Shown one piece after another: positions 1 through 64,000 of a stretch of DNA of 64,000 nucleotides (position 1 is the first letter of the stretch; every line of letters starts with the position of its first letter). Below the pieces are notes generated by a model that saw only the letters and a list, made by a program, of their open reading frames with translations, had not been told where the DNA came from and did not search any database. The stretch is taken from contig OX597824.1 of the NCBI GenBank assembly GCA_951406725.2, positions 96,162,001-96,226,000 of the forward strand, written 5' to 3'. The DNA is from Octopus vulgaris (taxonomy: Eukaryota). The translations under genes were made by a program, and so were the position numbers.

Positions 1-126
1 ATGCAAGTTGGATGAAAATATTACAGTCAACATCTCTTCTCTTCAAATTAGGAATTTTTTTTTAATATCAATTAATTGAAGGTTATTGTTATTTACAGAG
101 ACAAAAAGAAAAAAAAAAGTGGTTAC

Positions 127-184
127 CTTATGAGGGCAGGGCACTGTACGGGGAACATCATCAGTAGGCTTTCTTGGTTTTATT
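127..184 (-). CDS. YY1: YY1 coding exon 3 (start of first C2H2 zinc finger); gene continues beyond window start
   Basis: Acceptor taattttag|A and donor AAG|GTAACC. Translates (R)IKPRKPTDDVPRTVPCPHK, compare vertebrate [21 protein letters not shown]. 58 nt, phase 2 to 0. Too short for the ORF track. Confidence 0.95.
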
Positions 185-996
185 CTAAAATTAAGAATAA
201 AGGTTCTTAGAATAATGTAAGTTCCTACTGAAAGCTAACTGGATTTCTTTACTAGCAGCATATTTTGTAAATAAAACATATGCAAAAATATACAGAAGAA
301 AGAAAGAATATGGAACTTAAAATGGACAAAGCAGAATCAGCATAAACAAAATGAAAAAATAGGAATTGGGTTGGAGAAGGGTCACATAAAACTGGGATCG
401 AAAAAATTTTGTCAAATTCAACGACTTAATAAGCTTTGTTTATCTATGCTAAGTATCTGGGATATGGATAATAATTACATCACAAAGACAGTTGCCAATC
501 TTTGTTCTTTTTTAGTTAGTAGCTAATCCCACAACAATGCAGAATTTTAAATGGTTTTTTTTTTTTCGTATTATAGCAATATGTAAAAGACACACACACA
601 CACACACACATAAAGGAGAAAAAAAATTAATAATAGTTATATTATTTTACATTCTATTATCTTTATAAATTTGAATTGTTTAAAATTGGTCAGTGATTAG
701 AGATAGGATTTCAGTCATAACAATCAATATGTTTAATGATGGGTTAATTTTTTTTATTAGTAAACTTACTAGATATGTGAAATCTGGAAAAGGAAAACTC
801 TAGTGATTAAAAGGAAAATAAGTCACAGAAATGTTTAAAAATCTAAAAGCTAAAACCATGACTGGTTACTACTAGACATATTCTTCAGCCACACTAAAAG
901 CATCTTTAAAACACCTGTAGGAAAGGAAAGAAATCAATTCTATATTCCTGAGATGAGGGAATTATATTATGCATACTGCTTATATTAATTAGTCAG

Positions 997-1311
997 ACTG
1001 ATATCCTCATCTTGATTGTTGCTTTCACTACATTTTGGCTGTTGTATGCTCCAGCCTTCTTCAGATGTTTTCGGTTGAACTCAGTTGTATCAGAATTTTG
1101 AACTTAACACTATTTGATCCATGGTACTAATTCACAAAAGATGTCACAAAATGCAGAGAGCAGAATGAGAACAGTGTACCCCCGTGGGTCAAATAAAGGG
1201 TTAGGCTCAAAATTCTGATAGAACCAAGTTCAACAGAAGAGATCTGAAGAAGGCTGGAATGTACAACAGCTGAAAAGTAGCAAAAGCAACCATCAAGATG
1301 AGGACACCAGT
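997..1311. mobile_element. Diverged foldback element (inverted Penelope-like termini)
   Basis: Arms about 997-1127 and 1174-1311 are imperfect reverse complements; each carries a decayed CTGAAGA-AGGCTG..CAGCY-RAAA motif. A related fragment lies at about 49810-49885. Confidence 0.65.
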
Positions 1312-2079
1312 TCAACAAATATAAACCGTGTACATACAAGAGAAATCAGCAATAATGGTTTTTACTTAAATAGTTAATATTTTGTTCAACAGGATGCAGT
1401 TTATTTACACACACACACACAGGAGAGAGAAACACTATAGACAGAAACAGAATACTTTCTGCTAAAAACTTGTCTAATAAACGAAAAGGCAGCCATAGCA
1501 ATGGTTAGTGCATTCATGAATTATAACATTGTGCGAGCGAGGAAAGAAAATCACTATGGAGAAATATTTATATATATTAGGTAAAAATTTGATTTATTAA
1601 GTCATTTTATATATAAAAAAAAAATTAATCCACAAAATTGGCAGAATCCTGTTTAAAGTGGCAGGGAGAGGTCTGGGGAATGGGTAAAATTAATAGCCAT
1701 GTATTTATTTACACCCGCCGCTTTGTAATTAGAAAAAGTTTTTAAGGGAGGAAGCAGACCACAAATATAATTGCTAACCTGATATCAAATTTACAGTAAT
1801 TCCTAGTTTCTCATGCCATAAATGGAGAGAATACCAAAGACATGCAACTCAAAACTAAAATCAAAGACTTAGCACCAATAACAAAACAGGTAATTTAGAT
1901 TCATAACTATTTTAATATATAATAAGCAAACCAAATAATAGTCTTTCGACTGCAAGAGCCAAAATAAGAACAAAAATATTTAAAAAAAAAAAACACATAA
2001 AAATAATAGGCTCAAATATAAGACAAGATTACATAAAAAGTGGACAAAAAGGAACCAGAAGCGTTCAACCTGTGCTTAC

Positions 2080-2149
2080 CCAGAAAGGCGCGAATGGTAA
2101 AGCCCATCCAGGTCAACGGTCAGGTCACGTTTTTCTTTCCTCGCACGTA
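2080..2149 (-). CDS. Candidate alternative (mutually exclusive or poison) exon of YY1
   Basis: Bounded by ccttctcttttacttaatctagtaacacctctacag| and |GTAAGC. 70 nt, GC/CpG-rich island in an AT-rich intron; open only in the phase 1 to 2 frame. No transcript evidence available. Confidence 0.5.
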
Positions 2150-3823
2150 CTGTAGAGGTGTTACTAGATTAAGTAAAAGAGAAGGTCTTTATCAAGCAGC
2201 CTCAGACAGAAAGGAGAAAGAAAGAGAGAGACAGACAGAGAGAGAGGATATGTGTGTGAGTGTTGTATGTGTTCAGAAAGAGGTAATAAACACCAGTTGA
2301 AATGCATGAAATGAGGTGTGTTTAGATTTTAACTGGCGATGGCTATAAGTTTGAGGAGCAGAAAATATATTCACTAGTGCTGCATAAAAAAGCAGTGGTG
2401 ATCACACAAGGACTAAGCATATTGTTAAAATTATGCTGCATTTATAGTTAATAGTATTGTCATTTGGACAAAAATTATGCTATCCTTAGAAAGGGCCCTA
2501 CAGCATTCTTCAAAAATAATCTATAACAAAATCTAATGTCTAGAAAAGAAGGCATATAAAATAAAACCCAATGAACAATTGTAATCTAAACTATACAGGT
2601 AAATTTCTAAAGGTGATAAAGATAATTAAACTAATATAGATAATGTCAATGAGTCAAAGAAATAAAGATGTAAAGTTATTTATTATATTGTTATTGATAT
2701 GAATACCTATAAAAAAACTATTATACTAAAAACATTTAAAATTCCCTTGTCTAATTAAAACAAAAGCCTAAATTCATTTTGAAGAGTCCTCAACAGTTTA
2801 ACATAAAACAAATTTTAAACATTATTCAACTATCTCAAAGAAAAACAACAAAGAACACTTATTTAAACCATTTTGGTTGATCAAAATATAATTTTCCAAC
2901 TAATATTTCTGCATAACACCAGTTACATTTTTAATACAATATAAATTATTACCACCACCATCACTTAAGGGCTTCTGACACACACATATATACACTTCTA
3001 AACAGTGTTAATAAGTTGATATCAAAAACATCTTCGTTACCTTCAAATTAAAATCAATTTATGCCAGTACTGGAGACATTAATACAACAGTAAAAGAGCT
3101 AAATGTGATCTGCTTCCAATAGAAACAGCTACATCTCTATTTATTTTTAGTAAAGTAAAGAAACTTGTGGAAAATAATTTCAGATATATAATCGAAAGTT
3201 TTATAAGAAAAGATCAGGATAAAATCTCACACAAGCAATGCCTGGTGTAACATGCAAAAAAGCATGCTGGCTCTAATTCCTGCCATTATTCTAACCAATA
3301 TCATTTCCTATAAGTTTATGTGTGTATATGTCTGTGTGTGTGAGAGCACATTATATATATATATATATAGTTACAAGTGTTTTTCTGGGAGGGGAAAAAA
3401 TGTATTTGAGAAATGATTTGTGCAGAAGTGAAATAAAGAAGCCATTAGTTGCCATAAAATTTTCAAGCATGAAAACTATTTCTGTTTACAGATTTGGGGC
3501 TAGAAAAGTTTGTGAAATATCACTTTTGTATCAGCATTTAATTTTTTTTTAAATAAAGCATATTCATAAATATTTACATGCTGTGACACATTTTCAATTT
3601 TTTAATTAATCTTCCCTTTCGAAAGCTTTGAAGACAAGCATTCATTTACTTTGCAGCTCGTAAACATTATCAATTCATTAATTTCCAAACAACTGACAAC
3701 TAATGAACAACTTAGTGGGAGGTGATGTGGTGGAATAGTGATAGAATATTGAAAAATTCAAATCTTAAATCAAACATTTTCACAGAAGGCCAGAAACAGC
3801 ATTGCAACTATATTGATAGCTTA

Positions 3824-4042
<219 letters not shown>

Positions 4043-4288
4043 TCAGATCTTCAACCGTGACTTACTTAGGCCAATCAAACCAACTCCATCCTAAATCTCT
4101 TTACTCAACTAATAGCAAATATCCTCCCACTTCTGGGTTCCCATTTCAAAGAAAAACATCTGACACATCAAATTCGTTGCATACATGTTCTGTTAGCGAT
4201 TATGCCGTTATCTTCATTTTTTTTTAATGTACTTATTTCTAAGAAAAAGCTGTGTCTTGCAGTCCCATCAGGCCCACTTGGTCTAGAA

Positions 4289-4512
4289 CAAGGTTTCTCA
4301 ACTGGAATCCATAGAAGATTTTGCTGTTAAACTGATCATATACTTCTACAATACACAAAATATTTTCAGTATTTTTTTTTTATAAAATTCCAAATATTTA
4401 ACTATGAAAATATAATGGGATTTTTTTTAAAACATTGAATGGTTATCGGGGTCCACCCAAATAAAATAAGGATCAAAGGGGTCCATTGGTAAAAAGAGGT
4501 CAAGAACCACTG
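4289..4512. mobile_element. hAT (Charlie-like) MITE
   Basis: Termini CAAGGTTTCTCAAC...GTCAAGAACCACTG flanked by 8-bp TSD-like GTCTAGAA / ATCTAGAG (NTCTAGAN target typical of Charlie). Confidence 0.75.
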
Positions 4513-4550
4513 ATCTAGAGAATAAGAAGTCACTACATCTTAAACATCAA

Positions 4551-4737
4551 TTCTTTTATTTGTTTCAGTCATTTGACTGCGGCCATGCTGGAGCACCGCC
4601 TTTAGTCAAATAAACCGATCCCAGAACTCCGTCTTTGTAAGCCTAATACTTACTCTATTTGTCTCTTTTGCCGAACTGCTAAGTTATGGGGACATAAACG
4701 CACCAACATCAGTTGTCAAGCGATATTGGGGGTACAA

Positions 4738-4774
<37 letters not shown>

Positions 4775-4809
4775 CACGATGGGCTTCTTTCAGTTTCCAT
4801 CTACCAAAT
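4551..4809 (-). mobile_element. tRNA-derived CORE-type SINE (family A), head-truncated
   Basis: Matches the body and tail of the full-length family A copies (e.g. 20541-20930). Confidence 0.85.
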
Positions 4810-5062
4810 GTCTAGCATCTGTGTTGCATATATGTGGTGCTGACAAAAGTTTTGTTTGTGTAAGGAGAGCTGCAAGTGGTTAAAGTTGATGAGGTCAGAC
4901 CTGGTTTGTGTCACCACAACATCAACTTACTGAACCGATGAAGAACTCATTCCAGATTTTGACATCAGCAGAAACTGAATATCCTTTCAACACTGTCAAT
5001 GGTACAAAACACCAGATAACAAGTACAGAATGATGCCACTGTCGAGTGAGTCTAAGCTGAGA

Positions 5063-5345
5063 TCATCATATAACATCTGCTTTCCATGCTAGCATGGGTT
5101 GGACGATTTGACTGAGGACTGGCGAACCAGATGGCTGCGCCAGGCTCCAATCTGATCTGGCAGAGTTTCTACAGCTGGATGCCCTTCCTAACACCAACCA
5201 CTCAGAGAGTGTAGTGGGTCCTTTTACGTGCCACCAGCACGAGGGCCAGTCTGGCGGTACTGGTGACGGCCACGCTCAAAATGGGGTTTTTTACGTGCCA
5301 CCTGCACAGGAGTCAGTCCAGCGGCACTGGCAATGACCTCGCTCA
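5063..5345 (-). mobile_element. (GAT)n-tailed retroposon (family C, RTE-like 3' end)
   Basis: Shared motif ccatgctagcatgggttggac...acagctggatgcccttcctaa..ccaaccact. Other copies at about 5972-6140, 7998-8190, 23825-24100, 27970-28115, 36340-36768, 55265-55480 and 55811-56004. Confidence 0.75.
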
Positions 5346-7312
5346 ATGTAAGAGAATACTGTGACAGAGGACTTCTTTGGCTTGTTTTGGGTGAGACAGA
5401 AATTTGATAGGTGGGTGGGGTTAGAGTTAGTATGTGGCTGTGTCTTAAAAACTGAGGAACAGTATTGTTACATTGCGATGAGTTGAAGACAGATGTACAG
5501 GCTGAATTAGAAGGAGAAGCAAATAAAACTGGCCCACTGTGATATCCCAATGAATTAAGGAGAGATTGCATTGTTGAATTTAACATAAGTTTACCACCCT
5601 GAGAGGTTGTTCAATAGAGGAAGTGAGTGGTAGTTCTTAGCTAGTTCAAATGCTTTGCTAATCCAATAAAGCAAACAATATTTTCATTTGCAAATGTTCA
5701 AAATATTGACAAGAGGAAGTATAAACACGACTTCACCAACAAAAATAATAACAAATTTTTAAATATTTCCTAGAAGACATTTTATAGCAAGGTGCTATAT
5801 TTAATACAATCAAAACTAAATGCTCGCAAACACACAAAGGCTCAGACTTATGACAATAGATAGCAATTCATAATGATCTGTCACCTTGATTCACTGCAAA
5901 TTTCTTGCTACATAACACGATACCCTTCGTAACAAAAACAAAACTCAGAAGTATTATCAAGTTTTATGTATATCATCGTCGTTTAACATCCGTTGTTCAT
6001 GTTGGCATGGACTGGACAGTTTGACCAAAATTGGTACGGCTGGGGAGCTGCACCAGACACCAATCTGATTTGGCATCGTTTCTACAGCTGGATGCCAACA
6101 ACTTTACAGAGTGTACTGGGTGCTTTTACATGGTGACACCACCAGAAGGATCAGTCTAAACACTTCTGCTGCGGAGTATGGAAAAACGCCAGGCATCTTG
6201 ATCCTTGGTGCATGCATGGTTTTGTGGGTGAAGAGCTTGCTTCCCAGTCATGTTATCTTCTAATATATCCCCAGACAAACCACCAAAGATTTGCAAGTGC
6301 ATTTGGTAGGTGGAAAGTGAAAGACGGATGCTGTGTGTCAGTGTGTTTTTAATATATTCACACACACACACACACACAATTTGGAGAAAATCATTACAGG
6401 AAGAGACAGAATGCCGTGCAGTATTTGTTCCAGTTCCCTACATTTCAAGTTCAAATCATGTCTTTTTCTCCCCATCCCCCAAGGGTTTTTGAGACTATTC
6501 AAGAAAAAAAAAAGGTGTGGGAAATCATTAAGCAGGCGCCCCAGTACTTTCAGCTTACCATTTTCAATGGCAACATGCAGGTTGGCAGGAGAAATGCAAG
6601 AGGTTTGTCATATATAGTAGAAACAATAATGAAGTTACATTTTTGAAAGAAAAATGGAAAAAAAAAGCAAATATGTCGTATGCCAGTAATTTAACCATAA
6701 ATATCCCAGACTACCTGAAACCTTCCATTGTAATTTTACTTAAACCCCTTTACAGCATCACCATAATAAATATTTTACACTTGCTTTCCATGCTGGTAGG
6801 AGTTGCACAAATCATCATAATCCAAGTCAGATCCTTTTTGGAATTACTGCCCTCCTAGAAGGTACTTGAAGGGCTATAAACCCAAACCTGATGAACATGG
6901 CAATAGAGAAACTATTCAAAAGACAACAAAAGCTATTAAATAATCCGAGCTGGAGATAATAAACTATACACACAATTTTTATAGAATATATTAATACCGC
7001 AAAAGGATTTTGTTTGCATTAATGATTTCTAGAGTAGACACAAGGCCACAAATTTTGGAAAGCAAGCAGTTAATTACTTTCATGTGTGCATAAAGTGGAC
7101 AGAATTTGTTGACATGGATTTTCAATGGTCAGATGTCCTTCCTGTTGCCAAACCTCACCTGTTTCCAAGTAAGGCAAGTTTCCCACATGGCTGGACATGC
7201 TTTCACGTAACCTTGGAAACAAAGGATACAGCTTCATTTATAACTATCACAAAATGCCAACCCAAGGAGGCACCAACTCACACATACATAATATATACAC
7301 ATTTTTATATAT

Positions 7313-7617
7313 GTGGCTGTGTGGTAAGACACTTGCTTCCCAACCGCATGGTTCTGGGTTCAATCCCACTGCATGGCACCTTGGACAAGTGTCTTCTACT
7401 ATAGCCTCAGGCCAACCAAAGCCTTGACTGGATGTGGTAGATGGAAATTGAAAGAAGCCCATCACCACTTGACAACTGGTGTTGGTGTATTTGCATCTCT
7501 GTGACTTAGCAGTTAGGCCTAAGAGACCAACAGAATAAGTACTAGGCTTAAAAAATAAAGTCCTGGGGTCAATTTGTTCAACTAAAACCCTTCAATGCAG
7601 TGCTCCAGTATGGCTGC
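7313..7617 (+). mobile_element. CORE-type SINE family A, diverged
   Basis: A-box-like TGGCTGTGTGG, B-box-like GGTTCAATCCC, then ACCTTGGACAAGT core. Confidence 0.8.
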
Positions 7618-9556
7618 AAGCTTCTTACTACACAGCCACTCCTGTGTGTGGGGATACTTTCTTGATATTTTAATGGTCAAGGTGTTAGAAATTGATTTTA
7701 AGTTTCAGTAGGATTTAAGTACGTTGCTTGTGTTGAGATGTTAAAATGAATTTTGTTATGAATAACATCACTCAAATATCTAAACAGTTTATATTTTGAG
7801 TATTTCGGTTTCCATGTTTTAGGGAAACTAGCAGATGAATGTTTAGGCCGTTTCAAGTCTAGATTTTAGATTCTACCTAATATTATAGTCCGACATGTCT
7901 TATGTTTTGACTGTGGATCAATGATATACTTCTTGTAATTTTCTCCTGTATCATGTTTTGCCATAGAATTCTCAGAAGTATTAATCTCTACTCTACCCCT
8001 GTGCCGGTGGCACGCAAAAAGCACCCACTACACTCACGGAGTGGTTGGCATTAAGAAGGGCATCGAGATGTAGAAACACTGCCAGATCAGACTGGAGCCT
8101 GGTGCAGCCTCCTGGCTTCCCAGACCCCGGTCGAACAGTCCAACCCATGCTAGCACAGAAAACGGATGTTAAACGATGATGATGATGATGGTTGTAGCTA
8201 TATCTTCTAAGTGCTGTGTGAACTACATTGTGGGAGTTGCTGTCTTTAAGTCTTATGAAGGAGGACTATGTGTTTGATGTCCCCTGTAGAGTGGAAGCCG
8301 TACTATTGCATGATGTTACCGGTTGGTTATTATTATCTAAAAGGTTCCATCCCAGAGTGATCGTACATAGTAAGTGGCATCTACTTGTGTTACTTAGAAA
8401 GGCCAACAGTGATGAATTTGTTTGGCATGGCAGTTGCTCTTAAGGAAGTAGGATTTTTGACCAATGTTAGTTTTAGCAGATATAGACGAAAGAAAGGTAT
8501 TGTTGATTAAAAGACAATTCCTCCCTTGCAACAACAATATAATCCAAAACAATGCCAAAGTCGAACAGATTTTTCTCATGTTAACCTATCTTAAAAGCAG
8601 CAAGAGCACGTTCAACAAAATTTTCCAGGATTAGAGACAGTTGATGAATGTGAGTTTGCTGAGTTAATTAATAACCGTTATCCTAACAACTGATATTGTC
8701 GTCCCTCTAGAGAGAAACTTACCTTCTATTGTCAGGTTTTCAGAGAAATAACATGAAATGGATGTTGAGGATAAAATTATAAGGTAAATAGCATATTTTA
8801 TTAGAACTACTAGTAAACATTCCCACAGTTGAACAAGCTTTGCTTTGAATGTTTTATCAAGATAATCAAAATAAACCAGTCACTGCTCATATATTTCTAA
8901 TAGTAAAAAGTCAAATTATGAAAGAATCTTGAAAGTAATATTTAATTTAAATGTCACATAAATTAAATAAATGGACAAATTACAGGTGTGGATGTATGGC
9001 TAAAACGTTCGCCGGTAATTACTGGTCTTTATTTGTTTTATTAAACCCTTCAAGGCGGTGCCCCAGTATGGCCACAGCCCAATGATTGAAACAAGGGAAT
9101 AAAAGATGCCAATTACTCAGAAGGGTCTATTGAATTCGGTGTAGCTACATTTCACATAATTAAACGATGAAAAAACATCCATCTTACACACACACACTCA
9201 ATGTTAATGAAAACAAATTTACAATTGTTTTCGTATCGATCCAGACCCGACTGCATCACTCGACACACAACTCGCTGATGAAGCAACGCAATTTTTACCA
9301 TCATCAAAACACATGAATAAAAAAAGCTCCGTTCAGTCCGGGTTTTTATTTTTCTTTAAATCTTTCATCTATTTTCAAATATTTTCGGTTATTTTTATGG
9401 GTACACAATAAGCCTTCAGGATTTACAAAAATTATTTCTTGGGATGCTAGATTGTGTATTTACCTGTCGTAAACCTTATTTTTTTGTTAATCATTAATTT
9501 TAAAAACCAAAAGAGCTTCTGTGGCATTCGTAAATTATATTTTGGTATACCAAAGA

Positions 9557-9793
9557 GGTACTACTCGAGAACAGTGGTCCCGGTGCGCGCACTCGCGCTA
9601 GCTAGTCATGACTAGCCGATCCTTTGTGTTATTTACTTCGTTTAAAAATAATTTACTTTAACAAAAATTACTTATTTTGTGTTTTATTTACTTTGCTAGG
9701 GAGTCGTTGTAGGATCGACTAGTCACGACTAGCTAGCGCTGATGCGCGAATACGCGAGTGCGCGCACCGGGACCACTGTTCTCAAGTAGTACC
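9557..9793. mobile_element. CpG-rich TIR MITE with GG..CC ends (Merlin-like)
   Basis: 41-bp TIR GGTACTACTCGAGAACAGTGGTCCCGGTGCGCGCACTCGCG (1 mismatch) plus an inner 29-bp IR. Flanked by an identical 28-bp direct repeat. The superfamily assignment is tentative. Confidence 0.8.
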
Positions 9794-10985
9794 CGTAAAT
9801 TATATTTTGGTATACCAAAGATAGTGTGATTGTTTAGCCCAGGGAGTGCAAACCTTCGATCAAAGGCATTCCAGACACGATCATTTTATCTTTATTTGAA
9901 ACACATTGTCTAAGGGACTGCATTGTCCTGCGGTTTGATGGCGATTTCGTTGCTATTTCTAGCAGGTTGACCCTTGTGAATCCCGCAGAATAATCAGATT
10001 GTATTGTGCAAAGCAACGGAATATAGTTTTAGATTAAATGCACCAACGATTTTAACAAGTTTATAGCACAGGATTCGTTGGTATATTAGAAAAAAAGAAA
10101 GCCATCAACATCCGAACGCTTCCTCTAAATTTTTAATGACAATATCTTAACGTTTACGGAAGTGATGAAGGAGCAGGATTGTTGTTTTGGGTTGGACAAG
10201 AATAACAATAATAAGCTACTTGTATCGAGAAAGGAACGAAGAATACGAAGGAATAAACATTTCAAAATAAATCCATCATAATTTTACAAGCGTAGAAAAT
10301 AAACCAGACACGTAAAAGAAAACGATGAGAGAAATTACGCCATAAGAAATGGTTTAACACATCTTCTTCTTTAAGTGAATGTTGTAGCGTTATATTACCG
10401 TAAACACAAAACCAATTCATATTTGAGTGATAAGGGAAAATAGTATTTTCTTCCCTTTCGAAGATGTATAATATAAAAATTAAAAATCAACAAAAGCTGG
10501 TAGTGAAACTGCCCGTCTTTATCACCCGACTTATTTCGTTACACGGCAGCTACAAAATTTTTTAAATGCAGATAATAACCAATCGTTTATTTCAGAAAGC
10601 ATTAATCGATTTATATACACGAAACAACGTTTAAAATTATAGAGTTTGTTTAATTTTTATTTACAGATCAACTTACCTAGACCGAGTGAAAAATCGTGAA
10701 ATATACATTCACACAGCAGCGCGCACTTGCTGGCAGCCATGAAGCACACACACACAGACAAACACACAGACACATACATACGTATACAAACACATAGACA
10801 ATAGTGAAGAGACTCTGCAACATATCATGGAAATTCGACCAGTTTAAAGCTTGATTCGAAAATTAAATATCATACAACTATACTATAAGTTGTTATGGAA
10901 ATTTCTCACTGAAATTTATCGCGCTAATCAAGTTCTCGCTTGAGTATTTCCCTGCGAATTTCAAGGACGACCAAGTTAGTGTTCA

Positions 10986-11180
10986 CAAAAATGGCCGCCA
11001 TCCGCCATAACATATTTTCCGCCATATTCTCAGAATATGGCGGCGCCCATGGAAATCATGATGGCCGACTTCAAAATCAAAACAAACATGTGTTTAGCGG
11101 ACAATATTCATCAAAGATGACTCAAAATAGGCTCCAGCTTCCTTTAAAATGAATACAGAGCGGCTACATAAAATGGCCCA
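10986..11180. promoter_or_regulatory. Cluster of YY1-binding motifs in YY1 intron 1
   Basis: CAAAAATGGCCG, CCGCCATCC, CCGCCATAA, CCGCCATATT, AATATGGCGG, TGATGGCCG and AAAATGGCCC within about 200 bp. The YY1 consensus is AANATGGCG / CGCCATNTT. Confidence 0.8.
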
Positions 11181-11372
11181 GTTTGTGGCTTACGTCACAG
11201 AGAAGCTATGACCTTTTCAACATAGATTTATTGACTTTCTTTCTCGAACGGCAGCTTATCGGTCGGGAGTGTGACGGAAAGACTCAATGTAAGCAAGAAA
11301 CGATGTCGAGTTAATAAAAATAATAAGCGTATTCGGAATGATAGAAAACAGATAATCAAAGTAGAGAAATCA

Positions 11373-12246
<874 letters not shown>

Positions 12247-12328
12247 ATGGGTGCCAAAGTTTCTAGGACAGATTTTGAGTGGTCTTACACCCAAGAACCA
12301 CATGCTTCACGGAGAAAAGCAATCATGG
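12247..12328 (+). CDS. DEGS1: Sphingolipid delta(4)-desaturase (DEGS1/DEGS2 family) coding exon 1
   Basis: [27 protein letters not shown], the DES N-terminal domain with a Gly2 myristoylation site; donor G|GTAAGG; 82 nt. Missed by the ORF track. Probably co-orthologous to vertebrate DEGS1 and DEGS2. Confidence 0.96.
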
Positions 12329-13844
12329 GTAAGGAAATATATCTGATTACATTATATTTCTCTTAATAAAAAAAAAGCCAAATGGTTCCTCCATCTTCTT
12401 TGATGCCCAGACAATGCCAGTCGGATGCTGTTCCTGCTTTTATTTCCTCTCTATCACAAATGACCCCCGCAAAATCCCTACCAGTTGCTCGATTTAATTC
12501 TTTTCTTTCTTAATTGCTTTACCTGTCCTTTCTAAATTAAACCCTGTTATCCCAGGGTCATTAAGAAATCTGTTGTTCATACACGTTTCATCTTTGTTCT
12601 ATTTTTCCGTTTATGGTCGGAGGCTGTTTCCTTCATCTTATTTCTATTCGTTGTCTTTGTATAAATTTTTTTTTCGCTTATGGATTTCTTTTTCTTTTTC
12701 CTTTCCTGATAGAGGATTGATCGATCGTTTAAAAAGTATAATTCTAACTCTTTTTCAAAGTACATATGTTACCATGCATGTGTGTGTGTGCGTATGTATG
12801 TAGGGTGGATATTTGCCGTTTATTGCATTTTGTGGAATGTGCCTGTGGAGTGGCTATGTATGTATATGTGTATGTATGTGTGTGTGTGTGTGTGTGTATA
12901 ACTGTTTTATGATCGTGTGTGTGTGTGCACACACACGTCACCTTGTGTAGTTGTCACATTACTGGCGATAGATTTAAGCTATGAAGAAACTAACTGTAGA
13001 TGAAATCCATTTCGTATAATTCCGTTAAATCGGATCTAATCCAGCTAATACAATCTTCATGGAAGTGAAAAAAAATTCTTTTAACTAAAATCCAATTATA
13101 GATTCAATTCTAAAAGTTTAAGATGCTTAATTAAACTTCTAAAGGAGAACTTTATTTCGTCTGTGACTGTAATTGCGGTGGAATTTCGGAATGAACACCC
13201 ACCCCCCCGTTACTTTTTTCCTCACGAAAATTCCTGTGGCTTCCTATATGTGATACATCGGGGATGCTGTTCTCAAACTTTGTGCTTCGAGGTACGCAGC
13301 CGGCCGTGACTTTTATTATTAACGTTTGACTTTTACTTGTTTCATGTAGAAGCACCGCCTTGAACGAATTAGTCAAACGAATTAAAATTAAAAATTTTTT
13401 ATTTTTTTATTTTTTTACATATTCGTAATCTCCGACATCTAAATCGTAGGAATTCCGAAAATCCTTTTTTTCTTTAAATGCATTTTTCCAGGAGACCTGC
13501 CGAAGGTGCCACGCACTGGGACCGAAGCCTGGAATCGTGGTTGGAGAACAAAACTTAGTCACATCTGCGCTTTTCTCTCGCTCTCTCTCTCTCTTTTTTT
13601 AAAATCTTTTCTAAATTATGTTTTAAACAGTTGAAACGACTAATGACTAGTGAAAAGGGAATTGGCACTTTTCATTTTCTGCAGACTGTCTACGGTTCCT
13701 CTTTGAGTTCTGGTTAGATCCCCTTCACTTACTTTAATGTGTCTGACCTTTTCATTTAGGACTATAAAATTTGATTTGAATACGGTATACAAGGAGCCGA
13801 TAGTTGAGGCTACAAGTTTTACACTTGTCATCGGTGAAGTAGCC

Positions 13845-14149
13845 CAGGAGTTAACCTTATTTTGCTTGTGGACCCCTTGAGAGTTATCTTACAGTCTATG
13901 GACCCCTTGAGAGCTATCTTACCATCTGTGGATCCCGTATATGCACATGTAATTTTTTGAAATTAAATATTTATTTGTAAGTTAGTAAAAACTAACAATG
14001 AAACAAATTTCGTTATATTCATATCATAAATTTCAATAAACGCAGGTTTCTCTCCTAGTAAACAAAATTTATACATTGGACCCACAAATTACAATTTTTC
14101 ACTCGTGGACCTCCTTAAAGCTTCTGTGGACCCTGGTTGGGAATCCCTG
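13845..14149. mobile_element. hAT-like MITE
   Basis: CAGG...CCCTG ends, repeated subterminal GTGGACCC motifs, degenerate 8-bp TSD AAGTAGCC / ATGTAGCT. Confidence 0.6.
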
Positions 14150-15054
14150 ATGTAGCTAAACCTGTTGGTATAGAGCTCAACAGGTAGGTCCCTCGGTAAT
14201 GCAACGTTGATAATCGTCTCAATCTTTCAGTAGCTTCATAACGAGTAACAACATGCTGGTCTCATATCTAACTTGGCTTCAAACGCAATTAAGCTAAAAC
14301 AAGCTTTCCATTTTTAATAATGCATTTAATGATTACCAGGAATCAATATCTATAATGACCTTTTTGTTGTTGATGGTTTCTCTTCTAATCAATCAAAATC
14401 TCTCGTAACACGAGTCATTATCCCAAGACAATAGAGAACATGCACACACAAAAAGGACTTTTGCAAACATGTTTCCTCCTGAGTAGAAGATAGATCCGAG
14501 GACGCTGTTGCTTGTAGAGAAGAAAAAGATTTGCATGTCATCTACAATTAATATAATGGGAGATGAACCCTTGCAGTCTGACCTCCACGATCAGTGCTTT
14601 TCATTTGTCATCCATTGATGAAGGGTCAAATCTTAATATATTCCATCACATCCCCGGGGATGTCCTCAGCTCCGAAGAATGGTGCATATCTAAAATAATT
14701 TTAGGCACCAAGCATTGCAAAGTCAGTAACGGTAGATTACTTAAGACACGCAGAAGTCAACAGTGTAATAAAATATACACTGCTAGAGCTTGGAATTCCC
14801 ACCACTTTGGGATCTTTGAGTTTTGATGGCAGTGACACGCTCAGACGAAAGGGAATGATATTCCATAGAAACAAGGAACGTATCCATTTTGGGACTCGAC
14901 TGTCGAGGACACAATTGCTTGATTTTTACATAGTTTAATGTAATGTACACCCAGCTTCTGTGTTTTTTGTATGCAAAGAAAATGAAATGTGAACAATATT
15001 GTAATTTATGTGGATATTCTATTTCAACTGCTTGTGGAACCTCCACTACCAAGT

Positions 15055-15440
15055 TCAGGGCCCCGACGGAATAACCCTCTTCCCATATGAGGTTGGCAGT
15101 TCCTTAATTTGGGACGCGACCTGCTGTGACACATTTTCCCCGTACCAACCTTGCTGCATCGGCCGCAAACCCAGATATCGCTGCCAGTAGCTAAGAGAAA
15201 TATAGAACAAAATACAAGAGCTTGACCGGCCACTGTCAATTTGTGCCACAAGAGCTTGACCTTCCACTGTCAATTTGTGCCAGTTGCCGTCAAGACTTTG
15301 GGTGTCCTATACTACTGGTTTCTTCCCCAAAATTCAGATAACTGATGCCCGTCTGAGAAATGAATCCTGCAAGGTGGAGCGGCTGCTGCAACGAATGGTG
15401 CTGGCCATTCTCCACGGCAATGCCATTCGTTTTGGGGTGT
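15055..15440 (+). mobile_element. CRE-like non-LTR retrotransposon remnant (restriction-like endonuclease domain)
   Basis: [28 protein letters not shown] and LLQRMVLAILHGNAI resemble the RPDGxTLxPW...LxWDxTCxDT and FQRxSxAIQRGNA motifs. Frameshifted, with an internal tandem duplication of about 34 bp at 15214-15281. Confidence 0.75.
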
Positions 15441-15780
15441 ACAACCTGTTACTTCTCCACCCCCTCTTTTGCTGCTCCCCCCCATTTTTTCCCTCTTTTT
15501 CTCTGTTTCCTTGGTAGGGTAGTTATGGGTATTTTTTCTCTATAATTTGATATTCTATACTTTAATGTTTTTTTTCTTTTTCCTTTTTGTAAAAATGTTA
15601 CTAAAACATCAAATAGTGAAATTTCAGAATTTAGTCTTAAGTTGTTGTAGGTATTGGCCAAGTCTTGTGAGGTTGTATGTCTGTTTCACTGAATTTAATG
15701 GGAATTTGGCAAGCTTGATTTTTTGCTACAGCCCAAGTATAACTGATAATTATATTTAATAATCATTATTTGTAGAAATT

Positions 15781-15985
15781 AAGGTGGCGAGCTGCCAGAA
15801 TCATTAGCCTGCCAGGCAAAAATGCCAAATAGCTTTTCATCCGTCTTTTCATTCTGAGTTCAAATTCCACTGAGACTGACCTTACTTTTCATCCTTTTAG
15901 GGTCGATAAATACCAGTTGAGCACTGAGGTTGATCGACCTCTTCCCCTAAATTTCAGTCCTTGGGTCTATACTAGAAAGGAGTAT
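15781..15985 (+). mobile_element. tRNA-derived SINE family B (Meta-domain-like)
   Basis: AAGGYGGCGAGCTGGCAGAA head, GAGTTCAAATT B-box, TTTCATCCTTTYGGGGTCGATAAA..TACCAGTT central domain. Other copies at about 27105, 29748, 33515(-), 36520, 37231, 38080, 38315, 43790, 49935(-), 56710(-), 56932(-) and 60035(-). Confidence 0.8.
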
Positions 15986-17388
15986 TTGTACAAATTGATT
16001 TTGGCAAACAAATCAACCCTACTCCCTGCACTTATTTCCCAAGTCTGGTATTTATTCTATCAGTCTCTTTGTTCAAACCGCTAAGTTATGGGAATGTAAA
16101 CAAATGCCAGTTGTCAAACAGTGAAAAAGAAAGTGCGTGTGTGTGTTTGATGGACTTTCACACAGTTTCGGTCTTCCAAATTCACTCACAAAGAATTAGT
16201 TGGCCTAGGGCTATAGTAGAAGACAATTGTCCAAAGTGTTGTGCATTGGTACTGAACCCAAAAAGCCCTGTGATTGTAAAGCAAGTTCCCTAACCACACG
16301 GCTGTCTCTATACAAACAAGACAAAAAAAGAAACTTTTCTTTTTTTGTATTTCTTTATGTCCATTGAGAAACACAGTACTAAAATATCCAATTTGTCTTA
16401 CCCCCTTATCGTTAAAGATTCATTCCTCTATCTAAAAACAAGGCCATTAGCATCACAAAATGACAATTAGAAAGATCCAGTCTGTTTGTAATTACACTTC
16501 TTTCATTTATATCATCCGTGTTACTTAGACTGGCTGAATCTAACAGGTTGTAATGATTAGGTTTGCGTAATTATAACAGAGGGCAGCTGTCAACGGTATA
16601 GGCTGACACTAAACTAAGCTGACATTTCTCAGAAAATGACACCGCTCTGCAGTGCCTACTTGTTTAGATAATATAGTGATGTGAATAGTAAACTAATGTA
16701 TGTATTTTTTTCTTTTTCCCCTTACAGATTAGCTATTTACATATTAGGACAAGAGGGATCCATTTTAATTGTTCAGAACAAAATAAAAATGCAGTTTTGG
16801 AACATATACATACGTGTTAGTGTATGTAGGGACAATATATGGCACCTGATACTACCGAGGAAATTTGATGACCTTCAACGGTTTCAATTTGATAAGTCTC
16901 TCCATTCTTCTGCAACTTTCACGAGATGTATCATGCTAAACGGCTAACAGGCCTGATGAAAACTGGATGTGACTTGTGCAGAACAGTTAACGATTTTCAA
17001 ATCAGACTCGTTATGCTGAGGGAAGTTTCATTTTCATTTTGAACATCGCTTCATAAATCAAATTAGTTTGGATTAAGGATTTTCTGCCTTGTCCCCAAAT
17101 CCTGCTTATAGGAAAAGCAATGGGGGTGGGGGCTGTCAATAGGTCAAATCAGTTGACTATGTCAAGGTTTCTTCATTTCCAGTGAGTTAATAAGCTTTGT
17201 TCTTTTATTTTGTTGTTATTGTATTATAGTTGCAGGTCAGCTCTTATCAGACAGTCATATAGTGCACAGGTAGTTGGTTGAATGACTGGGCCTGACTCAC
17301 AGCTCTATTTTTCCATTTACTCTTTGTTTCCACCTGTGAAGCATTGTACGTTCTGATAAATGAATGCACACACACACACACTCGCTCT

Positions 17389-17429
<41 letters not shown>

Positions 17430-17464
17430 CGTATATGCATTGATAGATATATATATGAAAGAGA

Positions 17465-17890
17465 TCATTGTTTAACGTCAGCTTTCCATGCTAGCATTTG
17501 TTGGACAATTTGAGGACTGGTGGCACGTAAAAAGCACCATTCTAGCGTGATTGTTACCACCGTTGCCTTACTGGCACTTGTGCTGGTAGCACGTGAAAAA
17601 ACATTCAAGCGAGGTTGTTGCCAGTGCCGCTGGACTGGCTCCTGTGCAAGTGGCACATAAAAAACACCATTTGAGCGTGACCGTTGCCAGTACTGCCTGA
17701 CTAGCCCTCGTGCCGGTGGCACATAAAAGCACCCACTACACTCTTGGAGTGGTTGGCATTAGGAAGAGCATCCAGCTGTAGAAACTCTGCCAGATTAGAT
17801 TGGAGCCTGGTGCAGCCATCTGGTTCGCCAGTCGTCAGTCAAATCATCCAACCTATGCTAGCATGCAAAGCAGACGTTAAACGATAATGA
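17465..17890 (+). mobile_element. Family C retroposon with internal subrepeats and an inverted 3'-end fragment at its 5' side
   Basis: Repeated GTGGCACRTAAAAAGCACC units, family C 3' end and (GAT)n tail, embedded in (TA)n. Confidence 0.7.
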
Positions 17891-18016
17891 TATATATATA
17901 TATATATATATATTTAATATTAATCTTAGGGAAGTTATTTTTGAGTCCACAGGGGATAGAAGTTCAATTTAGTGGTACTAAAATGAATTACTCACTGTCT
18001 TATACACATATAAATT

Positions 18017-18451
18017 GATAGGTTTAAGAGACAGAATCACCCTCAAGCAACTCAATCGTTATTGAACGACATTATCCACAATAGGTACAAATAGCACTAA
18101 ATATTAAAATTATCAGAATTAACACCTACAATTCTTATTCTAAATCATGTACTTTACATTATATATACTACGCACGTTTCATGACAACATATTCCTCGAT
18201 ATTGCCCTAAATAGAGGTCTTGAAATACAATACAATATTAAAATAATATGGTATTTCAAGACCTCTATTTCAGCATTATCAAGGAATATGTTGTCATGAA
18301 ACGTGCGTAGTATATATAATGTAAAGTACATGATTTAGAATAAGAATTGTAGGTGTTAATTTTGATAATTTTAATATTTAGTCCTATTTGTACCTATCGT
18401 GTATAATGACGATTGAGTTGCTTGAGGGTGATTCTGTCTCTTAAACCTATC
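18017..18451. mobile_element. Long foldback element (arms about 200 bp) beside (TA)n
   Basis: GATAGGTTTAAGAGACAGAATCACCCTCAAGC... versus ...GCTTGAGGGTGATTCTGTCTCTTAAACCTATC, short central spacer. Contains GAAACGTGCGTA and its complement. Confidence 0.85.
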
Positions 18452-18463
18452 TATCTATCTTTA

Positions 18464-18504
<41 letters not shown>

Positions 18505-18658
18505 ACAGCTAATTAAACACACAGGCAGCCTGTAACTTGTTTGATAAGTGCCAATGCATGATGACACTTATCAAACTTGTTACAGGCTGAAGGTCTGTGT
18601 GTTTATATAGATGTTGATAAATAAATATCTATCTATCTCTCTCATTCTCTCCATATAC

Positions 18659-18690
<32 letters not shown>

Positions 18691-19734
18691 TACTACTACG
18701 GTTAACTTGCACTGTGACCTTCTGTTTCTCAGCTGTTGGAGATTACAAATGATTTTCACTCATTCAGTGTTGCTCCTCCCCCTCAGCAGTATCATGAAGC
18801 AACGATACTGCCAGGGGAAATTCCCTCTGTCGGGTCTTTTTTTAGATCAGTCCCCCTCTCTCCCCTCTGCATTCTTCTCATTCATCAACTTTTTGTAGTA
18901 ACATTTCCAAGCTTCTTTGTTCTTGGGTCTGAGATCTCAAGTTTGCTTCTGTTGTTCTCTATACGCTTTGCAAAGTGCATTAATGGATCTGAACTACAGC
19001 GGAAGGCTGCTTAAGGTGCTGCACAATAAGACTGAACCCAGGATTATATGACTGTGAAGCAAACTTCTTAACCAAATGGCTAAGTTGATTGAATGATTTC
19101 TTTAATCAGTTACTTCAGTACCGTAGATATTATACATCTGCTTTACTAGAGCAGACCTAATCTGGTTGATCAGGAAAGACCTGGGGCTAAATTGCAACTA
19201 ACAATCTAGTATAGAGCTATACATACTTTATTCAAGGAGCATCCAACCTCTCCTATTACATTGATTGTGCTATAATATAAATACTAAATTATCTGAAGTC
19301 ATTTGTATGCCTGCTTCGTTGAAATTTGATGGAAAATAGGTGGACCAATCCTTTATAAAATTCCCATGTTTAAAGAACTGACTTACACTTAATTATGTAG
19401 TAGTAGTAGTAGTAGTAGTATAAAAGCTTAATTTACTTCATATGACAATTTCCTATTAAAAAATCTAGTCCTAGTTTTAACTTGAAGTTTGAAGTAATTT
19501 TTCTGTTGAAGAAAATAAGATATTTTAAAACTTTTAGATGTGTTGTATGGCAATAAACATGCAGGACTTGAGTGAAGGACATTATTTAGGAAATATGTTC
19601 AACTGTCTAAATAAAAGGTTGTATTATGTCACTTATTTATATCGAAAGTATACAGTATTCATATATTTACATAGTTATTGTTGAGACCTGTTGAGGCAAG
19701 TGAAATCGAAATCAAAATCAAATTTGACAACTGG

Positions 19735-20255
19735 CATCCGTGCTAGACGGGTGCAAAGGGCACCATACGAGGGTGATTAACAGAGCAGCTAGTTGGCTTC
19801 CGTGCCAGTGGCACATAAAAGGGTGCCATTCAAGTGTGATCATTATCAGTGTCACCTTACTGGCACTTGTGTCTGTGCTAGTAGAGTACCAAGAGCACCA
19901 GCCAAGCGTGATCATTGCCAGAGCAGCCAACTGGCTCCGTGCCGGTAGCACGTAAAAGGGCACCATTCGAGCGTGATCGTTACCAACATCGCCTCACTGA
20001 CACCTGTGCCGGTGGCATGTGTAAAAGGATTCAAGCGTGGCAGTTGCCAGTACCGCCTGACTGGTCCCTGTGCCGGTGGCATGTGAAAAGCACCCACTAC
20101 ACTCTCGGAGTGGTTGGTGTTAGGAAGGGCTTCCAGCTGTAGAAACTCTGCCAGATCAAGATTGGAGCCTGGTGCAGCCATCTGGTTTGCCAGCCCTCAG
20201 CCAAAATCGTCCAACCCATGCCAGCATGGAAAGCGGACATTAAACGATGATAATG
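19735..20255 (+). mobile_element. Family C retroposon with an extended subrepeat array
   Basis: Several units of about 60 bp containing GTGCCRGTRGCACRTAAAAG, followed by the family C 3' end and (GAT)n. Confidence 0.7.
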
Positions 20256-20540
20256 ATTGTCATTAACAAACAACACACTGCTTATTCTATGATACTTGTC
20301 TTTGTTCTGTTCCTGTTTCATATCTGTGAGCACCACACCCATGTATACATATAAGTGGAGGCATGACTATGTGGTTGAAAAGCTTATATCTCAAACCATG
20401 TGGTCTCAGTACTCCTACTTCATGGCACACGGGGCAAGTGAATTTGGTAGATGGAAACTGAAAAAAGCCTGTCGTGTGTGCACGTGGGTACCCTTGTTGT
20501 TTTGATGTGGTTGTAAACAGCCAAGCTGTCATACAAGCTC

Positions 20541-20930
20541 TACTCTTTTACTTGTTTCAGTCATTTGATTGCGGCCATGCTGGAGCACCGCCTTTAGTCG
20601 AGCAAATCGACCCCGGGACTTATTCTTTGTAAGCCCAGTACTTATTCTATTGGTCTCTTTTGCCGAACCGCTAAGTGACGGGGACGAAATACACCAGCAT
20701 CGGTTGTCAAGCAATGCTAGAGGGACACACACAAACATATACACACACATACTTATATATATATATATATATATATGACGGGCTTTCTGTCTACCAAATC
20801 CACTCACAAGGCATTGGTCGGCCTGAGGCTATAGCAGAAGACACTTGCCCAAGGGGCCATGCAGTGGGACTGAACCCGGGACCATGTGGTTGGTAAGTAA
20901 GCTACTTACCACACAGCCACTCTTGCGCCT
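20541..20930 (-). mobile_element. Full-length CORE-type SINE family A
   Basis: Minus strand AGGCGCAAGAGTGGCTGTGTGG (A box)...GGTTCAGTCCC (B box)...CCTTGGGCAAGT core, internal (CA)/(TA) tract, (AAAAGAGT)n tail. Reminiscent of octopus OR/OK SINEs. Confidence 0.9.
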
Positions 20931-20969
20931 ATATATCTGTATATCATCATCATCATCATATTCATTTAA

Positions 20970-21176
20970 CCCTTTAGCATTCAGATTACTCTATCAAATG
21001 TAAAACCTGTTTAATCACATTGTTTTAAATTAATTGTACAGCATCTTGTAACTCTGGGATATTGATGATGTCCCTGTTTATTTTTAGAATGACTTTGTAG
21101 GGTAAGTGGGAGAGGTCAGAGCTACCTGGTTTGAGCATATAACAGGAAGACAATTTTGGCCTTGAACACAAAAGGG
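20970..21176. mobile_element. piggyBac-like MITE family 2
   Basis: TTAA-CCCTTT...AAAGGG-TTAA. Related copies at about 25776, 31535, 35179-35363, 44770-44943, 61920 and 63496. Confidence 0.75.
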
Positions 21177-21300
21177 TTAATGTCTGTTTTCTGTGGCTGG
21201 CATGGATTAGACAGAAACTAGCAAAGCAGAGGACTGCTCCGAGTTTTATTGTCGGCTTTGGCATAGGAGAGAGAGATAGAAAAAAAGTGGTGTGTGTGTA

Positions 21301-21510
21301 TATTCTTTTACTTGTTTCAGTCATTTGACTGTGGCCATGCTGGAGCACCGCCTTTAGTCGAGCAATTCGACCCCAGGACTTATTCTTTGTAAGCCTAGTA
21401 CTTATTCTATTGGTCTATTTTGCCGAACCGCTAAGTTACGGGGATGTAAACACACCAGCATCGGTTGTCAAGCGATGTTGGGGGGGACAAACACAGACAC
21501 ACAAACATAT

Positions 21511-21563
<53 letters not shown>

Positions 21564-21722
21564 TACGATGGGCTTCTTTCAGTTTCCGTCTACCAAATCC
21601 ACTCAGAAGGCTTTGGTCGGCCCGAGGCTATAGAAGAAGACACTTGCCCAAGGTACCATGCAGTGGGACTGAACCCAGAACCATGTGGTTGGTAAGCAAG
21701 CTACTTACCACACAGCCACTCC
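21301..21722 (-). mobile_element. CORE-type SINE family A
   Basis: Near-identical to 20541-20930. Confidence 0.9.
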
Positions 21723-21861
21723 TATCTCATTGTACCCTTTACTGACATTTACTAACGAGTGGATTCTTTGACACATTTATGTCCTCTTATGTCAACATTA
21801 TTAGCATTCACATAAACGAAGCATATTTATGCCTCCTAATATTCCCATGTGCACATCTGTG

Positions 21862-21900
<39 letters not shown>

Positions 21901-23310
21901 TTAGAAAATATTGAGTTGCCTGAATAGCAGTGACATAACAAATAAGCCGACAATGAAGTTGCTGTTTGTCAAGCTAAATATATAACAGCTGCTTGTTGTA
22001 AAAGCCCAACACATCAATATCTCAGAGAAATCTTAGATGAGGTTTCTGCAACGTACTTATTACTTTTGATAAAGCCAGTAAATCTGTGCATGAAGCTTCG
22101 AAGCTTGTGTATGAGTTGAGAAAGACATTCTTTTCTGGAATAATTTCTAGAACAATAACATTCAAGGAATCCTATTAAAGATAGCAGGATATGATTTGAA
22201 AGAAACTTGTTTGTTATTTTTAGCAAATTATGTAGACTGTATTGAGGCTTTTTTTGTTGTTGTCAATAATAGGAAGCTTTTTCTATTTATAAATGTTACA
22301 TGTATATTAAAGTATATAATAGGTCAGAGACGAACAAAACCTTTAGCAATTACCTGGGCACTAAGTTTTGAATGATAGACTGGTTGACTGATCACCCAGT
22401 CTATCATTGGTTAAGTTTATAGCTAAGGATCAAGGATATGAAATATGAGAATGGACCACTTGTAGAAAAGAGGCCCAGAGTCAAGAGCTGATAAATGGAG
22501 CGAATTAATGTTAGGCCCAGAAGTGAAACAGGAAGATTAAGAAACTCACTTTGCAACCATGGGGTTTTGGGTTCAGTTGCATTGTGCTGGGGTTGGTTTG
22601 TGTGACTAAATTAGTCATGGGCAGCGTTTTATCAGAAGTGGTTCCCATGAACTATTTCTCATCACCAGGTGCACTGCATTACTAAGAAAAAATTCAGGAA
22701 ATTCTTTTTGTTTAGGTTTGTCATTTAGAAAGTTTCCTGTGCTGCAGGTTGTCCATGACTATTAAACTTGTTGAGGCAGAGCCCCAGCATGGCCACAGTT
22801 AAATGACTGAAATGAGTAACAGATAAAAGATATATAATTATGACTATGCTTGATAATTAAAAACTCTGGCTGTATTGGTGCTTTAATTATTGTCAGGTCA
22901 TTAATTTTCTAGCATAATGCAAATGATTTGTATCTAGTGAAACTTTTATGTATCATCATCATCATCATCACCATGTGTGGCCACAGTCAAATGAGTAAAA
23001 TAAGTAAAAGAAAAAAAATATTTGATGATGAAGATGATGATGATATTCAAAATTGTTTTCATTTGCCTCCCTGTTTTAGTATCTGCCACACGTATCACTA
23101 CTTTCTGACATCTGATGGCTGAGCATTCTGTAGTTTGGACGATAACTCATTCTATTGTTCACTGATATGATTCCTCATGTCTGCTGTGCATAAAGTGAGA
23201 CTGAGAGAGATTTTTGAGGAGATAATTAGAGAAGTTTATCAAATAAGGTGTAATGTGTTGGCTTTGTTACTCTGGACCTTGGATTGATAATCAGCATAGC
23301 TAAATTCATG

Positions 23311-23680
23311 CTCTCTTTTACTTGTTTCAGTCATTTGACTGTGGCCATGCTGGAGCACTGCCTTTAGTCGAAGAAATTGACCCCAGGACTTATTCTTTGT
23401 AAGCCTAGTACTTATTCTATCGGTCTCTTTTGCCGAACCGCTAAGTTACAGGGACGCAAACACCAGCATCGGTTGTCAAGCGAGGGGGGGGCAAACATAT
23501 ACATACATATACATATGTGACGGGCTTCTTTCAGTTTCCGTGTACCAAATCCACTCACAAGGCTTTGGTCGGCCTGAGGCTATAGTAGAAGACACTTGCC
23601 CAAGGTGCCACGCGGTGGGACTGAACCTGGAACCATGTGGTTGGTAAGCAAGCTACTTACCACACAGCCACTCCTGCGCC
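23311..23680 (-). mobile_element. CORE-type SINE family A
   Basis: Near-identical to 20541-20930. Confidence 0.9.
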
Positions 23681-24775
23681 ATGTATTCTTTTACTGGTTT
23701 AGTTACGTGGTAAGAAGTTTGCTTTCCAACCGCATGGTTTCAGGTTCTGTTCCACTACATGGCATCTTGGAGCAAGTGTCTTCTATTATAGCCCTGAGCC
23801 AACCAAAACCTTGTGAATAGATTTATCATCATCATCATCATCGCTTAACGTCCGTTTTCCATGCTAGCATGGGTTGGATGGTTCAACTGGGGTCTGGGAA
23901 GCCAGAAGGCTGCGCCAGGCCCAGTCTGATCTGGCAGTGTTTCTACAGCTGGATGCCCTTCCTAACGTCAACCACTCCGAGAGTGTAGTGGGTGCTTTTT
24001 ATGTGCCACTTGCACAGGTGCCAGACGAGGCTGGCAAACGGCCATGATCGGATGGTTCTTTTTACGTGCCACTTGCATGGGGGCCAGACGAGGCTGGCTG
24101 GAAACTGAAAGAAATTTGTGTGTGTCTTGTTTCAGTTATTAGACTGTGGCCATACAGGAGCACCACATTAAAGATTGTTTTAAAGCCTGGTACTTATTCT
24201 ATTGGTCTCTTTTGTTAAACTGGTAAGTTATGGGGGCCACAAGCACACCAGCACTGAATGTCAAGCAGTGGTGGTTACACACACACAGATGACAGGCCTC
24301 TTTCAGTTTTCATCTACCAAATCCACCCAAAAGACTTTGATCAGCCTGAGGCTATAGCAGAAGACACCTGTCCAAGGTGCCATGCAGTGGGACTGAACCC
24401 AGAACCATGTGGTTGGGAGGCAAGCTTCTTACCACACAGCCACTGTGTGTGTCTTACTGTCTCCTGACTCGGGCATCATGTAATAGTTGTAAACAAAAGT
24501 TACCATCATGCCAGTAATATCCAGTTCCACTCTTCCTTGAAAACATGTCTGGTCACGGAGAAATGTTCTCTTACTCGGAAAGGTAAGGGTTAGCGACAGG
24601 AAGGGCATCCTGTGAAAATCTGCCTCAACAAATTCCACCTGATCCATACAAGCAATGAAAAGTGGACATCAGAACATTGATGATGATAACTCACTTCATT
24701 GGACCCTGTAGTTATTTTATTGACCTCAGAAGGATGAAAACTGAAGTGAAGCTGGGTAGGATTTGAACTCAGATT

Positions 24776-25122
24776 GTTAGTTAGTTAGTTAGTTAATTTG
24801 GCTCAAAAGCAAATAGCAAGGCCATGTAGGGTGACATGGAGTTAAGTACAGGGTGGTGTTCATGTAAAGAGTTCAGGCCACTTGAGGTCCAGGGAGGCTT
24901 TGAACAAAGCGGTCGTCGGCATCTTCACCATCTCGTCTGGCAGCTTGTTCCACGGATCCGCAACCCGGACGGAGAAAGCTCCTCTCCTTCGATTGAGATG
25001 AAATCGTCGCAGGTAGAGCTTTTCGGAATGACCCCGCAGCCGACACTCCGGAGCAGGAGTGAAGAACAGCTCTTTCGAGAGGTTACACTTCCCGCTTATG
25101 ATGTTGTGGGCGAGAATGAGGA
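24776..25122 (-). mobile_element. CR1-clade LINE 3' fragment
   Basis: RLRGHSEKL...RRGAFSVRVADPWNKLP...LFKASLD is the CR1 ORF2 C-terminal signature; (AACT)n tail at 24776-24796. Confidence 0.9.
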
Positions 25123-25210
25123 ATTGGAAAGGAGTATAATGGAATATCCACAGTGTTTTACCTACCACACCACTGACGTGCCACTAATTAAAAAAATTTT
25201 TTTTTTGTTT

Positions 25211-25599
25211 TTATCTTTACTCTTACTCTTTTACTTGTTTCAGTCATTTGACTGTGGCCATGCTGGAGCACCGCCTTTAGTCGAGAAAATCGACCCCAGA
25301 ACTTATTCTTTGTAAGCCCAGTACTTATTCTATCGGTCTCTTTTACCAAACCGCTAAGTGACGGGGACGTAAGCACACCAGCATCGGTTGTCAAGCAATG
25401 CTAGGGGGACAAACACACACACATATATATATATACGACAGGCTTCTTTCAGTTTCCGTCTACCAAATCCACTCACAAGGCATTGGTCAGCCCGGGGCTA
25501 TAGCAGAAGACACTTGCCCAAGATGCCATGCAGTGGGACTGAACCCAGAACCATGTGGTTGGTTAGCAAGCTACTTACCACACAGCCACTCCTGCGCCT
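25211..25599 (-). mobile_element. CORE-type SINE family A
   Basis: Full length, tail (AAGAGT)n. Confidence 0.9.
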
Positions 25600-25965
25600 T
25601 GTTGATTTTAAAAGAAATATTTTTAAAATATAATCAAACTTTCCTCTGTTGACTGCAGACTACTAGTATTACATAGCAATAAGTATCAATTAGTGAGGGA
25701 ACCACTGTGTGGCTCTACTTGCCTTGCTAGAAAGAGCAGCCAAATACACTTTAACTTTCACCCTGTCGTTTTTAACCCTTTAGCATTCAGATTACTCTGT
25801 CACATTTAATGATTATTTATCCACATTGTTTTGAATTAACCTACATTGTCACACCATTGACATTTCTATGATGTGGTTGCTTTATTTTTAGAATGACATT
25901 GTAGGGCAGGTGTGAGGGCCTGGATGTGGTCAGCTTTGATACAAAATAGGTAGAACACTTAACTA

Positions 25966-26381
25966 TACTCTTTACTCTTTTACTTGTTTCAGTCATTTGA
26001 CTGCGGCCATGCTGGAGCACCACCTTTAATCAAGCAACTCGACCCCGGGACTTATTCTTTTGTAAGCCCAGTACTTATTCTATCAGTCTCTTTTGCCGAA
26101 CCGCTAAGTAACGGGGACATAAACACACCAGCATCGGTTGTCAAGCAATGCTAGGGGGACAAACACAGACACACAAACACACACACGCATATATATATAT
26201 ATATAAATACATATATACGATGGGCTTCTTTTCAGTTTCCGTCTACCAAATCCACTCACAAGGTTTTGGTCGGCCCGAGGCTATAGCAGGAGACACTTGC
26301 CCAAGGTGCCACGCAGTGGGACTGAACCCGGAACCATGTGGTCGTAAGCAAGCTACTTACCACACAGTCACTCCTGCGCCT
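25966..26381 (-). mobile_element. CORE-type SINE family A
   Basis: Full length. Confidence 0.9.
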
Positions 26382-27332
26382 ATGTGTGGCTTGCTTAAAT
26401 ACTAACGGATTAAAAAAAAAAGAGAGGAAAGACACATTTAAAAATTAGTGCTCAGTTCCATTCTAAAGGATAGGGTGGTCACAGCTGGATTGCGTTTGAT
26501 CATAAATCTGCTCAATTGACCCGGGACAATATACTGTTATCATATCGATGTTATTTCTGTAACATAATTCTCATTTCCTGCAGTTTTATCTAAAAACATG
26601 GAGGCTAATTTCAGTAATTAGTGAAATTATAGCACAAATATTTACAATTCTCCCTGTCCATATTTCTCTCTAGCTATTAAGGGATTATCTCCGAGCTGGA
26701 CTAACTTCAGCCTAGTTATATGCCATCTGTGTCTAATAAATGCAATCATGTGACCGTTAATAATAAATTTGGTATTTTTTACTGCTGTTTTCGTTTTATA
26801 ATCTATTTTGACTTTTGTTCTTTTCGCTTTATTTTTATCTCAGAAGAAATAATTTTCTTCATTTACAAATAATTAGCCTGAAAAATATACATGCTGGGAC
26901 ACGTTCTGAAACTATTTAATTACAGAAGTTTTACCTGGGTTTGGAGTGGGGATGATATTGTCTAAGCAGTGAATAGATGTCCTTTAATCTCTGTTTTGAG
27001 TTTTAATTGAAATGTTGATTGTAAATTCCTAATTTACTGATTGAAGCTGCTTTGATTCCATTTAGTATTTGCTTTTATTATTTCTTTCATTAACTCAGTA
27101 AGCTGGTAGAATTGTTAAGTGAGCCGGGCAAAATGCTTAGTGGTTTCTCTTCTGATTCTCTACATTTTAGGTTCAAATTCTGCCAATGTTGTCTTTGCAT
27201 TCCATCATTTTGGGGTTAATAAAATATGCATCAGTTAAACACTGGGGTTGATATAATTGACTTACACCCTCCATCATCATCATCATCATCATCATCTGCT
27301 TTCCATGCTGGCGAGGGTTGGACGGTTTGACT

Positions 27333-27619
27333 GAAAAAACACCTTTTTGATCTCCATGTGTCTAACACACGTGGACATGCCTACAAAGTCAGAAAACAAT
27401 ACAGCTCCCATGACTTTCGGAAACATTTTTTCACGCTCAGAGTTGCTGAAGCATGGAATAAACTGCCTGCGTCAGTTGTTGACTGCCATGACACTGCATC
27501 CTTTAAGGCCCTCATGCTTTCCGAAATCCGCCGAAACTACACCTGATTATATATGCACTTTAGATGAGTTGTAGTGCACCTGAGCACTGTACACAATTAT
27601 TATTATTATTATTATTATT
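27333..27619 (+). mobile_element. CR1/L2-clade LINE 3' fragment inserted in a family C copy
   Basis: TRGHAYKV...RKHFFTLRVAEAWNKLPASVV...SFK; (ATT)n tail; family C sequence continues on both sides. Confidence 0.88.
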
Positions 27620-29241
27620 AAAACAAGTAAGTTGGTGGAGCTGTACCAGGTTCCAATCTGATTTGGTAAGGTTTCTATGGCTGGATCCCCTTCCTAATGC
27701 CAACCTATGAGAATATAGTGGATGCTTTTTATGGCACGGGTGCCATTGACTTGACACCAGCCACCGCTACAGTCTCCCTTGGTTTGACAGGTCAACACAA
27801 GCACGGTATATTACTAAGGGTCTTGGTCATCTGTCACTGTATCCATGAGGCCCAATGCTAGAATGGTGTGTTTTTTGTGCACCAGCATGGGTACCAGTCA
27901 GACGGCACTGGCATCGGTCACAACTAAAATTGCTGGCCTTGTGCTGAAATGTGAAACACTTTATTGTTATCACATTTAATGTTTGTTTTCCATGGGTTTG
28001 ATAGTTTGACAGGCGCTGGTATGGCCAGGGGCCATGCCAGGTTCCATTGTCTGTTCTAGCGTGGTTTCTACAGCTGGATGCCCTTCCTAATGCCAACCAC
28101 TTTACAGAGTGTAATGTGACACCAGCGCATTATCGCTTCAAAATTTCCTTCACTTTTGTATACTGTTGTTGTTGTTGATTTTATCCAAAGCCCTGTTCCT
28201 GACTGTTGATCTGTCACCATGTGGAATGAAATGTTGCTCTTTTCAGTCAGTTACAATGATATCAGACTCGGTGATTACTTCAACATCAACAAGAGAAAGG
28301 GATTTTTTTTCCATAGCATCACATCCAGTTATGTCACAATCATGAGACCTACAGCCAAATGTGGCTGAGTGGCAAGAGGTTCGCTTCCCAACCATATTAG
28401 TTTCGGTTTTCCTCTCAGTGTGCGGCACTGTGGGCAAGTGTCGGCTTCGACAGCTCTGGGCTGACCTAAGCCTTGAGTGGGTCTGGTAGATGGCCTCAGA
28501 AACGAGAGAGAGAGAGAAAAAGAAAGGTATCCTCAAACTGGAGTGGGCCTCAATTTCCTCTCTCTCTTTCTCGTTTCTGAGGCCCTGCCTCCCCGCTTGA
28601 CTAAAAAAAGAAGACAGGAACGAGCAAAAGCACTTCTTGATACCTGTGAGGGGCCCTCTGATGTTTGTTTATGAACATTAATATCAGTCTTTCTTCATTT
28701 ACCTATAGATAAAAATTAGTAAATTTTTACAATTTAATCCCTAATACTAAACACAGATTAGATAATCATGACTGTAGTCCATAGTTTGAATCCAAAGGCT
28801 TGGCAATAAGCTAGGTTGTCTGGTCTATTACGGAGGTTAATTTTTTTCATTATATAAATCCTACAATTATTGATTGATTTTGATGTTTTGAGTCTCTCGT
28901 AAATGCAAGAAACCTACTGAGATATCGATTGATTTGTTCAGTGTGTGTACGTCTGTTTTCTTTGCTAGCAGGAGTGTGTGTCTGGTTGTAGAAATCAAGC
29001 TAAAACTGAGACAGTGAAGTACAATGTGTCCTCCAACCTGTTAGATCCTGTTGCACCAGCCGACTCTTGCTAGCAAGGAAAGCAAATGTAAATTGATGAT
29101 GATGATGATATCTATATATGCATTAGATAGGCCATCATTGGAGTGTTAAGTTTGAGTTTTCTATCCAGACCCATTTATAATGGACCTGATTAGTTAGGAC
29201 AAGTGGATTTGGGCAGAAATAATTATACCTGTTGACATTTT

Positions 29242-29650
29242 CTCTTTACTCTTTTACTTGTTTCAGTCACTTGACTGAGGCCATGCTGGAGTACCGCCTT
29301 TAGTCAAGCAAATCAACTCCAGGACTTATTCTTTGTAAGCCTAGTACTTATTCTATCAGTCTCTTTTGCTGAACCACTAAGTTACGGGGAGATAAACACA
29401 CCAGCATCGGTTGTCAAGCGATTTTGGGGGGACAAACACAGACACACAAACATATACACACACACACACACACATATACATATATATGACAGGCTTCTTT
29501 CAATTTCCATCTACCAAATCCACTCACAAGGCTTTGGTTGGCCCGAGGCTATAGTAGAAGACACTTGCCCAAGGTGCCACGCAGTGGGACTGAACCCGGA
29601 ACCATGTGGTTCGTAAGCAAGCTACTTACCACACAGCTACTCCTACGCCT
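29242..29650 (-). mobile_element. CORE-type SINE family A
   Basis: Full length. Confidence 0.9.
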
Positions 29651-30382
29651 GTATAATTTAAACAGAAGCAATTCAAGAAAAACTTGAAGTAAATTCCTGT
29701 TACCCATTTAGCAACTGTGGCACCACGAAAAACTATTTAGTCAAAAGAAGTGATGAGCTGGCAGAGCAGAATCATTAGTGTGTTGGAAAAATAAGCTTAG
29801 CAGCACCACCACCCCCTCCATTCCCACCCAGTTCTTTATGTTCTGAGTTCAAATTCTGCTGAGGTTCACTACTTTCCATCTTTTCAGGGTTGATGAAATA
29901 AATTCCAGTTGAGCACCGAGGTCAATGTAATCGATGTGTCTCCCTCAGAATTGCTGACCTTCTTTCAAAATTAGAAAAAAAAGAATGTTAAGATTCTCTG
30001 GAATGGTTTCATGTTGCCTGCTCTGAGACATATTTGAAACCTGCACTGCAAAACTAATAAAATATTTGGCAATTACTCAACGATTTCACTACTGACACTG
30101 GTAGACAATATCTTTTTATAGAATCTACTACAGTTTGGTAGGCTGGGCTGATGAGATTTAAATATCTAGGCCAGGTACTCTGCAGTGCTGGTTATGGGAA
30201 ATAAACCCTCGACACTTAGGCTGAGGTGCAAACATTCTGTTGACTTAACTGGTGGTTACAGCTTTATAAACCTAGTTTGTTAAAACTTCCGAACTGCTTG
30301 AGTTAAGATAATAAATGAAAAAGCTTGTACTTCAGAGCCTTAACTTCATCTATGTTGATAACAAGTAATACCTATAGATATA

Positions 30383-30778
30383 CGAGGGGTGCTGAAAAGT
30401 TCTGGTTTTAAAGATATCATGAAAGGCCTGGTTGCAATTGCCCCAGCTCCCCTTCAGGGTTGGCGAAAGCGATGTGGTGGACAGTCAAGGCGGATCTGGA
30501 ACCCAACCTAGGCCCCCATGTCTACGGTGTTCGCCGCTGGAATAACAAGTGGTTGGAGATGCAACATTGAGGATAAATGAAGCCAGCTCAACCCACCCTG
30601 GGTGAATGCTGTCTCAAGACAAGACAAGAAGACTGGTTGTAGGCCTAACCTTTCAAGTTTAGAAAAACTGAAGGATTGCTGTATCTGAGGGGGAATATGT
30701 TGAATTAAATCATAATTAACTGATCTTCCTGTATTTTTTATTTTTACTCAAAGCCAAGAACTTTTCAGTACCCCCTCA
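30383..30778. mobile_element. Tc1/mariner-derived MITE
   Basis: TA-CGAGGGGTGCTGAAAAGTTC...GAACTTTTCAGTACCCCCTCA TIRs; residual transposase end (GEYVE-like) near 30690-30705. Confidence 0.8.
30435..30632 (+). mobile_element. RTE-like LINE 3' fragment nested in the mariner MITE
   Basis: Encodes GWRKRCGGQ and, in another frame, VKADLEPNLGPHVYGVRRW; (CAAGA)n tail; 7-bp TSD CTGGTTG at 30428-30434 and 30633-30639. Confidence 0.7.
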
Positions 30779-31986
30779 TTTACACAGGTGAGGTATGTCT
30801 ATGTGGCTAAGAAGCACACCTTGTAACGATATAGTTTTAAGTTCAGTGTAACTGTGCAACACCTTGGACAGGTGTCTGCTTCTTTAGCCCCGGGTCAACC
30901 AATGCCTTGGGAGTGAGTTTGCTAAACAGAAATGTGTGGAAGCTGCCTATGATTGTCACCCCACAACACACACACCACTTTCAACCAGTGTTGGTTTGTT
31001 TACATTCCCGTAAATCAGCCAACAGGCCAAAAGAGTAAGTACCAGGCTTTAAAAAGTATATAAGTCCTGAAGTTGATTCGTTATGACTAAAACCCTTCAA
31101 GGCAGTGCCCCATCCTGGCTGTAACCAATACAAACAAGCAAAAGCTCAAAAGGTAAGCACACAGCTGTAAGTACTTTGTTAGTGTACCTACAATATAGGA
31201 TGGATTTGTGAATATAGGAGCAGCTTAGTATTTGGTTGAGGTTTTTCTGGGTATATGTCAATCCAAGTCAAGCCCATAGCCTAATATATTTTCTGAATGA
31301 ATATATTTCTGTTCTGGATTGGAAAGTTACACAGTATATGTATCACAGGTGGGACTCTGTCATCCAACGAAGGAACTTTTACACAACAGATGATTTTTGT
31401 ATTTGGTTTGCATAATTCTTGATGTGAACTTGTGTGTTGAAACAAATTTTGTGTTTTTGGGAGGGTCATAATTATGAACACATGCACTGACTCTATTGCA
31501 CTTCTTTATTATTCATTGATTAATTAACTATTTGACCCTTTAGCTTTCAGATTATTTTATCAAATGCATTGCTTATTCACATTGTTTTGAATTAATCATG
31601 TATTATCTTATAACTTTGAAATCATAATGAGGTAACTTCTAATTTTTTAGAATGATACTGCAGAGTTGTTGCAAGGGGCCAGATGTGACTAGTTTAATTT
31701 ACTAATCAATTCAGAGACCTGAAGCTGATCTGAAGAGAGAGCGAGTGAGCATGTCATTGAAGAGGTCAACAAAACGACTTTGACGAACTTAATTGATTTC
31801 ATTAATCAAATGATTAACGAAGCATTCGATTGTTTAAACAGTTAGCTAATTGATGAATAATAAGTGAAATAGAATCAGTGTGTGTGTGTGTGTTATTGGC
31901 ATAATGACCCCCCCAAGATACACTAGAAAAATTATGGCTTTTGTTTAGTTAATTAATGTTTTTTTTCTTTTTTTTTTATATTTCAG

Positions 31987-32729
31987 AGAAACATCCTGAA
32001 GTGAAAAAGCTGTTTGGGCCAGATCCGAATCTAAAGTTCATAGTCTTATGTATGGTGATCATACAGATGATATCAATGTATTTTGTTAAGGATATGGACT
32101 GGGTGTATATAATAATATTTGCCTACTGTTTTGGTGGTGTCATTAATCATTCAATGTCTTTAGCTATTCATGAAATTGCTCATAATTTGGCTTTCGGAAC
32201 AAAGTACCCACTAGCAAACAGAGCTTTGGGAATATTTGCCAACTTACCTCTTGGAGTACCTGTCTCAATCACTTTTAAAAAATACCACCTGGAACATCAT
32301 CGATTTCAAGGAGAGGATGACATAGATGTAGATATTCCTACCTATTTCGAAGCTAAGTTCTTTAACAGAACATTTACCAAATTTCTCTGGGTGATTTTAC
32401 AGCCATTGTTTTACACAATACGGCCGTTTTTCATTCGTCCTAAGTCTTTTGAACTTTTGGAACTAATCAATATATTTGTACAGTTTAGCTTTGATGCTGT
32501 AGTGTTTTATATTCTGGGTATAAAACCTATTGTGTACATGATTGCTGGAACTCTTTTGGCAACTGGGCTCCACCCAATGGCTGGGCATTTTATATCTGAG
32601 CATTACATGATCAAGAAAGGATATGAAACCTACTCCTATTATGGCTGTCTCAACGCAATCACCTTCAATGTTGGTTTCCACAATGAGCACCACGACTTCC
32701 CTTATGTTGCTGGAAGTAAATTGCCTGCG
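31987..32729 (+). CDS. DEGS1: DEGS coding exon 2 (three histidine boxes)
   Basis: Acceptor tttcag|AG and donor GCG|GTAAGA. His boxes HEIAH, HLEHH and HNEHH; KHPEVKKLFGPDP...GHFISEHY...ETYSYYG. 743 nt. Confidence 0.98.
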
Positions 32730-34560
32730 GTAAGATTTTATTTTATTTAATTTTGTTCAAAATAAGTTTATTCATTGCTCTGCGTATTCAGTTGTAGCTT
32801 ACAAATCAAAAATTATAGACTTTTCACCAACTCTGATTCATCTTGAAAATGTTGACACAGTTTGATAGATCGACACAATGCAGATGTTTTCTTTGATCTC
32901 TTTAGAAGTTGAAAGCAAATGGGTTATAAAAAAAGGATACACACAATTTTGCAAATTCAGTGCATTTTCTTTTATGCTTTATCAGTCATCTTTATAGGTT
33001 TTTCTTTCATTTTTTTTAGTGTGAGAAAAACTTTCACAGAAATTTAGTTCAAGTTGTGATAATGAAACTAATGTTTTATTATTAAACATATAAAGAATAA
33101 CGAATTAGCATTTGTAAAAACTGAAATAGCAGCTGCTATATGTTTTAATGAGTTAATTGTGAATATTTGCTTTGCCCCCATTGATGTTACACCTGGTGCT
33201 ATGATGCAATACAGACGAAAATTTTATGTAGGCACAGATGTTGTGCAGTTGAGGAGCTTGGGTGGTGTGGCACCTTGGGCAAGTGTCTTCTATTGTCCTG
33301 GACTGTCCAAAGCTTTGTGAGTAGATTTGGTAGACTGTAACTGAAAGCAGCATGTTGTGCGTGTTATGTTTATCCTCCACCACCACTTGACAACTGGTGT
33401 TGGTTTGTTTATGTCCCTGTAACTTAGTGGTTCAGCAAAAGAGAATCGTAGAATAAGTACCGAGCTTTAGAAAATAAATACTGAAACAGGTAAAAGATGT
33501 ATACTGTTTATATTCTTTTCTACTCTAGGCACAAGGCCTGAAATTTTGGGGGAGGAGGGCAGTCAATCAGATCGACCCCAGTACGCAACTAGTACTTAAT
33601 TTATTGATCCCAAAAGGATGAAAGCCAAAGTCGACCTTGGCGGAATTTGAACTCAGAACTCAGACGAAATACCACTAAGCATTTTGCCAGCTTGCCACCC
33701 TGTGTATTATAGTCAGACTGGTATTCTCCTTTTTGTGGGTGGATTTGGTAAACAGAAACTGGGAAAAGCCCATAGTTTCCAATTTACTGTGAAAGCATAT
33801 CCAGCCAGGGTGCAAAAATTACCTTATTTGAAAACTGGTGAGAATTGACTCCTGGAAGGGCATCTGGTCAAAGAAAATCTGCCACAGCAAATTCTGTCCA
33901 ACCCATTCCATGCAAGTATGGAAAAGTGGATATCAAAACAAGGATGAGGGTGGATTATTCCCTCCTTTCAGATGTTAGACTAATACAGGGATTTTGACTG
34001 GTGATTGAGAAGTCTTTGCAGAAATATGGCCTGCCTCTGATTTGCACATAGAGCATCTGTAAAACTGCATACAAGGCCAGCTGTACTAGTGTTGTTAGCC
34101 ACTAAGAGAAGGTGCCATATGTTCTAAACAATATCTTGATTATCAGAAAAAAAAAAACCCAGTTTTTCTAACCCATTCCACGTGTGTCATTTTGGAAATT
34201 AATCGAAACACAGATTGTTGTATTTCATTAGATACTTGGTCACAAAAAAAGGTTAACTGCAGTAAAACCAAAGTTTGCATTTTGTGTCTAAAATCAGAAT
34301 CTAACTGTTCGACACGAGTACAGTCTGCTCTGTTGGTTACTATAGCAACAAGAGAATCACATCACTTAAATACATTGTTTTATTCAATGAAACTGGGAGA
34401 TCATTAATATTTATAAGAATGATTTCAGAAACGACTGCTTTATTTATTTGCGTGTTAATTTTAAAAACATCTCTACATGGGGGTCCAATTTGGAAACGGT
34501 GATACTGTCATTGTCATCATTTAACATCCAACCTATGCCAGCATGGAAAACGGATGTTAA

Positions 34561-34782
34561 CCCTTTCGTTACCAACCCAGCTGAAACCATCTCTGGTTCT
34601 GTAGTACAAATGTCTTGTTTTCATAAGTTTTTAATTAAAATCTTCCACCAAACTTTAGTCACAATTTATGTTCCTAACACTAGCTTAATGATAACTAAGT
34701 TATTTTACTAAATTCTTTGTTATATTTAAAGTAATTGAAAGAAACACAGAACATCTAAAAAAAAAATACAGTAACGAAAGGG
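34561..34782. mobile_element. piggyBac-like MITE family 1
   Basis: Perfect 12-bp TIR CCCTTTCGTTAC / GTAACGAAAGGG with TTAA on both sides. Confidence 0.9.
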
Positions 34783-36913
34783 TTAAATGATGATGTTTCA
34801 TGCTGGCATGTGTTGGAAGGTTTGACTGAATCTAATGAGCTCAAGGACTGCATTGTGCTTCAGTGGTCTGCTTTGGCATGGTTTTGACAGCTTAATGTTT
34901 ACTATAAAACATTTTTACATAATCTAGTTTCCAAAATGGTTTCAAAGAGAGAGAAAGAGAAAGCTTCAAATGTTATTTGACTGCAGATAATGATAATATT
35001 ATGGCTAAGATGACATTTTGGTGAATGTTGTTTGATTTAGCTAAATAGTTACCAATGTTCTATTCTTGTCATTCTGGTAAATTCTCTAAGCGTTGACTTA
35101 CACAGGATGCATATGGGGGAACATGAAAAGTCTGTAATGTAAAAATGTTGGATTTTTGTGTGCATGTTCTAAGGGTAATCCTTTAGCATAAAGATTACTC
35201 AGTCAAATGTAATGCTTGTTGTTTTGAATTAATCATGCATTATCTCATAGCTTTGAGATTTAGTAATATGATTGTTTATTTTCAGAATGACATTGTAGGG
35301 TAGGTGTGATAGGCAGATCTGACCAGATTGAGCATAAAACAAGCCAGTTCGGATATTAATGGGTTAACATATTGTACTATTGTGTCAGAACAATTTTGAA
35401 CCTCGCTTCATATGTTCTGTTCATCACATCTTTGCCTGCTTATTCTTGGGAGGGTCATGGAGGGAGCGTCCTCAAGCATGCCTTCCAATGGGTCTTATCA
35501 GAAGCAACTGTCTCCAGTTGATTCAACTGGATCCCTAAGTGAGACCAGCTGAGCTCACAGGTGTTACCCAACTCGCTCATAGTCTGCCCCTCAGTCTCCT
35601 GGTTTCTCCCATAAAATATGTCCAGCGATTCCTCCCCAGAACATTCTCACCACATGTTTATAATCGCAGAACTGTGATCTCTCAGTTCAGAGAATTAATG
35701 GCTCTACCTGGGGTACCTCTCTGATCTACACACTCTGTCCATCAACACTATTTGCTACAATTTCTATCTGTAAAGTTTATCCTTCTGTAAGCTAACACTT
35801 TGTCCTTAATGCTCTTTTTCCTGATATCACGGTATGTGTGTGTCTTTTAATGATATCAAATACTCTTAGGTCCACTTCATGAGAGAGATTGTGCACTCAC
35901 CTGTGACCAATTTGCTTTCACCATTGGTCTTTATCCATGACATGGTCAGCAGCTTCTTCTGCCTGGCTCATCATTACCAAGGGAAATGTATGTGGCACAA
36001 GCACACACTACACTCTGTAAAGGGATTGGCATAATGTCAATCACTTTACAGAAGGTCATCCAACCCTAGAAACCATGCCAAAACAGAGTGGGACCTGGTG
36101 TGGCTCTTGACCCTGTCAGTTTCTGTCAAACCGTCCAACCCATTCCCAGCATGGAAAGCAGACTTTAAATGATGATGCAAAATGCTGTTGGCTGAGAAAA
36201 TCTGGGCTCTTGTATTTTTTGCTTTCCTTGAGCCCTAGGATTCATAAGACCAGTTATCTGCCCCACTTAATAGGACGCTAGTCTGTAGCAGGGTTCAGAG
36301 TTAACAGTTTGGAAGTGGGGGTGGGGAGCAAATCAGTTGCATTGATGTGCTGGTGGCATGTAAAAAGCACCCACTACACTCTGAGTGGATGGCGTTAGGG
36401 AGGGCTTTCAGCTGTAGAAACATTACCAGATCAGATTGGAGCCTGGTGCAGCCTCCTGACTTGCCAGACCTCAGTCAAACCATCCAACCCATGCCAGCAT
36501 GGGAAATAGATGTTAAACGTTGTTTATGGCGGCAAGGAACTGGCAGAATCGTTAGCACGCCAGGCGAAATGCTTAGCGGTATTTTGTCTGTCTGAACGTT
36601 CTGTGTTCAAATTCCGCCGAGGTCGACTTTGCCTTCCATCCTTTCAGGGTGGATTAAATAAGTACCAGTTACACACTGGAGTTGATGTAATCGACTTAAT
36701 CCCTTGTTTGTCCCCTCTGTTTAGCCACTTGTGGGCAATATAGAAATAAGATGTTAAACGATGATGATATACACACACACACACACACATACGCACATAC
36801 AGACATACATAAATGCTTGTTTATTTTGTTTCTAGGGCCCATTTTCATCAAACACCCCATATTACATTGTTGACAATAATTTAAAATCTATTTTCCATTT
36901 TTTTTTTTTCCAG

Positions 36914-37060
36914 CTCCGTAAAATGGCACCAGAGTTTTATGACAACCTACCATGTCACACCTCTTGGGTGAAAGTGATTTACGATTTCATATTTGATCCT
37001 GATATTGGACCGTATTCAAGAATAAAGCGTTCTACAAAACCTTTCAAATCTTCCAAGTAA
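36914..37060 (+). CDS. DEGS1: DEGS coding exon 3 (C-terminus and stop)
   Basis: Acceptor (t)n ccag|CTC. Encodes LRKMAPEFYDNLPCHTSWVKVIYDFIFDPDIGPYSRIKRSTKPFKSSK*. Total CDS 82+743+147=972 nt = 323 aa. Confidence 0.97.
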   Translation, partial: LRKMAPEFYDNLPCHTSWVKVIYDFIFDPDIGPYSRIKRSTKPFKSSK

Positions 37061-37322
37061 TTAGGAATGCTGTGCTGGTTTTTTTTTTTTTTTGGTTTTC
37101 ATTTTTTTACCATTGAAAAATATATTAAGAATTTGTTTAAATTTTTAATTACTCATAATTATAATTTTTATTTTCCATTACTGGAATTCTGTACCTCATT
37201 TTTATTAATTTTATAAATCACTTTATTACTAAGGTGACAAGCTGGCAGAGTCGTTAGCATGCTGGGCAAAATGTTTAGCAGTTCTACTTTGTCTTTCATC
37301 CTTCCAGGGTCAATAAAATAAG

Positions 37323-37596
37323 GGCAATCCTTCGGTTTGACGCGACAAAACAGTAACAAGACCTCGCTTGTTTCTGTGACAACTCGACAATTCACTTTGG
37401 ATATCTTTGTGACAGCTGCTGTGACAACTACTAAAGTGTGTCTGTGTGTGCGTGCGTGCTTGTTCTTGTCTGTGTGTGCGTGTGTGTGCATGTTCTGACA
37501 CACAGACAAGAACAAGCACACACACACTTTAGTAGTTGTCACGGAAACAAGTGAGGTCTTGTTATTGTTTTGTCGAGTAAAACCCGAAGGATTGCC
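37323..37596. mobile_element. Merlin-like foldback MITE nested in a family B SINE, downstream of the DEGS stop
   Basis: GGCAATCCTTCGG...CCGAAGGATTGCC TIR of about 62 bp; 8-bp TSD AAAATAAG / AAAATAAA; SINE consensus resumes on both sides. Confidence 0.85.
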
Positions 37597-40500
37597 AAAA
37601 TAAATACCGGCTGAACACTGGGGTTGATGTAATCGACTTACATCCTCCTGTGAATTTGCTGCCCTTGTGGCAAAATTTAAGCCTTTTTTTTTTTTTTTTT
37701 TTTTCCCCCATTCAAGATGCTTCTTTTGCCATTATTTTCTAAAAACCTGGCCATATCTTTCAGTTTTACAAACTTGAATTCCTAGACTTCTTTTCTTGGT
37801 CTTTCCTGGCAAAATTTCTGCATATCTGTTCTGATACTGTTATATTAAGTAACAATACTTTTCTCTAATATCAAGCTATTAATTCTGTGACATTACCATC
37901 TCACATGCCTTTAGTCCTTCAAGAAAGGTAATGGAGTGACAAGTGTCTAGCTATGTTGCCTTATGTTCTGAGTTCAAATCCCACCGAGTTGAATTTTGTT
38001 CTAAGTCAGTAAAATTAGTATCAATGAGGTACCTGAATGCTCCTCTGAATAAATGTGTGGCCTTGAGTTTACATTATAATTGGCTAAGCTGGCAGAATTG
38101 TTAGCACGCTGGACAAAATGCTTAGCAGTATTTCATCTGCTGCTACGTTCTGAGTTCAAATTCCGCCAAGGTTGACTTTGCGTTTCATCCTTTTGGGGTT
38201 GATTAAGTAAGTACCAGTTACATACTGGGGTTGATATAATCGACTTAATTCCTTCCCCAAATTTGAGGCCTTGTGCTTCCAGTAGGAAGGATTATTATTA
38301 TTATTGTTATTATTAAGGCGGTGAGCTGGGATAATTGTTAGCAGCATTTCATTCCTCTCTGTGTTCTGAGTTCAAATTCTGCCGACGTCGACTTTACCTT
38401 TCATCCTTTCGGGGACAATAAAATAAGTACCAGTTGAACACTGGAGTTGATTTAATTGACTTAGACTCTCCCCTGAAATTGCTGGCCTTGTGCCAAAATT
38501 TGAAGTTATTACTATTATTGAAAGAAATTGGGTCGGACTCGTTTGTCAGTAATGACTTTCTTACAGAAGCACTTTTTAAATACATTAATGTGTTTGTTTG
38601 TTTGTGCATGTGTGTGTGTATGTTTATATACATAAGTGTGATATATGATGTATGTATATTTTAATTAATGTATGAACAAATGAAGCGCCTAGCTTACAAG
38701 TATTCAGTCACCTTTGCTTTGGGATAGGGTTATCGATGGAATTTTTGATATTGTTGGCATTGATTTCAGTTAAGGATAACATAGCTGAGTTGTAAGATGA
38801 TACCCTAATTTTCTGGGGGCTTTTTTTTTTTTTTTTACTACAAATGTCAGTCTTGCGATAATTTCTAGTCATAGATTATTCGAAACAATTATCGCCGCAT
38901 TCTAACTTCAACAATGTCATTAGAACATTTTTTTGTTTCCACCTCTACAATTTTTGGTGGAATGATCAAAACTGTCCCAAATGACTTCATTCTTTTGAGT
39001 TGAGATATAATTTAATGACTAATTGTTATTTATGTTTATCCAAAAGAAAATTCAAATTTTTGTCCCAAATTATTTTGGTTATTTTTAAGGAACAAACTAA
39101 CAATATCTTGTGCTATGATTTTTTTTTTTTTTAATTTAGTTAATCTGATACATCATGAGGGATTAATCAGTATTATACTGTACAAAAATGACATGCTTTT
39201 GGAGAATAATTCTATTTTCCATTTGATAAAAATGTAGCTTATAATTTTAATTTAAGTTTATGAAATTTAATTTTTCATTATATTTTGCTAACGTTACACA
39301 CAAACTTAAAACTATTCAGATCTTCCATGGTGTTGAATGATAAAAAAAATATTGTCAGTCCTAAATAAAATGAATTGAAATTTGTTATCAACCCTCACCC
39401 CCTGGGTTTTGCTTGTTTTTTTTGTGTGTGTATTATTTGTTTGTGTCAAAACTTGCAATCAAGCTACTTCATGTTATCTTCAAAATTGCTGCCCTTCCTC
39501 TTTATTCTTTCCAATATAAATGGATGCAATTTTCTTTAATCTTTTTGGTATAAATAAAGTTTTCTTTTTTTTTCCGTTGAATTTCTTATGTGACATGGCC
39601 ATGTGGTTCAGTCCCCACTGTGTGGCACCTGGAGCAATTGTCTTCTATAACCCTGGGCCAGCCAAAGCCTTCTGGATGGATCTGGCAGACAGAAACTGAA
39701 AGATGGCTATCGTGTGTGTGTCCACTCTTGTCGAGACATCGTGTGACGGTCGTAAATGAGCATTATCGTCATACAAGTAATATTGTTCATTTCTAGTCTT
39801 CTGAAAAATGTCTGGCTATGGAAAAATATTACCTTGTTTGGAAATGAGTGAGGAATGGTGGCAGGAAGGGCATCTGGCTGTAGAAAATCAGCTTCAACAA
39901 AAATTCCATCTGGACCATGGAAAAGTGGAGATAAAATGAGACGTGAAATTTGAAAGTAGCACTAACTTTTTTTCAAATCATTTTTAATATCTTGCCATAA
40001 ATATACTTTCTGTCTAAATTTTGCAGTATTTTTCATGTGCAGTTTCAGCTGTTATGTGATAATTAGATTGGTTTCTAACAAACATCTGACTGAATAGTAA
40101 TTAGATCACTATTCCTAACAAATATATCATTGGTTCTTATATGATTACAGTGAAGAGCAGTATCATAACAGAAATTAAAATTCTAAAAGTTTTTGTTAAC
40201 CACTCTTGGTCTCATGTTCCCAACCAGCACCAAATACACTGAGTTGTTCAATTTAGACTGAAATCTTACTGTACAAATAATTAGGCAAGATTTCAGTAGG
40301 TAAAAGAATTTGTATTTTTATGTGAGAATATTTTATATTTAAAAAAAATATATTTCCAAACACCATCTTAATATATCAATAAAAAAAAAATTTAACAACT
40401 TATTTTATTGTTTTACTGAACTCCTCCAGATTTTCAGTTTTTAAAATTGAATCATGGTTTTCCCTTAAAACATGGTTATGAAAAGGACTTTTTGAACCAA

Positions 40501-42518
40501 TTTTTCCTGAAACAAAGTACTGGCAATCTCCTTATTTTTGTATTTAACTTCAAAATGAAGCTTATTTGGTTAAGTAACTAGCTGCATTAACAAATTTAGA
40601 AAAAATCTAAATGCATCTGTAAATTACTTATTGATAATTTTGCAGAATCTGTATCAAAGCATTCTTATAATAAATGCATCTTTTATTGATTGAGTTAAAA
40701 ATAAGTTACCCTCTTATTTTCAAGAGGGTTACTTATGGGCAAAAGTGTTTCAGCTGTAGTCATCTTGTTTCATGGCCAATATCGGTGACTGCTTTATGAA
40801 TTATCAACATAGGGCAAGTTTCTTTAACTAGTTACATTACTAATGTTTTTAGATACCCTCTCTAATCTTACTTTTTAATTGTTTTCATTAAACTTTGATT
40901 TAATTTTTTTTTTTTTAATGCATAAATATTTTGATAATCTCAGCTCTTATTCAGAATTGCTGGAAATATCAATATTTGGATAAATATAGAACTTTTCACA
41001 AATTCTGTTCAAATTAAAATCTAATATTGTATTAAAATATAAATCATAATGTAAAGCAAAATACTTTTAATTTATTCAAAGTTATATTTTCTTTAACCTT
41101 TCTGTTTTCCTCAAATTCTTTAATTTTTATTTAAAAATTCCTTGAAGGAAGAAATAACATGGATCTTCCAACATCATGCTTTAAGTTTCTGTTTCCATGT
41201 ACCATAATAAAAAATTTTTTTCAAGATATGAAAACTCTTTTCAATTGTAAGATATGTATTTTTGGGTTTTTTTTATAAATTTTCTAGTCATGAAATTCCT
41301 AACAATATCCTGGATTTATGAGTGCTTTAAAGTTCCTAGAAAAGTTTTTTGATATCTTTGAAAAATACCAAAAGTGGCTCAATCCAGATGCTTCAATCAA
41401 ACTACTGCACTATTTTTGTTTGTTCCGTCATTTATTAAATTCTCTTTATTCCATTCTGATTTTACTGGAATAAATTTGATATATAATAATTCTGCAATAA
41501 AAGAAAGTTAAATAATCTTTTAATTAGCTTCTATTTTGTTACTTTTCTTTGATATTCTGATTTTTTTAAAATATTTATTTATTTATTTATTTTGTTGGAA
41601 TTCAAAAAAAAAAAAGAATTGTTATTTTTGTCCATTCTGAAATTTGCAAGAGAAGAAATACCATTCAATGCCTGTTTTGTATTTGGTAGCTATTGAACCT
41701 CCTTCTCATTTTTAAATCATTAATCACATTTGATTTCCACGTGCTTTTTGTTTTAAATCTGTTTTGGGGCTCAAACAGAAAAGCTTGAGTGCTTATTTCA
41801 TTTGCAATGAAGCAATCTAAGACTTAGCTTGATTTTAGCTCCTTTGTAGGGCCTCAGTACTTTATAAATTATACAGCAATGCATATAGCTTATAGCTTTA
41901 GTTTGTAGGGTTATCCTCTTCCAAATTTTGCTAGTATATATATCTATCGACATAATTATACAGTCTCATCTTTGATAAATAAGAAAAAATGGTAGTCTCA
42001 GTTTTCATAAGATGGTACCTGTTTGAGATGATTCTTTTTTTCCCCTCCTCCAGATTCATATCTTTTTACTTCAGTTGCACCACTAAATCAACTTAATATT
42101 TATTTAATTTTGTCAAGAAGATTCTTTGCGATATATTTTAGTTTCAGATATAATTTTATGAAAACTGTGTTTCATAACTATATGCTCTTTAAATTACCTA
42201 TCATGTTCAACTAACAAACACCACTTTTGTGTTGTCTATGATTTAAATAGCAATCAGTAAAAGCGGAATTAACCAATCAGTATTCTATGAATCAAATTTA
42301 AAATTTCTCTGTAATAAAACCAGTCACATCGAAAAATGAAGATAATAAAATTTAGTCTAATTTCAAATTTAAATGTCGTAATCTATAATTAGTGAATCAA
42401 GAACAGGCCATATTGGATGTCTTCCTCTCTATTGACTGTGGCTTGACAGCACATACAATGCACATTTCTTGCTGGGTTCTTGCCATAGTTTTATTGAAGT
42501 CTTACCAGCTACATTTAA

Positions 42519-42717
42519 CCCTTTTGTTACCATATTTCTGTTGAGATGCTCCGTGTTTCTTTCAATTAATTTTAAATATAACAAAGAATTTAGTAAAATA
42601 ACTTCGTTATCATTCTAGGAATGTAAATTGTGACAACGGTTTGGCAGATTTTAATTCAAAACTTTTGAAAACAAGGCATTTGTACTCAGAGCCACAGCTG
42701 GGTTGGTATCGAAAGGG
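42519..42717. mobile_element. piggyBac-like MITE family 1 (opposite orientation)
   Basis: TTAA-CCCTTTTGTTAC...GTATCGAAAGGG-TTAA; internal sequence is the reverse complement of 34561-34782. Confidence 0.88.
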
Positions 42718-43337
42718 TTAACTCTTAATAAACTTATTCCTTTGGCTGTTTTTATGCTTGAAGTATGTTTTTTATTTAGATATACTAATAAAAATAAAAT
42801 CGTACAAACTTGGAATTCTTTTTATGAACCAATAATAGAAAGTTTGAAATTATCATTTTAATAAATTCTGGTCTTGTGTAACATTATTGGGCACTGCTCA
42901 ATGTTACACAAGACCAGAATTTAGATGTAATAGCCCCAAAGCCTTCATTGCAAAATTTCAAATCAATTTCTTCCTAAATTTTCTCAAGAAATATTTGTCC
43001 TAGTAAGATAATATCTCACGAGTATCTCAGCAAAAATATGGCTACTGAGATAAGATCCAAGAATTCCCATGGTAATGCTATTTCAGTGTTGATATATACT
43101 ATGGTGAAAACCAAACATTAGATATGAAATAGTTGTTGGTTTCAACCAGGTGTGGAGAATCTCTTATCAAGTAGCTTAAGTACAGGTGAAGCTTATCTTT
43201 TGAAACAAATATTAAATCTTTAATTTTATAACTGCATATAATAAAGTAACATTTGGTGCTAAGACTTGAATATTTTTTTCATATTGGTTTTTAGGGATTT
43301 GCTGCATGCCATTTCAATTACAATACAGGTGAAGTGT

Positions 43338-43551
43338 AAGGCAGCGAACTGGCAAAAACGTTAGCATGCCAGGTGAAATGCTTAGCAGTATTTTGCTTGC
43401 CGTTACGTTCTGAGTTCAAATTCCACCGAGTTCGGCCTTGCATTTCATCTTTTCAGGTTCAATAAATTAAGTACCAGTTGTGTACTGGGGTCATTGTAAT
43501 TGACTGGCCCTCTCCCCCAAAGTTTCAGGCCTTGTATCTAGAGTAGAAAAG
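43338..43551 (+). mobile_element. Family B SINE, full length, with 16-bp TSD
   Basis: Perfect TSD AATACAGGTGAAGTGT at 43322-43337 and 43552-43567. Confidence 0.92.
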
Positions 43552-43956
43552 AATACAGGTGAAGTGTCCCATACTTCTAATTTCAAGTTAACTCTTCTTA
43601 TTCTAACAGGAAAAGAAAATGTTTTACTGTATCTAGTTACAAATCCCTAACGATTTGAGATTTTAGAAAAAAATGCCAGAGTAAAGATGTAAATACCAAG
43701 AAAGTGACTAATTAGTATCTGAAGATGCAACACTAGTAGCTTTATGAATTCTAGAAACTCAGTCATCAATGTTTCAATATTAATTTGGCATCTTCAGTCT
43801 ATATGTTCTGAGTTCAAATTCCACCAAGATTGACTTTGCCTTTCATCCTTTTGGGGTCGATAAATTAAGTACCAGGGAAGCACTGGGGCCAATGTAATTG
43901 ACTATCCCCCTTCCCCAAAATTTCAGGCCTTGTATGTATAGTAATAAATAAATAAA

Positions 43957-44191
43957 TGCACCATTTTAAAGCCTAGCCAGGCTCATGGGGCCAGTTTCTA
44001 TGGCATATGTGTTCCCCAGCTGGACGGGATGCCAGTCCATTGCAATATTACTCACTTTTGCAGCCGAGTGGACTGGAGCAACATGAAATGAAGTGTTTTA
44101 CTCAAGAACACAATATGTCGCCCGGTCCAGGAATCGAAACCACAATCTTACGATCATGATGCTGACACTCTAACCACTAAGCCACATGCCT
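43957..44191 (-). mobile_element. Third tRNA-derived SINE family (D)
   Basis: Minus strand AGGCATGTGGCTTAGTGGTTAG (A box)...GTTTCGATTCC (B box)...GTGTTCTTGAGTAAAACACTT core-like segment; similar head at about 61190-61318. Confidence 0.75.
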
Positions 44192-47100
44192 CTACTGTAC
44201 GTGTAGTAGAAAATAATATTAATTTTGCATCCAAGAAAATCGTAGCAAATTCTGAACAGAAGTTTTTTTTAATTAATTAATTGTATGCTTTCAGCTTTAT
44301 TTTCTACTCATTTAACAAATTCTTTTTAATTTTGCGATAACTTGTTTCAATCTCTTCATCTTAGCTTTCATTTTTAAGAAATGTTTGTCACATATTTCCA
44401 CATCACTAGACTGAATAACCAATGCAGGTTTCTTGTATAACTGCTATTATGAATCTAGTTACAACTTGACAGATTTTTTTTATTGTCTGTATTGAAATAT
44501 TGAACTGGTTTCATCATAACATAATCTCTTTGAATACCAAATGTTGATGATGATTGGTCTCATCCAATTTTGACCCCTGTCAATGTTTGTGATTTTCTAA
44601 TAAGACTACCATAGAGAGAAAAACCAATTTCCTGTTTATCATCTATCATTCAAAGATCCTCATATTTATTATAAACTACCATGCAATGGTCTTTGTTTTG
44701 TGTCTGTGTGTGTGTGTGTATTTCTCTATTCCTCTGTGATAGTCAGATATATCTTACCATCTACTTTAACCCTTTAGCATTTAAACCAGTTGTATCCAGC
44801 CAAAAGTATTCTGCCTGTTTTATGTTCAAACTGGCCAGATCTGGTCTCTCACACCAACCCTACAATATCGTTTTAATGATTAGTTCAAAACAATGTGGGT
44901 AAAAAAGGATTAATTTTGGCAGAATAATGCGAACACTAAAGGGTTAAAATAGCTTGTCACAGATTCCTACACTAATCTATTACGCTTTGGTTAATCCTTT
45001 GTATCTTTTGATAGCAAACCACTCCAAATAATACAAAACCAACATTGTTTTAACAATTTCTATTCTAGAAATATGGCATCCGTTATTGGATAGAATAAAT
45101 AACAAAAATAGATTGACTTCATTTTGTATTATTAATGGTTTGGTGGAATTGTTTTTAAAATTAAGCTTGCTTTTGTTACACTAACAGATACAGAGATGTC
45201 ACTGTAAATATCCAGCCAGCTCTCAAAAAAAATAGAAAAAAAATAAACTTGCTTTCAAAATACATTTTATATATTTATTTTTTTTTGTGTGTAAAGTTGT
45301 ACTTTAAAAGTACTAAGATACCTAAAAGATACTACAAACTTTAGACTTTATCCATTAAATATAATTTACAAAAGTCAACAGGTAGAGGTTTTTTACCTCT
45401 ACACCATCTGACATACTAATATCTGCAAGTATTTAAAAAATTGTTTTGTTTTATAATTGTATGATCAAAGAAAAACCGGTGAAAAAAAAAAAGTATATTC
45501 ACATTATTGGAAATATATTTTCTATCTTTTTTTTTTCAGTTTATTAGCCAATAAGTTGTCTCCTTTTTTTTTTAAATTAAATTTTACCACAAAAACTTGC
45601 TGTTTATGTCTTGTGAGTTTATCGCACTCTTAACCTTGTCTTTGTAACCTCATCCACACTATTTTAATCAGCATAGAATTAAGAACTTTTGAGAACTGAA
45701 GTACTTGTATTTGTAACGTAAGATTTCAGTTTTCTTAAGTGATATGTAAAGAACATTGAAACCTTGCATTAGAAATAAATTCAATTCTAATGGAAAATTA
45801 TGTATAAGAATGACATTTATGCAATCAGATAAAAATATAGTAATTGGTAGGAACACAAAACTTAGGTTAAAAGCCCAAAAACCAAAACTATACTAGCAGT
45901 ATCTTGTTTTAAAAATTATGTTATCACTATTATTTCTTTGTATCTTTTCTGCTTCCTGAAATTGATTTATTTTTATACTTCATTCTTAAATTTGTGAATT
46001 TTTTTTTTTTAATGTAAATTTCTTTTCATTTTGAATTTTATTGAAAATTCATAATTAAAGGAATAAAATCATAAACTAAACTTTGTTTTAATTTCTTTCA
46101 AAAAATGTTATTCTTTTACTGTTTTCAGTTATTTGTGTATTGCCATACTGAAGCACCGGCTTCAAGGAATTGCTCAAACATATTGATATCTTTTACTTGT
46201 TTCAGTCATTGGACTGCAGCCATGCTGTAGCATTACCTTCAAGGATTTTAATTAAATAAATCAATTCCGGTTCTTGTTTTAAAGTTTGGTACTTATCCTA
46301 TCAGTCTCTTTTGCTGAACCACAAAGTTGTACAGATGTAAACAAACCAACACTGGTTATCAAGCAGTGACAGGATTCACACATGTATACACACAAACACA
46401 AAGGGCTCTGACACAATTTCCATCTCCCAAATTCACTTGCAAGGTTTGTAGTATAAAATACTTGCCCAAGGTGCTGCGCAGTGGAACTGAGCCTGAAACC
46501 AGATGGTTGCAAAGTGAGCTGCTTAACCATCACACTGCCATACCTATGTCTTTTTTTAATAAATTTCATCATCATTTAAGGTTCACTTTTCCATGGGTCA
46601 GACAAAAATTGTAAATTTTCTACGAATCCAGTCACAAGACTTTGTTCAGCCCAGGGCTATTATAGAAGTCAATTGCCTAAGGTGCCATGCAGTGGGACGG
46701 AACTCGTAACCATGTGATTGGGAAGCAGACTTGCCTGTACCTATAATATATTTTGTGTATTGTTTTATCTTTCATTTGTTTGCAGCTTGCTATAACACTT
46801 CAGTTTCCATGGTCCACACTGTAATGAAACAATTTAGATGTCATTCTAATTAGGGACCTGGCAACATTACCATAATTAGTATTTGAGACAGTTAAAACCA
46901 GAGACACATGTTAACTTATTCAAGCAACAATGTTAAATATACAAATGACTGTTTTTGCACTCTAATTGCTCTATCTACTGTATTTATTTAATTTAGACAG
47001 TATACTAATTAACTTCTTCAGATGTAGTATATGGAAGCACGTTGGTAAACTTAATTAGTGAAGTGAGGTCAGCTAATCAAAGGCAGGAGCGCAACATACA

Positions 47101-50100
47101 TGAACTTTTTCGGGGCCTCCAAAGTGATTGGGAGGGAGATATATGTAGACAGAAGACCTGGTAAAAATGTTTGCAAAACAAGATATTAGAGACTCTCAAA
47201 TGGATTGGAAAACTAGAAAATTATCAAATGAATAGGAAAAGCATGCATGGCTGTGTGGTTAAGAAGTTCGTTTTGCAACCACGGGGTTTTGGGTTCAGTC
47301 CTACTCTATGGTACCTCGGCAAGTGTCTTCTACTATAGCCCTAAGGCAGCCACTACCTAGCGTGTGTGTGTGTATATATATGCTGAATAGATACAAAGTA
47401 AGAACATGCAAGGTGTTACATTAAATATGTTCAAAAATTATATAGAAGCACAACAAACAGAAAATACAATAAATACATAGAATGTTCCTAAATCTTCATC
47501 AGTTATTGTCCAAAGGATCGTAACATAGTATGAATACCATGTTCATGTGCCAAAAAAAATCATCTTTTCTCTAAAATATACATATATATATAAATAGAGA
47601 ATTCAGATAAACAAATATCTACTGATGTAATATACTAGGTATATGCAATAAGTGCTGAAGCTGACTTACCACCTAAAACTCCGATTTGAACTGCATCTAA
47701 AACAAAAAGTGGTGTTTGCCTAGCAATGAAAGGCTATAAGTGATTTATCATTGAGCAAATACATATATGGTAGGATAAAAAAGTATGAACAGGCAAATAA
47801 CTGATATCGGTTTAGGCCATGGCATTTATATATATTTTTATATCTTGGACAAACATTGGATGTATAATTTAATGAAGTGGTAGTAAAATCAATGTGTTTA
47901 CATAACGTACTTTATGAGACTCCAAACATCCTCTCGACTCCTATCAGCCTGTCATCTCAACCAATACACTACTCTTTATAAGAGTTTGACTGGTCCTTTA
48001 TTCCAATCTCCCAAGGGTGTCAATGACTCTTGCCACAACATCTCCCCCTTTGAGATTGAATTCTGTTGGAAGTTATTGTTATTTTTATTTATTTATTTTC
48101 TTTCATCACATTTTCCACAGTCAAACCGTCCAACCCATGCAAGCATGGAAAGCAGACGTTAAACGACGATGATTTTGACGATACACACATATATAAATAG
48201 TTTCTGCCTACCAAATCCACTCACAAAGCTTTGGTCAGCCCAGGGCTGTAGTAGAAGACACTTGCCCAAGGTGTCATGCAGTTGGATGACTGAGCCAGAA
48301 ACTGAGAGGTTGGGAAGCAAACTTACTATTCAGACACACCTGCTAACGATATACAATTATCAGGTGAGTGTGTTAAACTGGGAAATGGATTAAGTCTACT
48401 GTCCAAAGGTACTTGGGATTGCCAAATAACACTTCGCTATTTCAGGTAGAGGACATTACAACCAAAGTGGTTTTGCACATTTTTTTTTACTTCTTAGAGT
48501 TTGAAAGCTGAGAGAATGGCATCCCATGTTAACATTGAAAACATCTTGACCAGTTGGGACAAAGAACAGACAGCATGTGTGTGGGTCAGAGGTTGGACTG
48601 TGTTCATTAGTAATTGAATGCCAATTAGTCATGTGGTCATTCTCTAGATGCAGTCTAAGATATCTGTGTGCACAACAACAGCACCATCCTAGATGTGAGT
48701 GCAGCACTCCATTGTGGGCCTCACCTAAGTTCTTTAGAGTGATGGTCATGTTTGTATTTTCTCTTTGACTTGTTTCAGTCAAGAGACTGCTGCCATGCTG
48801 GGGCACTTTCATGAAGAATTTTTAGTCGAATGAATTGACCCTAATACTTACATATAACTTTTTTTTTTGTCTTTTGTTAAGCCTGACATTTTTTCTATCA
48901 GTCTCTTTTGCACTAGTTGTCAAATAGTGATGGGGGAGACAAACACACACACAATGATCTTTCAGTTTCTGCCTACCAAATCCACTTCACAAGGCTTTGG
49001 TTGGTCTGAGGTTATAGTAGAAGACACTTGTCCAGGGTGCCTCGCAGTGGGACTGAACCCAGAACTGTGTGGTTGGGAAGCAAGCTTCTTTCCACACAGC
49101 CACACCTGAATACGATACAGAACTGTTTGTTTGATATTCTGTGGTGCAATTGTGCATTTCAGGGTTGCCAGGGATTAGGTTGTCCTATCTTCATTCAAAT
49201 ATCTTTTCAAGGTCTCTCTTCAAGGAGGTAATGTAAACATGGTGCGAGATATTTATTATAAAGGTTACAGACAGATGATTGCTGGGCACAAAAGATTAAA
49301 GAGGAATGAGAGATAATATCATTTATTTATGAGTGGTGAAGTGGCAGAATTGTCACTGGGTGGGTGGAATGTGTAGTTGTTTTTCTTCTGGTTCTCTATG
49401 TTCTGAGTTCAAATGCAACTGAGACTGACTTTGTTTCTTGTCCTTTCAGAGTTGATAAAATAAGAACCAGTTGAACAATTGGGAAGTGGCATAGCTAAGC
49501 GAGGAGAGAGTGAACCCTGCCCTCAAGGATATTTGGCACAATTTCGTTTTAACTTGTATTCTATAAACATACATCTTGGTAATTTCTGTGAGCATGTGTT
49601 GTCTTGGCAACTGTCATTCTGTAACTGTGTCAACTGTGTATTCTGTAATGAAATGGTTTATAAGGAATCTTTTGTTCCAATGGAAGAAATATAGATAGTG
49701 TACATAGGCAGATAATGAAGTTGTAAAATTCTAACACCAAACATAGCTGAAGTGTTTATCGATGTCTGTGTCCTCCTGAGTATCCTTTTAAATAGATGAT
49801 GATACCCTGTTCTATATTTTAGAGATGAGGGATTCTGTACATTATTTACATTGGACGGATATGTGTCCTCATCTTGTTTGTTGTTCCTTTAGCCATTCAA
49901 TGTTTAAAAAAAATCCTATTATACTTTTATAATTAAATATTTGTTTCTTTATTGCCCACAAGGGGCTCAACATAGAGGGGACAAACAAGGACAGACAAAT
50001 GGATTAAGTCGATTACACCGACCCCAGTGCGTAACTGGTACTTATTTAATCGACCCTGAAAGGATGAAAGGCAAAGTCGACCTAGGTGGAATTTGAACTC

Positions 50101-50771
50101 AGAATGTAGTGGCAGACGAAATACTGCTAAGCATTTCTCCTGGCATGCTAACGACTCTGCCAGCTCACCCACTTAATATCACTAAATAAGGAAAACATGT
50201 CACTGTCCCTCATGAAACTGTTCTACATTTGCAGAAGATGAGTAAATTCAGCAACAAGATTGTGTTTAAACAAAACAATATAAAGCACCTATAAACAAAC
50301 ACATACTGAAATGATGGCATCTTTTGACTTTGAACCCAAATCCTTGACTTTTGAAAATGGAGCAAGGAGGGAATGTGAAATAAAATAAGATGAGCTGAGA
50401 GTCAAAACTGTGTTGTTGCTTTGGGTTACTGGGGACTTATCTCTTGTCTCAACTAAAATATTAAACATGTATTGAATTACATATGCGATTAAGTGGCTGT
50501 TGTTGTTATTTAGCTCAGTTTAATCCTAATTGAGGAGATCTATGATCAAAAGCATGACTGTCCCTGTGCAATGCAGCTTAGTTAGACAAATGGGTGTGAT
50601 TTAAGTAATGTTTCTGGCAGGTTCTTACCTGCGCATGTACATGTGACAGCATGTCTAAAATAGAAACTGAAACTATTGCTAAGAGGTATGACAAAGAACT
50701 TGTGGGATTTCAAGAAACTAACATTTCCAAGGGACACACAAATTTATATCAATATATTGCTGTGCATTAAT

Positions 50772-51172
50772 TACTCTTTTACTTGTTTCAGTCATTTGAC
50801 TGCAGCCATGCTGGAGCACCACCTTTAATCGAGCAAATCGACCCCGGGACTTATTCTTTGTAAGCCCAGTACTTATTCTATCGGTCTCTTTTGCCGAATC
50901 GCTAAGTGACGGGGACGTAAACACACCAGCATTGGTTGTCAAGCAATGCTAGGGGGACAAACACAGACACACAAACATATACACACACACTTATATCTAT
51001 ATACATATATACGACAGGCTTCTTTCAGTTTCCGTCTACCAAATCCACTTCACAAGACATTGGTCGACCCGGGGCTATAGCAGAAGACACTTGCCCAAGG
51101 TGCCAGGCAGTGGGACTGAACCCGGAACCATGTGGTTGGTTAGCAAGCTACTTACCACACAGCCACTCCTGC
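50772..51172 (-). mobile_element. CORE-type SINE family A
   Basis: Full length. Confidence 0.9.
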
Positions 51173-51943
51173 AATTAATTTTGAAAATAATGATTTATTT
51201 GTTATTATTAAGCTGGTGTTTAGAATATGAATTAATAGGAAATTTTGAAGGAAGGTTTTAATTTACATCATTTTAAAGCAAGAGAACCAAAACTATTGAA
51301 AAGGTTGCAAAACGCAACGAAAATTTTAGGAAAATAAAAATAAGAAATAAGTGGAAATTTTACCTGTGAGTGTGTTACATTATACGATACAAAAAGAAAA
51401 TGACCCTCCCCCGACAGAACAGAAGTTTATATCAGAACGAGATGCAGTCTTAGGCATTTTAGTATCAAAAGAGCTAAAAAACATTAGAATCTTAAAATGT
51501 AGCCTCTGCAGTCAATAAGCAAGATTAGTAGATGACATGATGACGTGATGACATCAGTGCTGGCGAGTCTAGTATCGATCAAAACTGAATCCATTAACCA
51601 ACATTAATAGTTAGGTCAATATATCCTCTGGACAGTAGTACAAGGCAGCATTATTTGATATGTGTGTGTTCAGAAACTTGCGGGATAAGTAATTTAATTG
51701 ACTAAACACTCCCTACAAATTTGCGGCTTTATGTTTGTGCAACAGATCAAAGTGAATCTAAATTATTCATTAGGGATGAAAGGTAAGTCGCACAAACGTT
51801 ACAGCAAAATATTGATAGAAATTCATCAATGTAAATATTAGTCATCTGAAATCAACCAAGTCTTATATTATATATCTTGGTAACTGTCTCAGTTTTTATT
51901 TCAGACATGTCGTCACATGTACGTATGTGTATGTGTATGTATG

Positions 51944-52013
<70 letters not shown>

Positions 52014-52042
52014 CATGTATGTATGTGTGTGTGTATATATAT

Positions 52043-52317
52043 AAATTAAAATAAGCAACAAGGATATCCAGAGGTAATGCAGTATGATAGTTTCATGCAA
52101 CTCCATTTAATTGAACAATGCAATCATTACATCAGTTTAAAATTAGTATACTAATGTGTCCATCTGTTCTAATTTAATTAAATTGTATGCCTTTATGCAG
52201 CTGAAGATTGCTCTACATTTTAAATTGATGTAATAATTGCATTGTTCAATTAAATGGAGTTGCATGAAACGATCGTACTGCATTACCTCTGGATATCCTT
52301 GTTGCTTATTTTGATTT
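52043..52317. mobile_element. Foldback element (arms about 100 bp) containing a hammerhead motif; Penelope-like inverted terminus
   Basis: AAAATAAGCAACAAGGATATCCAGAGGTAATGCAGTA... versus ...TACTGCATTACCTCTGGATATCCTTGTTGCTTATTTT; adjacent to long (TA)n. Confidence 0.85.
52195..52283 (+). ncRNA. Type I hammerhead ribozyme motif (Penelope-associated), long stem II
   Basis: AUGCAG-CUGAAGA-[imperfect stem II]-GAA-ACGAUCGU-A^-CUGCAU: perfect 6-bp stem I, palindromic stem III, GUA cleavage triplet. Confidence 0.75.
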
Positions 52318-52411
52318 TAATCACCTTACTTTGAAATTGTATGGATAATACCATACTAAATTCTGGTGCCTCAACTTAAGTACCATATTCATCTGAATCT
52401 ATCTATCTATC

Positions 52412-52448
<37 letters not shown>

Positions 52449-52535
52449 AATCCAAACAAGAAAACACAAAAAAACACAGCAACGTGAGGATGTGGAACAA
52501 ATAAAGTATTATTGGACGCTCAGGAAAGAAGGAGG

Positions 52536-52570
52536 GTTTGACGTTTCGAGCGGAGCTCTTCGTCGGAAAC
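52536..52570 (-). ncRNA. Minimal type I hammerhead ribozyme motif (U4C core variant)
   Basis: GUUU-CCGACGA-A-GAGC-UCC-GCUC-GAAA-C-GUC^-AAAC: all three stems pair; loopless palindromic ACGU stem III. Confidence 0.7.
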
Positions 52571-52744
52571 AAAGGAGAAGGAAAGATATATATATATATA
52601 TATATAAATTAGTAATGCAATACTCTAGTATTGCATTACTAATTTATTGAAACTTCTTCACCGTTCTCGTGCTGTTAGCGTTTCGGCGTTTCAGTCGAGT
52701 GTAATGGCATTAATGTGGTAACACCTGAAATGTTGTTGTGGTAT

Positions 52745-52824
52745 ATGTTTGGCTGATGAAGATAGATCAAGTTTATGGGTGCAGACATATCTTGAAAATT
52801 CTGAAACCTGCGCAGGTCCCACAT
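52745..52824 (+). ncRNA. Type I hammerhead ribozyme motif, long stem II
   Basis: AUGUUUGG-CUGAUGA-AGA..UCAAG..UAUG/CAUA..CUUGA..UCU-GAA-ACCUGCGCAGGU-C^-CCACAU; 12-nt palindromic stem III, GUC triplet. Confidence 0.7.
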
Positions 52825-53587
52825 TATCCTTTTCCAGGTATTTCATCTTTCAGATGTTCTCCCTGGAGGTAAGACAATTTTTTCTAGTTTGTTGCACACA
52901 TGCATTTTTGCTAGTACATACGCGGTGAAGCTATACATTAGCGTCGTATTATTACGTTCGCTATTTCCAGTAAATATCGGTACTTCGTTGCGCTATATAT
53001 TTACTTCTTTGTATGTATATATATATATATATATATATGCATATGTATATTCTTTTATTTGTTTCAGTCATTTGACTGCGGCCATGCTGGAACACTGCCT
53101 TAAAGGGTTTTTAGTTAAAGAAATTGACCCCAGGAATTATTCTTTGTAAGCCTAGTACTTATTCTATTGGTCTCTGTTGCCAAACTGCTAAGTTACAGGG
53201 ACATAAACACACCAGCAATGGGTGTCATGCGATGGTGGGGGAACAAACACAGACACAAAGACACACATAAATACACACACACACACACACGCATATATAC
53301 AACGAGCTTCTTTCAGTTTCCTTCTGCCAAATTCACTCATAAGGCTTTGTTGGCCCTGTGTTTCTTTCAATTATTTAAAATATAACAAAGAATTTAGTAA
53401 AATAACTTAGTTATCATTAAGTTAGTGTTAGGAACATAAATTGTGACTAAAGTTTGGTGGAAGATTTTAATTAAAAACTTATGAAAACAAGACATTTGTA
53501 CTACAGAGCCAGGGTCGGTTTCAGCCGGGTTGGTAACAAAAGGGTTAATACCATACCAAATTACATCAAAATGGAAACAGATTCCCT

Positions 53588-53867
53588 ATGACTAAAGGAA
53601 ATAGTCTAATAATGGGGTATATAAACCTGCGACAGAGAAAAGTAGTTTTTCCTGTACACGTGGGTTTGTTTACATAACCAACTACAAACTAATTATAGTT
53701 CTTAAATCTGACAGAAAAAAGCAGGTAGGTTTGCTAGTGTAACCCGTAAGGACACTCAGTTGCAAAAACAAAGAGGTGTGGTTTTTGAGTCCCACACATA
53801 TGGGAAAACCTGCTTTCTTCTGTCAAGGGCTTATCTGTCCCATTATTAGACTATTTTGTTTAGTCAT
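53588..53867. mobile_element. Old TIR element / MITE, unclassified
   Basis: ATGACTAAAGGAAATAGTCTAATAATGGG versus CCCATTATTAGACTATTTTGTTTAGTCAT, with weaker pairing continuing inward. Confidence 0.6.
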
Positions 53868-53952
53868 TGAGTGGTGACTGATTTAAGCTCATAAAATACT
53901 ATTATTGTTATTTACAGACTTGTAAAAATTGGCACAGCTTAACAAAGCCATT

Positions 53953-53991
<39 letters not shown>

Positions 53992-54082
53992 TTGTCGTTT
54001 TGATAAATAAATAAGTCAACATTTTAATATCCTAAAGTTGAACCAACTAATGTACTTCTCCATTTTCTTATTTGCTATATAT

Positions 54083-54463
54083 ATTACTCTTTTACTTGTT
54101 TCAGTCATTTGGAACACTGCCTTCAGTCAAGCAAATCGACCCTGGGACTTATTCTTTGTAAGCCCAGTACCTATTCTATCGGTCTCTTTTGCCGAACTGC
54201 TAAGTGACGGGGACGTAAACACACCAGCATCAGTTGTCAAGCAATGCTAGGGGGACAAACACAGACACACAAACACACATATATATATATACATATATAC
54301 GACAGGCTTCTTTCAGTTTCCGTCTACCAAATCCACTCACAAGGCATTGGTCGGCCCGGGGCTATAGCAGAAGACACTTGCCCAAGATGCCACGCAGTGG
54401 GACTGAACCCGGAACCATGTGTTTGGTTAGGAAGCTACTTACCACACAGCCACTCCTGCGCCT
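54083..54463 (-). mobile_element. CORE-type SINE family A
   Basis: Full length with a small deletion near the tail. Confidence 0.9.
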
Positions 54464-54583
54464 ATATATATATTGGAATAATTGCTATGAAGCATTGTGT
54501 CGAATATATTGTATAAAGGATCATGGGTAAGGCCAGAACAATGCAAAGTAAATAACATACTCCCATCATACTTCCAAGTCGGC

Positions 54584-55145
54584 TTGTGCTTCCTAAAGCT
54601 ACCACACTTTGACGACAGAACTACTGCAGCGATATAACACACAGTCCACAGGGAAGGACTTGACATACAGATAGTGCACACTGGCCCTTCCCTGAGAAAA
54701 CCTCTGTCCAAGAACAACACCTCTCACTACTCTGAGGAGTGCACATTGTCGATCTGCCCCATCAATGACCCTGAATTGTGCCAGAGGATCTATGTCGTAT
54801 ACGGGATCATCTGTGGCAAATGTGGCACATCCTACATTGGAAGCATGACAAGAAAACTGCATATATGCAATAAGGAACACCACCATGAAGAAATGCCAGA
54901 CCTGGGAATTCCCAGAGCACATCAAGGCAACACAGCAGAACAGGGGCAACCTCAGAATCTCTGAGGCCATCCCTATACATCAAAAGAAACCTAAGATCAA
55001 CAATAGAAGGGAGTTACAGGAAGCTAGCTGGTTGCTATAGCAACACCCTTCTGCACATGTCCACTCCACACACGCTCACACATATGCACATCAACAAAAT
55101 TCGTCAATTTCTTGAAAATGGAGTCACAACCCCAAAATATTGAAT
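54584..55145 (+). mobile_element. Penelope-like retroelement remnant (linker plus GIY-YIG endonuclease), disrupted
   Basis: LKLPHF...AI*HTVHREGLDIQIVHTGPSLRKPL...C..C....LCQRIYVVYGIICGKCGTSYIGSMTRKLHICNKEH, then after a frameshift LRISEAIPIHQKKPKINNRRE. One in-frame stop. Decayed hammerhead-like motif at about 55111-55143. Confidence 0.85.
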
Positions 55146-56247
55146 ACAAGGTAAGTCTACATTAATTCACATATTTGTTTTCTTGTGATATACTTTGCAT
55201 TGTTTTGGCCTTATTCACGATCCTTTATACAATGTATATATTTATATACATATATATATATATTATCATCATCGTTGAACGTCCGTTTTCCATGCTAGCA
55301 TGGGCTGGACGGTTCGACTGGGGTCTGGGAGACCAGGCGGCTGCACCAGGCTCCAGTCTGATCTGGCAGTGTTTCTACGGCTGGATGCCCTTCCTAACGC
55401 CAACCACTCCATGAGTGTAGCGGGTGCTTTTTACGTGCCACAGGAGGCTGGCAACAGCCATGATTAGTTGGTGCCACGATCTGTTGGGCAAGTGTCTTCT
55501 ACTATAGCCTCGGGTCGACCAAAGCCTTGTGAGGGAATTTGGTAGACAGAAACTGAAAGAAGCCCGTCATATGTATATATGTGTGTAGATGTTTGTGTGT
55601 CTGTGTTTGTTCCCCCAGCATCGCTTGACAACCGATGCTGGTGTGGTTACGTCACCGTAACTTAGCAGTTCAGCAAAGAGACCAATAGAATAAGTACTAG
55701 GCTTACAAAGTCCTGGGGTCGATTTGCTCGACTAAAGGCGGTGCTCCAGCAAGGCCACAGTCAAATGACTGAAACAAGTAAAAGAGTAAAAGAGTATATA
55801 TATATATATCCCCTGTGCTGATGGCACGTAAAAAGCACCCACTACACTCTTGGAGTGGTTGGCGTTAGGAAGGGCATCCAGCTGTAGAAACACTGCCAGA
55901 TCAGACTGGAGCCTGGTGCAACCTCCTGGGTTTCCAGACCCAGTTGAACTGTCCAACCCATGCTAGCATGGAAAACGGACGTTAAACGATGATGATGATG
56001 ATGATATATATATATATATATATATTCCTTCATACACCTGTTCTTCAAAATCATTTGACATTCTAGAAATAGCAACTAAATCTCCCTCAAATAATACAAA
56101 GTTGTTATAAAAAAAGCAACAACAACAAAAAAAAAAACACAGAAAGGTCATATTGGATAACAAGGTCCTAGATAGACTGCTTAAAGATAATCTCTCAAAA
56201 AATTTTTCTTTAAGACTGTGCTTAATCAGGTCAGCTTCGTTAACCTA

Positions 56248-56277
56248 AACAACAACAACGACGACAACAACAACACC

Positions 56278-56352
<75 letters not shown>
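56248..56352 (+). repeat. (AAC)n microsatellite
   Basis: About 35 AAC-type units with a few variants, followed by (AGC)n. Confidence 0.97.
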
Positions 56353-56353
<1 letters not shown>

Positions 56354-57169
56354 GCACAGCAGCAGCAAGCATGATGACAGCAATTACAGATACAAGGAAC
56401 CTTTTCAGAAGTATTATCTTACATTGGAATTTCATCATTGTAACACGTTACCTGTATTTTATTTCGGTGATGCCCCCAAAGGTGTAAACATGACAACACA
56501 AATTAATTCTACACTAGTTTTATTCATTTATAATGATGATTCGATGGTTGTTTATTTATTTATTTATTTTAATTACAAAAGGCAATTATGTCCTTCAGCA
56601 AAACACTTTAGTTCATGTTGCTCCTGTCCACTCAGCTGGCAAAAATGAAGTGTACCTGTAATTCACTGGGCCATCCTTGTCATGATACTCTGAATCTCCC
56701 TGATAACTACATTCTTTTCTACTCTAGGCAGAAGGCCCGAAATTGTTGGGAAAGGAACCAGTTGATTAGATTGACCCCAGTATGCAACAGGTATATAATT
56801 TATTGACCCTGAAAGGATGAAAGGCAAAGTTGACCTCGGTCGAATTTGAACTCAGAACCTGAAGACAGGTGAAGTACCACTAAGCATTTTGCCCAGCATG
56901 CTAACGTTTCTGCCAGCTCACCACCTGAAAGTATTCTTTTCTACTCTAGGCACAAGGCCTGAAATTTTTGGGGTGGGGGCCAGTTGATTAGATCAACCCC
57001 CAGTATGCAACTGGTACTTAATTTATTGATCCCGAAAGGATGAAAGGCAAAGTCAACCTTGGTGAAATTTGATCCCAGAACATAAAGACAGATGAAATAC
57101 TGCAAAGCATTTCACCGGCATGCTAACATTTCTGTCAGCTCGCTGCCTTCCCTGAGAACTACATTAAGA

Positions 57170-57760
57170 GTACATGTGTCTGTGGAGTGCTCACCCACTT
57201 ACATATTAATTCAACTTTTCTCTCAATACGTTTGCACTTTGCCATACATGTGCAACGGACCACACTACCTTCCTTTCTCTTCAGTCTATGCATTCAGAGC
57301 CCATGTCTCACTACCATGGAGTATAGTCATTTGCACACAAGCATCATACGGTCTACCTTTCACTCTGAAAGAGAGTCCTTTTGCTGCCATCAGAGGTAAT
57401 AGCTCTCTGAACACCCTCCACCCAATTCTTATTCTAGAAACAATACTTTCAGAGCATCCTCCACCATTGCTAATTTGGTCACCTAAGTCACAAAAAATAT
57501 CTACAACCTCAAGAGAGCCTCCTGGGCATTTTGAGAGAATCTAAGTCCCCTGTGCTTATTATTCCTGCTCACCTGCCACATACAAAAGCGATTTTATGTT
57601 AATCTACCTGTGGTTCCACTGCACCCCTTATGTGTCTCTAGTTTACACTGGGTGCAGCAAGTGGGATTTCTTCCAACTCCTTTCCTACATACCGAGCTGG
57701 GCCATTTACCTGATGGAAAGAGAGTTTTATATTCTTTCTCACTAAGAACAACTTTGGTAG
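57170..57760 (-). mobile_element. RTE-clade LINE reverse-transcriptase C-terminal fragment, decayed
   Basis: Minus-strand translation LEVVDIFCDLGDQISNGGGCSESIVSRIRIGWRVFRELLPLM..KG....KGRPYDACV..TILHGSETW; boundaries approximate. Confidence 0.85.
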
Positions 57761-58780
57761 AGACTTAGCTAACCCAAAGGCTAAGAAATTTGCAATTCAA
57801 ATACAGAACTCAACAAACAATGAATGTATAATCTTCAGACAGGAATGAGGGGTACAACTGCAGAAAATGTACTTTCACAAATTCCATCTAACCCATGTAA
57901 GCATCAAAAATTGGATGTTAAAATTATGATGATGAGGATAGTGATGATGGTGGCAGTGCTGATTGTGAGCGATACAGTTACAATGCCACTTTATATATTT
58001 TAAAAGCATACTTCCACATAATTACCTTGTGACGTCTGATACTTTATACAAGTTTTGACAGAATTAAAAATAGGAAGCGAACAATAAAACGAAAGATAAA
58101 GGAATGACTCTTATTGCCTTGGGTTATGTTTGGATAAGGCGTTCTATTCATTTTAGATTCCATGCAATAAAAACTAGCAACATTCTTATCTTTAGAAAAG
58201 AGGACAGTTAGAAATAAATACATGTAGATTCCAACAACTCATGGAAATGTCCTAATTGTTCAGCCTGTGTAAACCATAGAAAATTAGGTGTAAAATTAGA
58301 GATATTTCTTCTTAACGATGACTAATGAATTATTGATATCTTTTCTCCAGCAATTTGTTCGTGAATTTTCTCCTTTTTCAATCAGCTTGTTCAACCTTTT
58401 CCTATTGACAAAGAAGCCTCTAGATGATCACATACTAGAAACAGTAGCCAAATACCCCTCATTTCATACACTTCTATCTTAAAAAATGGAAGGACATGTC
58501 AGATAATGTAAATCCTAAACCTACTATATTGTTGTTTATCGTCGTTTAACATCCGCTTTTCATGCTGGCATGGGTTGGACATTTATGGCATCAACTAGAC
58601 ATGTATATCTCAAAAGAAAACCAGATGGCCATGGCTGGACCTTCTGTGACTATAAGTCTGCCTGATCAGTGCTGACCTTGGGCTAAACAGCAATAGCAAC
58701 CTGTTTCTACAGTTGTTAGTTTGTTTAGCAACAAGTTTCTCTCACCATTCAACTTGAAAACTGTTATTTTTCTATAAGAT

Positions 58781-58944
58781 AGGCGTGGGAGTGGCTGTGT
58801 GGTAAGTAGCTTGCTTATGAACCACATGGTTCCGGGTTCATTCCCACTGCATGGCACCTTGGGCAAGTGTCTTCTACTACAGCCTCAGGCTGACCAAAGC
58901 CTTGTGAATGGATTTGGTAGACGGAAACTGAAAGAAGTCCATTG

Positions 58945-58977
<33 letters not shown>

Positions 58978-59173
58978 ATTTGTGCTTGTCTTCCCAACAT
59001 CACTTGACATCCAATGGTGGTGTGTTTACGTCCCTGTAACTTAGCAGTTCGGCAAAAGAGACCGATAGAATAAGTACTAGGCTTACAAAGAATAAGTCCT
59101 GGGGTCGATTTGCTCGACTAAAGGCAGTGCTCCAGCATGGCCGCAGTCAAACAAATAAAAGAGTAAAAGAGTA
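58781..59173 (+). mobile_element. CORE-type SINE family A (plus orientation)
   Basis: AGGCGTGGGAGTGGCTGTGTGG head to (AAAAGAGT)n tail; short TSD-like TAAGAT. Confidence 0.9.
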
Positions 59174-59408
59174 AGATAAACTCAATCCTTTCTGCGCTGA
59201 TGGAATTTTTGTGCATAAACATTCAGATGCTGAATTAATCCATCAAAATTGGTTGAACTTGACATTCCCAACTTTGTCCTTTATCGTTGTTATATTTAAA
59301 ATTAATTGAAAGAAACACAGAGGATCTCAACAGAAATATGGTAACAAAGGGGTTAAAAGCACTCATGCTGGTGCCATGAAGAAAGCATTAGTGATGGTGC
59401 CACATTAA

Positions 59409-59628
59409 CCCTTTTGATACCAACCCGGCTGAAACCATCTCTGACTCTGAGTACAAATGTCTTGTTTTCATAAGTTCTGAATTAAAATCTTCCACCAAAC
59501 CTTAGTCATAATTTATATTCCCAACACTAGCTGAATGATAACTAAATTATTTTACTAAATTCTTTGTTATATTTAAAGTAATTGAAAGAAAGACAGAGCA
59601 TCTCAAAATAAATACAGTAATGAAAGGG
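59409..59628. mobile_element. piggyBac-like MITE family 1
   Basis: TTAA-CCCTTT...AAAGGG-TTAA; partial copies also at about 53357-53544 and 59287-59352. Confidence 0.88.
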
Positions 59629-60671
59629 TTAAAGTTAATTCCAATTCAAGAGGAACTGTGATTATCATTCATCTTGTAGTGGATCAGTGTGTGGTATCTC
59701 TCAAAGCGGTAAGCACACACAATTGTTTTTCTCACTCTCAGCACTAGTGTCTCACCATTTATGGTACCAACTAGACATGTAAAATCTGCAGTTAGCTTCA
59801 CTTGTCTTGGTCTTGCGTCATCTTTTTTGTGAGGCCCAGTATCTTCACGTTGGGTCGCTTCACATCTGTTCCATCTGCCACATGTTACCTTTCTAATCTA
59901 TACAAACACAACTGATTATGCAAGTGCCCAGCTGTTCTCTCGGCTCATTTAGGATCCATTTTAATGCAAATTAATGTTAGATTATATTCAACAAGTGTTC
60001 CACATTCAACAGCTCCATATAATGATTTCAGATTCTGATACAAAGCCAGTAATTTTAGTGGGAGGGGTATGTCAATTACATCAACCATGGTGCTCAACCG
60101 ATTTTTATTTTATCAGCTATGAAAAGACCAAAATGCAAAGTTGACATCAGCCCCATTTGAACTGAGCACTCAAAGAGCCTGAAGAAATGCTGCTATGCGT
60201 TCTGTCCAACTCGCTAACCACTCTGCCAACTTGCCACCTTATTCAACTCTTATATTGGGTTAATGACTTGATTTGGTCATCATCTGTAGTGGATGGTCTG
60301 CCTCATTGCTCTTTATCAATAAGGCTACAATCACCAGCTTGGAACCTTGGAACCTTCTGGTCGTAGCTGCTCACTCTTTCACAGGTTCTGTTATGGAAAT
60401 CAATCTATCAGCTAATATACGTATCCAGTAACAAATAGTTCTGAGCTCAAGTGTTATTATTTTAACTATTGGATTATCAGACAAATCTGTTCAATTTTTC
60501 TTTTTTTTTTTTTCCATAGTTGGTGCTGTATCATCACATGTTTGGAAAGTGGTAAAATTTATTCAAATTCCAAAAGCAATAAACAGAAGCAGCAGAGGAA
60601 GAATGTGGCTGCGAAATGCCATAAAATATCACGATTAAATACTTTTTGTGTTAATTCAAATAACAAACTAT

Positions 60672-61018
60672 ATTCTTTTATTCTTTCAATCATTTTGACT
60701 ATGGCCATGCTGGAGCACTGCCTAGAAAGGTTTTAGTTAAACAAATCAACCTCAGGGATTATTTTTTAAGCCTAGTACTTACTGGCTGTCAAGTGGTGAT
60801 GGGGGACAAACCCAGACACAGACACATAGAGATGTATGTATGTATATATATATACAACGGGCTTCTTTCAATTTCCTTCTAAAATATCCACTCACAAGGC
60901 TTCGGTCAGACTGAGATTACAACAGAAGATACTTGCCCAAGGTGCTATACAGTGGGACTGAACCCAGAGTCATGTGGTTGGGAAGCAAGTGACTTACCAC
61001 ACAGCCATACCTATGCCT
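60672..61018 (-). mobile_element. CORE-type SINE family A, diverged
   Basis: Head, core and tail recognisable; internal deletion. Confidence 0.8.
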
Positions 61019-62532
61019 AAATATATTGGCAAAAAAAGTAAAGAACTTTATCTGACAATCCAGCCTGGCCCTCCACTGATTGTGATGATGAGGGTTCCAC
61101 TTGATTCCATCAACCCTTAGTTCTCAAGGATATTCAGTGAGACACAGAAGACGACAAAGCTGGTGGCCCTTTTGGATTGCAGAGACAAACTCATTTTTGT
61201 CAGTTGAGTGGACGGGAACAATGTGAAATAGAGTGTCTTGCTCAAGGACATGATATGCCACCAGGAATTGAACTCACAACTTCATGATTATGAGCCGAAT
61301 ACCCCTCACCACTAAGACCGATATAATGAATAGCAGGGTTCTGGGACAGTTATTAGTGAATACTCACAAGGGTATCAGGTTCAGTGGCATTGTGTGGTAC
61401 CTTGGGCAACTGTTACACCTGTGAGACAGGTGTAACAGTTTATTTACTAAACCTTCTGTCAATAAGAAACAAACTGGCAGTTGAAAATAAAAATAATACT
61501 AGAAAAAAATGCAAAAAATTAGGGAGAAAAGAAGGAAGTGTGCTAAATCCAGTTTGTTTAATTAAATGAGAAAGTATGTACTGTAAGCTGAGATAACTGA
61601 CATGTGTGGGTCAAGAGTATAACCTAATTTCTGTTGCTGGTCAGATTCCAGCATTTCAAGCCAGGAATAAAAAAGCTATTTTTTTGCCTTTTTCTTTTTA
61701 CTGTCACCAAAGGATACAGTGTCTTTTCAGACATTTTTCTTACCACTTATATTCTGATTCATAAGAATGCCACACAACCTTACAATTCAGAATATTTACC
61801 ATCTCTTTTCTTCATAATACACACCATCAGCAAATTTACTCTTACCTTCTTTTCTGCTAAATTAGCATTTTTTAACCATTTTTTTTCTTTTTTTTTTTTT
61901 GCTGCTCCATTCCCTTTAACCCTTTTGCATTCATACAGGTCATATCCAACCCAAATCTGTTATTATGTGCAAACTGGTTTCTCACACCTACCCTACGATG
62001 TCACTCTAAACATACACAGCCACAGCATCAAAATCGCAAAGCTAAGAGATAATACATGATTAATTTGAAAAGACCCAGCAAGTAAAGCGAAATCCCAGCC
62101 GTAGCCTATACCAGTGTCACATAACCGGCCCATTTAAAAGCACCCTTGATGCATTAAGCGATACGCTGTGCTTGAGAAAACCTACTGAGTCAAGTAAAAT
62201 CAAAATCAAATCAAGATTGAAATCAAAATGGAAATTGTAGTTGTGACCGATGCCAGTGCCACCTGACTGGCACTGTGCTGGTGGCACGGAATAAGCACCA
62301 TTCAAGTGTGAGTCAATGCCAGTGCCACCTGACGGACTCCCATGCCGGGGGGCATGTAAAGGGATCCACTACACTCTCAGAGTGGTTGGTGTTAGGAAGG
62401 GCACTGGATATACTGAGAGATCCTCTACAAGTCTCCCTCAAATCACAGTCTGCCATTTTAGAAAGGAATGAACATGTTGGATAATGTAGTCCTACATACA
62501 TCTAAAATAATGAGTTGGAATGATATCTCATG

Positions 62533-62962
62533 GGAAGGTTATCTGCTTGGAAGGGCATCTGTCTGGAACAGTACCTGGCTGGAAGGGCATCTGGTTTGAA
62601 GGGCATCTGGTTTGAAGGGCATCTAGCTAGAAGGGCATCTAGCTGGAAGGGCATCTAGCTGGAAGGGCATCTAGCTAGAAGGGCATCTGGCTTGAAGGTC
62701 ATCTAACTGGAAGGGCATCTGGTTTGAAGGGCATCTGGTTTGAAGGGCATCTGGCTTGAAGGGCATCTGGCTGGAAGGGCACCCAGCTGGAAGGTCATCT
62801 GGCTTGAAGGGCATCTGGCTTGAAGGTCATCTAGCTGGAAGGTCATCTAGCTGGAAGGGCATCTGGCTTGAAGGTCATCTAGCTGAAAGGTCATCTAGCT
62901 GGAAGGGCATCTGGCTTGAAGGTCATCTGGCTTGAAGGGCATCCAACTGGAAGGTCATCCAG
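62533..62962 (+). repeat. 16-bp minisatellite GAAGG(G/T)CATCT(A/G)G(C/T)T(G/T/A), about 24-26 copies
   Basis: Direct tandem units without spacers; the unit equals the GGAAGGGCATCCAGCT motif of the local retroposons. Confidence 0.95.
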
Positions 62963-63649
62963 TCATAGAAACTCTGCCTCAGTAAATTCCATCTGACCGT
63001 TGCAAGCATGGACAAGCGGATGTTAAAACAATGAGGATTTTCTGTAGAAAGGACCGGTAAAGTACTGATTGGAATTGATTCCTCTCACTCTTTGAGAACC
63101 AGTTATGTCGCACTGCTGGGGGAGGGGCATGGGGAGTGCTACGTGCAGAGTCTCCTTTTCCCCAAGAAATAGAAGAGGGTCAAGTCAAAGGCTAACAACT
63201 TCTTTGTGTCTAACATGCAACATGAAACTACTCAAAGAAACCAGAGAACCTGACTTGTGTGACGGTGGGGATCAACGTACAAAAAAGAAATCCAATAAAT
63301 TTAATGATATATAAAAGTGCAAGGAAAGAGAATTACTAAAATTTACACCCTTCATTTGTTTTGCAAATTTGAGAAGATAGAATAGCAGGTGTTCTGTAAT
63401 CTAATCTGTAGAATGATCACCTAGCAGGCGAGATACACGGTTCTAATTTTGTCAATGAACTCTTTGTTATTTTTATTTATTTATTTTCTATCTTAACCCA
63501 TTAGTGTTTAAACTGGTCATATCCGGCCCCAAATATTCTATCTGTTTTATGTTCAGACTGACCAGATGATTTAACCTCTCATACCTACCCTACAATGTCA
63601 TTCTAGAAATATACAAACACACCATTGAAATATATATATATATATATAA

Positions 63650-64000
63650 AGGCACCAGCCAATCATGACTGATGCCAGTCCCCCCTGACTGGCTCCTGTG
63701 CCGGTAGCACTTAAAAAGCACCCTCCAAATGTGTTCATTGCCAGACCTGCCTTACTGGCTCTGGTGCCACGTAAAAAGCACCAACTGATCATGACTGATG
63801 CCAGTACCCCCTGACTGGCCCCTGTGCTGGTGGCACATAAAAAGCACCATCCGAACGTGATCATTGCCAGGCCCGCCTTACTGGCTCCTTTGACATAAAA
63901 AGCATGCACTACACTCTTGGAGTGGTTGGCATTAGGAAGGGCATCCAGCTGTAGAAACATTGCCAGACCAGATTGGAGCCTGGTGCAGCCACTGGCTCTC
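63650..64000 (+). mobile_element. Family C retroposon with subrepeats, truncated by the window end
   Basis: Four GCACRTAAAAAGCACC-type units, then GGTTGGCATTAGGAAGGGCATCCAGCTGTAGAAAC. Confidence 0.75.

Follow-up and report, generated by a model that had tools for sequence, protein, structure and literature searches.

A YY1-site cluster in the first intron of octopus YY1 as a conserved, putatively autoregulatory element

Described systems and the octopus locus

The closest described system is the vertebrate YY1 gene. According to the consulted part of the study by Kim, Yu and Kim (2009, PMC2743690), the start of vertebrate intron 1 carries about five YY1 sites within 100 bp, with the consensus GCCATnTT, the first two oriented one way and the rest the opposite way; sea squirt, amphioxus, and sea urchin have 3–5. 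ChIP at the mouse cluster is positive, the zebrafish copy has demonstrated regulatory activity in cell lines, mutation of any site abolishes zebrafish promoter activity, and excess YY1 halves endogenous transcription via the sites. The same text describes the spacers as unconserved among deuterostomes, reports nothing of the kind in Drosophila pho, and concludes that the cluster is unique to vertebrates. A related case is the first intron of human UbC, in which YY1 sites are needed for full expression in a position-dependent manner linked to splicing; this intron-mediated enhancement resembles the present case in its first-intron YY1 sites but is non-autoregulatory and, in the sections consulted, without demonstrated deep conservation (PMC3680475).

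In Octopus vulgaris, the cluster is hosted by a YY1 orthologue bearing YY1 zinc fingers. Within the window (the whole 64 kb stretch of DNA analysed), coding exon 1 lies on the minus strand at 11378–11828 and comprises 151 codons, including an invariant REPO-type stretch; the frame from the ATG at 11828 to 11376 matches residues 1–151 of the YY1 proteins of O. vulgaris, O. sinensis, and O. bimaculoides with 100% identity. Spliced contigs in two of the four sequencing runs examined join the non-consensus exon-1 donor (11378/11377) to 3981, the start of exon 2 (3825–3981, minus strand, delimited by spliced contigs), so that intron 1 measures about 7.4 kb. The zinc fingers match those of fish and shark YY1 at 109 of 111 positions, termite YY1 at 109, and coral YY1 at 107, and the solved YY1 domain 1UBD at 116 of 120. 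Because of this near-identity to fish, shark, and 1UBD, the motif established for vertebrate YY1 is predicted to hold for the octopus protein.

An initial annotation had reported at least seven ATGGC/GCCAT cores in about 200 bp, located 200–400 bp past the exon-1 donor, several of them full consensus matches. Exactly seven are present, about 200–390 bp into the confirmed intron 1, at 10991(-), 10997(+), 11004(+), 11021(+), 11037(-), 11061(-), and 11173(-), and four of them belong to perfect GCCATnTT sites, of which the whole window holds 13. The GC content of the stretch is 41.7%, against 37.2% for the window. The proposed excess over background was borne out as well: 5000 dinucleotide shuffles of the region 10980–11185 give an expectation of 1.1 cores and 0.11 perfect sites, none of them attains seven cores or four perfect sites, and two larger regions have the same outcome. 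Likewise, none of 200 block-shuffled whole windows reaches seven cores or four perfect sites per 200 bp (the best value, six cores, occurs once), and the runner-up among the real 200-bp stretches has four cores, the background throughout being the 64 kb window and its shuffles. Six cores, three of them perfect, fall within 10991–11061 and constitute the conserved unit (10988–11065); the seventh, a perfect site at 11170–11177 on the minus strand, lies outside it.

The element as a whole spans 10988–11087 and reads, in the sense of the gene (minus strand), as a TTTGTTT box followed by five sites in the orientation >><<>. The box, TTTGTTT(TG), occupies 11078–11087 (-) and is found in eight of the 11 loci scored. 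Site 1 (11058–11068, -), identified by core scan and alignment, is the imperfect GCCATCAT, and site 2 is a perfect long motif preceded by a conserved GGGCGC leader (11033–11048, -). Site 3 (11018–11029, +) is perfect and inverted relative to site 2, site 4 (11001–11012, +) is the imperfect GCCATAAC, and site 5 (10988–11005) combines a perfect minus-strand motif at 10988–10995 with an extra, overlapping weak core at 10997 on the plus strand. The element is non-coding, being intronic by the splice joint, without an Rfam match, and with a stop codon two codons into the intron. A contig from sequencing run X9 that covers 10676–11406 differs from the window at two positions, neither within a site, in what is a low-powered comparison between close octopuses.

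The element at YY1 loci of other animals

A metagenome scan with an exon-1 alignment, covering 53 of 64 parts of the collection, returned at least 586 pattern matches and at least 68 YY1 loci; scans with the exon-1-end pattern gave no match in viral contigs and none in prokaryote contigs. The end of the exon could be placed in 67 of the loci listed (all but L068), of which 12 are apparently spliced and were set aside, leaving 55 apparently genomic ones. Clusters were called by the number of cores per 100 bp within the first 600 nt downstream, with a threshold fixed after the gap between the classes had become visible. Among the matches listed, 21 of the 55 genomic loci carry a cluster of 3–5 cores (equally high in at most 3 of 300 shuffles), and 34 are negative, with at most two cores per 100 bp (equally high in at least 28 of 300 shuffles), three of the negatives having less than 400 nt of downstream sequence. 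When near-identical introns are grouped, 15 of the 41 groups among the matches listed are positive. In every carrier scored, the sites start 210–440 nt past the end of exon 1.

Placement of these loci rests on the nearest named protein and a quick tree with long branches. Carriers comprise a bivalve (L001, 91% to Mya), annelid-like spiralians (L002, L003, L006, L008, and L014, weakly placed), ants (L004/5), a thrips relative (L009), termites (L010–13, 97% to Cryptotermes), a louse relative (L020), a fish (L058), and stony corals (L026–28, 99% to Oculina, and L023), together with L024 and L061, to which no taxon was assigned; the negative L043/L060, L064, and L067 are likewise unplaced. The negatives consist of one divergent clade with 23 loci, three loci of Daphnia type whose introns are tiny, and L015/16/19, L043/60, L062, L064, and L067. 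Every cluster-negative locus placed in the tree sits on a long branch, and the four placed members of the divergent clade share one of 2.4 changes per site among the spiralians. Several fast-evolving clades among the matches listed, Daphnia and the divergent spiralian copy included, thus lack the cluster entirely, and since 34 of 55 genomic loci do without it, YY1 genes can evidently run in its absence. The 23 loci of the divergent clade (L030–L066) appear to represent a fast-evolving YY1-like copy of a spiralian group with an altered REPO stretch, and hence a natural loss.

The annotation had called for an alignment of the intron across phyla, and in molluscs, annelid-like worms, and insects the cluster proves alignable and conserved. 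The orientation >><<> in gene sense is common to octopus, the bivalve, the worms L003 and L014, the thrips-like L009, the termite L010, and L020, and the gaps between successive sites are 24/16/17/13 in octopus (ignoring the extra weak core), 24/16/17/13 in the bivalve, and 23/14/17/13 in the termite. Sites were selected by the 5-base core alone, their flanks being left unused; of 70 cluster sites (15 loci), 39 nevertheless have TT after GCCATn, as opposed to 19 of 187 background cores (p 1.5e-13), and C occupies position -2 in 54 of 70 versus 50 of 187, so the flanks in the cluster independently fit the YY1 profile. A matrix built from the other 14 loci ranks three octopus cluster sites at the top of the 125 cores in the window. 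The TTTGTTT box begins 20–21 nt ahead of site 1 in seven of the 10 non-fish loci scored and 16 nt ahead of it in the fish, GGGC precedes site 2 in eight of 11 loci scored, and all 13 occurrences of GGGCGCMGCCAT in 415,073 bases fall at the cluster element.

A profile built from octopus, L001, L003, and L014, over regions chosen by eye, was searched against the same 415,073 bases. It recovers the insect loci and L061 with E values of 6e-14 (termite), 1.4e-11 (thrips-like), 5.5e-8 (ant), 2.3e-7 (L061), and 6.4e-5 (L020); matches to the fish (1.4e-3), L008 (2e-3), L024 (0.015), the corals L026/28 (0.03), and L002 (5.6) are weaker, and the coral L023 has no match in this search. Conversely, an insect-only profile finds the bivalve at 8e-13, octopus at 3.5e-12, and the fish at 0.42. 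Scores were compared with 300 decoys of each of two types, both of which keep the real sites of the target: type A shuffles the spacers, and type B also scrambles order and orientation of the sites. No decoy of either type reaches the real score of termite, thrips-like, ant, L061, octopus, or bivalve, from which homology of the cluster between spiralians and insects emerges as well supported at the level of sequence; for L020, two type A and no type B decoys do so, and for L024, 125 and 29. Sequence, position, and orientation are thus kept at YY1 orthologues across spiralians and ecdysozoans. With order, spacing, TTTGTTT box, and the GGGCGC ahead of site 2 common to the loci, the cluster is, as far as alignment can tell, one element and not a mere pile of motifs.

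In corals, intron 1 is about 140 nt long, and the YY1 sites lie at the start of intron 2 (L023:1410–1530 and L026:1610–1700), 305–400 nt past the end of exon 1, a distance that matches bilaterians. Two distant corals, whose exon-1 peptides are 73% identical, retain the leading pair of sites along with much of the intervening sequence. Type A and B decoys equal the real score in 5 and 12 of 300 cases for L026 (74 and 79 with the insect profile) and in 300 and 300 for L023. The coral clusters hence appear real, and their homology with the bilaterian element is a candidate. It is conceivable, if somewhat doubtful, that the array is a single element predating the cnidarian–bilaterian split, held at the same distance from the promoter as one of the oldest traceable animal feedback circuits, to which octopus would have added a layer that splices the array into an unproductive YY1 transcript.

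Proposed function and competing readings

The octopus cluster may be regarded as the local copy of a promoter-proximal element that is likely the same as the vertebrate autoregulatory cluster. On this proposal, the octopus protein would be expected to occupy its own gene and in this way to keep its level constant. By extension from the zebrafish promoter reporters and mouse ChIP of Kim 2009, an intact array would be needed for transcription at the normal YY1 level, and at a high level fuller occupancy would lower transcription, resulting in negative feedback. One step further, the element might work as a module of the downstream-promoter or intron-mediated type that depends on its distance from the start, with the TTTGTTT box and the GGGCGC leader serving co-factors. 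Taken as a whole, a conserved cluster with self-binding, activation at normal dose, and repression at high dose is the best explanation and a likely one; conservation itself speaks for constraint and says nothing about the sign of the feedback. The autoregulatory reading of the initial annotation thus stands as a prediction founded on a conserved cluster at a YY1 orthologue. Its alternative of an ancient or a convergent origin now leans toward the ancient one, with homology among protostomes strongly supported and the vertebrate link moderately so.

How far the element extends beyond protostomes depends on the comparison with vertebrates, represented by the single fish locus. The octopus element and that of the consulted Kim 2009 text (PMC2743690) share the host gene, the start of intron 1, a length of about 100 bp, about five GCCATnTT-type sites, and a co-oriented first pair followed by reversal. 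The fish locus fits that description, with the layout >><<< and an imperfect third site, GCCATAnT, and it also aligns with octopus. The two accounts differ in that the published one concerns deuterostomes and the present one molluscs, annelid-like worms, and insects, and in that the >><<> order of octopus and other protostomes, the conserved spacers, the TTTGTTT box, and the GGGCGC leader are absent from that part of the text. Homology between the protostome and vertebrate clusters is, on sequence grounds, quite probable. An improbable alternative is that only the protostome element descends from a single ancestor, repeated selection for self-sites close to the YY1 promoter having produced the clusters of deuterostomes and of corals independently. 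Such convergence would fit the score of the fish, which lies just modestly above its decoys (equalled under the spiralian profile by 5 and 7 of 300 type A and B decoys, and under the insect profile by 62 and 40), the fifth fish site, which is inverted relative to protostomes (the first four octopus sites fit the order >><<), and the corals, whose decoys are not beaten and whose clusters demonstrate that non-homologous introns can be occupied. However, the intron position is identical in octopus and fish, and they have in common the box, the GGGCGC leader, the orientation of the first pair with its spacing in the 24–27 nt range, and 17 identical bases around site 2 (shared also by the bivalve), all of which exceed a YY1 motif. 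Box and leader together occur by chance in 13 of 200,000 shuffles, in a test framed after an alignment that included the fish (A2, a MAFFT alignment in which sites 3–5 of fish and L002 are mis-registered).

Other readings accept the conservation and place its cause elsewhere. The sites might act mainly on splicing or RNA fate, with bound YY1 steering the choice between the weak exon-1 donor and a downstream donor so that an unproductive transcript provides post-transcriptional feedback. Precedent comes from UbC, whose intronic YY1 sites affect splicing (PMC3680475, in the part consulted), and an opportunity is offered by the non-consensus first donor of octopus. In the RNA-like run X9, a 758-letter contig that carries 27 loose letters runs from 11406 to 10676 at a depth of 26, the normal joint having 170. 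The exon-2 contig of the run starts at 3983, where a merge with the consensus-like donor at 10677/10676 would place it. From these contig ends, we infer an exon 1 extended by 701 nt (10677–11377, minus strand) so as to take in the entire cluster, a stop lying two codons into the extension. Yet the extension is seen in one run and is not evident in run X13, and among the other carriers the first donors are consensus-like and a downstream donor does not recur consistently, for which reason this very unlikely reading cannot explain conservation across phyla. The extension itself is a possible octopus extra, since X13 is without it, the joint is seen only as contig ends, and other animals have no matching donor. 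Even less credible is conservation of the inverted motifs at the RNA level, as a hairpin or a small non-coding RNA: although sites 2 and 3 of octopus make up a perfect inverted repeat of 11 bp, an Rfam search to E 1 gave no match, none of the five consensus pairs has compensatory base changes, and pairing of sites 2 and 3 beyond the fixed motif letters is found in 5–7 of 13 loci per position, the free n position included. The inverted repeat simply results from motifs that oppose each other. The gene on the other side of the promoter offers a further explanation, in which the main role of the cluster, and the reason for its retention, is control of divergent DEGS through a shared promoter. DEGS stands head-to-head with YY1 in octopus, L001, L002, L006, L024, and L067, the two are neighbours in human, and the DEGS 5' exon abuts the YY1 5' end; but eight cluster-bearing loci (L005, L008, L009, L010, L012, L013, L014, and L028) have no DEGS in 2.9–10 kb upstream, and L067 has DEGS and no cluster. 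As cluster and DEGS each occur without the other, retention of the cluster is unlikely to depend on DEGS, and we consider this explanation highly improbable.

In the openly available full texts searched, the cluster is not reported for any protostome or cnidarian. The octopus cluster is a cis-element conserved across phyla; with it, a functionally tested vertebrate element would reach into protostomes and, probably, back to the ancestor of bilaterians. The view of the element as a vertebrate novelty would thereby be overturned, and Drosophila would have lost it, like the Daphnia-type loci; such natural losses allow one to ask what replaces the cluster. To our knowledge, nearly all shared regulatory segments lie at developmental genes, mostly without a known binder. 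The YY1 cluster differs in that its host factor is broadly expressed and its predicted cognate protein is the product of the host gene itself, and it has a named predicted binder with near-invariant zinc fingers as well as a published vertebrate function. A feedback circuit, and not merely its parts, could have persisted for about 600 million years. Known regulatory segments shared by protostomes and deuterostomes number a few dozen, 25 of them in the consulted part of Frith and Ni (2023, PMC10735318). These and Bicore1/2 resemble the YY1 cluster as short non-coding sequences whose site pattern, position, and orientation are conserved at orthologues across both groups, and differ in residing at developmental genes such as Id, Znf503, Nr2f, Ptch, and others (PMC3410860, PMC10735318, as far as consulted). 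The YY1 gene is absent from the 25 segments of Frith and Ni (text and supplement, in the parts consulted), from the consulted text and searchable supplements of Clarke 2012 (PMC3410860), and from the Nasonia CNE supplements; the one "Yy1" match in the material of the first two studies is a motif label.

Neighbouring features of the YY1 locus

The first coding exon of DEGS, a sphingolipid delta-4 desaturase (Pfam Lipid_DES and FA_desaturase), lies at 12223–12328 on the plus strand and is preceded by a 5'-UTR intron at about 12060–12223. Its ATG at 12247 is 419 bp from that of YY1 and 1.07 kb from the end of the cluster, in agreement with the distance of about 1.1 kb given previously. The pair is head-to-head within 0.2–0.6 kb in the window (11828–12328), at L001:4737–5035, and in L002, L006, L024, and L067; apart from L024, these amount to four of the 18 listed genomic loci that have 1.5 kb or more of upstream sequence. 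The DEGS 5' exon of run X9 continues into the 5' end of YY1. DEGS2 adjoins YY1 in a table of human 14q32.2 (PMC2042987, in the part consulted). Conserved microsyntenic pairs are head-to-head with less than 1 kb between starts (Irimia 2012, PMC3514665), an arrangement that YY1–DEGS shares, although neither gene appears in the consulted main text of that paper. The linkage looks ancient and makes a candidate bidirectional pair. The suggested co-regulation of DEGS is partly supported: the head-to-head arrangement recurs in five other loci, but cluster and gene also occur independently of each other, and co-regulation may be a side effect.

The CRE-like site announced at about 11190 is present as TTACGTCA at 11190–11197. 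It belongs to a second block (11190–11214, minus strand) with what we take to be a half-site, AGGTCA (11209–11214), and, 17 nt downstream, TGACGT, presumably CRE-like, in a spacing identical in octopus and the bivalve. AGGTCA occurs 136–173 nt past the exon end in octopus and six spiralian loci (seven of 16 scored), five annelid-like ones having it at a like position, and in none of the insects, fish, or corals scored. In the spiralian block (L001, L002, L003, L006, L008, and L014), AGGTCA is followed by the CRE-like site in molluscs or by TGACCT, forming an inverted repeat, in three worm loci.

As regards the transcripts, word shares in runs X8–X10, which stem from one study, are 0.83–0.85, versus 0.89 expected with the exon-1 extension, and those in X14 and six other RNA-like runs are 0.46–0.56, versus 0.48 expected for the exons alone. 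A classification of X8–X10 as chromatin data was rejected, as X9 holds spliced joints. Translation might also begin internally and yield a short zinc-finger isoform, as the ATG at 10740 shares the frame of exon 2; in a weak test, a 30-residue query for such an N-terminally short YY1 matched just one unrelated repetitive protein. A poison exon considered in intron 2 was likewise rejected: the cassette exon at about 2080–2148 (minus strand) is in frame and part of the annotated isoform P0005.

The octopus YY1 start codon lies within a perfect YY1 motif, AANATGGC (11820–11831), and a YY1 motif surrounds it in all 11 loci checked (octopus, L001, L003, L004, L009, L010, L014, L023, L025, L026, and L032), two of which have no intronic cluster. 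A short way 5' of the octopus ATG, at about 11890, stands CACGTGAC. Within intron 1, a long inverted repeat at 9550–9800 appears to be a multicopy MITE-like element, with high contig depth in all four runs, and an E-box of the GTCACGTG type is found late in the intron of L001, L003, and L006, about 580–610 nt past the end of exon 1.

Follow-up and report, generated by a model that had tools for sequence, protein, structure and literature searches.

Three hammerhead-bearing inserts, likely 3' ends of Penelope-like elements, in one TA microsatellite of Octopus vulgaris

Introduction

Penelope-like elements (PLEs) leave a characteristic insertion signature, in which an inverted 5'-truncated copy is combined with a tail at one end (PMC8557442, Fig. 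2 legend). The published tails measure 30-40 nt (PMC8557442) and have been explained by two reverse transcriptase (RT) start sites downstream of the hammerhead ribozyme (PMC11167929). The Hydra, Naiad and Neptune clades have been described as preferring (TA)n targets (PMC8557442). In File S2 of that work, this preference is given for 24 of 25 Hydra-clade families with hammerheads and for most other rows of the Hydra sheet. By our own count of the same file, 14 of the 25 families carry a U-U junction (U after CUGANGA, U before GAAA), a typical trait taken from the table and not a formal clade definition. The stem II region of these 25 families spans 12-26 nt, and about 50 nt is given for two spike-moss PLE-X entries, marked as deviating (PMC8557442).

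A second described form is the minimal PLE hammerhead, whose consensus has an extra base before position 10.1, a G10.1-C11.1 pair and palindromic positions 15.2-16.2 (PMC4209133). The activity of PLE hammerheads is described as weak, dimer-dependent or protein-assisted (PMC4209133; PMC11167929). In animals, non-LTR retrozymes form tandem repeats that are expressed as circles (PMC7229834), and they likely derive from PLE ends (bioRxiv 10.64898/2026.07.22.740005). PLE families have been reported in Octopus vulgaris, in an account that leaves ribozymes unmentioned (PMC13282606). Here we describe a locus in a 64-kb window of the O. vulgaris genome (the window being the whole stretch of DNA analysed), where three hammerhead motifs occupy three inserts within one TA microsatellite.

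Results

Layout of the locus

The region 51936-53050 is composed of three inserts alternating with four TA tracts, so that each insert is TA-flanked:

51936..52043, no strand: left microsatellite (TA)n/(TATG)n, with the longest pure TA run of the window (51948-52001, 54 nt)
52043-52395: insert 1, an inverted arm (minus strand) followed by a direct copy and tail (plus strand)
52400..52444, no strand: tract (TCTA)n(TA)14
52444..52585, minus strand: insert 2, a 142-nt fragment of the most abundant family of the three
52586..52605, no strand: tract (TA)10
52606..53012, plus strand: insert 3, a fragment of about 405 nt from the least abundant family of the three
53012..53050, no strand: right tract (TA)11, followed by a high-copy interspersed repeat

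These coordinates bear out the original prediction that four (TA)n tracts separate three unrelated inserts. By blastn (E<0.01), the inserts match neither each other nor the rest of the window, apart from self-inversions and one 31-nt match of insert 2 (E 0.007). Inserts 1 and 3 share a 12-nt likeness that is within chance and was rejected. A coding role for the inserts was likewise rejected, as they hold no informative frame; no open reading frame (ORF) with the telomerase-like RT and GIY-YIG endonuclease of EN+ PLEs lies within the three fragments, and no parent ORF was linked to any of them.

A sphingolipid desaturase gene runs on the plus strand from about 12.25 to 37.05 kb of the window, and the cluster is located about 15 kb beyond its last exon. 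What we take to be a YY1-like frame starts near 11.8 kb on the minus strand. The interspersed repeats flanking the cluster presumably resemble octopus SINEs. No host exon is recognised near the cluster in the 47 frames of 95 aa or more, a size limit that short exons may escape.

Three type I hammerhead motifs

The window was scanned with a descriptor comprising CUGANGA (relaxed form CNGANGA), stem II, GAAA, a Watson-Crick palindromic stem III, an H base and stem I. Exactly three motifs are found in the 64 kb on both strands: 52201-52277 (plus), 52566-52540 (minus) and 52753-52818 (plus). The minus-strand motif is recovered only with the relaxed core, as CCGACGA represents a U4C change. In 100 dinucleotide shuffles (2-kb blocks), the scan yields a mean of 0.01 matches per window and a maximum of 1. 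Three type I hammerheads with palindromic stem III had been proposed at these places, and the scan confirms the proposal. The plus-strand cut sites (after 52277 and after 52818, 541 nt apart) and the stem III words are also as proposed:

52195..52283, plus strand: hammerhead 1, Hydra-type, predicted cut after A52277
52195-52200/52278-52283, plus strand: stem I of hammerhead 1
52201-52207, plus strand: core CUGAAGA of hammerhead 1, with the U-U junction 52208/52265 and UGC/GCA next
52269-52276, plus strand: stem III of hammerhead 1, ACGAUCGU
52536..52570, minus strand: hammerhead 2, minimal PLE type, predicted cut after 52540
52744..52824, plus strand: hammerhead 3, with a bulged stem I, predicted cut after C52818
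52753-52759, plus strand: core CUGAUGA of hammerhead 3, with the stem II region at 52760-52802 (43 nt)
52806-52817, plus strand: stem III of hammerhead 3, ACCUGCGCAGGU, a 12-nt palindrome

The core CUGANGA...GAAA...UH is exact in hammerheads 1 and 3, which have the permitted cleavage triplets GUA and GUC, respectively. The stem II region of hammerhead 1 measures 58 nt. Hammerhead 2 combines its U4C core with one extra A, a 4-bp stem II (GAGC/GCUC) and the stem III word ACGU, in agreement with the minimal PLE consensus. Its triplet is mostly GUU in the sequencing runs (52540 G>A, 0.50-0.95 of depth). The U4C change reduces hammerhead activity in vitro (PMC3088659). All three motifs lie close to the 3' end of their inserts, with 118, 97 and 192 nt between the cut site and the downstream TA tract.

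The descriptor scan finds the three motifs, whereas no curated hammerhead family occurs among the 36 weak Rfam matches (E<=10). Locally, the minimum-energy fold is not a hammerhead for any of the three, and the z-scores of these folds (-1.06, -0.74 and +0.52) do not stand out. When constrained to the three-stem form, hammerhead 1 (without the inverted arm) and hammerhead 3 lie 4.6-6.7 kcal/mol above the free fold. According to the fold predictions, stem III of hammerheads 1 and 2 requires a dimer, and hammerhead 3 alone is predicted to form as a monomer, with 4 bp and a tetraloop.

An exact-motif scan of viral contigs with the three motifs returned no match. The sole match in metagenome contigs, to the insert 2 motif, is located inside a bacterial-type coding frame and was set down to chance. 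Four features described here had been overlooked in the earlier reading, namely the inverted duplication and PLE layout of insert 1, the hairpin opening insert 3 and the U4C change of hammerhead 2.

Insert 1 carries the PLE insertion layout

Insert 1 contains an inverted duplication of 101 nt (52043-52143 versus 52217-52317, 95% identity), which overlaps the 3' half of hammerhead 1. It is divided as follows:

52043..52143, minus strand: inverted arm, a 5'-truncated copy of the element 3' end
52147..52316, plus strand: direct copy, 5'-truncated at 52147
52317..52395, plus strand: likely optional tail of about 80 nt at one end only, the inverted arm stopping at mirror position 52317

Neither the tail nor the CUGA part of the core is present in the inverted arm, whose stem III word has two changes; at position 52089, the runs mostly have C (0.68-0.80 of depth). 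The direct copy is 5'-truncated, because upstream of 52147 at least 45-71 contigs per run (runs X1, X3 and X10) continue into other sequence. At the opposite end, the inverted arm adjoins the left TA tract at the equivalent of 52317, and at least 8 contigs leave the element at 52316 into a TA/TACA repeat (run X7 only, among the 24 of 1229 loose ends listed). The segment from 52317 to about 52395 is therefore likely an optional tail. Insert 1 thus carries the published PLE layout, in which a truncated inverted copy and a direct copy lacking its 5' part are accompanied by an optional tail, although its tail of about 80 nt is longer than the published ones. An inverted 3' copy of this kind is absent from inserts 2 and 3.

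Insert 3 opens with a different structure:

52604..52647, no strand: perfect 20-bp fold-back opening insert 3, z -9.4

The loop of this hairpin is crossed by a 155-nt X7 piece with three differences. Downstream of hammerhead 3, insert 3 also has a splice-donor-like GAG/GTAAGA at 52869.

The inserts represent three separate multi-copy families

Parts of the stretch occur in 20 of the 24 sequencing runs listed, from four organisms. For four of these runs, contigs were compared with the locus at 80% likeness or more, with the TA tracts masked, including the stretches 52390-52453 and 52572-52617; the numbers of contigs matched are 18371, 15511, 6005 and 2790. Summed contig depth, which is not a copy number, has maxima in run X1 of 3.3 million for insert 2, 1.6 million for insert 1 and 0.04-0.34 million for insert 3; single bins over insert 2 reach up to 3.4 million. 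The order insert 2 > insert 1 > insert 3 holds in all four runs, and in the DNA-type runs the gap between the extremes is about 10- to 50-fold. Each insert is a member of its own multi-copy family, and the three families are of very unequal abundance. Run X7, regarded as RNA by guess only and composed of contigs, has a higher relative depth over insert 2, an observation that was set aside.

Truncation at the 5' end is shown for insert 1 and is indicated by one contig (X7 record 30) for insert 3. It is not readable for insert 2, because the 5' end of family 2 is located inside the masked stretch 52572-52617. No 'goes back' joint occurs among the matches listed (15 of 73 joints).

The long stem II regions

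The original prediction considered the long, A/U-rich stem II versions atypical. For length this holds among the animal PLEs of one published list, although there is precedent in the spike-moss PLE-X entries. For composition it holds somewhat for hammerhead 1 only, with an A/U content of 0.74; hammerhead 3, at 0.67, is close to the surrounding 2 kb (about 0.66).

At the family level, both long stem II regions (58 and 43 nt) seem genuine. In hammerhead 3, the run letters at 52799 (1.00 of depth, four of four runs) and 52773 (0.54-0.78) replace two U-U mismatches of this copy by pairs. Because these letters restore pairs, family 3 appears to retain stem II, and the copy at this locus appears to have decayed. 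In hammerhead 1, position 52209 is A in a subfamily, and a complementary change at the mirror of 52264 is present in 0.28-0.50 of depth. The two would constitute a U-A to A-U swap, although of a single, unphased pair. In hammerhead 3, stem III deletions of 2 nt (three runs) and 6 nt (one run) among the 40 of 73 variants listed keep the palindrome both times; they rest on 1-2 contigs per run, and a palindrome would survive in any case in 3 of 9 deletions of two bases and 1 of 5 of six bases. Taken together, the pair-restoring letters, the swap and the deletions would lend support to, but do not prove, covariation of the stems.

A neighbouring PLE remnant and candidate parent clades

A further PLE remnant lies close to the cluster:

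54463..55263, plus strand: PLE remnant with (TA)5 and (TA)7 at its ends, 1.5 kb from the cluster
54504-54557/55184-55237: inverted arms of the remnant, 54 nt
54638-54964: decayed GIY-YIG frame, ESM Atlas 0.95
near 55113-55146: decayed hammerhead-like motif, recognised by eye
55151: donor-like AAG/GTAAGT

The GIY-YIG frame has 107 relatives by HMMER, including proteins of about 850 aa. Among seven relatives scanned with Pfam (E<0.01), five have RT plus a C-terminal GIY-YIG domain, and their motifs resemble Nematis by eye. A word-index protein search with the frame gave no match, and Pfam gave only sub-threshold zinc-finger matches. Since the remnant joins the same layout with a GIY-YIG piece, the TA-flanked inverted-arm layout accompanies a PLE endonuclease in the same genome.

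The consensus files of PMC8557442 contain none of nine short insert motifs. Judged by eye, the inserts are unlike the 3' ends of Hydra-1_Obim and of three octopus Naiads, and the listed octopus Hydra hammerhead differs in sequence from the insert hammerheads. A Naiad identity was rejected, as Naiads are described there as being without canonical hammerheads (PMC8557442).

Discussion

A pile-up of element ends in a renewable target

We consider it probable that the inserts are fragments of three hammerhead-bearing multi-copy families, likely PLE 3' ends, that were serially inserted into the same TA microsatellite. The family depths, the Hydra-type junction and the nearby remnant speak for the original proposal that several PLE-type families target (TA)n and pile up. 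The alternative label offered with it, retrozyme, is unsupported at the locus, where no tandem monomers exist. The tandem pseudo-LTR arrangement is absent as well, the inserts being single copies, as expected for truncated insertions. The locus is thus largely explained as a pile-up of known kinds of element, with a mildly unusual stem II.

A simple sequence of events would produce this layout. The parent GIY-YIG endonuclease would nick (TA)n, and the reverse transcriptase would start downstream of the hammerhead, at a distance of about 40-190 nt, and terminate prematurely, so that only the hammerhead-bearing end would remain. Every insertion would leave TA on both sides and thereby renew the target. 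The hammerheads likely serve the tandem transcripts of the parent elements, where they would act as homodimers through the palindromic stem III, perhaps with the help of protein. At this locus they are predicted to be passengers: hammerhead 1 would be locked by its inverted arm, hammerhead 2 is on the opposite strand, carries U4C and has no partner, and hammerhead 3 is the only one that could cut by itself, though weakly.

TA tracts of five or more units number 27 in the window and are distributed over 20 sites. Three insertions in one site somewhat exceed a uniform draw, with P 0.002-0.02 when these three only are counted and P 0.02-0.15 when two further PLE-like remnants are included; these values vary by model, depending on whether long or newly made tracts are more attractive, and the locus was chosen post hoc. 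A self-renewing shared target is enough to explain the crowding.

Alternative explanations

The main rival concerns inserts 2 and 3, which could be short non-autonomous monomers. The pile-up would be the same, but one or both inserts would be complete short units, retrozyme-like or PLE-dependent and SINE-like, moved in trans. Their lengths of 142 and about 405 nt fall within the 51-972 nt of animal retrozyme families, many of which are monomeric (bioRxiv 10.64898/2026.07.22.740005). In addition, the X7 contig spanning the insert 3 hairpin loop is of high depth, and this end is perhaps common to many copies, while the 5' end of family 2 is hidden in the masked stretch. However, the locus has no tandem units, the joints listed include none of the 'goes back' kind, insert 1 is truncated, and in family 3 one X7 contig passes 52628 without the hairpin. 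We regard this reading as unlikely, though with enough in its favour to be kept in mind for these two inserts.

Alternatively, the array could move or have been assembled as a unit, either as a composite element or through element circles with TA filler recombined into the microsatellite, an origin proposed speculatively for the SaTar arrays of plants (PMC5907723). Unrelated, non-nested modules split by microsatellite are indeed the SaTar layout (PMC5907723), and the crowding exceeds the uniform expectation. Bridging between inserts is not readable in the contig comparison, in which the TA tracts are masked. The unequal depths of the families, differing about 10- to 50-fold, argue against one composite unit. 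Inserts 1 and 2 are also oppositely oriented, SaTars are DNA transposons, and a TA-nicking PLE endonuclease accounts for the layout without recombination. A unit origin therefore appears very unlikely.

The locus might also be a working two-ribozyme cassette, in which hammerheads 1 and 3 cut a read-through plus-strand transcript and free a 541-nt RNA, maybe circular. Both plus-strand cores are intact, with permitted triplets and 541 nt between the cuts, and the U10.1-U11.1 mismatch is reported to occur in natural hammerheads and to be the best tolerated mispair (PMC3088659). The predicted folding of the transcript is against it. In the energy model, the inverted arm, which is transcribed first, pairs with the region around the hammerhead 1 cut site (P 0.9995), leaving its stem I with P ~0; relative to the free fold, the hammerhead 1 fold costs 73.5 kcal/mol when the arm is present, versus 6.0 kcal/mol when it is absent. 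Hammerhead 1 is accordingly predicted to be locked in a 101-bp hairpin. Excision of an RNA of about 540 nt, as originally proposed, is unlikely on these predictions, and the stem III words are predicted to form no cross-dimers that could assist it. As homodimers, the words of hammerheads 1, 2 and 3 reach -10.0, -1.7 and -23.5 kcal/mol, whereas mixed pairs reach -1.1 to -1.6 kcal/mol. Joint action through palindromic stem III is thus disfavoured, as the words pair with themselves only and each family is present once at the locus; stem III of hammerhead 1 has no homodimer partner here, and its mixed pairs amount to only -1.2 kcal/mol. In addition, the local hammerhead 3 has two stem II mismatches missing from its family, and the cluster is about 15 kb beyond the last desaturase exon, with no host exon recognised nearby among the frames inspected. 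The three hammerheads probably do not work together as one device, and we judge the cassette highly improbable.

Chance matches in AT-rich repeat DNA, to which the missing Rfam hammerhead and the non-hammerhead free folds might point, are practically negligible as an explanation, given three motifs against 0.01 expected, family letters that repair the stems, and junctions that agree with published PLE hammerhead types.

Wider implications

If serial insertion of PLE 3' ends is correct, PLE hammerheads are perhaps undercounted, as suggested by the fact that Rfam missed all three. The published hammerhead core search used a 7-17 nt spacer (PMC8557442), and stems of 43-58 nt would therefore escape it. 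The families, with thousands of copies, would be material for studying the role of PLE hammerheads with respect to monomer versus dimer action, the long stem II and silencing by inverted copies. A broader scheme can be put forward tentatively, although we think it more doubtful than not. It would comprise large Hydra-like PLE hammerhead families with a conserved stem II of 40-60 nt, missed by standard descriptors and Rfam. The stem III of one family, at 6, 10 or 12 nt, would switch between dimer-only and monomer action; (TA)n would form self-renewing pads collecting unrelated ribozymes, and the inverted copy would silence in cis.

Comparison with known systems

The closest described systems are the Hydra-clade PLEs (Hydra-1_Obim, Penelope-n_HM; PMC8557442). 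These share with the locus the (TA)n preference, inverted 5'-truncated copies, a hammerhead about 100-300 nt from the 3' end, a U-U junction with UGC/GCA, and a near-palindromic stem III of 8-12 nt. Hammerhead 1 fits this clade well and hammerhead 3 loosely. The stem II regions differ, at 58 and 43 nt here versus 12-26 nt in the 25 listed families of the clade, and the sequence does not match that of Hydra-1_Obim. At the protein level, the clade is characterised by an endonuclease without CCHH, a CxCX5C linker and a DKT motif.

Hammerhead 2 resembles the minimal metazoan PLE pseudo-LTR hammerheads (PMC4209133; Poseidon PAc, PMC11167929) in its short stem I and ACGU stem III, and in the extra base before 10.1 and the G-C pair at 10.1-11.1 (PMC4209133). 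Such hammerheads are mostly single motifs left by truncated elements (PMC4209133; PMC11167929). In this copy, hammerhead 2 differs from them in the U4C change and in a stem II of 4 bp, versus 7-8 bp in Schistosoma (PMC4209133).

Animal non-LTR retrozymes are similar in being short non-coding repeats with type I hammerheads, related to PLE pseudo-LTRs and existing also as dispersed monomers (PMC7229834; bioRxiv 10.64898/2026.07.22.740005). Unlike them, the locus has three unrelated sequences, an inverted-copy-plus-tail layout and no tandem monomers.

PLE arrays of the SaTar kind were not found described in the open-access literature searched. The SaTar arrays of guayule and rice are likewise linear and non-nested, composed of unrelated elements with microsatellite between them (PMC5907723). 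SaTars are non-autonomous Mutator-like plant DNA transposons (PMC5907723), whereas the inserts described here are hammerhead-bearing, likely retroelement ends in an animal. If our preferred reading is true, PLEs with a TA target assemble modular arrays in an animal genome, just as SaTars do in plants.

Insert 3 and insert 1

Insert 3, a hammerhead-bearing repeat fragment (52606-53012, plus strand), carries a hairpin at its 5' end and splice-like sites downstream of its type I hammerhead motif (hammerhead 3).

52604-52647: perfect 20-bp fold-back
52837-52838: acceptor-like site (region 52837-52970)
52869: donor-like GAG|GTAAGA (same region)

The fold-back may mark a derived subfamily that arose by cDNA snap-back, because one deep contig crosses its loop and another runs upstream without it. 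In insert 1, the 101-bp inverted repeat at 52043-52317 would form long double-stranded RNA if transcribed, a possible substrate for editing or small-RNA pathways.

Fold-back element near 18 kb

18002-18466: fold-back element, two arms of ~230 nt each, ~88-95% alike
18483-18636: imperfect palindrome of 154 nt, with a TA tract on either side

The fold-back element ends at a (TA)17 tract, and both of its arms contain GAAACGUGCGUA, a hammerhead 3' half with a near-palindromic stem III. No CUGA half was found within 100 nt upstream of GAAACGUGCGUA in either arm. The element may represent a fifth remnant resembling Penelope-like elements (PLEs), built from two truncated ends.

Host genes and other repeats

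within 11370-12330, minus strand: first coding exon, presumably of a YY1-like gene
within 11370-12330, plus strand: first exon of the sphingolipid desaturase gene
17519-17728 and 63648-63889: 66-nt units
24860-25183, minus strand: open frame
62548-62959: tandem array of a 16-nt unit, 25.8 copies

The two exons are arranged head to head, with their starts ~400 nt apart. The open frame, which we take to resemble a LINE ORF2 C-terminus, gave no match in a Pfam search.

The neighbouring PLE remnant

54463-55263: PLE remnant, TA on both flanks, arms inverted
near 55113-55146: decayed hammerhead-like motif inside it
55151: splice-donor-like site inside it

Donor-like sites follow both hammerhead 3 and the decayed motif, and the one in insert 3, like its counterpart here, may mark where a retained PLE intron begins. 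The remnant also encloses a decayed frame of the PLE endonuclease domain GIY-YIG, of the C-terminal type, whose relatives show an apparent likeness to Nematis.
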